Source: Trichosphaerium sp. ATCC 40318
Lineage: Eukaryota > Protista > Tubulinea
Assembly: GCA_038496445.1 (NCBI GenBank)
Contig: JALMLS010000577.1
Span: 310,001-374,000 of the forward strand
Length of the DNA stretch: 64,000 nucleotides
Direction of reading: 5' to 3'
The notes under the pieces are model-generated. The model was not told the origin of the DNA. It did not search any database and worked only from the letters and a program-made list of their open reading frames with translations. Below are positions 1-64,000 of this stretch, one piece after another. The translations under genes were made by a program, and so were the position numbers. The first letter of the stretch is position 1. Each line of letters starts with the position of its first letter.

Positions 1-974
1 TCAATCGTTGGTGTTGTAGAGTTATAATAACCGTGAATACAAATAATGCTGGCTAATGTTGTTTTAATCTGTTGGCTATGATTTTTATGAGGTTACCAGC
101 CAATAATCTCGTATGATACGAGGATGTATCATTGGGTTGCGAACCACGTGATTTTATTTTCAAACTTGACACTGGCTCTGTCTCGTTAAGTTGTTATTCT
201 TAGGGTGATCAATACACGCTGTCGCCTATTGTACTGAGCGGTGATTGGGCTTATTTTAGTCAGAGAAGCGCTTTGTGGTTGTTGCTGTCTTAAATGAAAA
301 GGTAGCCTGCTAATACTCATCCCACGCTTTAATGGCCTCCAAGAGGTTGATGGACGATGAAAGATTACTCCCTTACCGTTGCTTGTTCGTTCCTGAGCTA
401 GAGTGCTTCTTATCGCTGTCCATTTTTGCAGAATCAATGCAACATGGGATATAGTTTTCAGATTGCACGTTTACATTGTGGCACGATACTTCTTTAGATG
501 GCAAGAGTGATAACCTATTGTTGATTGATGATGTCCATTACGTGTAAGAATCGATCAATGATAACATTCCGCGCTTCAATCATGCGAGTGGGAACACTGT
601 AGTACATATGAAAAGTGATATAACTGATCAACTACAATTTTCGATTAAAATTCAGATAACTCCCTTCTAGGCGCTTTAAACCAACGTATCCATGATTAAT
701 AAGCGTTTTCCGAGCAATTGAAGTCTATTGTCCAAAAGTGGAATTCTGTACTTTGTTATTTTCTGACAATACAACAAAGGTTTGGAAATTCTCAGTCTTG
801 GCTCTTTCAAGGCGTGTATATGTGATTGTTGTATTGTTGAGTGATATCAATTATTAAAAACGCATTGTCTGTGCCCCTTTTTTAATATTTCACTCAGCTA
901 TCACTCAGCGGTTGAAACCATTCATTTATTTAAGATACAACAAGCACAACAACAACTCTCCAAACAAATAAACA

Positions 975-1972
975 ATGGAAACCGTACAACAAGCAACCAA
1001 CAAAACTTTTCAACTTGGAAGAGGAGTATGGAATGTGCCAATGTGTAAGCTTCTCCAACTGTACAAGAACTTGTTCTTGTGCGAAGATAAGGTACAGTAC
1101 AAAGCATTCAAACAGTATGCGAGCGTTCATTGTCTAATGTTTTGTTAGCTCCAATTTTCAATCTGCAAAGAGACAAAGTCTTTATATCTCGTATGGCCTC
1201 AACCTGGATCTCCTGTCGGCGGACCTGTCAGAGTGGGCAAACATGTGAGCATTGAAAAAGCAATAAACGAGAATAACAAAGGTACGTTAATCATGACAAC
1301 ATTTATATCGTACAATGGTACTTATTTTGTTTTGTTTTAGGCCTTTTCTATGTCAACGCTTTCGAAACAAAGTTCACTCTTCAAACGCTTTACTACATTG
1401 GTATGAGAGGTGAAAGACCTCCTATTGGAACACTTCTCGTATCTATCAAGGGCGATCCGAGTTGTATCAATCATGTCGAACCAGCAACACCAAAACAAAA
1501 AGTGGCTTCTTCACTATGTCGTATTACCACATGTAACGGCACAAATGGGTATGGAGATATCAAGAAGTTGTGTGTATGTAGAAGACCAAAACACCATTGT
1601 CAACCAATACACACAGTAGACAATATGCGTGTAAAGTCAAGTGAGAAAAAAGCACACAAAGCGTTCTTGATCTCTCAAAAGAAACACGTGTACCTCGATC
1701 CAAAATACATCGATAATGTGCTCATCAAATATTTGGATGGAGACAAAAATGCAAGTTTACACAGAAACTTCTCATTCAGATGTCCTCATTGCCTTGAAAA
1801 GTCGTTCACATATGATGAATTGATGAAACACACTAATGATTCTCATGACTATCGTCAAATGATCAAGAATGTGCCTCAACTCATTCCAGGACCTGGCGGA
1901 AATCCAGGTGTATGGATTGACAATCCTTGGTGGGAGAAAGCACATTATGATTGGACCCAATTCTGCATGTAA
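975..1972 (+). CDS. Hypothetical Cys/His-rich protein with C-terminal C2H2-type zinc finger (copy 1 of a dispersed family; 3 exons)
   Basis: ATG 975 (METVQQATNK). GT-AG introns at ~1091-1149 and ~1282-1340 join in frame to ORF 1403..1972, which has CPHC-x12-H-x4-H. Close paralog at 22930-23926. Confidence 0.7.
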
Positions 1973-2193
1973 CTCTAGAAACGTCTTGTAATTAAAGCCA
2001 CAAATAAAGACCACACTAAACTGTATATTTCTATTACTTTCACATCACATATGTCAACATGGATGATTACAATATTGAGAAGCACTGTGTTTTACAGTAC
2101 CCGCCAAATTCAATAAATTCAAAGTGATCAAAAAGCACATTGACAGAAAATTGACAAAAAAATAAAGGTGACGAAAGTTGACATTTTATCTAC

Positions 2194-3366
2194 CTACCAC
2201 TGATGGATTGTGGCATTAACAGCTTTCTTTACATCATCTGACACAGCCGTCTTTGTAAGGTGTATATTACTAACACCTATAAGTGCAAGTACCCCTTCAT
2301 CTGTTACCTTGGTGTAAAGGAGATCAATTGTATGAACACCAGCCAATGCCTTTACACTTTCATCTGTTACTTTTGTACGTCGCAAGTTTATACAATGAAC
2401 TCCAGCAAGAGCGGTTACACCGTCATCGCTTACCTTAGTATAATTGAGGTTTATAGTATGAACACCAGCAAGTGCCTTAACACCTTCATCAGTTACCTTT
2501 GTGTCATTGAGATTGATAGTATGAACACCGGCCAATGCCTTTACACTATCAGTTACTTTTGTACGTCTCAAGTTTATAGAGTAGACTCCAGCGAGAGCGC
2601 TTACATCTTCGACTTGTGTAAAAGATAAGTCAATCGTATGAACACCAGCAAGATGCATCAGTTGAGAACCACTTATTTTTGTACGTGACAAGTTAATCGT
2701 ATGAACTCCAGAAAGTGCTGCTAACTCTGTTACCCGTGTGTTAGATAAATCTATTGTATGGACTCCAGATATATGTTTTAAGTGTTGATCACGTATTTTG
2801 GTACTTGAAAGGTTGATGTCATGAACGCCAGACAAGTACTTTAGACCCCAACCACTAAGTTTTGTTGAAGACAAGCTAATAGTATGAACACCGGACAAGT
2901 GTTTTAGTCCTTTATCTACTATCATGCCACGTGACAAGTCAACGTGTTTTACACCTTCAATATACTTTAAAGCTTCTAAGGCTTTATCGTATTTAAGAAA
3001 CTTGAGGTTTATTTTAAGTCTCGTGTTCTTAAGTACGCCTGGCATTGATGACAGATTTGAAACCATTGACACTCTGGTTAGATTTGCTCTTTTAAACCCA
3101 ATAATGTTATGAATAATAGATGAGAGTGTTAGACAACAAGCTACAACGGTGAAGCGCGTTTTATCGGTTGTTTTCTCCAAAAGCATTGCTAATAGTTCTG
3201 GCGGGAGATCCACAAGGCGTGTGGGTTCATTTTCGTATCTATTGCGCGGTTTTAGCAATCAAGAGTTTATAAAGATGTATCGTCAATACTGACCTCGCTG
3301 TTGACTCCATTTTCGTTTGGTAGTGTTGAAGTCTTCAAATGTTAACAAGAAAGTGCTTGACGACAT
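2194..3366 (-). CDS. F-box + leucine-rich repeat protein (LAGVHTIxLxxTxVTDEGVKA-type repeats)
   Basis: ORF 2194..3258 has an F-box-like LVDLPPELL motif and ~12 LRRs. Probable first exon from ATG 3366 (MSSSTFLLTF...) with a GT-AG intron at ~3293-3239. Confidence 0.8.
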
Positions 3367-3378
3367 TTATTCTTGTTA

Positions 3379-3744
3379 GGGGCAGCACAGTTTTTGTGTA
3401 ATTTGTACAATTTGTACAATTTGCCGAATTGCCTGAAATTACAGAATTTGCGAAAATACCTAAAATTACAAGGTAGAAAATAAATTGGCAGCACTGGCAA
3501 TACCTTTTCTCACCACTGCATTAACGAAATAATTTCTCACTACTTCACAGTACTCTATAGTATATTGTATACTATGAGGCACAATCAAAAGTACAACAAT
3601 GATTGCAGTGATGAGAAATAGCATGGTAAAGATTCCATAAAATGCAGTAAAAGTAGCAAATTGCCATTTTGCGAATTTCTGCAAGTTCTGCAATTTCTAC
3701 AATTTTGACAAATTGTAAACTTTGTGCAAAAACTGTGCTGGCCC
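3379..3744. mobile_element. Non-autonomous MITE, PIF/Harbinger (Tourist)-like
   Basis: TIRs GGGGCAGCACAGTTTTTG (3379) and GGGCCAGCACAGTTTTTG (reverse complement ending 3744). TTA direct repeats at 3376-3378 and 3745-3747. ~9-bp AATTTGYA-like subterminal repeats at both ends. No transposase. Confidence 0.8.
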
Positions 3745-4182
3745 TTAATTGATGAAGTTGTTCGATCAACTACACGTGCTTTGAGACATAGTCAATTTAT
3801 CACGTGCAGAAGTATTTTGATGTCAAAGTAGCTTGTTGGTTGGTGCCGCGTGCTTGTTGCTATTGGAAATGTTATATTTGAAAAGGTAAGCATTGCTAGT
3901 ATGATTGTCAATTGTAGTTTGACTACAAAGACAAAAAGCCTGAAGTCGTATTTCAGTATGTGAGATAGATTACATGCGCCGTCCAAGAGCTTTTATACAC
4001 CTTATACTCTGGTGAGTGCTTGAGGGTTGATAGCAAGTATTAGATACATCCGTTCTTACTATCAAAACTGACTTCGCAACTTGATCATAGCGTACTTTGT
4101 GCTTCTCACATATTACATACTAATGACACGAATTGCATTTGTCGTTTTTATTCTACAGTTTGTATTGCTTGTTGCTGTTTTA

Positions 4183-6691
4183 TTAAATCTTATTCATGGG
4201 CGTTTCTGTAGTAGACACACTTGTATTTGCAGAGGAAGGAGTCATTTTGGTACTTGCCATATTCCAAATAGGTCGGAAATAGCTTAAAATAAGATTCCTG
4301 AACGATCTACGAATTAAATTAAAAAAAGAACAATAAAAGAATAAAGGGTTTTTGCTTATTTTTAGTTGTAGTATCACGTGCTTTGCAAATAAGAAACCTA
4401 TGAATAGCACAATTCCAGCGCCTTTATAAATGTTAGTTATATCACGTAAAAAAGAGTACTAACCTCCAATGCATAAGATAAAGATGATAGTGCCAGTAAC
4501 GTTTAAAAAGTCTTGTTGAAAACAGATATCAATATTGTTAGGGTTTTCAATGATGCACGCCTCATGATCAACATCCGTAACATCAATTTGCTCATCAGCC
4601 CATCCACGATATCTACGAATCCATATAAATGCATTTTCTTGAAATGAGAAGACAAAACATGCAAAGGAAGGAAGTAAAAGTAAAAAAAAATTAGTGAGAA
4701 TAAAATGATGTTTAGATCTTTGTTCTACAAGCGCCTGTAAAAAAAATAATCGTACGCCATTATGTATAACATTACACCAAAATATATAGTTATATGAGCA
4801 ATTGCTATATTCCTAGTCTGGTTCCTACTCTTGTTACTTGTACCAACATCCGGTTGCTAAATAATTAGTTAGTGTCATGTATTCTCAAGTCTGTTACGCA
4901 CAGTATAGAGGTGATATATCAAGTATATAAAGCACAATACTGCAATTAATGTTGATGGAATAAGAGGAATGCCAAAAAAAAGTAGCCAATGTGCCCAATA
5001 TGGATTTAGCGATACTGCAACAAAGTCTTATAAAAAGAACGTTTGTAAGGTTTAATCTTATTATACCGAAGCAAAACGAGAATCCTGGTAAGGCTTCTAT
5101 TAGCCCTGAAACAAGTGCGATGAATGTAATGATACCAGGTATTCCCCATAAAGAGCAATGCACACTCTGAAATATGATTAAAACAACAAAGTCATTATCC
5201 AAAATGAACAAAAAAAAAAAAGAGACTGATTGCTTACTACTCTGTAATATAGTGGGAGCTTTCCAGTTATGTTCTTTACTCCTCTATGAGTTACATAAGC
5301 AACGTTAATAGCCATTAGAACCCATGATATGATGAGCTGATTAGCAGCAAATATCAGAACGACACCTTTTGTGGTTTAGTTTAAATAAAGACAATTGCAA
5401 AGCTGTTACCTTGAATTGTACACGGAATATGCCATGCATGTGCCATACGTGCATTGTTCTCACATGTTATAAAACTGGGAGCTATGTTACCAATAAAAAC
5501 GCAGAATCCAGTGGCAAAGGCATCAGCTGTAATAACTGGAAAGAACTGTGTTTGAAACTTTCTGTATCTATTGATTGTTTTTAAGTATTTACCTACCATT
5601 CCACTAAACAGCGTACTTGTACGTACTTTGTACTTCCCATGAACATCAAAAAACTTAACAAAGATAAGACCATACCAATTATACTCGAGGTCAATGAGAA
5701 AACATCCATCAACCTCTGTGATGAGGCTACAAACCAACATTAGCAAACAAGCACATTGTTGTTTCTCATACTTGAAAAAGCTGGTGGCGGACAAGAAAAA
5801 CAAGGTGCTCCATCTAAGGATGTTAAGTACTTTGATATTTAAATATTTATTATAGTACTGTGTGTTATTTCAGAAGTCTTCGGATCAGGGAAAAGTCTTG
5901 GAGGGAAACATGTCAATGTACTAACAACTTGTGCTACCAACAATAATCAGTAAGATTCGAAATGTATAAATTAGTTGTACTTGAGTTGGTTGATGTTTCA
6001 TTACACGTCTGTGATACCATTGTTTCATCCTGGCAATCAGGGAGTACCAGATCGCTTGACAGAGATAGGAAAGGTTCACAGTTTATAGTGAGAGCCTCGC
6101 AAGTATCAACACAAGGAAGTGCTATGCCATTTGGAAGCGAATCATTACAAAGATTGAAACCACTTTGACATGCAAACAAAACAATAAAATTCTTGCACGT
6201 GGTCCCGCCAGCAAGATCAAGTATGTCTATTCCTTCTAGTTCTACTTCAATATCACTATTTTTAAGATAAATCAGAGCTCCAAAACTCAGAGAAGGTTCG
6301 AGATTTCGAAAATAATTTCAATGAAAGTGACTATATTAGGTCGTTGGGGGAAAGGTGGTCTTACGCTTGGATACTTGATTGTGTTTCGTTTTCGGGCAGA
6401 TAAAATGGCGTCTGGTCAGAAACAATGGAATCGCATCTATACAACTGTTTTAACAATAAAATACCCGTAAAAGGAAGTATAGAGCTGCTGCTAAGCCGAG
6501 AGGTGGTTGGGACTTCCTTTGGAGATAAAACTATTAAATAAACGCTCTGAGCGTTTTAGTTTATAACAAAGATAAGCTACGCGCCTGTGTGGAGTCCCTG
6601 TTACGTTATGTACGTAAGGAGTGCAGTTTCCTTTTACTGTGACACCAATACAACAAAGAACCAATAAGACGTATTGAGATGCCGTCGCCAT
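4183..6691 (-). CDS. Frizzled/Smoothened-like seven-transmembrane receptor (multi-exon)
   Basis: Signal peptide MATASQYVLLVLCCIG; CRD-like Cys spacing (FACQSGFNLC...LPCVDTCEALTINC...LPDC); CFSCPPPAF linker; several hydrophobic exons (e.g. HCSLWGIPGIITFIAL). Confidence 0.65.
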
Positions 6692-7063
6692 TGTTATTCA
6701 AATAAAAATTGTACACGTTTTGACGTTTTTTTTTGATGCTACTTCGCTACTGGCTTAATCAAATCCTTTCCGGGCCTAAGTTTAGATTCAGGGCGAATCT
6801 TATTTATTTAAAAACCAGCGCTTGGACAACTTTTTCTCAATGTATTCTTGGACTTGATTTTCTAAGTATTTTTCAAAATCAAAAAACTTGGCCAAGTTTT
6901 AGCAAATAGTACGTTTGCTTCAAAGAAAAACACAAGCTTTCCATTCTTGGTTGAGTACTGTATGTATAAATGAGCATATGTATATCCGATACATGCTTCT
7001 GATTGAACAGGGAAACGGATAAAGAGGACTTTGTATTTGTTCGAATGTTTTACAATCTATTTT

Positions 7064-7975
7064 TTATAACACTCGAGAACCTTCAAGCAATGTAGGGTAC
7101 ATCTGGCGTCCATTTTTGTAAAACACGTGTTCAAAACTTCCTGATGAGTATGTATAGTGATCACTCATTGATTTCTTAAACCAACCTTCTTCTTTTCCAT
7201 TGACATAAGCACCAGATATTAGCACGTTCCCAAAACGATCGTATACTATATACTGACCATGAAGCTTACCCTTGTCATAATTGCTTGCTATACTGAGCAC
7301 ATTTCTTTTACGGTGATGATACTTTCTATACGGACCATGTAAGACACCATTGACATACATTCTAGTCTCCACAACTTGTTTATTCCCATCAAAAATACTC
7401 TTAAACTGACCTTCCATTTTACCATTCTTATAAAAACACGTGTAAGAAATGCCTTGTTGTTGGAATTGTTTATACTCTCCTTCTAGCTTACCGTCAACAT
7501 AAAAGCAGTGTCTTTGTAGTCGACCATTGTTGTACCATCTCTTTACTTCGCCATGAAGTAATCCGTTCCTAAAAAAGCACTTTCTCTTTAGCAAAGGCTT
7601 CGAGGGCTTAATATATTGACCGTTATGGCCCCTACGTTTGTAAGGATTACAACCATAGTAAGCTATATTCTCTCCTTCACGGACTCCATTGACATAAAAG
7701 CAAGTTTCTTTCAACACGCCATTAGTGTACCAACTTTTGTATGATCCTACCATTTTTCCTTCGTCAAATGAACACGTGACACAATGTCCAATCCATTTGC
7801 CATGTTTCTCCAAGTTAAAAGTAAATCTACTTGTTACCGCAGCTTGATAACAAAGTAGCGGCCACAATACGTATACCTCTGCGGAAAGGTCTATAATCTG
7901 GTGTAATAATTCGGTAGGTAACTTAAATATCCCATCATTACATAATCTGGCCTCTACAGTACAATTTTGGGACAT
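7064..7975 (-). CDS. F-box-like N-terminus + MORN-variant (MORN_2/YwqK-like) repeat protein, single ORF
   Basis: IFKLPTELLHQII motif followed by repeats such as YVNGVREG and WYNNGRL. Paralog of 52208..53068. Confidence 0.75.
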   Translation of the reverse strand: MSQNCTVEARLCNDGIFKLPTELLHQIIDLSAEVYVLWPLLCYQAAVTSRFTFNLEKHGKWIGHCVTCSFDEGKMVGSYKSWYTNGVLKETCFYVNGVREGENIAYYGCNPYKRRGHNGQYIKPSKPLLKRKCFFRNGLLHGEVKRWYNNGRLQRHCFYVDGKLEGEYKQFQQQGISYTCFYKNGKMEGQFKSIFDGNKQVVETRMYVNGVLHGPYRKYHHRKRNVLSIASNYDKGKLHGQYIVYDRFGNVLISGAYVNGKEEGWFKKSMSDHYTYSSGSFEHVFYKNGRQMYPTLLEGSRVL

Positions 7976-8288
7976 ATTTGAAGATTGTCGCGTTGCTATT
8001 GAAGTACAAGAGATGTTTTAAATACTATTTACCCGCGAAATTAACCGGTAAGTGCTGTCGTTCTTTAACGCCAAAACCGCTCTTAAACAGACTTAATACA
8101 ATTGCTTAAGTTCACGTTTTCTTATGTTGGTATCATCGCACTTAAAATGGTGAAGGCATGTGATGCGTAAGTATCGTATCGACTGATATTAAGGTACAAT
8201 ATACACATGATAAGTACACATTTTCATACTGTGATGTGAACGTACATCAGTACGGGAAGATATGTTTAATTTGGTTTTTTATTAAAAG

Positions 8289-8740
8289 TTACATGCAGAA
8301 TTGGGTCCAATCATAATGTGCTTTCTCCCACCAAGGATTATCAATCCATACACCTGGATTTCCACCAGGTCCTGGAATGAGTTGAGGCACATTCTTGATC
8401 ATTTGACGATAGTCGTGAGAATCATTAGTGTGTTTCATCAATTCATCATATGTGAACGACTTTTCAAGGCAATGAGGACATCTGAATGAGAAGTTTCTGT
8501 GTAAACTTGCATTTTGTCTCCATCCAAATATTTGATGAGCACATTATCGACGTATTTCGGATCGAGGTAAACGTGTTTCATTTGAGATATCAAGAACGCT
8601 TTGTGTGCTTTTTTCTCACTTGACTTTACACGCATGTTGTCTACTGTGTGTATTGGTTGACAATGGTGTTTTGGTCTTCTACATACACACAACTTCTTGA
8701 TATCTCCATACCCATTTGTGCCGTTGCATGTGAGAATACG
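8289..8740 (-). pseudogene. 5'-truncated inverted copy of the C2H2-finger gene (copy 3)
   Basis: Nearly identical to 1520-1972 in reverse orientation. 1-nt deletion in an A-run near 8513 shifts the frame. No 5' exons. Confidence 0.75.
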
Positions 8741-9117
8741 TGTAAGAGAGACGTTGCCTTACTTGTAGGATAATAGCGTTAGTACATTCAGAGAAATACA
8801 CAATCAAAAAATGCATTTGTGTATTTCGTCAAAGTTCGCTATGAATATCTTCGTGGAAATACTTGGAAAGAGTGCATACTAAACATGGTGACGTTGCACG
8901 TTACAGTTGTCATTGGTCAACAGGTGTTTATTAAAATTTGTTAAGTTACGTATTTTTTTTTGTTACGAACAGGCTGCTTAACTTGTACTCGTACCTTAAT
9001 ATCACAGCCTAAACGCTCCTTTCGCAGCACATACCGCCTCCATTCTAGATATTGGCGTATAAAAGTACATTTTAACCATTAGAGACGTCCTTAATACCAT
9101 CACAAAGACGATATACA

Positions 9118-10320
9118 ATGCTTCCTATTTCAACACGTTATAAAATAGACAACGTCGCACGCGATAATTTGTTGCGGCTACCTACGGAGATATTAACGCA
9201 TATTTTGCTTCAAACATCATACAAATCACGATTTGCAGCTTGTCAAACCTGTCGTTTATTCGCTTCTATTGTTCACGACGTTATCGGATACACCGCTATC
9301 AGGGTTGAAACTGTAGACCAAGTAAAATCAGTTGTAAAACATCGTGGGATTCTGAAAAACACCTGGATAGACCTTAGCTCATGTGATTTTGACGAAACCA
9401 GCATCAAACAATTTGCTGGAGTTCATACTATAGACCTCGAATGCGCTACAGTAACTGACGAAGGCATTAAAGCACTTGCTGGCGTTCATGCTATTGTACT
9501 TGAATCCACTTCAGTAACTGACGAAGGCATTAAAGCACTTGCTGGCGTTCATACTATTTTCCTCGATCATACTTCAGTAACAGGCGAAGGCGTAAAAGCA
9601 CTTGCTGGCGTTCATACTATTTACCTCAATAACACAAAAGTAACAGATGAAGGTGTTAAAGCACTTGCTGGAGTTCATACTATTTACCTCGATAACACTT
9701 CAGTAACAGATGAAGGTGTCAAACCACTTGCTGGCGTTCATACTATTTACCTCAATAACACAAAGGTAACTGACGAAAGCATTAAAGCACTTGCTGGCGT
9801 TCATACTATTAGCCTCAGTAACACTTCAGTAACAGATGAAGGCGTAAAAGCACTTTCTGGCGTTCATAAAATTAATCTCAATAACACTTCAATAACAGAT
9901 GAAGGCGTTAAAGCACTTTCTGGTGTTCATAGTATTTACCTTGCCGGTACTAAAGTAACTGATGAAGGTGTCAAAACTCTTGCAGGAGTTCATTATATCA
10001 GCCTTCATCGTACCGTAGTGACAGATGAAGGTGTTAAAGCACTTGCTGGCGTTCATAGTATTTACCTCAATAGCACTTTAGTAACAGATGAAGGTGTCAA
10101 AGCACTTGCTGGCGTTCATACTATTTACCTCAATAGCACTTCAGTAACAGATGAAGGGGTTAAAGCACTTGTTGGCGTTCATACTATTTACCTCAATTAT
10201 ACTTCAGTAACCAATGAAGGCATCAAAGCGCTTGTTGGTACAAAACATATAAACGTAATTGAAACTGTAGTATCAAGAGAACTAGAAAAAGAATTAAAAG
10301 GAACTCGTATTTATAAATAA
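9118..10320 (+). CDS. F-box + 21-aa leucine-rich repeat protein, intronless
   Basis: LLRLPTEILTHIL F-box motif and ~13 tandem 63-bp repeats of AGVHTIxLxxTxVTDEGVKAL. Confidence 0.85.
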   Translation: MLPISTRYKIDNVARDNLLRLPTEILTHILLQTSYKSRFAACQTCRLFASIVHDVIGYTAIRVETVDQVKSVVKHRGILKNTWIDLSSCDFDETSIKQFAGVHTIDLECATVTDEGIKALAGVHAIVLESTSVTDEGIKALAGVHTIFLDHTSVTGEGVKALAGVHTIYLNNTKVTDEGVKALAGVHTIYLDNTSVTDEGVKPLAGVHTIYLNNTKVTDESIKALAGVHTISLSNTSVTDEGVKALSGVHKINLNNTSITDEGVKALSGVHSIYLAGTKVTDEGVKTLAGVHYISLHRTVVTDEGVKALAGVHSIYLNSTLVTDEGVKALAGVHTIYLNSTSVTDEGVKALVGVHTIYLNYTSVTNEGIKALVGTKHINVIETVVSRELEKELKGTRIYK

Positions 10321-10906
10321 TAACATCACAAATCAAAGTGATACTACAATAAACTTATTAATTCAATTGTGTAAGTACCTGTGATATTACTATAAGTACA
10401 TTTAGGATGTAGTATTGCGCAACCAATGTTAATCATTCAATGAGACCGTGAAATACTGTACTACTATCTTTTGAACAAAGACATTGCTGAATGACTGACA
10501 TGAACATGTGTCACCTATCAAGTTTTGTTTCAACGTACTAACTAGTTGCAATAGCAAAGTATTATTCAGCACCCGAACCCAAATGTCCATCTGAAACAGC
10601 GCTTATTTCCGTGCCAATTGTGCGACAAAGATTATTGAATAAAATTACAATTTCCAGATAGGACTTCATACATAAACTACAAGTACAGTTGCACCAAAAA
10701 AAAAATACCAAGCGCAATGTCACTTGCAATATTGAGTCCTACATATCTTTTTACTATTATAAGATATTGTATGGAGTAAGTTGGGACAGCAACCTTATAG
10801 TGTATTCATTGCATAACGTTTCTTATTCAGTACTTGTGCAACAATAATAGATGATAAAAAGGAGAGTGCCGATTTTATTTTTTTTTTATTTTTTTTCTTC
10901 GAAAGT

Positions 10907-13900
10907 TCAATTGTTTCGACTCTTCAAAACGCTTCTAAAATCGGTAACAGGGGCTTCATCACCCTTTTTATCATCAGTAGATCCATTTCTACTATTACGT
11001 GATCCAACCGGTTTTAAACCAGCCCTGTAAGAATAACGATAAGAGTGGGAACAAAACTTCGTGGGAATTCTTTGAAAAAAAAAAAAGCCAAACGGCAAGA
11101 CGTACTTAAAATCAATTGGTCCAAAACCAGATTTAGGTCTTCCTCCAAGTCCAGGTTTCTTTAAATGTGCTTTAAAGTCAAAAGTACCAGACGTTGTAGT
11201 TTCTGTGCCAGGGTTTGCAGACGAATTTGTTTTTCTTAATTTGGGAAAGCCACCTCCAAGCATTGCATGCATTCCCATTCCTGGAGGTCGTGCTGATCCT
11301 GCACGTGCTACACCAGGTCTAAAAAATTAATCAACACGTTAAATTTTCGTAACCACGTGATCAAAAAAAACTCTGTGTTTTCTTACAACGCCCAGCAATC
11401 AAAAGTAACTTTTTTTTTTGAGACTTACGAAGTTCCACGGCCTGATCCACGGAGAGACGCTTTGCCTGGAAAAAGATTAATTTCAAACATTAAGCTACCG
11501 TATTTATTATATTTTGGTGAAGTTACTTTTTTTTCCACAAGACACAACGTGGCAGAAATAAATTTTCAAAAAAAAAACAGGAATAAATGAAGAAAATTAC
11601 GAACGTGCTATGATTCCGCCCAATCCTCCTATACCACCACCCATACGTGGTACAATCCTTGGTTTTGGAGTATCATTATCATCATCATCTGGAGGAGCTG
11701 ATTTTATGACTGCTTTATCCTCAATCTCGCCTTGTTTTGTTAGTTTAATACTAATCGGTTTTTCTAAAAAGTTACTCACCCTTTGATATCATAAACGCTC
11801 GTTTTTTAGCAAGCTCTTCTCCAGGTCTTTTCGATTTTGGTTTTCTCTTCATCTCCCTAGATGCTCTCAAACCCCTAGTTGATAATTTACGGACATATTT
11901 GAGTCTAGGTTTATTTGAGATTGGGAGTGGTGGGAGGGAGGCTAAGGAACAAAAATAAGCAAAAAAAAAAAAGCTCTAAAAATAAAGTATTTCTAACATT
12001 CTGGTTCCTTTGGTTCTTCTTCACCGTTTTCTGAAGGTTTCTCGCCTTCAATAGCATCTTTAGGGCCTTCAGTAGCTTCTCCATCTTCTTGAGCTGGCTC
12101 TTCAGTCTTGTCCTTATTCAAAATTAAATTTTATTTCTTTGAAGCTTCAACGTACTCCTTCCTCAGTATCCTTTTGTTCTGAGGCTTCATCACCTTCTGT
12201 ATCAGCAACCACCTTTGGTTCTTCGATCTTATCAGTATCTTCACCTTCGCCATCGCCTTCGCCTTGGTCTTCGTTCCCTTCTGCATCTTGTGGAACTTCT
12301 GCAGGTTCTTCAGGTTCTTTAGGTTCCTTAGGCTCGGCGCCTTGAGCTTGTTCTTCTGCAGCTAGTCTTTGCTTGTTTTCTTCAGCAACTCTTTCAGCTT
12401 CTTTTTGTTCCTCCTCTACTCGTAGACGTTCCTTCTCTTCTTCCTCAATTCGAAGTTTCTCAGCTGCTTCTGCTTCGAGTCGATCCGCTGCTTCTGCTTC
12501 AGCTGCAGCCTTTTCTTCTTCTTCCTTTCTAAGTCGCTCCTCTTCTTCAAGTCGAAGTTTTTCAGCTGCTTCAGCTGCTGCCTTTGCTTCAGCTTCTTTT
12601 TGTTCCTGCTCAACTCTGATACGCTCCTTTTCTTCCTCCTCAAGTCTGAGTCGTTCCTTCTCTTCTTCTTCAAGTCGAAGTTTTTCAGCTGCTTCAGCTG
12701 CTGCCTTTGCTTCAGCTTCTTTTTGTTCCTGCTCAACTCTGATACGTTCCTTTTCTTCCTCCTCAAGTCTGAGTCGTTCCTTCTCTTCTTCTTCAAGGCG
12801 AAGTTTCTCAGCGGCTTCAGCCTCTATCCTTGCTTTTTCTGCAGCTGCCTCCTCTTCTTCAATTCTCAACCTCTCAGCTTCAGCTTCTAGCCTGGCTTTT
12901 TCTTCCTCTGCAAGTCTTTGTCTTTCTTTCTCTTCTTCCTCAAGTCGAAGTTTCTCAGCTGCTTCTGCTTCAGCTGCAGCCTTTTCTTCTTCCTCCTTTC
13001 GAACTCGTTCCTCTTCTTCAAGTCGAAGTTTTTCAGCTGCTTCAGCTGCTGCTTTTTCTTCTTCTTGTCTTAAACGTTCAGCTTCAGCAGCTTTTTCTTC
13101 TTCTTCAAGTCGAAGTTTCTCAGCTGCTTCAGCTTCAATCCTTGCCTTCTCTTCAGCTTCAACTCTGGCTTTCTCAGCTGCTTCTTCGGCAGCTTTCTCT
13201 TCTTGTCGGATTCTTTCAGCTTCAGCTTCAGCCTCTAGCCTTGCTTTTTCTGCAGCTGCCTCCTCTTCTTCAATTCTTAACCTCTCAGCTTCTAGCCTGG
13301 CTTGTTCCTCCTCTGCAAGTCTTTGTCTTTCTAGCTCTTCTTCCTCAAGTCGAAGTTTCTCAGCTGCTTCTGCTTCAGCAGCCTTTTCTTCTTCCTCCTT
13401 TCGAACTCGTTCCTCTTCTTCGGCTCTAAGCTTTTCCGCTGCTTCTTCTTGCTCAACTCTGATACGCTCCTTTTCTACCTCCTCAAGTCTGAGTCGTTCC
13501 TTCTCTTCTTCTTCAAGGCGAAGTTTCTCAGCGGCTTCAGCTTCGGCAATCCTTGCCTTCTCTTCAGCTTCAACTCTAGCTTTCTCAGCTGCTTCTTCGG
13601 CAGCTTTCTCTTCTTGTCGGATTCTTTCAGCTTCAGCTTCAGCCTTTTGACGCTTTGCTTCTCGTTCAGCAAAAAGAGCAGCTTCTCTTTCTAATCGAAG
13701 CATCTCTTCTTCTTCTTTTGCAATCCTTTGGCGCTCACGCTCTTTTTCTTTCTCTTCGGCTAGTTTCTGTTCTCTTGATTCTTCTTCAAGACGTTCCTTT
13801 TCAGCTGCTAGTGAAGATTGTATTTGTGCAAGACGCTCACTCTTGACTTTTTGTGCTTTAAGCTAAACAAACAATCAGTATTTAAGTCCTTTGTTTGTTT

Positions 13901-15092
13901 TCTTTTCAAAATTTTATGCATAAGATTTGAGACAGTTGTATGCTTGATGCTGAAGGTAAAAATGCAAAATAACTCCAAATAAATATGTATGACATCATCA
14001 AAAAGGGATATGATAAACAATAAATAAAAAAACCGTTGACGCTGGAACGTTTCTTCTGCATTCCAAAAAAACAAAACTAGAAGTTTTTTTGTGACAAAAA
14101 AAATAAATCAGTAAAAGAAGTCGTTTATAATAGATCATACCGCCTTCTTTTCTTCCTCAAGTTCGACCTGAACTCTATCTCTCTCTTCTTGTTGCTTCCT
14201 TGCTTCATCTATATCTATAATGAATTTTTCTGAAGGCATACTACTTTGCGAATCTAATCACGTGAGTTAACAATGGCTTTGTAGTCACAACAACATTTCG
14301 ATGTAATAATTAAATAAATAAATTAAAATAAATTACCATGAGCTTCATTATCATCTAATACGCCAATAGGCTTGAAAGACTCGCGTTCAAGAGTTGCTGT
14401 AAGACCTCGTGTCATTTGTTTAGGTACAGAGCTCAATACTGACTTTGTACGCTCTTTAATAACCCTATTATCCTTTGGTTCTGTATTACCATCTCCTGTT
14501 CTTAATTCTAATGCATCTTTCTTTAAAAACAAAGGTTATCGAAGGGAGCACTGTAATTATCGAATGAAAAAAAAAAAAAAACGTTTTTTTTTTCGATAAC
14601 AAAGTATAAACACGTGTTGTTTAAAGACTTTCTACTCCTTTGATGTTTTTTCTGAGTCACAATGAAGGTTCAGAAATTGTCACTTACTGTTTCTTTGTGC
14701 CTTTTCTTTTTTTTAAATGCTTTACTACTACACCCACGTGATTAGTAATGCACTACTTATATAGAGCGTGATCCAAAGATGATGCTTAGATAATCTTTTT
14801 TTTTTCAAAAAACCAAAAACCAAATACGCACTTTTCAGCCTCTACACTTCTGAATTTACTCTCCAGATCATCCTCGTCTTCAAATTTCGCATAAGGGTTT
14901 GATTTCTTTGGTGTCTTACTAGGTGATGAAAGAACATCGTCCTACAGAAACCAAAACACTGTCAAAACAACTACACTTTAAAAAAAACCCCTAAAATATT
15001 ACCGAGTGGCGGGCTCCAGAGAGCAGTTTCTGTTTTTCACTTACATGTGCATCTCCCGCTTTATTGCCCTTTTTAGAGGAGCAACAACCCAT
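10907..15092 (-). CDS. Predicted N-acylated protein with long E/A/K/R helical rod and C-terminal DFRxxL/WH2-like motifs (multi-exon)
   Basis: ATG 15092 gives MGCCSSKKG. ORF 12147..13703 is EAKR-rich with internal DNA repeats. Last exons encode GGGFPKLRKT, FDFKAHLKK, IDFKAGLKP (spliced) and TDFRSVLKSR. Confidence 0.65.
12370..13650 (-). repeat. Intragenic degenerate tandem repeats encoding AEAAEKLRLEEEEKER units
   Basis: Visible near-identical blocks, e.g. 12540-12670 vs 12660-12790, and 13130-13230 vs 13550-13645. Confidence 0.8.
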
Positions 15093-15296
15093 TTTGCGGT
15101 TTAGGTTATTTGTATAAAGCGGCAAATTTGAACGAAAAGATCTTCAAACTAAGGTCAACCGTCTTTGATATTAAAAAAAGATATCGGGATCGATAAAAAA
15201 TACTCCGTTGAATACGTATTGCTATCGTCACGTGATATTTTTGGCTGAAATCACGTGACACAAAAGATAAAACAAATAATGTGTCTTGTGGTATTT

Positions 15297-16294
15297 TTAC
15301 GGTTTATACAATTTTAGCTCCGGTGGAAGGTCCTCTTCGCTGTATGTCTTGTCGCAGAAATAAATTCGTCGTATACGAGTATTTGCGTGCACTTGAATTC
15401 TAGCCGTTTCTACGTATTCTGTGCCATAAGCACGCTTTGTAAGGTCTGCTAGGTCTAACACGATCTGGTTCCAACCTCCGTCGAGCTGTAAAGGGATAGT
15501 ACAAATGTATTCTTGGCGTCTAGTTTTCGCCTAAAAAAGATTACAAAAAAAAATGTCAATATCTTTCATTTTCTAATCGGTTGTACGCACTTGGTAGTTA
15601 GAAGTTCTTATCCGCTTCAGTGCACCTTTATTATCTATAATTTGTACTTCCAAAGTAAAGTACCGATCAAGCTATACAATTGTAAGAAGGCAGTTGACGA
15701 ATTTTTTTCTGTAACAGCTGTACATACATTTTTTACAACGAAAGTTAAGTACTGTAACTTTATACCAAGTGTCTTTTTTGGATCAGCATATGGGCAAGTG
15801 AGATAAGTATCACTCAAGTTTCTACATACAAAATGTTTAGGGAGAGACCATAAATAGCAGTAGACTGAGAGGTTTTTGAAAAAAAAGTGTTTTCGAAAAA
15901 CCCATTTTCTCGACCTCTAAGTAATTTATTGCAACGTTGGTTCGCTAACAAGTTCCACGCGCGCTTGGGGTGTCTGTAGCTACTTTTTTGTCGTGCATAT
16001 GTAAAAAACGTTTTTTTACGTACGCATCTGTACATCGTAGCTCATAAGCTACAGACTGAATATCATCATCATTAACCATTCCAGCTAAGCCTTTTTTACC
16101 GACTATTGTACGCAGTAAGCCAACATTTTTGTTTTCTTCCTTCTAAAGCGTAAAATACGCACCTTTTTTATGCCACAGTTGTAATGGATGGCTTCTGTAG
16201 TTTTTATTATTACATTAACTTATATTGGCTATTTTTCGTACCCTATAGCGTAGAAGACCGATAAAACACCATTTTGAAATGTATTTCGAAACAT
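15297..16294 (-). CDS. CFAP20: Cilia- and flagella-associated protein 20 (BUG22/C16orf80) homolog, multi-exon
   Basis: Spliced translation [18 protein letters not shown]...DDIQS...[18 protein letters not shown]...[24 protein letters not shown]...[22 protein letters not shown] matches the CFAP20 consensus. Confidence 0.9.
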
Positions 16295-16599
16295 AATGAC
16301 AAATCTACAGCAAAAAGCCTATACCCCGAAGAAAATGACCACAGAGGCTTTTAGTGACGCGAAACACTCGAAGAGAAACAAAATACAGGTCAACAAACCT
16401 CAAACCGTTTATTTTTTTTGAATTCCTCTTTGCTTCCTAAATAAACCGAACAAGCTCTGAGCGATGACTTTCGCCATTGATGTGGATAGGTTGTTTTTTT
16501 TTTTTTAATGGATTCTTCTTTGCACGTGACTTTGATTTTATTGTCCATCTATTTTATCAAGAGGGTGAGCATGAAGGCTAGGTACAAGTTGTCTTGCTA

Positions 16600-18025
16600 G
16601 ATTGTCACCGTATTCAATGAGACCCATAAAGTAATGACATACTTTAACTTGCTATTTATATTTGAGATACGGTATAAAACGAACAGTACAGAGAGCGTAC
16701 GTTGATGATATTTGGATAATGAATAAGAACTTGTTCATTATTGTGTTGAACAAGTGCAAAAACTCTCAAACTTCTTCCACTTGTCACGTGTCCAAAGATT
16801 ATCGGTGGGCTGAGTTGGCCTACTTTTGTTGGTGCCCTTGCTTTTAGTGTGAAGAATAAATGATTCCAAGCACTCATAAGCTTGCTCATTTGATAGAATA
16901 GTGCGTTCCTAAATACACTCGTTAAGCCAAAGACAGATGTCAAATTATGGGCTCACATATTGCTATTATCCTCTTCTGGATGAAAGTACCCAACAGCGAA
17001 AGGAAGGCATACTTCGCTGCTTCTTCCAGAATACATCTGGGATACCCAAGAACAATCTTTTTCAAATAGCGAGCGCTTGAAACCAATAAAAATGTCTGAC
17101 TTCAAGTTGAATGAAAAGGGAAACAAGTCGAAGAAACTACCATTGAGTTTGGTTCTCCTAATGCTGTAAGGATGAAGTTATGCTCCCGTGTCTGAGACGT
17201 ACAATGTATAGTCAGTGGTTTTTGAATAACTAAACACTTGCATTGCATGCAAAATGTAATGTAGGAGGTAGTCAGGCTTGCTACCGCCTTCCCACGATTC
17301 AAAAGCTGAGAGAAACTTCGAAACAAAATCTCGTTGAAGGTTTGACTTTGCGTAGCATGACATAACGTTTTCTAGTGTCTTTATAGCACCCTTTAGGTTG
17401 CTGACATTGAATTCGGGGCTAGCTATTGACTGTGTGTAAACGTCTAACCCACTGGAACCAAAAATATGGCGCTGGAAGTCAGGTTGAATTTGCTTCAAGT
17501 TCGAACTGCCTCTCTTTTCTAGGAAGCTCCCTTGCTCAAATAGCCTACCCGTAATTACTATGGAACTAATAATAACATTTCCCTACTTCTCAATTATACA
17601 CGGTTCTAGATCAACAACATCTGTTTCGGTACTAGTGTCACTAATCGAAGAATCGCTAGTGTAATCAACGCTATGATGGATTATTTCTGATGTTTAAAAA
17701 GATGATAACTCTTCAGTACCTGTCATCGTCTAAATGATTTTCAACACGCTCCCTAAGAGCGTTAAAGAATACTACACGTTTGTCTATGTCGTCTATGAGT
17801 TTGTATAGAGTTATACCATCCTGCAAGAAGTGAAAGGGTTCTATCTCAGAATCAGTTTGGTTTGTAATTTTTTTCGACTACATTACCTGTAAGAACACGT
17901 GCTGCGTTTATGTCGTGTACACCTATTCTTCTTAGGTATATAGCAATAGACTCTATCTCCAAGGAGCCAAGGTTTGCTTCAGTAGCAACTTCTTGAAGCC
18001 ATGGTGCTGCCCTAATATGCGCCAT
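16600..18025 (-). CDS. Hypothetical multi-exon protein
   Basis: ATG 18025 (MAHIRAAPWLQEV), open exons including 17178..17498, GT-AG junctions. 3' end uncertain; no family recognised. Confidence 0.4.
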
Positions 18026-18183
18026 TGTACTCTGAGCTATTAAGTCAACAGTTACAGGTGCCTTACCTTTGGAAATTTGAAGCCCTTACTAAGTGGTAGA
18101 CTGTGCACTATACAGCTCTTCTCACTGGAACTTGAAAAGCAAACTGCATCGAGAGTTTTGAAACGCCAGTGATTCTCTAAAAA

Positions 18184-19110
18184 GTGCAAACGATTCAACT
18201 TGGCTTAATCTCCCTACGCGCTTCGTTGATGCTGATAGCGACAACTAAGCTATCCCACGCTGTTTCTAAGGTATTAGCTACGCCGAACAAGCGTTATGCG
18301 CACGTGACAACACAAAACAGATCCAAAGTACAAGTTTGCTTTGCTTCAGCTATATACAGAACAAAGTTGGACCTGTTTGAAGAAAATAAAGATTTAACGG
18401 CATGCGCTGTATCTCTTTATAATAACACAAAGAACAGGCTAGTAAAAGAACATAATGAGACTTTAAACACTTATAAAGGCGTCACACTTGGGTCAGCTAT
18501 AAACAACGAACTTTTTGATGCTCAAAAAAAGTTCCTTCTTTCCGAACACCGACACATGTTTGAGGATATTCCTGCGTTTAAAACGATGCATAGATCTTTA
18601 TCACGTGAAGCTGTATCATTTGCTAGCAATGTGTATGGTATTAAAATTGAAGAAGACAAGCTTCTTTTTCCCAAAATGTATTGTTGGACATCAGTACATC
18701 TTTGTGGTAAAAGTATACACCCTATACATGTGCACGAAGATGCTATGATTAGTGGTGTTTACTATACATCAGCGCCGCCAGGTTCAAGTAATTTGGAGTT
18801 CTATAATCCAGTCGGTTATTATCCTTACTCAGTAGATTCTCAAGGTAAAAATCCAAAGACGCCACATCCGGCATTTGATGGACGAGTTATTGTTAAACCT
18901 GAGGAAGGCTTGCTAGTTATGTTTCCGTCATATATGCCTCACGCTGTGAAGGAGCGAGCACAAACAAACCATGATATTAATGTTGATAGAACAGAAAAAG
19001 AAGGAGATGAGCTATACAGAGTATCCTTCTCATTTAATATTCTCGGCAGTTGGATGAGTGTTTCTTCATCAAGCTTGTCAATACCAACAATCACTAACCA
19101 GAAAATATAA
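18184..19110 (+). CDS. 2OG-Fe(II) oxygenase, TIGR02466/2OG-FeII_Oxy_5-like
   Basis: HPIHVHEDAMISGVYY, LEFYNP, PEEGLLVMFPSYMPHAV and RVSFSFNI motifs. 5' end uncertain. Confidence 0.8.
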   Translation: MQTIQLGLISLRASLMLIATTKLSHAVSKVLATPNKRYAHVTTQNRSKVQVCFASAIYRTKLDLFEENKDLTACAVSLYNNTKNRLVKEHNETLNTYKGVTLGSAINNELFDAQKKFLLSEHRHMFEDIPAFKTMHRSLSREAVSFASNVYGIKIEEDKLLFPKMYCWTSVHLCGKSIHPIHVHEDAMISGVYYTSAPPGSSNLEFYNPVGYYPYSVDSQGKNPKTPHPAFDGRVIVKPEEGLLVMFPSYMPHAVKERAQTNHDINVDRTEKEGDELYRVSFSFNILGSWMSVSSSSLSIPTITNQKI

Positions 19111-20833
19111 TTTACATATAACCACGAGAAGTACTGCAACTTGCAAGATATTTATAACCAAACTTGCACAATAAAGACCAAGTTTGGAAAAGAACAATGT
19201 CAAGTATAAAAAAAAATAACATCTAAATGCTGTGACACTTCCATTTACTCCGCGTATTCGACTTCTAAGGGTAGTACAGATACAATACATTCATCTCATC
19301 ATTTCCTTTTGTTGCATGACTAACAATCTTCCAAACGACACTACAGGTTCAAAAAAATATGAGGTTATGTTAATCGATTCACTCACTTGGAAATGTCATG
19401 TTATTGTTGTTGCCACTTTTCAGAAGTTCTATAAAGTCTTACTCGTATGAGGCCTTAAAGTTATGTCCAACAAGCCTCTTATGCAGACTTGGAAAATTGT
19501 CAGAGTGTTGAGCACGTTTAGCACTCCAAAAGCACGTGTCTTTAGGACAAGAAGAAGAATGCCCGAACTTCTACCGTGCTAAATTATTCACTAATTAGTC
19601 TAACAAAGCAGTTGGACATTCTTAACCGTTTTTCTTACATTTCACTTGACGTTAGGTGAGCTGTATGCATTATTTATGTAGGTGTCTTTTTAACATATTC
19701 CTATGGTTCACAAGTTAGGGTGTACCTCATTGAACCACTTTTTAAAACAGTTTTTTCCATGTGAGTGAGATTCGGCGAGTATGGTTTTACGACGCTGTGT
19801 AATCACGCGCAACTCAATGACTTGAATAGTTCGTGAATACGTATGTTCAATGGGGTTGCGTTCTACCTTTTTGGCTTTGACTTGTCGGAGTAAGTCACTG
19901 TATTTGGTTTTCAAAAGAAAACTAGTGCTTTTCTCTTATGTCAGCATCAACGATTATGAGTTTAGAAGTGGTATCCATTGTACCGTAACCCAAGCCATCA
20001 AGTAAAATAGGTTTTAGGCGTACGACATACTGTTGCAGCTCAAGTTTTAGTGCTTTTGATGGCAATGGTTTGCGTTGTTAGCAGTGCATCACTTGCAAGC
20101 GTCTGTTCTGGTTGCGACTTCTAAAAAAACTAACGCGTATTATGACTTCCAGTAACGAGAGCTTAGTCACTTAAACAAGTGCTATGTATTGATAATACAG
20201 AGTAAAGGCTTCAAAAAGTGTCGTCACTCATTTTGGAATTATCAGCACCTTCTGGAGTCTACCTATACGTAGTATCAGCGCCTGTTGTTGTATTGTAGTC
20301 AGTAAAATTGATGACTTGCCATGCAACTTTTTTTAGCGTCTTACAAACAACGCTAATGTATCGAATCAACATCACCTTACCTCCCATACGCCGTACAAGA
20401 GTACATAGTATTTAGTACGACAGAAATACTATGCCAAACGCACGTATTGGCAGAGCAGTGTAGGCGCATGTTAGAACCCTGGCAATGGGTTGAATAGTAC
20501 GTACTTGGTTTTTTTGTTGCAATTTCGTTGTGTTTAACGTTGAGAAGCTCTCGTACCCATGAAGTTGACGGCAGGCCAGGCGCAAAGCTAAACTAAAGAT
20601 CGTTTAAACCGTTTTGTTGTTGAAGCTTTTAATGATCCAAACTCTACACAAAGTACACTATCTTCGCACTGTTTTAGTCAGCTCCCTTTCGAGTAATCGA
20701 TAAACAGGTCTTTAAAAACCGCTTAAAATTATACTACGCGTATGTCCATGCATGGTACTAATTATATAAAGCAACCATTCGCTCTCTGTAGTTTTGGTTG
20801 GTTTTGAAAAAAAAACTTTATCGTGTGCGAAGA

Positions 20834-22284
20834 ATGTCCACGGAGCACCTTCAAAAGGTATGTCACATGACTTGTTTGATTTTTTTATTGTAAAGAAAAG
20901 AAAACTCCTCGTTTTTACACCGTTGATATAAACTTACAACGTGTTCCTACGCCAACAAAATTACGGCACGTGAAATTATAGTTTTTTTTTTGGCTCTTTG
21001 ATTCAAAAGTTTTTTGTCCGTTTTTCTCGTTTTTCTCGTTTTTGACGACTGAAAAGCCAAACTATTTGCTTTAAAAAATTCTACTGAGATTTGTTTTGCA
21101 CGTGCAAATGACCAAAACTAGAAAACGTAAAATTTTATTCTTGCACGGCAATCTCAAAAAAAAAAAATTCTATTTGAAAGTTTTTTTTATCTTCTTCCAG
21201 TGCTTTCCGTATCATAAGACATGGGAGGTACAATTCTATGGGCTAAACTGATTTAGGCCTAAATTGCACTTTCTACCTATGTAACTGGTGTACAGTTAAA
21301 GAACTGAGCGTTGAATAATAACACAAATAACAAAAACAATTTTTGACGCCAGTTTAATGGAGACAAACCTATTTCGTTTCTGACTGCCTAAAAGGATTTT
21401 ATATGCATAAAACAAGTACGCTACTACTTTATTGTTTCTTATACACAATAAATAAGCCAATAAATCCAGCAATTAATCAAGTTTTTAGTCATTGTCAAGC
21501 GATTACCAACCAACCTCCCAAGAACATTAAAAAACACAAGTATTTACCTCATTGATGTCTTTAACGTACGTACATTTATAACAACGGTTGGAATTGCTGC
21601 TTGTTGTTTTCACAATCATGTTTACATTCGATTTGGATGCAATGCTCGTGACGCTTGTGGTGTCCAAAGCTAAAGGGGACATTTAAGTAAACTGGTTTTT
21701 TTTTAGGCAAAGAAAATCAACAAGCAAGATTGTAACACGCTCTAAAACACGTGTACGAAGAGAATTAAGACGTATAGAGCTCCTAAGAAAATATGGCAGG
21801 TGTTTTGAGTATGACAATTCAAAGCGTGGTAACTTGTGTAAGTAGTTCCTAAGAACAAGATTAAAAGGAATTTAAACACGTTTTTCTCACGTGATATTTT
21901 TTTTTTTTTACGTTAACGTTCCTCCCTTTTTAACTGTTTTCTTCTAGATGGTGAGTTTGATTCAAATACTTTCGTACCTTGTTCTGCTATAGATATTATT
22001 CGAGGCGTGAATTACTTTATCAGTAACCTACCAGACGGCAGGTTTCAGTTACACAAAGCAATCGCCACTACTCTTAACTCTCATGTTCACAAGCACTATG
22101 ATCGCTTTACTGGGGACGCTGAAGTAAGTGTTTTCGCCCCCCAGCATTAGTAACTGTAAAGATGAAAAGAATAAAACATTATTTACAGTACAACGCTGTA
22201 GAATTAATCTGTGTACCTGAGATCCCTTCACATGAAAAATTCTCAGTACTGGTTCGCTTTGTTGCCTCGTTCACGGCATGTTAA
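20834..22284 (+). CDS. Hypothetical multi-exon protein
   Basis: ATG 20834 followed by a GT donor. Open exons flanked by polypyrimidine-AG/GT at ~21707-21799, ~21948-22123 and ~22189-22284. Confidence 0.35.
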
Positions 22285-22929
22285 ACAAGTACCAGGGTTA
22301 ACTTAGTCTAGCAAAATTATCTGGGGACCCACCCAGTACAATGAAGATAAAGTAGCCTACGGGAGAGGGCGGTTTTTTTCATGGATTTCCGCGCTTTCTG
22401 ATTTTTGTCAAACCTTTGTCCGAGTTTGCCGGGACGCCATGTAAAGGGAAATCCCTGCGTCGCCTCCATTAGTTAGTTTTTATTAAATAACGTCATGCCC
22501 TGTATCAATCACAATTACTGCGTCTTAAACCTGAAACAGTACCAGAATTTACGTAGCACATGAATCGTTAACAGGAAAAATACAAAACATACATTTGATA
22601 GAAATGTATTCGTTTACCCTCCATACTCTCTTTACCTATATTTGCCGTGTTAAACACGCGTGTTCCGAGCAATTGAAGTCTATTGTCCAAAAGTGGAATT
22701 CTGTACTTTGTTATTTTCTGATAATACAACAAAGGTTTGGAAATTCTCAGTCTTGGTTCTTTCCAGGCGTGTATACATCATTGTTGTATTGTTGAGTGAT
22801 ATCAATTATTAAAACCGCATTGTCTATACCCCTTTTTTAACATTTCACTCAGCTATCACTCAGCGGTTGAAACCATTCATTTATTTAAGATACAACAAGC
22901 ACAACAACAACTCTCCAAATAAACAAACA

Positions 22930-23926
22930 ATGGAAACCGTACAACAAGCAACCAACAAAACTTTTCAACTTGGAAGAGGAGTATGGAACGTACCAATATG
23001 TAAGCTTCTCCAACTGTACAAGAACTTGTTCTTGTGTGAAGATAAGGTACAGTACAAAGCATTCAACAGCATGTGAGCGTTCAATATCTCATTTTTTATT
23101 TGATAGCTCCAATTTTCAATCTGCAAAGAGACAAAGTCTTTACATCTTGTATGGCCTCAACCTGGTGGTGACAGTAACTCAGTCAAAGTTGAGGAAGGTA
23201 TAATTGTCGAGATAGCGAAAAACGATAATAATAAAGGTATGTAATCGAGATCAACATTTCTTTTTGTAGCAGCTAAGACTGAGACTAATTTTCTAATTTT
23301 TAGGTGTTTATTATGTCAGCGCTTTTGAAACCAAGTTCACTCTTCAAACGCTTTACTACATTGGTATGAGAGGTGAAAGACCTCCTATTGGAACACTTCT
23401 CGTATCTATCAAGGGTGATCCGAGTTGTATCAATCATGTCGAACCAGCAACACCAAAACAAAAAGTGTCTTCTTCGCTATGTCGTTTTATCACATGTGAC
23501 GACACTGAAGGCTGTGGTGTCAAGAAGCTGTGTATATGCAGAAGACCGAAACACCGTTGTCAACCAATCCACACAATTGATAACTTGTGTATTAAAGCAT
23601 GTGAGAAAAAAGCACACAAAGCGTTCTTGATCTCTCAAATGAAACACGTGTACCTCGATCCGAAATACGTTGACAATGTTCTCATCAAATATTTGGATGG
23701 AGATACAAAGGCAAAGCTACATGGAACCTCTTCATTCAGATGTCCATTCTGCCTCGAAAAATCATTCACTTTCAATGAGCTAAGAGTGCACACTTACAAA
23801 GTACATGACTATCGTCAAGCGGCCAACCATGTACCTCAACTCATTCCTGCACCTGGAGGTGCAGCGTGGGCTGACAATCCTTGGTGGGAGTTAGCATACA
23901 ACAATTGGAAAAAATTCTGTATGTAA
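22930..23926 (+). CDS. Hypothetical Cys/His-rich C2H2-finger protein (copy 2; 3 exons)
   Basis: Paralog of 975..1972 with the same intron positions. Homology extends ~265 bp upstream (22662 vs 708). Confidence 0.7.
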
Positions 23927-24014
23927 AACAACCTAACGGTTGAACGACTTTCTAATGTATCATAATAAATACTCAGCAACATTTTCATTTAATTAAGATT
24001 CGCCTTTGTCTTAG

Positions 24015-24103
24015 ATTCATTTCAAACAGTAATAAGAAACCAAGTACAGTCACTGTATTAACGCAACAAGGAACCCTTGTTTATGCCCAAACATAAACTT
24101 TCT
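24015..24103. repeat. Short dispersed repeat (second copy at 37664-37751)
   Basis: ATTCATTTCAAACAGTA...CTGTATTAACGCAAC...CCAAACATAAA aligns by eye with 37664-37751. Confidence 0.7.
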
Positions 24104-24612
24104 CTCCTCTAAATAAACTATCCTTGCATGCTAGAGTTCACTCAGTTTTTGAGTTTTTATTTACATTACACCACGATTTCTCCTTTTAAGAAGTCTACAA
24201 ATAGTAGCAACATTCAACAAACGAATGACTACACAACCCGGACACTTGATCTTCGTCATCATCTAGATGTATCTTACAGAAAAGGCACTCGCAATCAGAA
24301 GGCTCATCTTCGGTATTTGTGCACGGGCAACACTAACAACAACAAGCAATCGGCCACACGCAACATAAACAAGTATAAAGCACAACTGGGCCGTGATGAC
24401 AAATACAGCACTCGTACCACTTTAAGTAGTATTTTTTCCTTATTTTGTACAGGACATGCTTTGTAAAGCTCAAAAATAGAGTATGTGAACGTTTTAGACT
24501 AATTTTGACTTGCTTACTCATTTTGCGCATACTCGTTTGCCAAGTTTGTTTTCTCAATTATTTCCTAGTATTTGATTCTAAATTACTTTATTGGTTTTTT
24601 TTTTCTCTTTTT

Positions 24613-26930
24613 CTAACTCCAAACGATTGTTCCAGGTGTACGTGGTGGTGCAGCTGAATTAATGGCAGATTGTCGGGGTAATGAAGGAATAGACGGTGGC
24701 ATCTCTAGAGATGGAGGTTCGTCTTCTAGAGGAGCCACACCGCTCATATTGGTTAGAACTGTTTGGTCTAAAGCGATAGAGCCTTGAGCATTATTATGCG
24801 GATGTCTTTGGGCGAATTTCTTCTGTCTCTTCGCCTCCCTTCTGGAGCGTGTTAAGAAGTAGACGATCATGATAATGATCGATGTTAAGATTATTAGAGC
24901 TACAATTATCCAAATCCATATTGGAAGAGGTTCTTGACACTCCTCTACAGTAAAGAAGATGGCTACCATTTTCTAGAGCAAGAGTCAACAAAAAAAAAAA
25001 CATGCGCGTAGTTGATTTTTGTCTACTTACACCTATAACCTTTAGTTCTCTTGTTTCTTTAATACAATCTGTCCTTTGTATGACTTGTTTAAACTCTGGA
25101 AGCTCGAATGTACATGATTCATTCGCGAAATGAACCAGAGATACTATTTGTTGATCTTGTCCTATGAAATCATCACCAATGGTGATATTTAGATTCGATA
25201 TCTCTAAACAATCGTTTGTCTACAATAAAAAGTGTCAAAATAAAGACTTAACTACATTGTTTAAGTGAGATTTCTTTCGTACAGTTATGTTGATTGAAGG
25301 CAATTCTACATTAGTGTCTATAGCAAACACAAACGTCTTATTTCCAAAGTTTACATTATGACTTAAAATTATAGGTCTAGCTATAGTAACTACTTCATCT
25401 GAACACACTGAAGCACAACCTTGAATGCATCCACATTCATCACAATCCTCGCTGATGCTAGATTTTTTTTAAGAACAAAGACAAAAAATAGAGGTTCGTA
25501 CCAAACTTGTAATAGGTTTTCTGATTCTGGCGACATAGTAGGTTCTGTTGTAGGTACTATTGTAGGTGCTATTGATGTTGGAGATATTGTAGGCGGTGGT
25601 GATGTTGTTGGAGGTGTTGTAGTTGGTGCTACTGTTACCGGTGGCGATGTCGTTGGAGATGCTGTTGTTGGTGCTACTGTTACCGGTGGCAAAGTTGGCG
25701 GTGTTACAATAGCAGTACAATGACCTTGTCTGTTGCCAGGATTTGTTGTACAAACTTGATTGGATGCACATGAAGCTACACAATAGCTCGCTAAATCATT
25801 AACCATTGAGAGGGCACTACAAAAAAAAATTAAGAACAACGTAAGTTGCCATGTCTGTACTTGTAGTATTCCAAATTGCTCATGAAATTTTGCTCAGAAA
25901 CTATCTCCCCACTCGATACTATGAAAATGGCACTGCCAGGAGCCAACAAGGTCATTGAAGATACAGTTATATCGATACCAACTAGACCAGAACTAGGTGG
26001 TGCCGCAGTGAAGGTATCGTTGTTTAGCCTATTGTTATGTTATATATTAATATATTAAAGGCAAATACATACTCTATAACACCACCCTCTATTGGAAGTT
26101 GGATAACGTCGCCATATAGCATTCCTCTACCAAGTACTGGAGATGATATACTAATTATCCGCTCTTGTATGCCTTGAAGTGAATACACGGATAAGCTATG
26201 GTTTTCAGCTCTTTCAGTTGTAATATATAATTCCTCATTCCCTAAATTAACCATTACTATTAATAACAAGTTAAATTGAAACAAAACAATTTAATGACAA
26301 CTTGCGTATCATAATTCTTCCTGTTTGCACTGAATTGGAAAAAGGCAATTCCCAACTGGTAACATTTTGGTGCTCTACTACATCTCTAGTACTAAGTCAG
26401 TACGCTATGCAGTAACTATACTATTAATTGTACGCGTTTTTGTCCACCAGTAATGTGTGCTTGTACAGAGTACTCCCAATCGTAGTGTAAAAATACCATG
26501 TGTTATCTTTCAGATGCAACGTAAAGCACTCAGGCTTGCCATCCAGTACAAAAACAAGTTTAGCTTCATTTGAGTCTAGGCGCGCATGAGTGATAACATG
26601 ACTTACCTGTCGTACCATCAGTAATATTTAATCGTTTAACGTCATATTCGCTAGCGTTAAGATTATTTGGTTCGGTAAAGTATAAATCGCCTAACTATCT
26701 TAGCATGTTCAGTGTCTTTAATTCGTACCTAAAGGACCAAACTGTAAACAATCGCAGGAAGTAACATTATTGGTGGTATTAAACGCTGTAACCAAGTCTT
26801 TTTCGCTATCTACCATCAGGATACCTCTATTTTCGGTGCTGATGAACAACGACTGAGCAGCGTTTGTTAAATTGGCATGCACTGCAGCCAACACGCAAAA
26901 AAAGGCAACGCAGTACACTTGCCAAGCCAT
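24613..26930 (-). CDS. Type I membrane glycoprotein with signal peptide, extracellular domains, Pro/Thr linker and TM helix (multi-exon)
   Basis: MAWQVYCVAFFCVLAAVHA signal; Cys module followed by PTT-rich stretch (25390..25839); TM IWIWIIVALIILTSIIIMIVYFL then basic RSRR. Confidence 0.6.
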
Positions 26931-27063
26931 GTATGTAACCCCAATATGCGCTGCGTACTCAGTACACAAAATATAAGTTAAGGAGGCTTTATATCTGCTT
27001 AAATCAACATTGCGTTGCTATGTTATGTACACTATATCTTCTTACAACTTGCTAACACATTCC

Positions 27064-28966
27064 TTACAGTATAGACTTTAACTTCTTTTTTCGCTCACGA
27101 ACATAATCTTCTGGTAAGTCGAATAAAGACGCATCAATATTATCTCTCTCCTCATAATTCAAGAACTGAACTACTGCAAATACTGTTGGAAATACAGGCA
27201 CTTCTAAAAACAAAGAATGATCAGTTCTGAAGGTTTGTTTTTTTTCTTCCAAAAAACGCTCATTTGGTATATAAATTAACAAAACGTACCGAGTTTGACA
27301 GGGAATAAGCCATCGTCAGGTAAAAGTTTTATGAAATCGGCAACTTTCTTAAAATGTTTCTGTGTAGGGGAAAGGCATTCAAAAATAGGTAAAATATCAT
27401 CTAGCGTCCGTGGAAACTCATCTGTAAGGAAAACGGTCCCTTTGAATTTTTTGTCACGTAGTTGAACACTTTCGTTTTTGTAGAGTAACGGCACTTCGTT
27501 GTCTGTGCCCTTCTAAACGCCAATAAATACGTTACAACTACTTTGCGGTGTTTTTCGAAATGAACACAACGAAAACCGAAAAAAAAATACCGTACCGCCA
27601 TATACTCATCAAAATCCCACCCTGTAAGATCGTCACCTTTTGAGTTGTTAATTTTTACGCGTTGTGAAGACTCCTTAACATCGCTTTGTAAAGTACAAAC
27701 ACGTTGCTGGACGCTACAATACGCGTTAGTAAACCATGTAGCAATATAGGCAGTAACAAATAGATTCGCTAGTTTCAAATACGTACTGGTACACAAGACC
27801 ATCCACGGCATACAATTTAGCACCAAAGTCGCCAACGGAACCCGTTTTGTGGTATCCTCGCCAAGTTTTACTCGGCTGCGCAAGTAAGCAAAAATACATG
27901 CCAAAAAAATAAGTTTGAGGTGGACGTACAGAGATTGTAATTTCTTTAGTATGTGCCCTTGCATGCATGAGTTGTTGGTGCATAAGCTCCTCAAGTTCAT
28001 GCTCCGTAACTGAGTGCTGTTTAGGCTTGATACCCATAACTTTATCATATTTCTTTTGAATGTGGTCTACAATATACAAGCCATCGACAGTACCTTTATA
28101 AACCTTTCAGGTCGGATATTCAAGTGAAAAAAAAAGAAGAATAATTTTTCTGTACCGTCATCCTCCGTTTTTAACAAAATACTTATCTTGCCTCGTAACC
28201 AACGCATATTTTCAAAGCCTAGAAGGCAATAAATAAGAATTAAAGGAACATCAACAAAATTCTCAATCAAACGGTAACATACCAATTAATTGCGTGTCAA
28301 CACGGAAACAATTACCGCGCTTCCAAATAGAATAACTAAACATCAAAATGATTAGTTGGTTTCATTTTTGAGACGCTACATGTGTCAAAACTTTTGTTCT
28401 TCTCGTACGTGTCGCAAGGGCAAAAATGCGATACAAAGGGGATCCATGATTTGAATTCCCATTTCAGTTCCATGTAAAAATCTGGCATCTAGAAGATAGT
28501 TTTAATTAATTGTTTTATTGTACTAAGCGGGCTATATTAATGTACTACGTACGCTTCCAAGTGTTTTTACGGCTTGTGGTATTTTTGTGCCGTAATCTTT
28601 GTACAATACGGATTGAAATGCCGTGTATACTTCTCGCACAATGTCCTTAGAGCCTGTAGCCAAAGACTGACCACGTAAGCATGGGGTTAAGTAATTATTG
28701 TGCTAACGGACCTGCATTACCGGAGACCATCCGCCAGCTGCCTTGGATAGAGGGTCGGCGCCTTTTTCAAGCAAGAACTTTACTACTTGACGCTTCTTTT
28801 GATAAATTGCGTGATGTAACAGGCCATTCTTGTGCTTGTCCTTAACGTTTACATCGAAATTTGGCTGTGCGCTTATCTCTTTAAATTTTTGCGTAAACTC
28901 CTCGTTTGTGCCTTGACAAACGGCTCGAAATAGTGGTTCGTAATTTATTTGTGTTGGTTCGCTCAT
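27064..28966 (-). CDS. ANKRD13: Ankyrin repeat domain-containing protein 13 family (multi-exon)
   Basis: N-terminal ankyrin repeats (LLHHAIY...LLEKGAD), [15 protein letters not shown], and C-terminal [12 protein letters not shown]...[13 protein letters not shown]...LFDLPEDY. Confidence 0.85.
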
Positions 28967-29421
28967 TTTGTTTGCTTACGCATTTATTGACGCAGCGCTT
29001 TCCAAAATATTTAAACGAAAAACCGCCACAAATTCAACGCGATTCACGGAGCGTTACGCGTAGCGACAGAGTGGCGAGTAATAGGTTTACAAAAGGTAAG
29101 TACAACAGTTGGTAAATTGAAGAAAAGCTGGTCAGTACGAGGCTTCTGGCTATATTACGCATTGCCTAGTACATTGTTAGTAGCCACGCTCGATCCACGG
29201 TGGTAGACGTAGCATGCAATTGCTCGTGAGGTTGTCATAGATTCATTGAACAGTTCAATTTGAGCCCGTGGATAGTCGCACAGGCTCTTAAACTTGCTTT
29301 ATTCTCAGTGTAGAAGCGCTGGCATACTGACGGAACAAATGAAAATAATGACTGACCTTAAGCTATTAAGGAAAGTTGTATTCCACTTTCACAAAGTACC
29401 CAAGTCTCCCACAACACACAA

Positions 29422-29955
29422 ATGACGCCAATAGCACAATACCTCCTTTTAGCCATCATCTGCGCTGTGTTTACTACAATCGCTGCAAAAAACACTACAC
29501 AAACAATGCCTCTGGGCTTCCACGTATCCCCTTCAGAAGTAACTACCAAATATCTTTTGTATTCATGCATCGCGGCATCACATAAAATGCTACGCATGAC
29601 AATGTACAAGTTCTCAAGCGATGATGCATACGATACAATCAAAGCAAAAATGAAGAACGAGGTGTCATTCAAATTGTATCTGTACGTAGATGCAACTGAA
29701 AACTCTAAGGACTCAAAACCAGTCAACAAGCTACTAAAGGAGTTTGGATCGGATAGAGTTACACTTGTTTTCTCAGACGCGAAGAAAATGCACGGCAAGT
29801 TTATGATATTCGATGACGCAACCCTTTGGGTTGGTTCCTCCAATCTTACGGACGGAGGAATGACATCTAACACCGAAACAATTACAATAACAAATGACCC
29901 TTTTTTGGTATCTCAAGCTATTAAAGATCATCAAATGCTTATGAACGACTATTAA
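29422..29955 (+). CDS. Single-domain phospholipase D/Nuc-family (HKD) protein with signal peptide, intronless
   Basis: MHGKFMIFDD...WVGSSNLT...NTE motif (HxKxxxxD-x6-GSxN); hydrophobic N-terminus. Confidence 0.85.
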   Translation: MTPIAQYLLLAIICAVFTTIAAKNTTQTMPLGFHVSPSEVTTKYLLYSCIAASHKMLRMTMYKFSSDDAYDTIKAKMKNEVSFKLYLYVDATENSKDSKPVNKLLKEFGSDRVTLVFSDAKKMHGKFMIFDDATLWVGSSNLTDGGMTSNTETITITNDPFLVSQAIKDHQMLMNDY

Positions 29956-30196
29956 AAAAGGCTCTTGACGTCAAACCATACCAACAAATTGTAGCATAAA
30001 CCAAATTAAAAAAAACCGTTAAACTCTTGATAGACCACGTGTTGTTTATTTATTGGTTGTCAGGGTACCGACACACAGTAGAATTCTAGTGTGTCGCGTC
30101 TCTGAACAGATTAACTTAATCTGCTTCTTCACTAAGGCATTTAACACTAATTTTTTGCACGGCGCGGTATATCGCGCCTACAGAACGAGGTGCCTC

Positions 30197-31199
30197 ATGT
30201 CAGGTACTCATAGTAAGGATTTCGTAACTAAGTAACTAAAATGCGTAATAAAAGGCAAGAGTAAACGAAAGAGGGTACCAGAACTAAAAAGCAATGAAGA
30301 ATTCGAGGATTTAGTATCAGACGACAGTGGGAGGCTGTTTGTTATTTATTTTGTACATTCAACCGATAAGTACGATCAATTGACTTGTTTCTACCTACTT
30401 ACGCAAATACAGACAATGGATGCGAATTTTGGACCCAATATTCCTGTACGTAGTGACACAGGCGTTTGTGTACATTTTAAACGCATCAAAGGGCGCGGCC
30501 TTAAAACTCAAACCTATTTCTGCGTTTATGAAGCTGTTTTCACTCAAATTGCGACCATGGGTCCTCAAGCTACTTTTAAAACAAGAACACACGCTCTTTC
30601 GGCTTGCTGTAGCAAATTAGTATCACGTCACCCTAAAAACAACGCTAGAGGTCTTGGACGTCAGTACAAGGGTGTATACTTCACCAGAGCGCTTCACGAC
30701 AAAATGCCAGAAACAACTAAAACTTACAATGTAACTGAGTTTCCAACGATCATTTATTTCCAACACGGTATGCAATAACGTTATTAAAAGGTGAAAGCGA
30801 AAACAACGCTTTATTGGGTTTCTGATGAGTGTCTACGCGTCAATGTCATATTTATTTGTTTTCACTCCAATCAGTGATCAAACAGCTTGTGGAGTGTATT
30901 GACGCGTTGTAGGTGACGAATTGGATCGTCTTGGACCAGATGAATACACACAGACAGATGTCCTTATAAAACAATACAAAAATCCTATTGAAGAGATGGA
31001 TGAACGCTGGGCTAATTTGATTATCGGATTTTTCGCTTTTGGGGCAATAGCAACAATAGTCCTTGTATTTGTCCCGTCTTACCGTGAATCAGCTTTTAAC
31101 CTTTATAAATCAATTGTATCACCTATGTCGAAACAGGAAATGCGAGGAAAACGCTCAAAAAACCTTTCTGAAGCGAGCTTACGTCGGAATAAACGATGA
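30197..31199 (+). CDS. Thioredoxin-fold-like membrane protein (multi-exon)
   Basis: Exons ELKSNEEFEDLVS..LFVIYF and YNVTEFPTIIYFQHGDELDR; C-terminal TM. No CxxC seen; start uncertain. Confidence 0.5.
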
Positions 31200-31773
31200 A
31201 AAAAAAAAAAAAAAAAGAACAAAAAAATGCACAGAACAGAACAAGGTGTCGTTTGATGTGGATGGAAATAATTGAAGAAATCTATTATTTATATGGATGA
31301 TTGTGGTTTTTGATATGACTTGGGCTCAATCCTTTCTCATAAACCCAAAAGGCAGAAAGCTTGTTATTTCAAAAAAAAAAAAGGAGCTTGACTTTTTTAT
31401 CATTTCTCTCCGTGTACGGTTCGATGAAATTGAAAAAATTGAAAGGTCTTCGTAACAAAAAATGTACAATAAATACAACCACAAAAAGAACTTCAACATT
31501 TGCCAGTTTATTCACGAACACTTTGATAAATCTTTTTTTTTTTTGATCACTATGTCAAAATGCCACAATGTCACAAGTGTCAAAACACTGACAACAATTT
31601 TCCCGCACAAATGCACTCACAAAAACAAGCTTCCTTACTGTACTGTTACACATATTTTAATGCGTTTCTGTGCAGCTGTGAGTGAAAAAAGGAAGCGCTA
31701 AGACCATGTGACTAAAAATGTTAAGTCAGCTTTCTTTCCTTTCCTGTTTTTATTGTTTTATCGTTTGTACAGA

Positions 31774-33848
31774 TGTTAAATTCGCAAGAGAGGTTTCTTG
31801 ATGTTTTTCCAATAACTGAGCGTGCTAAGAAGCTATGGTATCGTGTAAGAGACTTCATGGTAAACGAGGTATTCCCTCAAGAAGATGCGTTCGAAGAGGC
31901 ATTGGATAAACAGAAAACGTACGTATGTTCGTAATGGATTATACTTAACGTATGTAAAAGCCGTTGGCAGGTGCCAGAAATTATGGAGGTACAGAATAGC
32001 ATATAACCACTATTAACGCTAGTAGACGCTCAAAGCAAAGGCAAAAGCACAAGGATTATGGGTAATAACACCAACTGAATAAAACCAACCAAACTGACTA
32101 AAACTAGAATCTGTGGCTACCTAAGTACTCTAAAAAGGGTGCTGGACTAACCAACCTTGAATACGCCCTTATTTGGTAACGTTAAAAACACTAAATGATT
32201 GACATCTAATAAATCGCTGTAGTGAGCTTATGGGTAGATCTCTAATAGGTACAAAAAAACAGCGGCCAACTTTTGTAGTTTTTTACCGACTGAAAATTTT
32301 TCTTTATCAGGTCCGGAAGTTTTCAATTGTAGCGCACCTGATACAGGCAACATGGAGGTTTTGGTACGTTTTTATTTCCCACATAGTATAGTTCTAACAT
32401 ATTACACCGGTTAGGAGCTTTATGGTAACGACTGCTTCGGATGAGGCACTTTTTTTTGTTTGGTTAACAAACTGACTAAAATCAAGGAAATGAGGAACAA
32501 AAAAAAAGATTTCTTGAACCATTGCTCGAAGGAAAAATCCGATCTTGCTTTGCTATGACAGAACCTGATAATGTAAGTAATCAACTAAGTGATTTTAAAA
32601 GCTTATATCTCATGTTATAGGCATGTTCTGATGCTACGAATGTTTCAACAACAATTACTAGAAGAGGTGATCACTACATCATCAATGGTAAAAAGTGGTG
32701 GACGAGTGGCGCAGGAGGTACGTTTTAAAGAGTGTGGTTTCGAGCTCTCTAAGAAATCTTGAGTAAGAGGCTTGTTTTAACCAAATTTTGGTTAGATCCT
32801 CGTTGCAAAGTAGCTATTTTGATGGGCAAGACTGATACAACACAGCACCGACATAAGCAACAATCTATGATTATTGTGCCTATGGATACTGAAGGTGTTA
32901 AAGTTATCCGATCTCTTAACGTATTTGGTTATGATGATGCGCCTCATGGCCATTGTGAAGGTGAGTGCTTTTCTCTGAAGAAAAATACGAATTCGTATTT
33001 GTGTTTTGGTTCTCGTTTTTTTCTTGTATTTATGACTGTATTAGTTCACTTTACCAACGTGAAGGTACCTGTAAGTTACCTATTGCTTGGTGAAGGACGT
33101 GGGTTTGAGATCGCACAAGTATGGACCGAAAAACACGAGAGAGTGACTTAAGTACTAACTTGTTCGCTTAAGGGACGTCTTGGTCCTGGACGTATTCACC
33201 ACTGTATGAGAACTATTGGTATGACTGAAAGATGTTTTGTACGTCATAAAATATTTATTGCTAAGTAGCTCAAAAGCTAAAAAACAGACATAGGAGCTCA
33301 TGGTAAAGCGTATTCATGAAAGAAGAACTTTTGGTAAAAAAATTGCTGATCACGGTACTGTAATGGATGGTGTTGCTAAATCACGTATGGAAATTGACCA
33401 AGCACGTCTTCTTGTTCTTCAAGCGGCACAAAGAATTGATCAAGTCGGTACTAAAGGAGCAAGGTACGAACGACACTCTTTTTGGGTCAGATGTTTCAAC
33501 ACGAACTTAATTGTATTATGATAGGCGAGAGATTGCTATGATCAAGGTTGTATGTCCTAATATGGCTTGCACTGTTATTGATAGAGCTATCCAAGTGCAT
33601 GGTGGTGCTGGTGTTTGCGATGATTTCATCCTTGCACGTGCTTATGCTTCTCTAAGAACTTTACGGTAAGCATTTAGTTTTTTGTTTTTGCCGTTCTTGA
33701 TTGCATTTGAGAAATATTTCGAGGTTTTTATAGTATTTGACAACATGTGTAACTCTTTGTTAGCCTTGCCGATGGACCTGATGAAGTTCATAATCGTACA
33801 ATTGCACGTCTGGAGTACAAAGAATTCTTTAAACATGCCAAGTTATAA
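31774..33848 (+). CDS. Acyl-CoA dehydrogenase (ACAD10/11/IBR3-like), peroxisomal (C-terminal AKL)
   Basis: Spliced motifs [74 protein letters not shown]; ends HAKL*. Confidence 0.9.
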
Positions 33849-34439
33849 AAGTGATGAAAACATAAATATGTATCACAAAACAATAAAAGCTCATTTTCAT
33901 ATTTGTTTTTTTTTTTTTTCAATGTAAATCTCTGTACAAAAAATTCGCTTTGGTCACTTGCAGCATCCTCTAGGCTACTCTAGGTGCATATTAGCATTTT
34001 TTTAAGAGTGTTAACTCCATCAAACACTCTTATTTCTCAAACTCACGTTGGTTATTGGCTTGTGAGTTATTAGTCAAACCAAAAAAAAAAAAGAAGGTAT
34101 TATATTCCATTTCAGTCAAGTTAGTCACGTTGTTATTTCACCAGTTATTTTTCGCTCTGGGAACACTTTGTTTGTGTTGTAGTTTTGGAGCACTTTTAAC
34201 AAAAATAAATGACAAAAAAACTTGTTGACTAACTTGACTGAAACGGACAATATTATCATTTCCTTGCTATTAGAATATTTCCTAAAAAAGAAACGAGAAC
34301 GAACTTGCAAGGCTGTAATATTACTCCATATGTTTTTCTTGTTGTTACAAGCTTGCATAAAGTCATTGTTATAGTTTATTTGTAGGAATCATCTATGTAA
34401 TAAACATAGTTGTTTTACAGATGATTAAAGAACCCTTTG

Positions 34440-35437
34440 TTAATTCTTGTTCAAACGTTTGAGAGCAGCAATTTCTTTCTTATAACTTTCCACTATTTTC
34501 TCGTGCTCTCTATTGTTCTCATCAATCTTGTTCTTGAGGGTTGTTATAGTATTATCTAGCTTCGATACACATTCATTACACTTTGAAAAAGCACGTGTTG
34601 AACACTTCTCTACTCCAAATGTTAAACCAAAAAAAAAAGCAAAAAAAAAACTTGTAACGTTACAATACTCACCAGAACAAAATTGTGAACTGCAAGAATT
34701 GCAATAACCAGTAAGTACTTCATGCATGTCATAACCATCATCTCCTGGTGTGTAGTTACAGCGCCCACATGACCGAAATCTACTACCTAAAAAATAGTTA
34801 AAAACAATTCTTAAAAAAAGAGGATGAAACGTGCATGTAGTACAATCCCAGTCGGCACACTGACTATCATAATTTATACCATCGTTGTACGTACAATCTA
34901 AACAGAGTATACCACTACAATATACTACCATATCCTCATATGTGCGTTCGTATGATACAAGGTTTACGATTGTCTTGTCATCATTAAAACGTCCATCACA
35001 CTCAACACAGTTGCTACACTTTAGAGTAAGGTATCCATCAATAGTACTTAAGAACTTGATAAGACGTACGCAAGGAAAGAGTATTTCCTAAGAGATGACA
35101 TAGTCTCATATTGCTCTGGCAGAGATTGATTTGTGTCTTCCAAAAACACTTCCAACCATGGAGCAACTGATTGTCGTTTTTGATCCCAGTGATCATCAGA
35201 TTGTTTGAGTGAATAAAATTCTTTGCTCAGACACCATAAGCTTGTTGAAAGCTGTTTAGGAGATAAGTAATCGCCAACCATGTACCAAAGCTCTCTCGGT
35301 AACGTGTTCTGATCACCTGTAAAAACGGTTACGAAGAGATAGTTAAAAAGAGCGTTTGTACACTTAGGGCTAGCCTCTTGTTTAATCTTGGAAGGTTTTT
35401 CGCATTCAATAGGTTCAGAACGACGAGGAGATGCCAT
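34440..35437 (-). CDS. F-box protein with Cys-rich region and C-terminal coiled coil (multi-exon)
   Basis: LPRELWYMVGDYL...CLSKEFY...DDHW F-box; multiple CxxC pairs downstream. Confidence 0.6.
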
Positions 35438-35696
35438 GTTGGTTGTTCTACGAAATAATGAAAACTATCAAAAATCAATCATATTGCAATATGCCTTAAA
35501 CGGCTTAAGGATCGGTTTATTTCTCGTAGTAATAGCTTTTCTTTACATCAACGCCGTGACAAATATTTCAACATATTGTTAACGAGAGGGCGAAAACTAA
35601 TACTTCCAGCTGTGAACGTTTTGACACTGTCAATTCACTGAAGTTGAAAATTGCATTGATAAGTCAACGATTGCAAAGCAGAGTGTTTTGAGCTCT

Positions 35697-36006
35697 TCAT
35701 GCAGCCATAAACATGCTATCGTAATATGCACGGTCCAGAGGTGTTTTCAGCACAGAATATGCCCGCTGTACCTAAACACGTTGTCGTTAACTCAAATTAA
35801 GGTTTAAGCTCTCTATATACCCTGTGTAAGTGTTTTTTCTCTTCTCCTTGAACCCTATCAGGGAAATATCTCATAGCTTGTTTTTTGTACGCTTTCCTTA
35901 TTTCTTGATGTGATGCGTTCTTGTCAACGCCAAGGACATCATAAGGGTTGTATTGCTTTAAAAAATCCATTATATTCGGTCCATATACAGTGCCATCGTA
36001 GTCCAT
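35697..36006 (-). CDS. Small J-domain-like protein (HPD replaced by FPD), 2 exons
   Basis: [32 protein letters not shown], intron, then [18 protein letters not shown]. Confidence 0.7.
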
Positions 36007-36213
36007 TTTTTATAGTGGCAATACCATTGTTGACTTTCGACCAGCTTCATTCACTCTCAACAATAAATGTGGAGAAGCAAGAAATGGGTGAAGATTACCA
36101 CTCCACCTATATGTATTATATAATCATTGTAGATGCAATCTAATGACTAGCTGTTATCTGTTTAGGTTAATACAAATCTGGCTATCACTGAAAAAAAACA
36201 GAGGCATATAGTT

Positions 36214-36441
36214 TTAACAAGCTGTATGAACACCAGCAAGTGCTTTGATGCCTGCGTCTGTGATTAGGTCCACAACATCTCTGTTTATATCTACAGTATG
36301 AATACCAGCAAGTGCTCTAACACCTTCATCAGTTAGCTGAATTTGCATCAAACTGTTTCTTAGGCAAATAGCGTGAACACCACCAAGTGTCTTTGTACCT
36401 TCATCGGTAATGTTAACGCTGTCAAGATAAATAGTATACAC
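36214..36441 (-). pseudogene. Degenerate relic of the LAGVHT-type LRR family
   Basis: ITDEGTKTLGGVH, TDEGVRALAGIHT and TDAGIKALAGVHT; no F-box and no intact start. Confidence 0.65.
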
Positions 36442-37663
36442 TTCTAATGTAAAGAAGTGTATACAGCTTTGGTTGCATTTACAGTTGCAAATTCTTAATT
36501 TTTATGAGTTTCAAAAGGTTTTATTAATCTAGTCCAATTTCTTTGTCATCAATTAGTACTTCATCACCGTGTATACTGTCGTCTACTATTAGGCGATCCT
36601 TAGACATGTCACGTGTTTCTTCTTTATACTCAGTAACTACCCATGACAAACATACACAAAAAGACAATAGTATAGATGAAATAATGGTCATAAGATTTGT
36701 TCAACTCTTCAGAAAAGTACTGTCCATCAAGAACCACTGGATTTGATATTGTAAAGAAACTACTATGGAGGATCTACAAAGGGATTACACCATAAAAATA
36801 AGCAAACCAAAGATGACGGTATGTACCTGTAGTACATGAGGTGCTATTTCGATTCTCAAACCTTCAGTATTAGACGTTTTTTAAGGTTGGAACATTCTTT
36901 TATTTTGCAACCAACAAAGAACGCAATGTGTTCCTAATGTTTCTCAACATAGAACAGTATCAAAGAAAGCTCTCACACATTATTCGTGTATGTGGTCTTG
37001 AGGAGAGGAGTTACGTACTGTGGCATTTTGCCTTGTTTCTTGCATGAAGGATATGGGTGTAATACGATAAGTGTCAACGATCTTAGTCTTGTTCGTAATA
37101 ACATGATAAGGTACAGAGAATGTGTATCAGTAAGCTTTATCGTTGTTTAAATTGTTCCCGTTCTGTAGTGCTTGGATATCAATAAAATTACCCCAAGTCG
37201 ATATAAATACAAAACACACTGGCAACAATGATATGCAACCGAGTACAATGATCAACAAGCAACAAAATACAAATGCTGTTGCCTTGATTAAGCGTTAGTT
37301 TATAAACAACTGATCGTTGTTATGTACTGGTGATAAATACATGTATAGCATCCCACAGCTGATTATTGCTGCATTTAAAACCGCCACAAGTATTATTACT
37401 TGAAGAGACTATAATTGCTGTACAAGTATATCTTCCAGGATGCGCAAGAAAGGATTTGTCTGGAAGCATTTTTACTTAAATTGTATCTTTTAAAAAGTCA
37501 CGTGCAGTAAGCATGTTTCATCATGACGAAAGAACCTTTCGCTATTGTCACGTGTCAACACAAAACCAAGGTCACGCCACGCGTGGCAGTGTTACTTAGT
37601 CGAGAAAGCTGAAAATGCTAAGTTTTGAGGAGAATTTGGATATCCATAGGCTCGAGTGTGAGC

Positions 37664-37751
37664 ATTCGTTTCAAACAGTACCAGAAAACCAAGTACACTT
37701 ACTGTATTAACGCAACGAAGAACCTCGTTTTTGACCAAACATAAATTTTCT
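37664..37751. repeat. Short dispersed repeat (copy of 24015-24103)
   Basis: Direct alignment by eye. Confidence 0.7.
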
Positions 37752-38022
37752 GCAAAATACAGTGTCTTTGCGTACTACACGCGTAAGAATGTGTGTTTCA
37801 CAGTTCAAATGGAACAGTTAACTTCTACAAACGCTTTTTCATCCAAATGTTTATTAAACTACCTGTATTGTAAGTAAACCTTATCACGGCAATATCTAGC
37901 ACCCACTCAGGTAACTTTGAACCCATGGATGTGAGTATCATTTAAATTTGATAAAAGAGCGTATTTTCATGTCAAATTCGCGCGCCAAAATATAAAATCC
38001 CCGCGAAAACCGCACCATCTAG

Positions 38023-41000
38023 ATGTCGTATCGTATACAGAGTCTAGAGCTTCATAACTTTAAATCCTACAAGGGTAAAGTAATCGTGGGTATGTTCTAA
38101 ACGCTTTCGTTTGTATTTTGAACCAAATATTCGTTTATTAATAAATATAGGTCCTTTCAAGGATTTTACATGTATAATTGGACCTAATGGATCAGGTACA
38201 AAAAAGAAAAAAAAAGAAAAAGTTGAGCGTTTGGCGCTAAATTTTTTGAAAAGGTAAATCTAATATCATGGATGGCCTTTGCTTCGTTGTTGGTGTCCCT
38301 ACAGAGAAATTAAGAAGTGGAAATGAAAGAGTGCGTAGACAACCTTGTTTTTGCTTCTTAGTGATGTATATAGGAACTACTGTACCGCCCGAATCAAGAG
38401 TATACACCAAAGAAGGGTGATTACGCTCATGTAGCGATGACTTTAGAATCAATCGAGGACGGAACCACAATTGAGTTTAAACGCTTGGTAACTGCTAGAG
38501 GAACTAATAGATACTATCTTGACGATGACGAAGTAGCAAAAGAAGACTATGATGAACGTCTCGGTGTACGCATATTTTAAAAACGCTCAAACGGCTCCTC
38601 AGGGCAAATACAACGATTAACTGCGTTTTAACGCTATTTTAAACGCTTTTCATCCGATAATTCTTCATCAATCTTACTTTTCGTTAAGGAGGTCGGCATT
38701 GACGTTAAAACACACAGCAATATTGTATTTCAAGGCGAGGTTGAGTCTATTGCAGCTCGTGATCCAAAACAACTATGTGAACTTTTCGAAGGCACGTTTT
38801 TTTTTAATTCCTTTAAAAAGCCATATTATCAATCGCATGGCCCTTTGTTCACCATTCTCTGGAGACACTATAGACTCGTTGTAGAAAAGTTTTCTTCATC
38901 CGATTGCTACTTTTTTCGCATCAACTTTTTGTGTTTGTAGTACTTATTTTTGATATCTAGATATCTCAGGATCTGCTCAGTATCGTATTGAATATAATAA
39001 GTGTAAAAGAGAGCTTCAAAAAGCTCAAGAAAATGAAACTTTTTACATTACAAGAAGCAAAGGTATTCAGGTATGTACAACGTAATTCTTGTTATAGTTG
39101 TATTACACATGCTCACATCATTGGATTTAGGCCGAAAAGAGACAATATAAACAACAAAGTAAAGAAGCAGAAGAATTTATGTCTAAACTACAAGAAAAGG
39201 TACGGTTGTCGCCTTGAGGCGTTCAACGCGTGAATTTGAGAAATGGTTTCTTTGTCCTATTTCTGACAGTCGTTTTTTTGAAAAGTTTTTTGGTTTTCTT
39301 TGAGACTCATTGTTCATCGCTCTTATGCTTTATGTTTAGGAACAAAAAGAGGTTAAATATGCTCTAGTACAATTACTAGATGTTGAGAGATCAGAACAAA
39401 AGGAAGAAGGGTTCCTAGAAGAGCAACTCAAGAACAAGAATTCGGCAAAGAAAAAATACGATTTTGTCAACACTGAGATTGCTAAACGCAAGGGAGAACT
39501 CGCAAAGCTTATAAAATCATGCCGTGCTGCTGAAAGAAAGCTTAGAGCTCAAGAAAAGAAATTGTTCGATATGGATGAACACGTCAAAACAAAGCAACAA
39601 ATCTCTCGCCTTGAGAAACAAATCAAGTCAAGTAATAAGAAGTTGGCGATAATCGAGGAAGAAGTAGAAAAAAAGAACGAGAATGTTAAGTCGTTAGAAG
39701 CTCAGTTAGAAGAATTGGATGGTGCAGAACAAGAATGGGAAGATATTAAACAACAACAAGACCCTGATTTGGCACTAACAGATGATCAGTTGGAGAGATA
39801 CAATCAAATGTATGTTTAAGTCAATATTATTATCTTGTGACTTAACACTTCTTTCTAGAAAAGGAGAAGCTGGTGCTCAGACTGCTAGGCGCAGACAAGA
39901 TTTAGCTAATAAGCAACGTGCACAGAAACTCGTAAGGTAAGCGATCTAATCAGTATTTTGGTTTTCTGTGGAAGCTCACTGTTGTAACAAAGGGAGAAAT
40001 TGACTGGTGTTGAGCAAGAAATTGCAGCTCTTACTCAACAAAGAAAAAAGCTTGAAGAAGAGCAAGAAACTCTTTCAAAGCGTAAGGACTCTCAACAAAA
40101 TGTACAATCCGAACTATCTGTACAACGTGCTACTCTTGGCGGCGAGATTGATAAACTCCAAGAAGACGCAAGAGATGCAAAGTAAGGGCTTTTTTTTTCT
40201 TTTTTCTGTTTTTTCCTGTTTTTTTCTTGTTTGCTGTATTATTCATGTTGTGCTTAGGGATCGTCAACAAAAATTATCTGAGGAGCTTAAACAACTACAA
40301 GAGGTCCTAAAGGAGGCTAAAACACAAATGAAGGCTTCAGACCGCGAAACCAAAATGAAAGAAATGGTTGAAGCATTGAAGCGTTTTGACGCTGGTGTTT
40401 TCGGTCGCGTTGGAGATTTGATTAAACCTGCTGATGTCAAATATGCTACTGCGCAGCAAGTCAGTTTTGGTAATCACATTAATTCTATCATTACACGCGA
40501 TAATAACACAGCCATTGCGTGCATTAAGTACCTTGAGGTATGCCATAAACTTTTGTTTTGAGTTTTTTTTTTTACAACGGCTTCGTATCAGTTTACTTAC
40601 TGTTCCTTGATTTAGGATAAACGTATTGGTAATGCTACGTTCCTACCTCTAGACACTATTAAAGTACCAAATATACCAAGTACATTACGTAACATTGGAA
40701 GTGAGGTTACTCAACCTCTCATTGATGTTTTAAAGTTTCAGAAGGTAGATTTTTTTTTTATTTTTATTTTGTTTTGTTTTATTTTTGCTCTGTTTTTTTG
40801 TTAACTCGTTGCTATGTAGATTTATGAACGTGCTGCTGCACATATCTGTGGTGATACACTTGTAACAGAATCTATTGATGAGGCTACTAATATTGCTTTC
40901 AGTGGTAGAGAAAGACGTCGTGGTACGTACTTTTATTTGTGGATTGTCTTTTTTGAGTTATATTTTTTGTTGCTAATTTGGTTGTTTAGTTGTTACAATT

Positions 41001-43576
41001 GATGGCGCATTGATCAACAAAACCGGTTTTATGACTGGTGGTACTACCAGCACAGGTAAAAAAAGACCAAAGCGTTGGACAGTGAAACAAGTTGAAGGTT
41101 TGTACATGATTCATGTGTAAGTGTGCAGTTGTTTAACAAATTGTTTAGATAAGAAAAAGCAGCGTGACCAGAAACTAGCAGAACTCGCTAATATTGGTAA
41201 TCGATTGAGAGCTCTAACAAAGGAACAACAATTGAACGCTCAAAGAGCTCAGATTCAAGCAAAATTGACTTACGTTCAAAAGGACTTGGTACGATTTTTT
41301 AACTTTTTCACATTTTTTTTCTTTGTTGTGCTGACCTTTCTTCTTAGCAATCTACTAATAAAATGCTTGATGATGTTCGGGAGAGGATACAAAATAATGA
41401 AGATGCTATCAAACAAAAAGAACCAAGCAAAGAAGAAGTACGCGAATGACAACTTGCTTTGAATTTCTTGTTTTTTTCTTATTTTTTAAATTAAAACTAT
41501 TGAATGCTAACTGGTTTTTCTTAGCTCCAAGAAACCATTGAAGCTAATGATGAAGAAATTAAAGAAATGGAAGATGATATCTTCACTGCTGAAGATGAAA
41601 GTTTCAAAGATTTGAGCAAAGAGCTAAACATTAAGAATATCCGCGAATACGAGGCTAACAGACAACGTTTCAAAAAGGAGGATATCGAAAAGACTTTACA
41701 ATTTTCTACACAACGTTCTCGTATTACAAACTTGTACGTTGAAGACATTCGAATTACAAAAAACAAAGAACAATTTGAGTTTGTTTTTTCATTGAAAAAG
41801 AAATTTGGTTTGTTTTCGTTTTTTTTTTTGCTTCCAATGCAGTTGACTTATGTTTTTTTGTTTTAGGTTGAACTACGAGCAAGAGCGTGACTTGGATGCT
41901 CAAGTTGAAGCCGAACAGACTAGACTTGATGAAGCTACAGATGAATTAAAGAAACTACGTAAAGAGTATGCTAAACAAGAAGAAAAGCTCGAAGCTGCAC
42001 AAGAAAAAGTAAAAGGACTAAAACAAACTTATAATGGTACGCGTAGAAAGACTTTAAATCAAAACCTCCCATGCTGTCTACGTGCAACAAACGCGTGAAA
42101 CTTGTTGATTTTTTTTTTCCTTTTTGGGCTGAAAAAAGTCACAAAATGCTAATCCTGTTTATAGCTGCTCTACAAAAAGTTCATGATAAGGATGCAAGCG
42201 TAAGAGGTATTAAGAAGGGTCTCAGTGATGCTAGAGATAAGTTGAACCAAACTGAAGAGCAAATCACAATCATTGAAGCTCGTATTGAACAACTCAAGAA
42301 CAAGCGCCATAACATCCTACAACAATCTAATGTTCAACAAGTCGATATTCCACTCACTGATAACAGTGATGAGTTACCTGAATTCGATGATGATGTTAGC
42401 ATTGATGAAGTTTACGATGCTGAAGCTGATCTTGAGTTTGACTATGGTGCCGATTTATTGAAGGTAAGAATTTCGCCCAAAAGAAAATGATTTTTTTTTG
42501 TTGTTTGTTTGCAACTACGCGCTACCTAAAACCCGTTTACTGTATTCCAATGGTTTCTTGAGTATTAAATATACGTAGTTGAAAGGAAATGCTTTGCGCG
42601 TAAAGGGTCAAACGTTCCTAGAGAGAATTCAAGAAATATCAGCCGAGCTTGATAGGGTACTATTTTATATCCTATAAACTGAGCGCTTACATTGGTTTAG
42701 TTGGCTCCTAACTTGAAAGCTGGTGATCGTCTTGAAGCTGTCAAAGGTCGGTTAGAAGATACCAACCAAGTCTTGAGTGACTCTAGAGCAAGTCGTAGAG
42801 CTCTAAGAGCTGCTTTTGTTGCAGTAAAAGAGAAACGGTATGTTACAACTACTCGCTACAATATGACCCTTTTCTTACGTTCTTTTAGTAATGCTGCGTT
42901 TAAAAAAGCGTTTGATCATGTTAAAAACAAGATTGATTTCGTTTACAAGCAACTCACAGGCGGATCTGGTACAGCGTACCTTAATCTTGATGATCAACTT
43001 GAACCATACCTTGGTGGTGTCAGATACCATGCCATGCCTCCTAAGAAGACTTTCCGTGATATTGAACAGGTACGCGTTTAAGACAAAGGAAGAAAAGAGC
43101 TTCTTTAGATGCGGTTTCAGATTTTTTTACTTTTCTCAGTTTTGTGGCTTGTTCTCACCTTCATTTTAGCTCTCTGGTGGTGAGAAGACACTAGCAGCAT
43201 TAGCACTACTGTTTGCACTGCAAAGGTACGCTTACAAACCTCTCACAGCTGATTTTGTTTGAATTTTTTTAAAATTTTTTTTGAATTTTTTTTTCTTCGT
43301 TTTACGTCCTCGAGTGTAGTTGAAATTCTAACTCTTTTGTTAAGTTACCAAAAGGTTCCATTCTTTGTTATGGATGAAGTTGATGCTGCTCTTGATGATA
43401 CAAACGTTAACTTGGTCGCTGAATACATTAAGAACCAATCAAGTGAATGTCAGTTTATTCTTATATCTTTGAAGGATAAATGCTTTGATAAAGCTACAGG
43501 ACTTGTTGGTGTAACAATTGAAAGTTCTGGAGCATCAAAAGTAATGACTCTAGACCTTACACAGTATGATGACTAA
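38023..43576 (+). CDS. SMC1: Structural maintenance of chromosomes protein 1 (cohesin), multi-exon
   Basis: MSYRIQSLELHNFKSY, Walker A GPNGSGKSN, VFQGEVESIA, hinge GVFGRVGDL...ATFLPLD, AMPPKKTFRDIEQLSGGEKT, PFFVMDEVDAALD, QFILISLK. Confidence 0.95.
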
Positions 43577-44181
43577 AAACGGGGAAAAAACCAAGAACGA
43601 AAAAGACCTATGACGCCAAAAGCTTGTACAGGGTTGCGAAGATGAATGTATTATAATAATAAAAAAAAAGACTTTTGCACCAAATTTAACAGCACGTGAA
43701 CAATATCTTTCAATAAAAAAGGCTGTTGTTGTTAGCAGTACACTGTACCTGTTGCATATGAGCAATACTCAAGTGTTTATCTGAGGAGTACAAGCATTCA
43801 GTTTTAAGGTTGTTTTCCCATTCTACGCTCTTTGTCATGCTCTTGCAATGTGGCACGAACATGGGCTACTTGCTGAACAATGTAAGTACGTCAATGGAGT
43901 TAAGGAACAGTAACTGCAACATTCATTATACACTATCCTTGTGCGAGTCTAGAGAAGTCCTGACTCCTACAAAGCATGGACATTCCATATAGTGAAAATA
44001 AAGTTGAAGCGTTTTTTTTCCAGCTTTGCGGAGATACCAAGGATAGTCTCTAGTAGTCAATAGTGTTAATGTTAATTATCTGAACGTGTATTTTTGTTAC
44101 CAGGCATTAACCTCCGGCTCTCTAAAGTATTACACACGTTTACAATATATTGTTGACGAGTGTTTGATCCATACATAAAAA

Positions 44182-45264
44182 ATGAACCAAGACACCGCAT
44201 ACTTTGAAGAAATACCAGTTGAAATCGCTTTAATGATACTACAATATCTTTCGCATGTGCATATAGACGTAATAGCGCATACATCAAAGCTATTTACTAA
44301 AATAGCAATAAGATACTTGGGATACAAAAAAAAAACAAAAAAAGTGAGAATAAAAACGAGGAAACAACTCAAAAAATTGTTCAAGAACGCACCGCTACTG
44401 ATAAAAAACTGTGAGATTATAATAGAATATGAAGGATTGAAACAAAAAGACTTGAAAAAGTATCTCTCAGAAGTGTACATCCTAAACATTTCGTCAAGAG
44501 AAATTGACACGTGGGATTTTTCGAAGATTAACATCACTCACGGTATCGCCTTTAACAAAGTTACTGTCACTGAAGAGCTACTAAAACAGGTATATGGATT
44601 ACATGAAATAAGACTGCTAAGATGTTTTTTACGTTTAAAATGCATGAAACAATTGACAGGGTCTAAAACTCTTGACCTGACAGGTTCTTATCTATATAAT
44701 CTTGGTAAAAACGATCACATCCGTATTAGAACATTTGACAAAGGTGTTAAGCTGTTATCAGGAGTCCATACAATAAACCTATCCCACACCAGCGTAACTG
44801 ATAAAGGTGTAAAAGCATTGGCAGGTGTTCATACAATATATCTCTCATCCACTAATGTGACAGATGCAAGTGTTGCTAGATTAGCAGGTGTTTATTCAAT
44901 TGATCTTTCACGTACTGCAGTTACAGATAAGGGTATTAAAGCACTTTCGGGAGTTCATACAATAAACCTATCTCGCACTAGTGTAACTGATGAAGGTTTA
45001 AAAGCATTAGCAGGTGTTCATACAATAGATCTCTCATACACTAGAGTGACAGATGAAGGTCTCAAATCATTGGTAGGCGTTCACACCATTGATCTATCAG
45101 AGGATGAAATTTCTAATGAAGGTGCAAAAGCATTGGCAGGTGTTCACACCATTAATCTATCATGTACTAAAGTGACTGATCCAAATATCAACGCAGTAGT
45201 TAGAGCCCATTCGATACAGCTAGACTTTTGCCCTTTGGAACTACCTAGCGACCAGTTAAGTTAA
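44182..45264 (+). CDS. F-box + LRR protein (LAGVHT type), intronless
   Basis: FEEIPVEIALMILQYL F-box and ~7 21-aa repeats. Confidence 0.85.
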   Translation: MNQDTAYFEEIPVEIALMILQYLSHVHIDVIAHTSKLFTKIAIRYLGYKKKTKKVRIKTRKQLKKLFKNAPLLIKNCEIIIEYEGLKQKDLKKYLSEVYILNISSREIDTWDFSKINITHGIAFNKVTVTEELLKQVYGLHEIRLLRCFLRLKCMKQLTGSKTLDLTGSYLYNLGKNDHIRIRTFDKGVKLLSGVHTINLSHTSVTDKGVKALAGVHTIYLSSTNVTDASVARLAGVYSIDLSRTAVTDKGIKALSGVHTINLSRTSVTDEGLKALAGVHTIDLSYTRVTDEGLKSLVGVHTIDLSEDEISNEGAKALAGVHTINLSCTKVTDPNINAVVRAHSIQLDFCPLELPSDQLS

Positions 45265-45664
45265 AAATCCATCCAGAAATAAAGCTACATTGTCCAAGTT
45301 TCATTGAATAAGTCAGTAAAACAATTCAAGAACAGACCTGACGTCATGTGGTTTGAAGCATCACAAATGATCTTTTCGCTTAAACAGTGTTATGATTTTT
45401 TTAAGGAGGGAGCCAGCTTGTTAATACTAGTATAGTGATTAGGTATGCGCTCTCCAACTCTAAATACCTACTTTTAGTGATTGTTTGAAGTTACGAGTTT
45501 GCTTTGGATTCGCAAGAGTCTTTAGACTGCACACAGACGCTTTCTGTTACAAAGTCGATTAATCGCGTTTGTCGCTTAAAATCACGTGTTTTTTTTTGCT
45601 AATAACGCACTACACGTGCGAACAGAAATCATCGTTCTACTTCATCAATTACAGCATCTGTTGT

Positions 45665-47935
45665 ATGTTTTTTTCTGTTGAACTTTTAGTTAAGGGTGAA
45701 GGTGTATTTGCAACAATATGGTTAGTATTACCTTGTTTAAAAGTAAACATAAACCTAGGCTTGCAGCTCATTGGAATGGTGACCAGAAGCTATCAAAGAG
45801 GGCTGTTCTTGAAGCAGATATTACCAAATTATGGTAAAAAAAAAATTATTTTGATTTTACACTTTCGTATAATTAATCAATATGTCAAAATCTAGTGCGA
45901 GCCTTAGCTCTCCGACTGTTAAACTAGCTCTAAGGCTACAAGCACAGTTATTCTATGGGTTGGTAGTGGTATTAAACAAGCGAGCAACGTACTTTTTGAG
46001 TAAGGACAAACAACTTCGTAATGTCAGCACTTTATCTAATACCTAGTTCAAGGATCTGCTTTGGATTGTATGAGCGCTTTTCGCAAACAAAAACCAATTT
46101 GTATTAATCTGGCAAAACCATTTGCGACTATCGGTTCAATTACACTCTCAGACAATGGTGGATATGAACATTTTCCAATTGAGTTTCCACCAGACTATGA
46201 CGACATTCCGGGCTCAATGTACGTTTCTAGAGTTATTTTCAACACAGTTACTAATACCTATCTACAGAGGAGGATATATAGACAGCTATGATGTGTTTGA
46301 TAAACCTGAAGGACCTAGAGGTACACGACTTTTGGCTGAACTTTATGAAAGAACTGGCAATGTGACTAACTGATTCAAAGGTGGAGCTTTTGGTAACATG
46401 CATGAACAATTCCAAAGGCGGCTATCTATAAAACAAGACCATATATCAATGAAAGAAATGGTGAATGACCTACTGGATGTACCTCTGTAAGCTATTATGT
46501 TCATACAATCGTTCTATTTTTAAATCCTAAACAAAACTTTGTTATTGTAGCGAACCTTTCGTTTTAGAGGATATGAATGGGGATGTAGATGACGTACAGC
46601 TAGAACCTTTAGAAATAGATTTAGATATACCAATGTCTCCTCAGGTACATAAAACACTATCAATAAAACCACAGTATGAACGTGTTGAGTGAACTCGACG
46701 TGTTCAATGTTGTAACATCCACCATAAAAAAAAATGACATAGTCCTTTGCGCTTTTGTATCTATCTCTAACTGCCTTCCTCAAAGACTGAACGAGACTGG
46801 AATTCACTACCTCCATATAACAGAACTAAGAGAAACTTAAGAAGGCTACAACGTGAGAAATATATCCGTATTGGTTCGTTATTCTTGCTTCTACTTGTTC
46901 TTTCTTTCCGCGTTTTTTCCTCATTGAGATTATAGATGAGTCACTGGAAATGACTTCCAAAAAACTGCAACAACACATATTAAACACTTCACCAATAGTG
47001 AGGAAAAGACAGACAATAATATCATCACCAGAGTACCATTGTTTTTCTACTGATTTTTTTTAACTTTTTTCACTGTTTTTTCTTGCATCTAACTTCGTGA
47101 TATCAGTCTACCATTACCTGGACAAATATTAGATGTTCCTGCAATGGGTACGTTGAATGAATCCATAAAGACTATATTCTAAGTAATATTTTACGTAACA
47201 GAGCTCAACACAACTTTTAAAAAACTGTGGGTTGGCGGAGCAAACTTTGGTGCTGGTGTAAATTCATTCGCTGACTTACATAATTCTCCTCCTCGAGCAC
47301 CTTATGAAGGTACCGATACCTCCTTCTGCGTATATTTAGTTTATATTTAATCATTGGAATAGATCTAGAAAATGGTAACATCGAAAGTAGTGATGAAGGT
47401 GGTAGTGATGCAGTTGAACATAGTTTCTATTTCGGTTGGTAGTTTTTTTTTTTTGCAGACAATAGTATGAAACTCACTTCTCAAAGCTATTTTCTTTTGT
47501 AGCTCCTGAGGATGACGACAATGACGTGATTATTATAAATAAATACTACCCACCTGCTGAAACCTTAACACATGATACTCGCATACCTCTCTCACTTGAA
47601 GCTCAGAGTGTGTTAAAGTACGTGCGATATCGACAAAAAAGGCTTTTGTCTGCAGACTTAGCTCAGAATCCACGAACTTTTAAAACCGTTTTTTAGGAGT
47701 ATAAATCATAGTTTCACAGCGGATGATGACTACGTAACTTTTGACCAGGTACGTATTCGTCAAAGGTAATATTTTTGATGTCTAATTGTATACTTTTCGG
47801 ATACAGGTTGTGAAAGGAAGAAATAGAAGTGAAGTTGCTAAATATTTTAATCATTGCTTGCTCCTTTCAGCACAACGAAGTGTAAAACTAAAACAGAACA
47901 AACCGTATGGACCAATATTGATAAAGAAGAGTTGA
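45665..47935 (+). CDS. Rad21/Rec8-family kleisin, Rec8-like (multi-exon)
   Basis: N-terminal MFFSVELLVKGEGVFATIWLAAH...LALRLQAQLFYGLVVV and C-terminal winged helix RSEVAKYFNHCLLL...KQNKPYGPILI*. Confidence 0.85.
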
Positions 47936-48167
47936 AACTGAGAGAACCTGTTTCTTTGTACATTAAATCAACAAAAAAAAAAAATCGCAACAAAACTCAA
48001 CTCGCTCTCGGACTGTTGTCTTGCCATATTTTAAGCTATGACATACAAGTTCCTTTTAAAAGGTTAATATTAGTCCAGCTGAGCTGGGCTAGGACCACTA
48101 CAACCTAAACAATAATGCTGTCTTTTTGAAATTTTTTTTATTGTTATGAGTTCTTAATGAAGTTGTC

Positions 48168-48767
48168 TTAGTATGAGAACATTGGCGTTTGGTAATAAGT
48201 ATGTAACACCAGAATTTTACCTCCTCTCTTCATCTTACATATAAACCTTGAATCACCAATAGATGCACCATTACCGCTTGTTGATGTTCTCCAAACAGAT
48301 AAAATATCAAAAATATTCGATTCATTTTGCACGTGATTAAAATAATCTTTTGCACCTTCAAGTAATGGTTTCCCATTTATCCATTTTGGAAATTTTCTTA
48401 CAAAACTAATAGGAGAAGATAACTTAGTGTAACGCGCTATTGCAGGCTCTTCTACAAAGTCAGTTTTAGTCAATTTCTGCTTCCAATGGAAAAAATCGAT
48501 TTCAAGGTCTGCTAGGTATTTTTCGTGTTTCTTTATGTCATCTATCCACTTGTACGTCATCTCAACGCGCGTGTGGCCGTATTTCTTGCCAGGAGAACAC
48601 ACTGAACCGCTCCATACCTTTAAAAAGAAGTCTAGAGTGTATCTTTGGCCAACTGCTAGCTCTAGCGTTGTTTTATTTAGAGCTGCGAACGTATTTAACC
48701 CATCATAGTCTAGAAACTCTAGTACGTTAATTGATAGTATCTCACGAGGTAATTTAAGCATTTTCAA
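48168..48767 (-). CDS. Hypothetical protein with F-box-like N-terminus
   Basis: 199-aa ORF starting LKLPREILSINVLEFLD; upstream exons possible. Confidence 0.55.
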   Translation of the reverse strand: MKMLKLPREILSINVLEFLDYDGLNTFAALNKTTLELAVGQRYTLDFFLKVWSGSVCSPGKKYGHTRVEMTYKWIDDIKKHEKYLADLEIDFFHWKQKLTKTDFVEEPAIARYTKLSSPISFVRKFPKWINGKPLLEGAKDYFNHVQNESNIFDILSVWRTSTSGNGASIGDSRFICKMKRGGKILVLHTYYQTPMFSY

Positions 48768-50146
48768 AGCTAAGCAAGCTATTAGACGCTAGTGCAGTGG
48801 TAATAAAATTAAATACGCTGCCAGTACTTTTCCTTACCTCTTAAAATAGTTTTGGAGACCTGTGGTTTCAAAGAAGAGGCAACTGACTCGAGTCGTGTCA
48901 ACAAGTGTCACTTCAATGAATGGAGCTGTTTGAACGAGCGTTCTCCTGAACAGGGTAGCGCATGGTGCAGGCAATGGGGCATGTGACGCACGACTGGACC
49001 GAGATAATAGTCTAGTGGTTACCAAGATACTTTCTCTTGGATAATTACAACATGACAAAGCGCAAAGGTTCATAACAGAGCCTTATATAGGCTTTGTAAC
49101 TCTCTTGGGTGGAATATTGTAACGTCTCAAAATTGTTCCAGAACACCTTGGAAAACTTGGTACCGCTTTGCAAGTACTGGAAGAATTTAGCAGGTATCCA
49201 AAGTTTGAAGATAATCGTTACGCTAACAACCAATGTGCGTGTACAATGTTGCAAGACAGAGGTAACCACGAATAAATTACTTTTATGGACTAAGTTACTG
49301 TAAACCGTAACTCAAGACTAGATTGGTAACATCTTCTTGTTAATGTTATAGCAATAAACGAACTATTAAAATAATTTTATGTTACAAACAACGCCAATAT
49401 GTCGCAAACTTTTGTTTGATGTTGAATCATGATAAATAGTGACTGAGGTTAATTTGTTGATTGAATATCTTAGCGTTTTTTTCCCATTTCAAAAAGTTAC
49501 CTCGTGCTTTCAAAAGGTTTGTCGTGTTAGATTGGATAACATTGTGATATAATGGATACACGCATGGGACAAGGCACTCGGTCTTTGGTGGCTGTAGTGT
49601 AGCCACACGAGCAATTTATTATGAAGACATTTTGAATTGCAAATGATCTACATCTTCGTATTGTATCACGTGTTTACCAATGCAGCTTTCATCTTCTTAA
49701 CCTTAGATTGTACACGTAAACTCACCCTAACATGGCTAGAAACTTAACTTCAAGATAACAACTAAACTAGTAGAGCTACGTTGTAAGCGTATAAACGGCA
49801 ACACCAAATCTCTACTTTGCTACGTACTCCGAGCATAATCGCACGTTATAGCAGTTGTTGTCGTAAAGATATTCTACAATACCTCTAAAACTATTAGAAT
49901 GCCGTGGGCATGTTTGCGTCCTTTATCATGACTACGTTGATGGATTAGCTTTCTGGATAAATATGATTACAAACGACAATTGTTGGCCTTTGATAACCCT
50001 GAATTCTACATTACGGATGTACTCAAGTTACCTAAGCCTTCACTGCCTAAACCATGTAAAGTCAAGCCGGTTCGTTCCAGCTAAAGCCAAAAACACTTTA
50101 GAAACAAAAAGCTACCAACAACTTATTACCCACGTGATATAATTTA

Positions 50147-52121
50147 GTGAAAAGTATAAAATGTCCCAATTCTAGGTAAAATGTCCCCACTTTTCAATTT
50201 TTAAAATGCCTCGCAGAAGTGCCGCAAAGGCTAAAAACATGGCAGAGGCCACAAAGGAAGTACTTTATAAACTAAAGAAGCGTAAACCTTCACAAACACT
50301 CTCAATTCGTCAAATTTGCATCACAGTGGCTAAAAAACACTGTGTTAAATCAGAATCACTACGAAAGCGTGTTCAGAGGGCATTTGCAAAGGAGAATTCG
50401 GAGAATTTCAAATCTCATGGCAACCAACTTTTTACGGATTTTGAAGAAGAAATGTTGGTTGGCTACTGTTTGAGTTTTAGCGGGCGTCATATGCCTCTAT
50501 CACGTGCAGCCTTGATATCTATGGCACAAAGTCTGTACAAGAAGAAGAAGTTGACCAGTATGGAAGCTTGGTGTGATGGCTTCACTGAAAGACACAATAT
50601 TGAACTCAAAGCCACTGTTTCGAAGACAATTCGCCGCTGCCGTGTATCTCCTGTCACTCTGCCACGTGTAGAAGCTTGGTGTGATGGTTTTGAGCGATTC
50701 TCAGAGATGTATTATATGAACCCAGATTTGATGTTCAATTGTGACGAAAAGTTGATAACAGCATCAAGTGACAAGTATCAACACATTACCTTTCAAGATA
50801 GAACGATGAAAATTGCTGGGCGGCTGAACAATAACACAAGCAGCCCTCTCACGTTGATTCCGTTTGTTTCAGCCTCTGGACGCGTACTGGTGTCAATTTA
50901 TATAATGGCAGCAAAAAACAAAGGTGATGAACAAAAAGTGCATCAAATGACAGTACCCAGACCAACAAATACCCGCTCTTCATGGCCTAGATACTATATA
51001 TTTCATGGTAAAGGGTATGTGACCAACGAAATTTGGCCAAAAATTCTTGATGTGTTCTTAAAGCACTTGAAAATTTTTCAAGGGGACAGGGTTGCATTTT
51101 TATTCCTTGATAGATTGGCCAGCCACATTAAAACAGAATCGTTACAAAAATGCCTTGAACAGCATGTACACACTATCACATGGGTGCCTCATACCTCACA
51201 TTTCAGGCAACCCTTAGATGACAAGCCATTTGCTACCCTAGCTCAGGCATATAAATTAAACAGGAAAATTACAATTGAAAGTGGCACAGAGATCAAACAT
51301 AAAACACAACGTTATGACATAATGGCTGTTGCAGCTGCAGAGACCAAAGCACTGTCTCCCAAAATCTTAAAATCGGCATGGAAGTCCGTGGGCATTGTAC
51401 CCTACAACAGAAAGTTGATCTTAAATCATGCTTCAAAAAATGTAGGGGTCCAACCTAAACAATCACCTTCCTTCATCACTGATACTGCTAGAAAAGCCAA
51501 AAACGCTATGGATGAGCTATACAGCCACAGCAATCAAGTAAATGCCCTAACAATCGGTCCAATGACAGTACCAAAAGGGGATGCTTATATTGCTACCCAA
51601 ATGGTTGAATTAGCAAAAAAAAAAAAGATAGATAAAGAACAAGAAATTAAACACAAGGCAGAGCTAAGGCAACTCAAGAGAGATGCTAAACAAAAAAAAA
51701 TTGAGGAGGAGAATGTTTGTAGAGAGGAGACAAGACAGAAAAAAGAAAAAAAAAAACAGGAAAAAAAACTTGCCGCTGCTAAGAAGAAGTACAAAAATGA
51801 ATGTGAGACCTGTCAGATATGTGGCGAGCGCTTATGGAGGGGAGGATCTACGTGGGTGTGGTGTGAAGTCTGTGATCAGTATGGGTCATGCCCATGCTGC
51901 TTAAAAGAATTTGATGGAAAAAAAATGGTTGAAATGCACGAAGAAGAATGTACAGGAGGGCGATCTTTTGGTAACTGGTACTCAACGCAAATGGACACAT
52001 CATATTAAAATCAGAATAAAAAAGTATTTTTTTTAAGAGCGTAGCATCAATTTTTTGTTCAAAAAAAGTGTTGAAAAGTGGGGACATTTTACCTGTGGTT
52101 GGGACATTTTATACTTTTCAC
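50147..52121 (+). mobile_element. pogo-superfamily (Fot/Passer-like, DD35D) DNA transposon, apparently complete
   Basis: ~50-bp TIRs GTGAAAAGTATAAAATGTCCCAA..AGGTAAAATGTCCCCACTTTTCAA at both ends, TA on both sides (50145-6, 52122-3), single transposase ORF. Confidence 0.9.
50206..52008 (+). CDS. DDE_1 (pogo/CENP-B-like) transposase with C-terminal Cys-rich finger
   Basis: HTH region, FNCDE, LFLDRLASH, QPLD with 35 residues between the 2nd and 3rd D, lysine-rich coil, then CxxCxxC...CxxC...CxCC. Confidence 0.9.
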   Translation: MPRRSAAKAKNMAEATKEVLYKLKKRKPSQTLSIRQICITVAKKHCVKSESLRKRVQRAFAKENSENFKSHGNQLFTDFEEEMLVGYCLSFSGRHMPLSRAALISMAQSLYKKKKLTSMEAWCDGFTERHNIELKATVSKTIRRCRVSPVTLPRVEAWCDGFERFSEMYYMNPDLMFNCDEKLITASSDKYQHITFQDRTMKIAGRLNNNTSSPLTLIPFVSASGRVLVSIYIMAAKNKGDEQKVHQMTVPRPTNTRSSWPRYYIFHGKGYVTNEIWPKILDVFLKHLKIFQGDRVAFLFLDRLASHIKTESLQKCLEQHVHTITWVPHTSHFRQPLDDKPFATLAQAYKLNRKITIESGTEIKHKTQRYDIMAVAAAETKALSPKILKSAWKSVGIVPYNRKLILNHASKNVGVQPKQSPSFITDTARKAKNAMDELYSHSNQVNALTIGPMTVPKGDAYIATQMVELAKKKKIDKEQEIKHKAELRQLKRDAKQKKIEEENVCREETRQKKEKKKQEKKLAAAKKKYKNECETCQICGERLWRGGSTWVWCEVCDQYGSCPCCLKEFDGKKMVEMHEEECTGGRSFGNWYSTQMDTSY

Positions 52122-52207
52122 TAATTGTAGTATTTCCGCGGTTGTTACACCTTCCGTGTCCCGTTTGATAATATCCACCTCTATAACGTCTATAATACTA
52201 TAAAAGA

Positions 52208-53068
52208 ATGGGCGAGTATGTAATCGTACGTTTTGACACTCTTTTGAGTCGTACACTGTCTTTTTTCGTTTTCTCATTTACTCTTCGATTTAAACAGTCA
52301 AACGCATGCGCCCGAGTGACTCCTACGCTTGAGTATCTTCCTCCTGAAATACAACTTGATATTATGGATATTTCTGTGGAGGCTTATATTAAATGGCCTT
52401 TACTTTGTAAACGTACAGCGATGAGTACAAGATTTGATCGTTTCCTTAAAAAACATGGAAAATGGAAAAGCTTCAAAAACGATTGTTTAGTTGAACAATG
52501 CTACTGGATTAATGGTCGTGCTGATGGTCCTTATATTAACTGGTATGATGATGGTGTTCTTTTTATAAAATGCCACCATGTCGATGATAAACTCGAAGGT
52601 GATTACAAGCAATGGTATCACAATGGAAAACTGGAAATTTTATGTGAATATAAAAAAGGTAAAAGAGAAGGTGTTTATAAAGAGTTCTACTCAACAGGTG
52701 AGATATTCAGAGAGTGTATTTATATAAAAGGTATTAAGCAAGGAATGGAGAAAAAGTGGTATTTTGATGGTAATATTGATACTGTAAGTCATTATAAAGA
52801 TGATAAAAGACATGGTGAGTATCAGACTTGGTTTGGTGGTAAAATCGTTTTAAAGTGTTTTTATGTTAATGGTAAGAGAGAAGGATTGTTTCGTAGGTTT
52901 GATAATAGTGGTACTATAAGAGAAGAGTGTTGTTATATAAATGATTTGGCTGAAGGTGAACATAAAACGTGGTATGGGAATGGACAGTTAAGTACAATTT
53001 CTTTTTACAATAAGAATTGTCAACAAGGAGAGGTTAAGAAGTGGCTACCTAACGGAGATTTATGCTAA
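52208..53068 (+). CDS. F-box-like + MORN-variant repeat protein
   Basis: LEYLPPEIQLDI..WPLLC..KHGKW shared with 7064..7975; WYxNG/GKREG repeats. A short in-frame intron near the start is possible. Confidence 0.75.
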   Translation: MGEYVIVRFDTLLSRTLSFFVFSFTLRFKQSNACARVTPTLEYLPPEIQLDIMDISVEAYIKWPLLCKRTAMSTRFDRFLKKHGKWKSFKNDCLVEQCYWINGRADGPYINWYDDGVLFIKCHHVDDKLEGDYKQWYHNGKLEILCEYKKGKREGVYKEFYSTGEIFRECIYIKGIKQGMEKKWYFDGNIDTVSHYKDDKRHGEYQTWFGGKIVLKCFYVNGKREGLFRRFDNSGTIREECCYINDLAEGEHKTWYGNGQLSTISFYNKNCQQGEVKKWLPNGDLC

Positions 53069-54256
53069 GGTTTGTCAGTGGTTTAATTTTGTTAAGCGAA
53101 GAAGGAGAGGGCGGTATTCACTCATTATCTAGTCTATCAGCCTGTTACTGTCTTGTACAATAACAAAACCGGGAAAAAAAGCCACGATCGGGTTAACGTT
53201 TTTTGTTTGAGTTTCTAACTAGTTTGGTCTCTGCAACATTCAAGCATAAAAGTGACATTGAAAACTTTAGTAAATAAAATGTACAATAACAATAAAAGAC
53301 CATTGACTATTAGATATAAGAGCAACGTTCAAACCCGTGCAAAATAATCAGTAGTTTTTTGCACCAAAACTTCCGGTTTTTTTCACGTTATATAAAAGCC
53401 AACATTTGATCATCCGCAGTCGTAGAGTGAGACTATCAACCTTATAGCGTGCGTACAAGTCTATATTTCCACTGATATATAGTAGCAGTCTTGAAGTTCA
53501 TGAGATCAAAACGTATTAAATCAGTAAAACAGCAGCATGTTCATGTATATTCGAGCATTGAAAAATATCTCTTTGTTTTAGTGAATCCCACTTTTGGTTG
53601 TATTTCTTCGGAGGTTATTGGGCTGATGTAATTTGATAATATATTCAGAATATGTCGTACAAGTGAATAGTGACATAATATTACGGTTGTACAATACAAC
53701 GCAATGCTTTAGCTAAAAGTTCTCAGGTGTTGCTCAGCGGAAGTTCTTTACGAAACCTTCGTTTGTGTAGCTGTATTCAAGCAGCGAGACAAGGTATGTG
53801 GAAATAAATCGGTACACAGCGAGATTGGTTTGAAGACATGAAGAACCCAAATCTGCTGTAGAGTGCACAAGTACGAGATTGTAAAACTCCAGTTGGGTTT
53901 TCTTCCATTCTTGCTCTATAGTACTCAACAACTTCGTGTGATCAGTTAGCGCTGAACTGGCGACTACATAAGGCGAGGTATCACTGTACCAATGGAATTA
54001 CAGTACTGAGTATCGAATGGCCGCAAGTATCGGCCATATTTTGGTTATTTTTGGTTTTTTTAGACTGGCTTTTTATTTTATGCGTCACGTTTTTGATCAC
54101 GTGATATATTCGTTATTTTCACCTGTAGATAGTGTTACGCACGTGGAAAAACCAGAAGCGGGATATCTAATCCCGATAGGAAGAAATTGCTAGCGCTAGT
54201 GTTCACATGAAACTTGTCCATATTTTTTAGCTCAGAAAACATTCAGCACACAAACA

Positions 54257-56005
54257 ATGCATCATTTGTCACTGGTACTATCCCTTCTCGCTCTTGTAGC
54301 ACTTTGTGCAGTACGTATCTTAGTTTAAAGCGAGAAAACAGTTAAAAACTAGTATAACAAAGTGCTTACTCTTCTTTAGGGTCAAACAAACGACCCTTGC
54401 GTCAACGCTTGTTTACCAGACTTTGGTGCTTGTACAGCTAGCCCTGTAAGATGTAGAATTATTCTCATCACGTGTATCACAGCTTGTAATGACGACCCAA
54501 CTGACATGCCGACCGATATGCCAACCGACATGCCTACGGATAACCCAACCGATATGCCTACCGACATGCCTACAGACAACCCAACTGACATGCCTACCGA
54601 TATGCCTACAGACAACCCAACTCTCGCGTGTTTGGGTGAATGCCGTGAACGAGTCCAGGCATGTTTACAAGATGCGTCCACCACTGACGAAAGAAGACAA
54701 TGTGTCGATGATTACAGGCAATGCCAAACCGATTGTAACCCAACATCAACTCCACGGCCAACTGAAGAACCTACTTGCAGAGATATGTGCATTCAAGCGT
54801 TCAGAGAGTGTAGCGAAAGCAGAGACAACGGACAGGATTGCCGAGAAGTATTGCGAATGTGTTTAACTGATGAATGCGATATTGATCTTCCAACAAACCG
54901 ACCAACAGACGAGCCACCTTGTGGACAACCATGTATCGAAGAATTCAGAGCTTGTAACGAAAACGATGGAGATGCTGAAGAATGCCGCCAAGCTTTAAGA
55001 GAGTGTCTACAACGCGAGTGCAATCTCCCAACAGACATGCCGACTGATATGCCTACAGATGACCCAACAGATATGCCTACGGACGAACCAACAGACGAGC
55101 CAACAGAGAACCCAATAGCTGGATGCTTCAGGGAGTGCCGCACTATATTCCAAATGTGTATGGATGACGCAACCACTGGCGCTGAAAGGATAGCATGTTC
55201 ACAATCCTTCAGAGAATGCCAACAGGATTGTAACCCAACATCAACTCCACGACCAACAGAAGAGCCTTCTTGTAGAGAAATGTGTATGGAAGTGTTCAGA
55301 GAGTGTAACGAAAACGATGGAGACATTCAAGAGTGTCGTGACGCTCTAAGAGAATGTCTTGTAGAAGAATGCGATATCGATATTCCTACACCACGACCAA
55401 CTGAAGAGCCTACTTGCAGAGAAATGTGTATTCAAACATTCAGGGAGTGTACTGAAGACGGCAATGGACAAGACTGCGGAGAAGTATTAAGAATGTGTCT
55501 TGCTGACGAATGCGATATAACCCTTCCAACAAGACCTACAAATTGTAGACAAATGTGCTTCGCTTCACACAGAGAATGCAGATTAAACGGAGGAGACGCT
55601 GAAGAATGCAATCTAGCTCTGAGAGAATGTCTCACAGAAGAATGTGATATCGATCTTCCAACAGACAGACCAACAGACTTACCTACAGACATGCCTACGG
55701 ACTTGCCTACTGATATGCCAACAGATCCTGTAGACACGTCAGATGGTCAAGTAGTTGATTGTTTACAAGACTGTAATGCAGACTACAGGGAATGCGCTGA
55801 TTCGGACGATATCCCTGTGTCTGAATGTAGAGAAGAAAGACGTAATTGTCGCGCAAGCTGCACTGATAGACCTACAGGAACACCTCGACCAACAAACCCA
55901 CCATCTTGCAGAAGACTGTGTGTTGATGCCTTCAGGGAATGCATGTCCAATGGAGTAGCAAGTCAATGTGTTCCAGCGCTCAGAGCATGTAATGACGAGT
56001 GTTAG
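54257..56005 (+). CDS. Secreted protein of tandem 6-Cys modules separated by PTDM/PTxxP linkers (2 exons)
   Basis: Signal peptide exon MHHLSLVLSLLALVALCA, intron ~54311-54379, then ~10 modules C-x3-C-x6-C-x(5-11)-C-x6-C-x3/4-C. Confidence 0.8.
54494..54621 (+). repeat. 12-bp tandem repeat (PTDM/PTDN) within CDS; recurs at ~55028-55112 and ~55658-55728
   Basis: CCAACTGACATG-like units. Confidence 0.85.
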
Positions 56006-56279
56006 ATAGTTGTACTAGCAAAAATAAACCATCTACAGTCGTAAAAACGACAGTTGTTTTTTGTCAGTTTATTTTCCAACGCGAAGTTGACTGTATTTTA
56101 CAGGTACAGTCGAGTGGCTATAACTTTCCGACAAAACTTTTCCTTTCGTGACAGTTATTATGAGCTCTTATGGGACGTTTTTTGTAAACTCAGAGGTAGA
56201 CCTGAGCACTAACATCTTAATTTGTAACTAGCTTAACCGGTGTAATTTTTTTATTCCCAAGAACACTACGAAAACGGAC

Positions 56280-58493
56280 ATGAAGGGTCTTATTATATTG
56301 CTCGTAACATTATCTCTTGCTTTGCCAGCGTTGCTGGTTAATCCAGGGATAAAAATGAGTCTAACTCAAAAAGGTGACTACCACGTGTTTTAACTACATC
56401 TAACCACGTGATTCTTAGGGTTAACATACGCAAAAGATGTTGGTATTGTAGTATTGAAGGAAAAAGTATCTACAATCACAGTAGCTGACATTAGGTACGC
56501 GAACAAAGCGAAAACAAAGCACTCAAAGAATATTCTGCTTAGTTTTCGCATTTTCTGTTTTTGACATTTTGAAGCTCTTTTCTAACCGTCTTTTGAAGCG
56601 GATCTACCCATGCACCTGTTATCGGTACTATAGACTATACTCTGAGTGATGTACGTCCGCTTTTAACCAACTGCTGTTTTGAAAAACGAACAAAACTGAA
56701 ACAAACTCTAGGTTGTCATTAAAGATTTAACGTTCCCTACAACTGCCGCCAAGATTGTTCCAAATTCTGCTATTGAAGTTGAAGTGCACGTGGAAAATAA
56801 ACCGTATTTCTCAAAGTCTGAAAATATATTAGATCAGGCGCTGGTGCTTCTATTACTCTCAACTGGAGTTACCGCGAACATAGCTGGCCTCATATCAAAG
56901 GACATGGTAAGTTCTATGTCTTTAAAAACACCTTTTAATCCCTTTGTATAGGCTCTGCTGATATAACAGTCAGTGGTACATCTATTAGCGTTGTTACAAA
57001 AGTATCAGAGACCGGTGGAAAAGCGATTGTATGCCAACGAACAAAGTAACGAGTTTACTAATGGTTTGTCTCCGTTTAGGTTTCTAGCTTTACTTCTAGT
57101 GTATCAATTGGTGATTTAAAAATAACTGTACACGGTGGACCAAGGTACTAACAAATTGAGAAATCACACGTGATTTGTACAACGTGATTCTTACTGTTCC
57201 TAGTTGGTTGTATGACCTATTTATCAATCTCTTCAAGTCAAAAATTAAAGACGCAGCTGAGAAAGCGATTGAGTCTGCGATTGATAAGCAAAAGCCTCTA
57301 TTAGATGGAGTCTTCGCTAAAATACCTAACTCAGTTGAAATAGGTACGTTCGAAATCACGTGACATGGGTGACAAGAACTTATTTGTTTTTTAAGCCAAC
57401 GAAGCCGAGCTGGACTTTGCTTTGACTGCTGCTCCAATAATAGGAGCAAGCTCTCTTACTCTTCCTCTAAGCGCTCAATGGATTGCTTTGATACCTAAAA
57501 AAGCCAGTGCACCTGTTGTAGCTTCTGCTGTACCTACCTTGGGAACAACTAAAATGTTAGAGGTACCATTATTTTGTGTACATGATGAACAGTCGATATT
57601 CACTTTTCTTAGATTGCTGCTGCTCCATCTGTAATCGATGGCGCAAGCTGGACGTTTTGGTATGAAGGAAAGATGGCATACACCATCACTCCTTCCCGTA
57701 AGTGATTTCCAGAAAATCCAAAAAAAATCCAGAAAATAATCCGATTAAAACTAACTATCTTCTACTAACAGAGGTTCCTCCTTCTTCTCCAATTAAACTA
57801 AACACAACCAACTTCCGCGGATATGTTCCTTTGCTTTACCAGAAGTACCCAAACAAGGGAATAGATGTAAGTCCTTTTTTATCAGAATACTCGTGCTTAT
57901 TGTTATTATCTAGGTTAAAATTACAGCTGATGCTGCTCCAGTAGCTACTGTAAATGCATCGGGAATTGAGGTGAAGGGTACACTTGACCTTGAAGTGTAC
58001 GGAAAATAATAGAAGGAACGGTTTTTGATGTTTTCATAGATTAGTTGAAGTCGACTCCAAATCTGTCCCAGCTTTTACTCTAAGCGTAGCAATTGTCGCT
58101 ACAGCAACCGTACGCATGCTTTTTACAATTAGTAAGTTATAATTTTTCGCTCACGTGGGTTTTTTACAGGCAAAATTGAGTGACACGAATGTTTATTTGA
58201 ACATGACTTACTTCAGCAGTTCTACTACTTTGAAGAAGTCTTACATCGGTACATTTGACCCAACAACACTCGAGACTGTTATCAAATTTCTAATGAATGG
58301 TGTACTATTCCCTTACGCAAACAGTTACGCCAACAAAGGATTTACTCTTCCTGTAATTAAAGGTACAGTTTCTTTCTCTGCTTTTTTCCTTCCATCTCAT
58401 TTTGTTATTCTAGGCGCAACACTTGTGGCACCTGTAATTGGATATGGACCTGGATACATATACGTAAGCTCAGATGTTCATTACACACCGTAA
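56280..58493 (+). CDS. BPI/LBP (TULIP) family lipid-binding protein, multi-exon
   Basis: Signal peptide, NPGIKMSLTQKGLTYA, WSYREHSWPHIKGHGSAD, LKITVHGGPSWLYDLFINLF, LFPYANSYANKGFTLP. Confidence 0.85.
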
Positions 58494-58671
58494 TACTGAA
58501 GATTCATTTCGAAATAAACTTCGCTCTTTATCGTGTTGCGTTATTTTACGAAACTTCGGAAAAAGGCAGGAACTGTTTACGGACATATAATTCCATTCAC
58601 TTTTAGTGAAGGAACTCAGTTTGCATGCTTTTGTGACCGGTAAGATGTGTTAGGTGTTATAATCATGCATT

Positions 58672-58743
58672 GAGCTTATGGTCTAATGGCATGACGACTG
58701 TATGGCATACAGTAGGGTGGGGGTTCGATTCCCTCTAGGCTCA
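58672..58743 (+). tRNA. tRNA gene with GGC anticodon (nominally Ala) and atypical acceptor stem
   Basis: Full cloverleaf: acceptor GAGCTTA/TAGGCTC, D arm GTC..GAC, anticodon arm ACTGT-ATGGCAT-ACAGT, T arm GGGGG-TTCGATT-CCCTC, A73. Pol III A/B boxes; TTTT at ~58753. Confidence 0.75.
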
Positions 58744-58922
58744 GACATATGGTTTTACTATTAAATGCTACTATTCAGTGAAATAACACCACGGCGAAAG
58801 CGATGGCGTGAGCTTTCTTTTTGTAATACTAGGCACTTTTACGGACATAGTAGGCCTATTTCCTATTCACACGCACACTGTAAGTTCAACAATAAAAATA
58901 AACGGAAATTTATTCTTTGTTC

Positions 58923-60825
58923 TCAATTGCAAATACTTGTCGTTGTACTGAACTCGGTGAATCCATACGAGCGACCTGGTATAGTCCATGTACCACTGGA
59001 TACTATTTGTGGCATTAAAGGGGGTAATGTGTTTTGAGCTGTAAGCACAAGAGTCTTTCCATTTAGCATCATAGTTGTGGAGCCAAGAGAAGTGGCTGTT
59101 AAGAAATACTCCCTCCGAGGAGATGACTCAACACCAGTAACATCAATAGCTATATTTGAGGCACTCGGGTTTGCATACATCACAACTATGTACCCTTTAG
59201 ACTTACCACAAGCAGCATAAGCAAGAAATCCTGAGGTCTCATCTAAATAGTTTCAGGTCAGAGAACGATACAATGAAATCACGTGAGCGTTTTAGTTTAC
59301 CTGTCTTTACATTTAGTATCTTTGATCCCATTAGGCGTTTATACAGAACAGCAGTAAAGTAGTCAGGAGCAACTAGGAAACGCTAAGAAGAAAGAATAAA
59401 TAGCACCAGATACGCTAACATACCAGTATAAGGATGAGCGTTAATATCAATGATACCGAAATTACCACCAATCAAAGACCATCTTGAGTGATCCGTAACT
59501 CCTGTTACAGCGTACTGACCTAATGAAGCAATGTACCAAAACCCATTCTCAAATGAATTTATCACCTAACATAGAAGCTTAATCCTTGTTAGCAAAGAAA
59601 ACCCCAATTATAGAGAACAAGTACAACCATCAAACAGACATTTTTAGTCTGTTTTCACAAGAAAAACAACTTACACCGTTGGTTGCTGCATACGCTGAGT
59701 TTGTTTCTGTCAACAATAGCTTCATACCAGCAGGTTTACCTACAGAAAGATAAGAAGAATGAGGTTGTTAATCGTTCTCTCACCTATCTTGTTCCAAATG
59801 TCTATACAGTCCATACTATGTGCATGCAAGTCATTTTTAAGAAGACTATTGCGTAACCAATTAATATCAACCAACTGTTTTGATGATTGAGAGCCATTTC
59901 GTCCAGGATACGAATGATATGTAAATCCAGTAAGTTTACCCTTTGTTGCGTTCATAAACATAGCGACATCATTATTACATATATCAGTGCTTGGTCCATA
60001 CACAGGAGGCGTTTTTCCTTTGCCATTTTCATCAGGCCATATACTATGAACGATTTTTATGAGGGTCAAATGGTCAGCGATATTCGTTTCGATGTCAATG
60101 TGGTTTGATTCTCTTGTGAGTTCGTTACCAAGTTCAAATCCATAAATTGGTCCTATATCGTTTTCTTTTATATATTTTAAGAAGCTAATCAAGTTGTTTG
60201 TATCCCATTCTCCTACACATTTTGTAGTATTTTGGTAATGACAGTTCCTTCCATAAAGTTCGTTAAGGTCAAACAAAAATGACATTTCCGCCGATTTGGC
60301 AAACTCAACGAGCTGTTTGAATAGTGATATTGGTAGGCTCTTATCACTGTTAGGCCAAAACCCTTTAACATTATGATTTGCATTTGGTCTAAGAGAGCTT
60401 AACTTAAACAAATGGAGTGATTAGAAAAAAATATTTACCCTGTTTTATCCGTTTGGGTGAGATTGTAATAAACCCAATCTGCAGTTATACCACCCACTCG
60501 TAGTATGCCAGGACTCATTTGGCGCGTGAGATACCTAAAGTTCTCGTCTCCTAGTTTGTCTGCGTATTCGAGAAAAGAAAACATTTCCCATCTACCAAGA
60601 CAGTTAGTGCACTAATGATCGCAGGCAGCTGTCGCACCCAATACCAATGTACGAGCTAGTAGTATCAGCAACGATTGTACTAGTATCAATATGGATGGAA
60701 TCTCCACTGCATAGAGTAAAAACACTGCGTACAACTATTAATACAAACGCTAAAGAAAAACCGTTACGCACATGATTAAAGCTATAAAACACGTGAAAGA
60801 TGAATGTAACGTCATCTAAAATCAT
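58923..60825 (-). CDS. Glycoside hydrolase family 79 (heparanase/beta-glucuronidase-like), multi-exon
   Basis: SPGILRVGGITAD, GFELGNEL (acid/base), TYHSY, LLLTETNS (nucleophile), FENGFWY, PDYFTAVLYKRLMG. Start codon uncertain. Confidence 0.85.
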
Positions 60826-60948
60826 AATAATCGTTAGGGTTATGAAAAATTGAGGTGACACTTCTACGTACACAAGCAACAGAGCCAGCGTGTTAAAACT
60901 ATACCTTAATTAACTACAAGTTAAGTGAACAATCTATCGAGTAAAACA

Positions 60949-62359
60949 ATGAGTGAAACAGAAAGCAGTGGTAGCTTGGGAGTATCTAAAGTATGCGTTT
61001 ATGGTTATTTAAACTAATTAAATGCTTGTAGGTACTAGATGGAGACCCAAACGACTATGATTACCTAGCAAAAGGTATGTAAATCTCTCCGGTGTTTTAA
61101 TTTAACAAAAAAAACGTGATTAATTTTTTTTTTTGCTGTTTTGCTAACCTAACGTTTTTACAGTTGTATTTATCGGTGATAGCGGCGTAGGGAAGGTTAG
61201 TATTAATGGTAAATAAGATAAAAACTAAACAGATTCTTTTTTAGACATCCATCTTGTGTCGGTTCATCACTAATGAATTCTTGGGCGTAAGCGTACCTAC
61301 TGTATCCTTTTTGAAAAAAAAACAGAAGCAAATAATTTAGGAAGAGAAGCGCAATTTTTCGGTTCTGTACCGTTTCATACGCAGTATTATTCTTTTCTTA
61401 ATAAAGGAGATTGGTGTAGATTTCAGATCCATGACTTTTGGCACCGCAGATGATGAAATATTCGTGAAATTCCAGTTCTGGGTATGTTTTTACCTACATT
61501 AAACAACGTTAACGGACTCCCACTTACTGTGATTGTTACGATTCTACTCTTATATAAACTCCAATATCTCTTGGTTTCTGTTTGAGTCACTAACAATACA
61601 TTAAGGACACAGCTGGACAAGAGAAATACCAAGCTATAACAAGAGCGTATGCTACTTTTTTTTACTTGATCTTTTTCTTCTTTTTTTCGCTTCATTTACG
61701 TTTATTTTTAGGTATTATCGAAAGGCACACGGTGCAGTAATTGTAAGTATATAATCAAGACCGTACTTTTGTAAAAAAGTGTCATGACATCTGAGCAACT
61801 TTAATTTTGTTAAATTTATTTTAGGTTTATGATATAACACAACGTGACTCATTTGAACGAGTCAATAAATGGTTAACAGATCTATTCTTACATGAAGAAA
61901 ATTGTTTAGTAGCTGTTATTGGTAATAAATGCGATCAAACAGAAAAGAGAGTGGTTACAGTCGAAGAAGGTACAAATCTTTTTGTTTATATCAACATTCA
62001 TGAATGTTGTTTTGTTGAAAGCATACCTAGGACAAGCGCTTATTGATTTACATGAGAATGTCTTCATGGTTGAAGAAGCATCTGCAAAGACTAGTAAAAA
62101 TGTAGACGAAGGATTACTCGCCTTTGTAGAGGAGATAATGAAGTCAAGTAAGAATGAACGTTTACTCTATCGAAATTTCTAATTAAGCAAAAAATAGTCA
62201 TTGCCGACGAAGAAGAGGAAGGCGCCTTTGTTGACTTGGACGAAGACCAAGTACCGTTGTAAATACACGTTTCGGTTGTTGATATTTGACTCTTAGGGCA
62301 GCGGAACGCTTGATATTGAAGATGACAGAGCAAATAAAAGCAAATCATGTAAATGTTAA
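60949..62359 (+). CDS. Rab family small GTPase (multi-exon, C-terminal CKC)
   Basis: YDYLAKVVFIGDSGVGKT, IGVDF, WDTAGQEKY, YYRKAHG, IGNKCD, EASAK; last exon ends KSCKC*. Confidence 0.9.
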
Positions 62360-64000
62360 AAAACCAATAATTTTATGAAGAAAAAACCTTTTCTTTTCCT
62401 TCTCCTCCTTACATAGCCTTCTTATTATTTCTTAAAAACCGCTTTCATGGTGATAAAAGTGGATAGTACAAAACAAAACAACCTGGTATAGTTCCCGCAC
62501 ACTATGAATACAGTCTTAACACGGTATTCATAAATCATTTGACAATGATAAATTACACATTGTCAAAGCAACAGCGAGGACAAATACCTCATCATTTTCT
62601 TTACTGTTTATATACTTTAAAGGGATATCTAACTAATCTCGTAGGCTTTTACAACTCTCCTTGTAGCTGTGGATAGGCAAAAGGCCGACAGAATTTCAGT
62701 GTAGTGCAGTACTTTTAGTTTGAAAAATATTTATTTTCATCCTTTATTCACAACACTCTCCTGGTAGTTTACCTTTCTTTTTTGTTTGATTAAGGCCGTT
62801 AATCTCTTATCATACTTGTTGCAAAGGAAAATATGCGTATAACATGTGAATGAAACCAAGATTAGAGATAGAGTGTGCACAACAAAATATTTTCAGTTAT
62901 TGGCTTTTTTTTTTCAGACATTTCTTTCGAACGCCTTTACGGCATCTAAAGATCCTATTGGATGTGTACCAGAAAATCATCTTCAAAAGAAGGAAAATGC
63001 TTCGTCACTAGTAGTCACTAGTTCCTAACAATTTAACTTATTCTAAAAACAGTATTTCTGCGCTTGTGTGTCATATTTTTGTTTATTAGGAACTGTGTTC
63101 TAAAAATGGTAATCAACTCGATATCTAACAAAGCTAAGTGAATATCTAGATTACTATATTGACCAATTAATCGCGGTAGGAACAAGGATTGTCAATTGAC
63201 TTGATAAGCAATAATTTCGATCAGTGAAGAAGCCTCTCTTTGGGTACAACAATTCGAATATAATTGTGGTGCACAAATTACTTACCATCAACGAAAAACC
63301 GTTTCGGGGTAGTTCGTGTTTATGACGCTATTAAGCTTCCTGTCCCCTTACACTCGCTTACGACATAATATATTTTTCTCTTCACGTGTGCAGAAGTACG
63401 TACTAGCCAATCTCAACCAATAAATAAATACCCTATACTACCCCTTTCCTGTGTAGGGCAGCAGTGCTTACGAATAATAGGATACAAAGCCGCCAGAGTC
63501 CGCTACCCGCAAATCCCGCAAAAACTGTGTTATACAAGTACACACTATCTTAAGCCAACAAGATATTCAAAAAAAACCAAAAACCAACAAAGGTATCCAA
63601 CTGGTTCGATATTAATTGTTACCTTTGGTAAGTTTGCAAACTCAAATTTATCCGCTTAAGTGCGGAGAAAAAATACCAAAAAAATACAAGCTTACATTGC
63701 TTTACAGCACGTCATGACGCACCACATTTTTACGATAACCATCGTTATGTCTGGTACAATAGCCAAAACCGATTTCGTACTAAATCCTCCGAATAGCTTT
63801 ATTTATGCTCACAAACAGTCATGTACATAGTACAGAGTCAGGAGGTATGTTTTATAGCAAAAAGATCTGAAGCAAACACAAAAAAAAGCTGCACAGTATT
63901 TTCCTAAAAACAGTTTTTTCTATTGCCGTGCTGTATTGCTCACGCGTGAGGATTCATTGTAAGGTGGTAACAAAATAATAGGTTTCGATTGTGCGAATGT

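Follow-up and report, generated by a model that had tools for sequence, protein, structure and literature searches.

Which amino acid, if any, is carried by a nuclear tRNA that has an alanine anticodon but not the alanine identity pair? This question is raised by a tRNA gene of Trichosphaerium found at positions 58672–58743 (+) of the window, by which we mean the whole 64-kb stretch of DNA that was analysed. Three synthetases ignore the anticodon: those for serine and leucine need a long variable arm, and that for alanine needs G3·U70, which was the first tRNA identity element to be experimentally validated and which is considered universal for alanine, animal mitochondria excepted. The gene described here has G3:C70 at this place, and its anticodon is GGC, where eukaryotic nuclear alanine sets normally have AGC (I34).

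The 72-nt gene was clearly detected by the Rfam tRNA model RF00005, which matched 58672–58743 (+) with 60.3 bits (gathering threshold 29, E 1.4e-10 for the window) in an alignment spanning model positions 1–71 of 71, i.e. the full length of the tRNA family. ARAGORN called a tRNA-Ala(GGC) at 58671–58744, and Rfam detected nothing in the region besides this one tRNA gene. The covariance-model score excludes a chance origin of the cloverleaf. The folding energy by itself was not significant (z −1.06), as is usual for tRNAs. The acceptor stem consists of G1:C72, A2:U71 (58673/58741), G3:C70 (58674/58740), C4:G69, U5·G68 (58676/58738), U6:A67 and A7:U66, followed by the discriminator A73. Both the sequence and the ARAGORN drawing show G3 in a Watson-Crick pair with C70, not in the G·U pair of alanine identity, and U5·G68 as the sole wobble pair of the stem. 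The D arm is GUCU/AAUGGCA/UGAC with a U13·U22 apposition and the anticodon arm ACUGU/AUGGCAU/ACAGU, its loop (58702–58708) reading A32 U33 G34 G35 C36 A37 U38 with the anticodon at 58704–58706. These are followed by a variable loop of 5 nt (AGGGU) and a T arm GGGGG/UUCGAUU/CCCUC with G50·U64 (58719–58735). All tertiary positions are kept (U8, A14, A15:U48, G18 G19, A21, G26:A44, U33, G46, G53, T54–A58, C56 and C61), the Levitt pair being a covariant A15:U48.

The signals expected of a Pol III gene are also present. An A-box-like internal promoter, TGGTCTAATGG, is an acceptable match at 58679–58689 (tRNA positions 8–19), and the B box, GGTTCGATTCC, is a perfect consensus at 58722–58732 inside the T arm, as read from the sequence and from the RF00005 alignment. 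A TTTT run at 58753–58756, 10 nt past A73, is a candidate Pol III terminator and is followed by a second run (T5) at 58818–58822; a TATA-like TTATAAT is located upstream at 58657–58663 (−15 to −9 of the tRNA). Together, these observations bear out the description of the locus given in the earlier note, namely a complete 72-nt cloverleaf with intact A and B boxes and a downstream T4, a loop ATGGCAT with A32-U38 and anticodon GGC, and an acceptor stem with G3:C70, C4:G69, U5:G68, A2:U71 and A73 that lacks G3:U70. No sign of decay was found in the gene: all conserved nucleotides and stems are intact, and compensatory differences separate it from its nearest relatives. Judged from its sequence, 58672–58743 is a genuine tRNA gene of the Pol III type, its structure is intact and it belongs to an Ala(GGC) lineage.

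In order of position, the elements conserved in tRNA-Ala are G1-C72, G2-C71, G3·U70 and A73 (PMC9976931). The Trichosphaerium gene shares the NGC anticodon, G1:C72, A73 and the A32-U38 GGC loop with canonical or bacterial-type tRNA-Ala(GGC), but it has G3:C70 and A2:U71 where the latter has G3·U70 and G2:C71 (PMC9976931), so that its acceptor stem deviates from the conserved one at A2:U71 as well as in lacking G3:U70. Alanylation by insect, human and plant AlaRS is abolished by G3-C70, and no cytosolic exception to G3·U70 is known in any domain (PMC9976931). Because G3:C70 and A2:U71 replace G3·U70 and G2:C71, a canonical AlaRS should not charge this tRNA. The known exceptions are confined to animal mitochondria, where the Drosophila tRNA-Ala has G2·U71 together with G3-C70 (PMC9976931) and the human mt-tRNA-Ala is recognized through G5·U68 (PMC6451123). 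The gene resembles the former in its G3:C70 pair and the latter in having a wobble elsewhere in the acceptor stem (5-68). It differs from both in being nuclear, in its canonical D and T loops and in having no matching AlaRS known, and its U5·G68 is the reverse of the human mitochondrial G5·U68. Nor does the tRNA fit any other complete identity set: valine identity needs A35, glycine C35 and threonine U36 (PMC9976931), and G35 and C36 conflict with all three. On present knowledge, no synthetase would be expected to charge this tRNA well.

The reading that we tentatively prefer, while giving it somewhat less than an even chance, is that the gene encodes a structurally maintained identity-orphan tRNA, which would be transcribed but charged poorly, if at all, and which would be tolerated in the presence of normal tRNA-Ala genes. 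As an intact Pol III gene it would be transcribed and processed like any tRNA; G3:C70 and A2:U71 would then make the canonical AlaRS fail, leaving the product poorly or not aminoacylated, and the orphan would be tolerated since the normal tRNA-Ala genes do the decoding. It may also have been retained for a role that needs just the tRNA fold or a TFIIIC-bound gene. Conserved, multi-copy and well-formed tRNAs whose anticodon is at odds with the identity of their body are known in nematodes as the nev-tRNAs; their variable arm is long, and they are substrates of LeuRS, an enzyme that ignores the anticodon. Unlike these, the Trichosphaerium tRNA has a 5-nt variable loop and fits no anticodon-ignoring synthetase.

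Identity-mismatched tRNA genes that arise through single substitutions are a known eukaryotic class (Rogers and Griffiths-Jones 2014; PMC3923123), in which substitution at position 35 is the commonest route to an alloacceptor anticodon shift (PMC3923123). The gene has in common with these alloacceptor-shifted tRNAs the anticodon of one amino acid on a body without the identity for it. Moreover, its closest body, an archaeal tRNA-Val(CAC), is separated from an alanine anticodon only at position 35, and its A73 and G3:C70 fit valine. It differs from the alloacceptor-shifted tRNAs in that its loop is specifically tuned to GGC. The orphan reading thus has on its side the full-length tRNA match, the block imposed by G3-C70, the missing A35, C35 and U36, the existence of a known mismatch class and the GCY codons of one ORF, which align mostly with alanine (see below). 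Against it stand the lack of decay anywhere in the gene and the A32-U38 loop, which is relevant only to ribosomal decoding.

This loop is rare. A32 together with U38 was observed in 3/741 unique comparison tRNAs, two of which were Ala(GGC) and one Val(GAC), in agreement with the earlier note, which had linked the combination to tRNA-Ala(GGC), and the combination can be called near-specific to Ala(GGC). A32-U38 has been described for Ala and Pro tRNAs, where it tunes down anticodons of excessive binding strength (PMC5041475). From its sequence, the loop looks co-adapted with GGC or a close G34 anticodon and does not look like the context of a fresh, random anticodon mutation. This kind of tuning is of consequence only on the ribosome and so suggests that the tRNA either takes part in decoding now or descends from one that did. 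Together with the lack of decay, the tuned loop keeps alive the main rival to the orphan reading, namely that this is a working alanine tRNA.

According to this rival, which we regard as possible but unlikely, the tRNA receives alanine from an AlaRS activity that can do without G3·U70. The activity could be that of a second, organelle-type or virus-derived AlaRS or of a relaxed host enzyme, and the tRNA would decode GCC and GCU in the cytosol or, if imported, in the mitochondrion. The intact cloverleaf, the tuned GGC loop and A73 are all consistent with alanine charging, and the same type of body is found in genuine alanine tRNAs of DPANN archaea and a giant virus. The Drosophila and human mitochondrial enzymes cited above (PMC9976931; PMC6451123) give precedents for such recognition. 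These precedents do not extend to the cytosol of any domain, however, and the sole wobble of the acceptor stem is oriented opposite to the one used by the human mitochondrial enzyme. For the mitochondrial variant of this rival, canonical D and T loops would be unexpected.

The nature of the body was evaluated by comparison with prokaryotic, viral and metagenomic sequences. A scan of one prokaryotic genome per species for the D-arm and T-loop geometry, with any anticodon, returned ~100 tRNAs: Ala with CGC (30), UGC (8) or GGC (1), Gln (38), Asn (9), Val (6), Glu (5) and Trp (2). The Ala matches were mostly from DPANN archaea; those examples that were read (not the whole set) have the acceptor GGGCCGG/CCGGUCC, which contains G3·U70. 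The D arm GGTCTAATGGCATGAC is identical to that of DPANN-archaeal tRNA-Ala and tRNA-Val and of giant-virus tRNA-Ala. The closest single sequence is the archaeal-type tRNA-Val(CAC), which is identical at 56/72 positions and has the same D arm and the same T stem including G50·U64, while its acceptor departs from that of the gene only at position 5 and, through a compensatory change, at 2-71. When all 915 ARAGORN tRNA predictions in the loci fetched for comparison were ranked, the top neighbours were only Val and Ala, in the order archaeal Val(CAC), then viral and archaeal Ala; the loci had been fetched with patterns taken from this gene, so this ranking is biased. By these comparisons, the body of the 58672–58743 tRNA is of an archaeal-like Ala/Val type.

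No near-identical bacterial, archaeal, phage or viral relative was present in the collections searched. The best match among phage tRNAs was 78% over 55 nt, the matches were of other isotypes, and none was close. In IMG/VR, the exact 5′ and 3′ ends of the gene were absent, and a loose pattern combining an alanine anticodon with the T arm returned mostly bacterial-type phage tRNA-Ala(UGC) and tRNA-Cys(GCA), none of which came close in the ranking. Fourteen IMG/VR matches to a 17-mer of the anticodon arm were discarded as chance matches, none of them lying inside a tRNA. Horizontal acquisition was among the origins proposed in the earlier note; a direct or recent transfer from bacteria finds no support in these collections, in which nothing from bacteria, archaea, phages or IMG/VR comes close to the gene.

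A broader reading is that Trichosphaerium has, beside its I34-type genes, a second, archaeal- or bacterial-style set of alanine readers (GGC, UGC, CGC) that lack G3·U70 and that are nevertheless aminoacylated and used in translation. We consider such a set rather unlikely.

The next explanation is that the gene is a passive copy, left behind by DNA of foreign (e.g. giant-virus) origin or carried as cargo by a small mobile cassette; it would have no host function and would simply not have decayed yet. To our knowledge, G34 Ala tRNAs are normally absent from eukaryotes, which is consistent with a foreign source. Further support comes from JGI metagenome contigs, which were scanned with a pattern that demanded an exact D arm and T arm and left the anticodon free. 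Matches were found only on two overlapping contigs, L114 and L115, and only in Ala(GGC) and Ala(UGC) genes. These lie in tandem units, Ala(UGC)-Glu(UUC) and Ala(GGC)-Glu(CUC), at 737–1180 (−) of L114 and 4929–5262 (+) of L115. Each unit is dicistronic, with the two genes 1 nt apart, a conserved TATA-like GATATAAAAAG box ~30 nt upstream and a T9 run after the unit. Other genes of the contig code for a thymidine kinase, an ankyrin protein and an orphan that has Nucleocytoviricota as its nearest Atlas clusters; on this gene content, L114/L115 is identified as a giant-virus (Nucleocytoviricota-like) fragment. The Trichosphaerium gene shares with the viral tRNA-Ala genes the exact D arm and T arm, the 72-nt geometry, A73 and AT-rich stems, and has the G34 anticodon of a viral set that includes both G34 and U34. 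The genome of Trichosphaerium has also been reported to be rich in giant-virus DNA (PMC10521059).

The viral genes nevertheless differ from the Trichosphaerium gene in several respects. Outside the arms imposed by the pattern, 4/7 of the acceptor and none of the anticodon stem are shared. The viral acceptor is GUGAGUA/UACUUAC and keeps G3·U70, the loop has G32/C38 or U32/U38, and each tRNA-Ala is dicistronic with a tRNA-Glu. The absence of decay also speaks against a passive copy, as does the genomic context, since both immediate neighbours are spliced and of host type. The tRNA gene sits in a ~430-bp spacer between these two genes, which are convergent. Upstream, a BPI/LBP/CETP-like gene (Pfam PF02886, a weak match with E 0.003) has its last coding ORF at 58155–58493 (+) and ends ~180 nt before the tRNA. 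Downstream, a spliced GH79 glycosidase gene (PF03662, E 1.2e-14) occupies 58923–60411 (−) and is made of ORF pieces at 59740–60411, 59383–59565 and 58923–59183, of which the two 3′ pieces were assigned by inference from strand and order; its stop is 180 nt from the 3′ end of the tRNA. With such neighbours, the locus is not within an obvious viral island.

The mobile-cassette variant draws on an exact 12-bp direct repeat, TTTACGGACATA (+), of which two copies (58576–58587 and 58838–58849), 262 bp apart, bracket a 250-bp segment that contains the tRNA gene. A third exact copy is found 47 kb away at 11886–11897, giving three in 64 kb where 0.24–0.44 would be expected. Given this third copy, the repeat is probably a motif and not a target-site duplication, and the latter was rejected as the main reading; TTTACGGACATA may be a recurring short motif, perhaps a regulatory or 3′-end motif, of the Trichosphaerium genome. 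None of the three copies seems to be within a coding ORF. A near-perfect 10-bp hairpin, TTCCATTCACT/AGTGAAGGAA, was observed at 58590–58616, ~60 nt upstream of the tRNA and just past the upstream copy. On balance, we regard a passive copy as improbable. A mobile origin of another kind, the head of a SINE, had been offered by the earlier note and was not supported in the window: the gene is single-copy in the 64-kb window and its flanks are unique there, TTTT follows it at 10 nt, no shared 3′ body was seen and the cloverleaf is not degenerate. Nor did the window contain a retroelement primer-binding site complementary to the 3′ end of the tRNA.

Several other features of the window were recorded. 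Its G+C content is 37%, with a deviating region at 12001–14000 (G+C 44% vs 37% elsewhere, GC skew −0.31, AT skew −0.48) in which two long ORFs, at 12147–13703 (−) and 12373–13650 (+), have no Pfam match and which is probably a low-complexity, repeat-coding region. A 308-aa ORF at 18184–19110 (+) has a 2OG-Fe(II) oxygenase domain (PF13759, E 2e-16), and no relative of it was detected at E 1e-8 in a word-based search of a large protein collection. The 499-aa intronless ORF at 54506–56005 (+) is composed of PT(D/N/E)MPTD repeats alternating with approximately eleven Cys-rich modules (C..C....C). Its only Pfam match is the PT repeat, from which long antisense ORFs stem, and its product may be secreted or located at the cell surface. 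Intronless MORN-repeat and F-box/LRR ORFs are present at 7064–7975 (−), 52208–53068 (+), 2194–3258 (−), 9118–10320 (+) and 44182–45264 (+), in a genome that has been described as rich in introns elsewhere. These families are also common in giant viruses, and the ORFs may bear on the reported gene traffic between virus and host.

A further explanation is mischarging, in which a non-cognate synthetase (ValRS, ThrRS and GlyRS being the nearest) would load the tRNA and cause low-level substitution at GCC and GCU. The similarity to archaeal tRNA-Val(CAC), which has an identical T stem and an almost identical acceptor, favours this explanation, and so do A73 and G3:C70, found in both the Val and Gly sets, and G10:C25:G45, found in the Gly set. 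In addition, G3·U70 is an antideterminant against yeast ThrRS, so that its loss could admit this enzyme (PMC9976931). On the other side, the strongest determinants, A35 for valine, C35 for glycine and U36 for threonine, are absent, and selection would act against mistranslating an entire codon box, the more so if several gene copies contributed to it.

The meaning of GCN codons was evaluated in the window itself. Eleven ORFs contain 78 GCT, 74 GCA, 22 GCC and 13 GCG codons, GCC, the Watson-Crick codon of the tRNA, thus being rarer than GCT. One ORF allowed a comparison with homologues, a pogo/Tc5-like transposase with two relatives that are 26–29% identical, which gives the test low power: GCY codons fell opposite alanine in 6/14 of the columns where both relatives agree, above any other residue. 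This ORF, at 50206–52008 (+), is intact and encodes a 600-aa DDE transposase (PF03184, PF03221) that contains a stretch rich in lysine and has a Cys-rich tail resembling a zinc finger; the two relatives are its nearest in a set of 5.8 billion proteins. In this weak test there is no sign of a wholesale reassignment of GCY. The recoding at GCC suggested in the earlier note is not what this ORF indicates, as its GCY codons behave as alanine, and the same columns speak, weakly, against mischarging, an explanation to which we give little credence.

Finally, it is very improbable that G3·U70 is restored by RNA editing (e.g. of C70 to U) or that C70 was wrongly assembled or base-called. Turning this one C into U would indeed bring back the identity pair, and C-to-U editing of a tRNA is known for the marsupial mitochondrial tRNA-Asp (PMC9976931). 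However, A2:U71 also departs from G2:C71, so that one change does not give a canonical acceptor stem, and no precedent was found for a nuclear tRNA in which a base-paired C of a stem is edited.

If a family of well-kept nuclear genes reads alanine codons without G3·U70, this would point to one of three things: a synthetase that recognizes tRNA-Ala in a new way, mistranslation that the cell tolerates, or tRNAs that stay uncharged and serve another purpose. A true set of alanine readers without G3·U70 would be the first case of cytosolic (or nucleus-encoded and imported) alanine charging independent of this pair, or else a standing, selected ambiguity at GCN codons. If the tRNA is instead a silent or uncharged relic, it would show that identity-orphan tRNA genes can persist in the genome of a protist that trades DNA with giant viruses.
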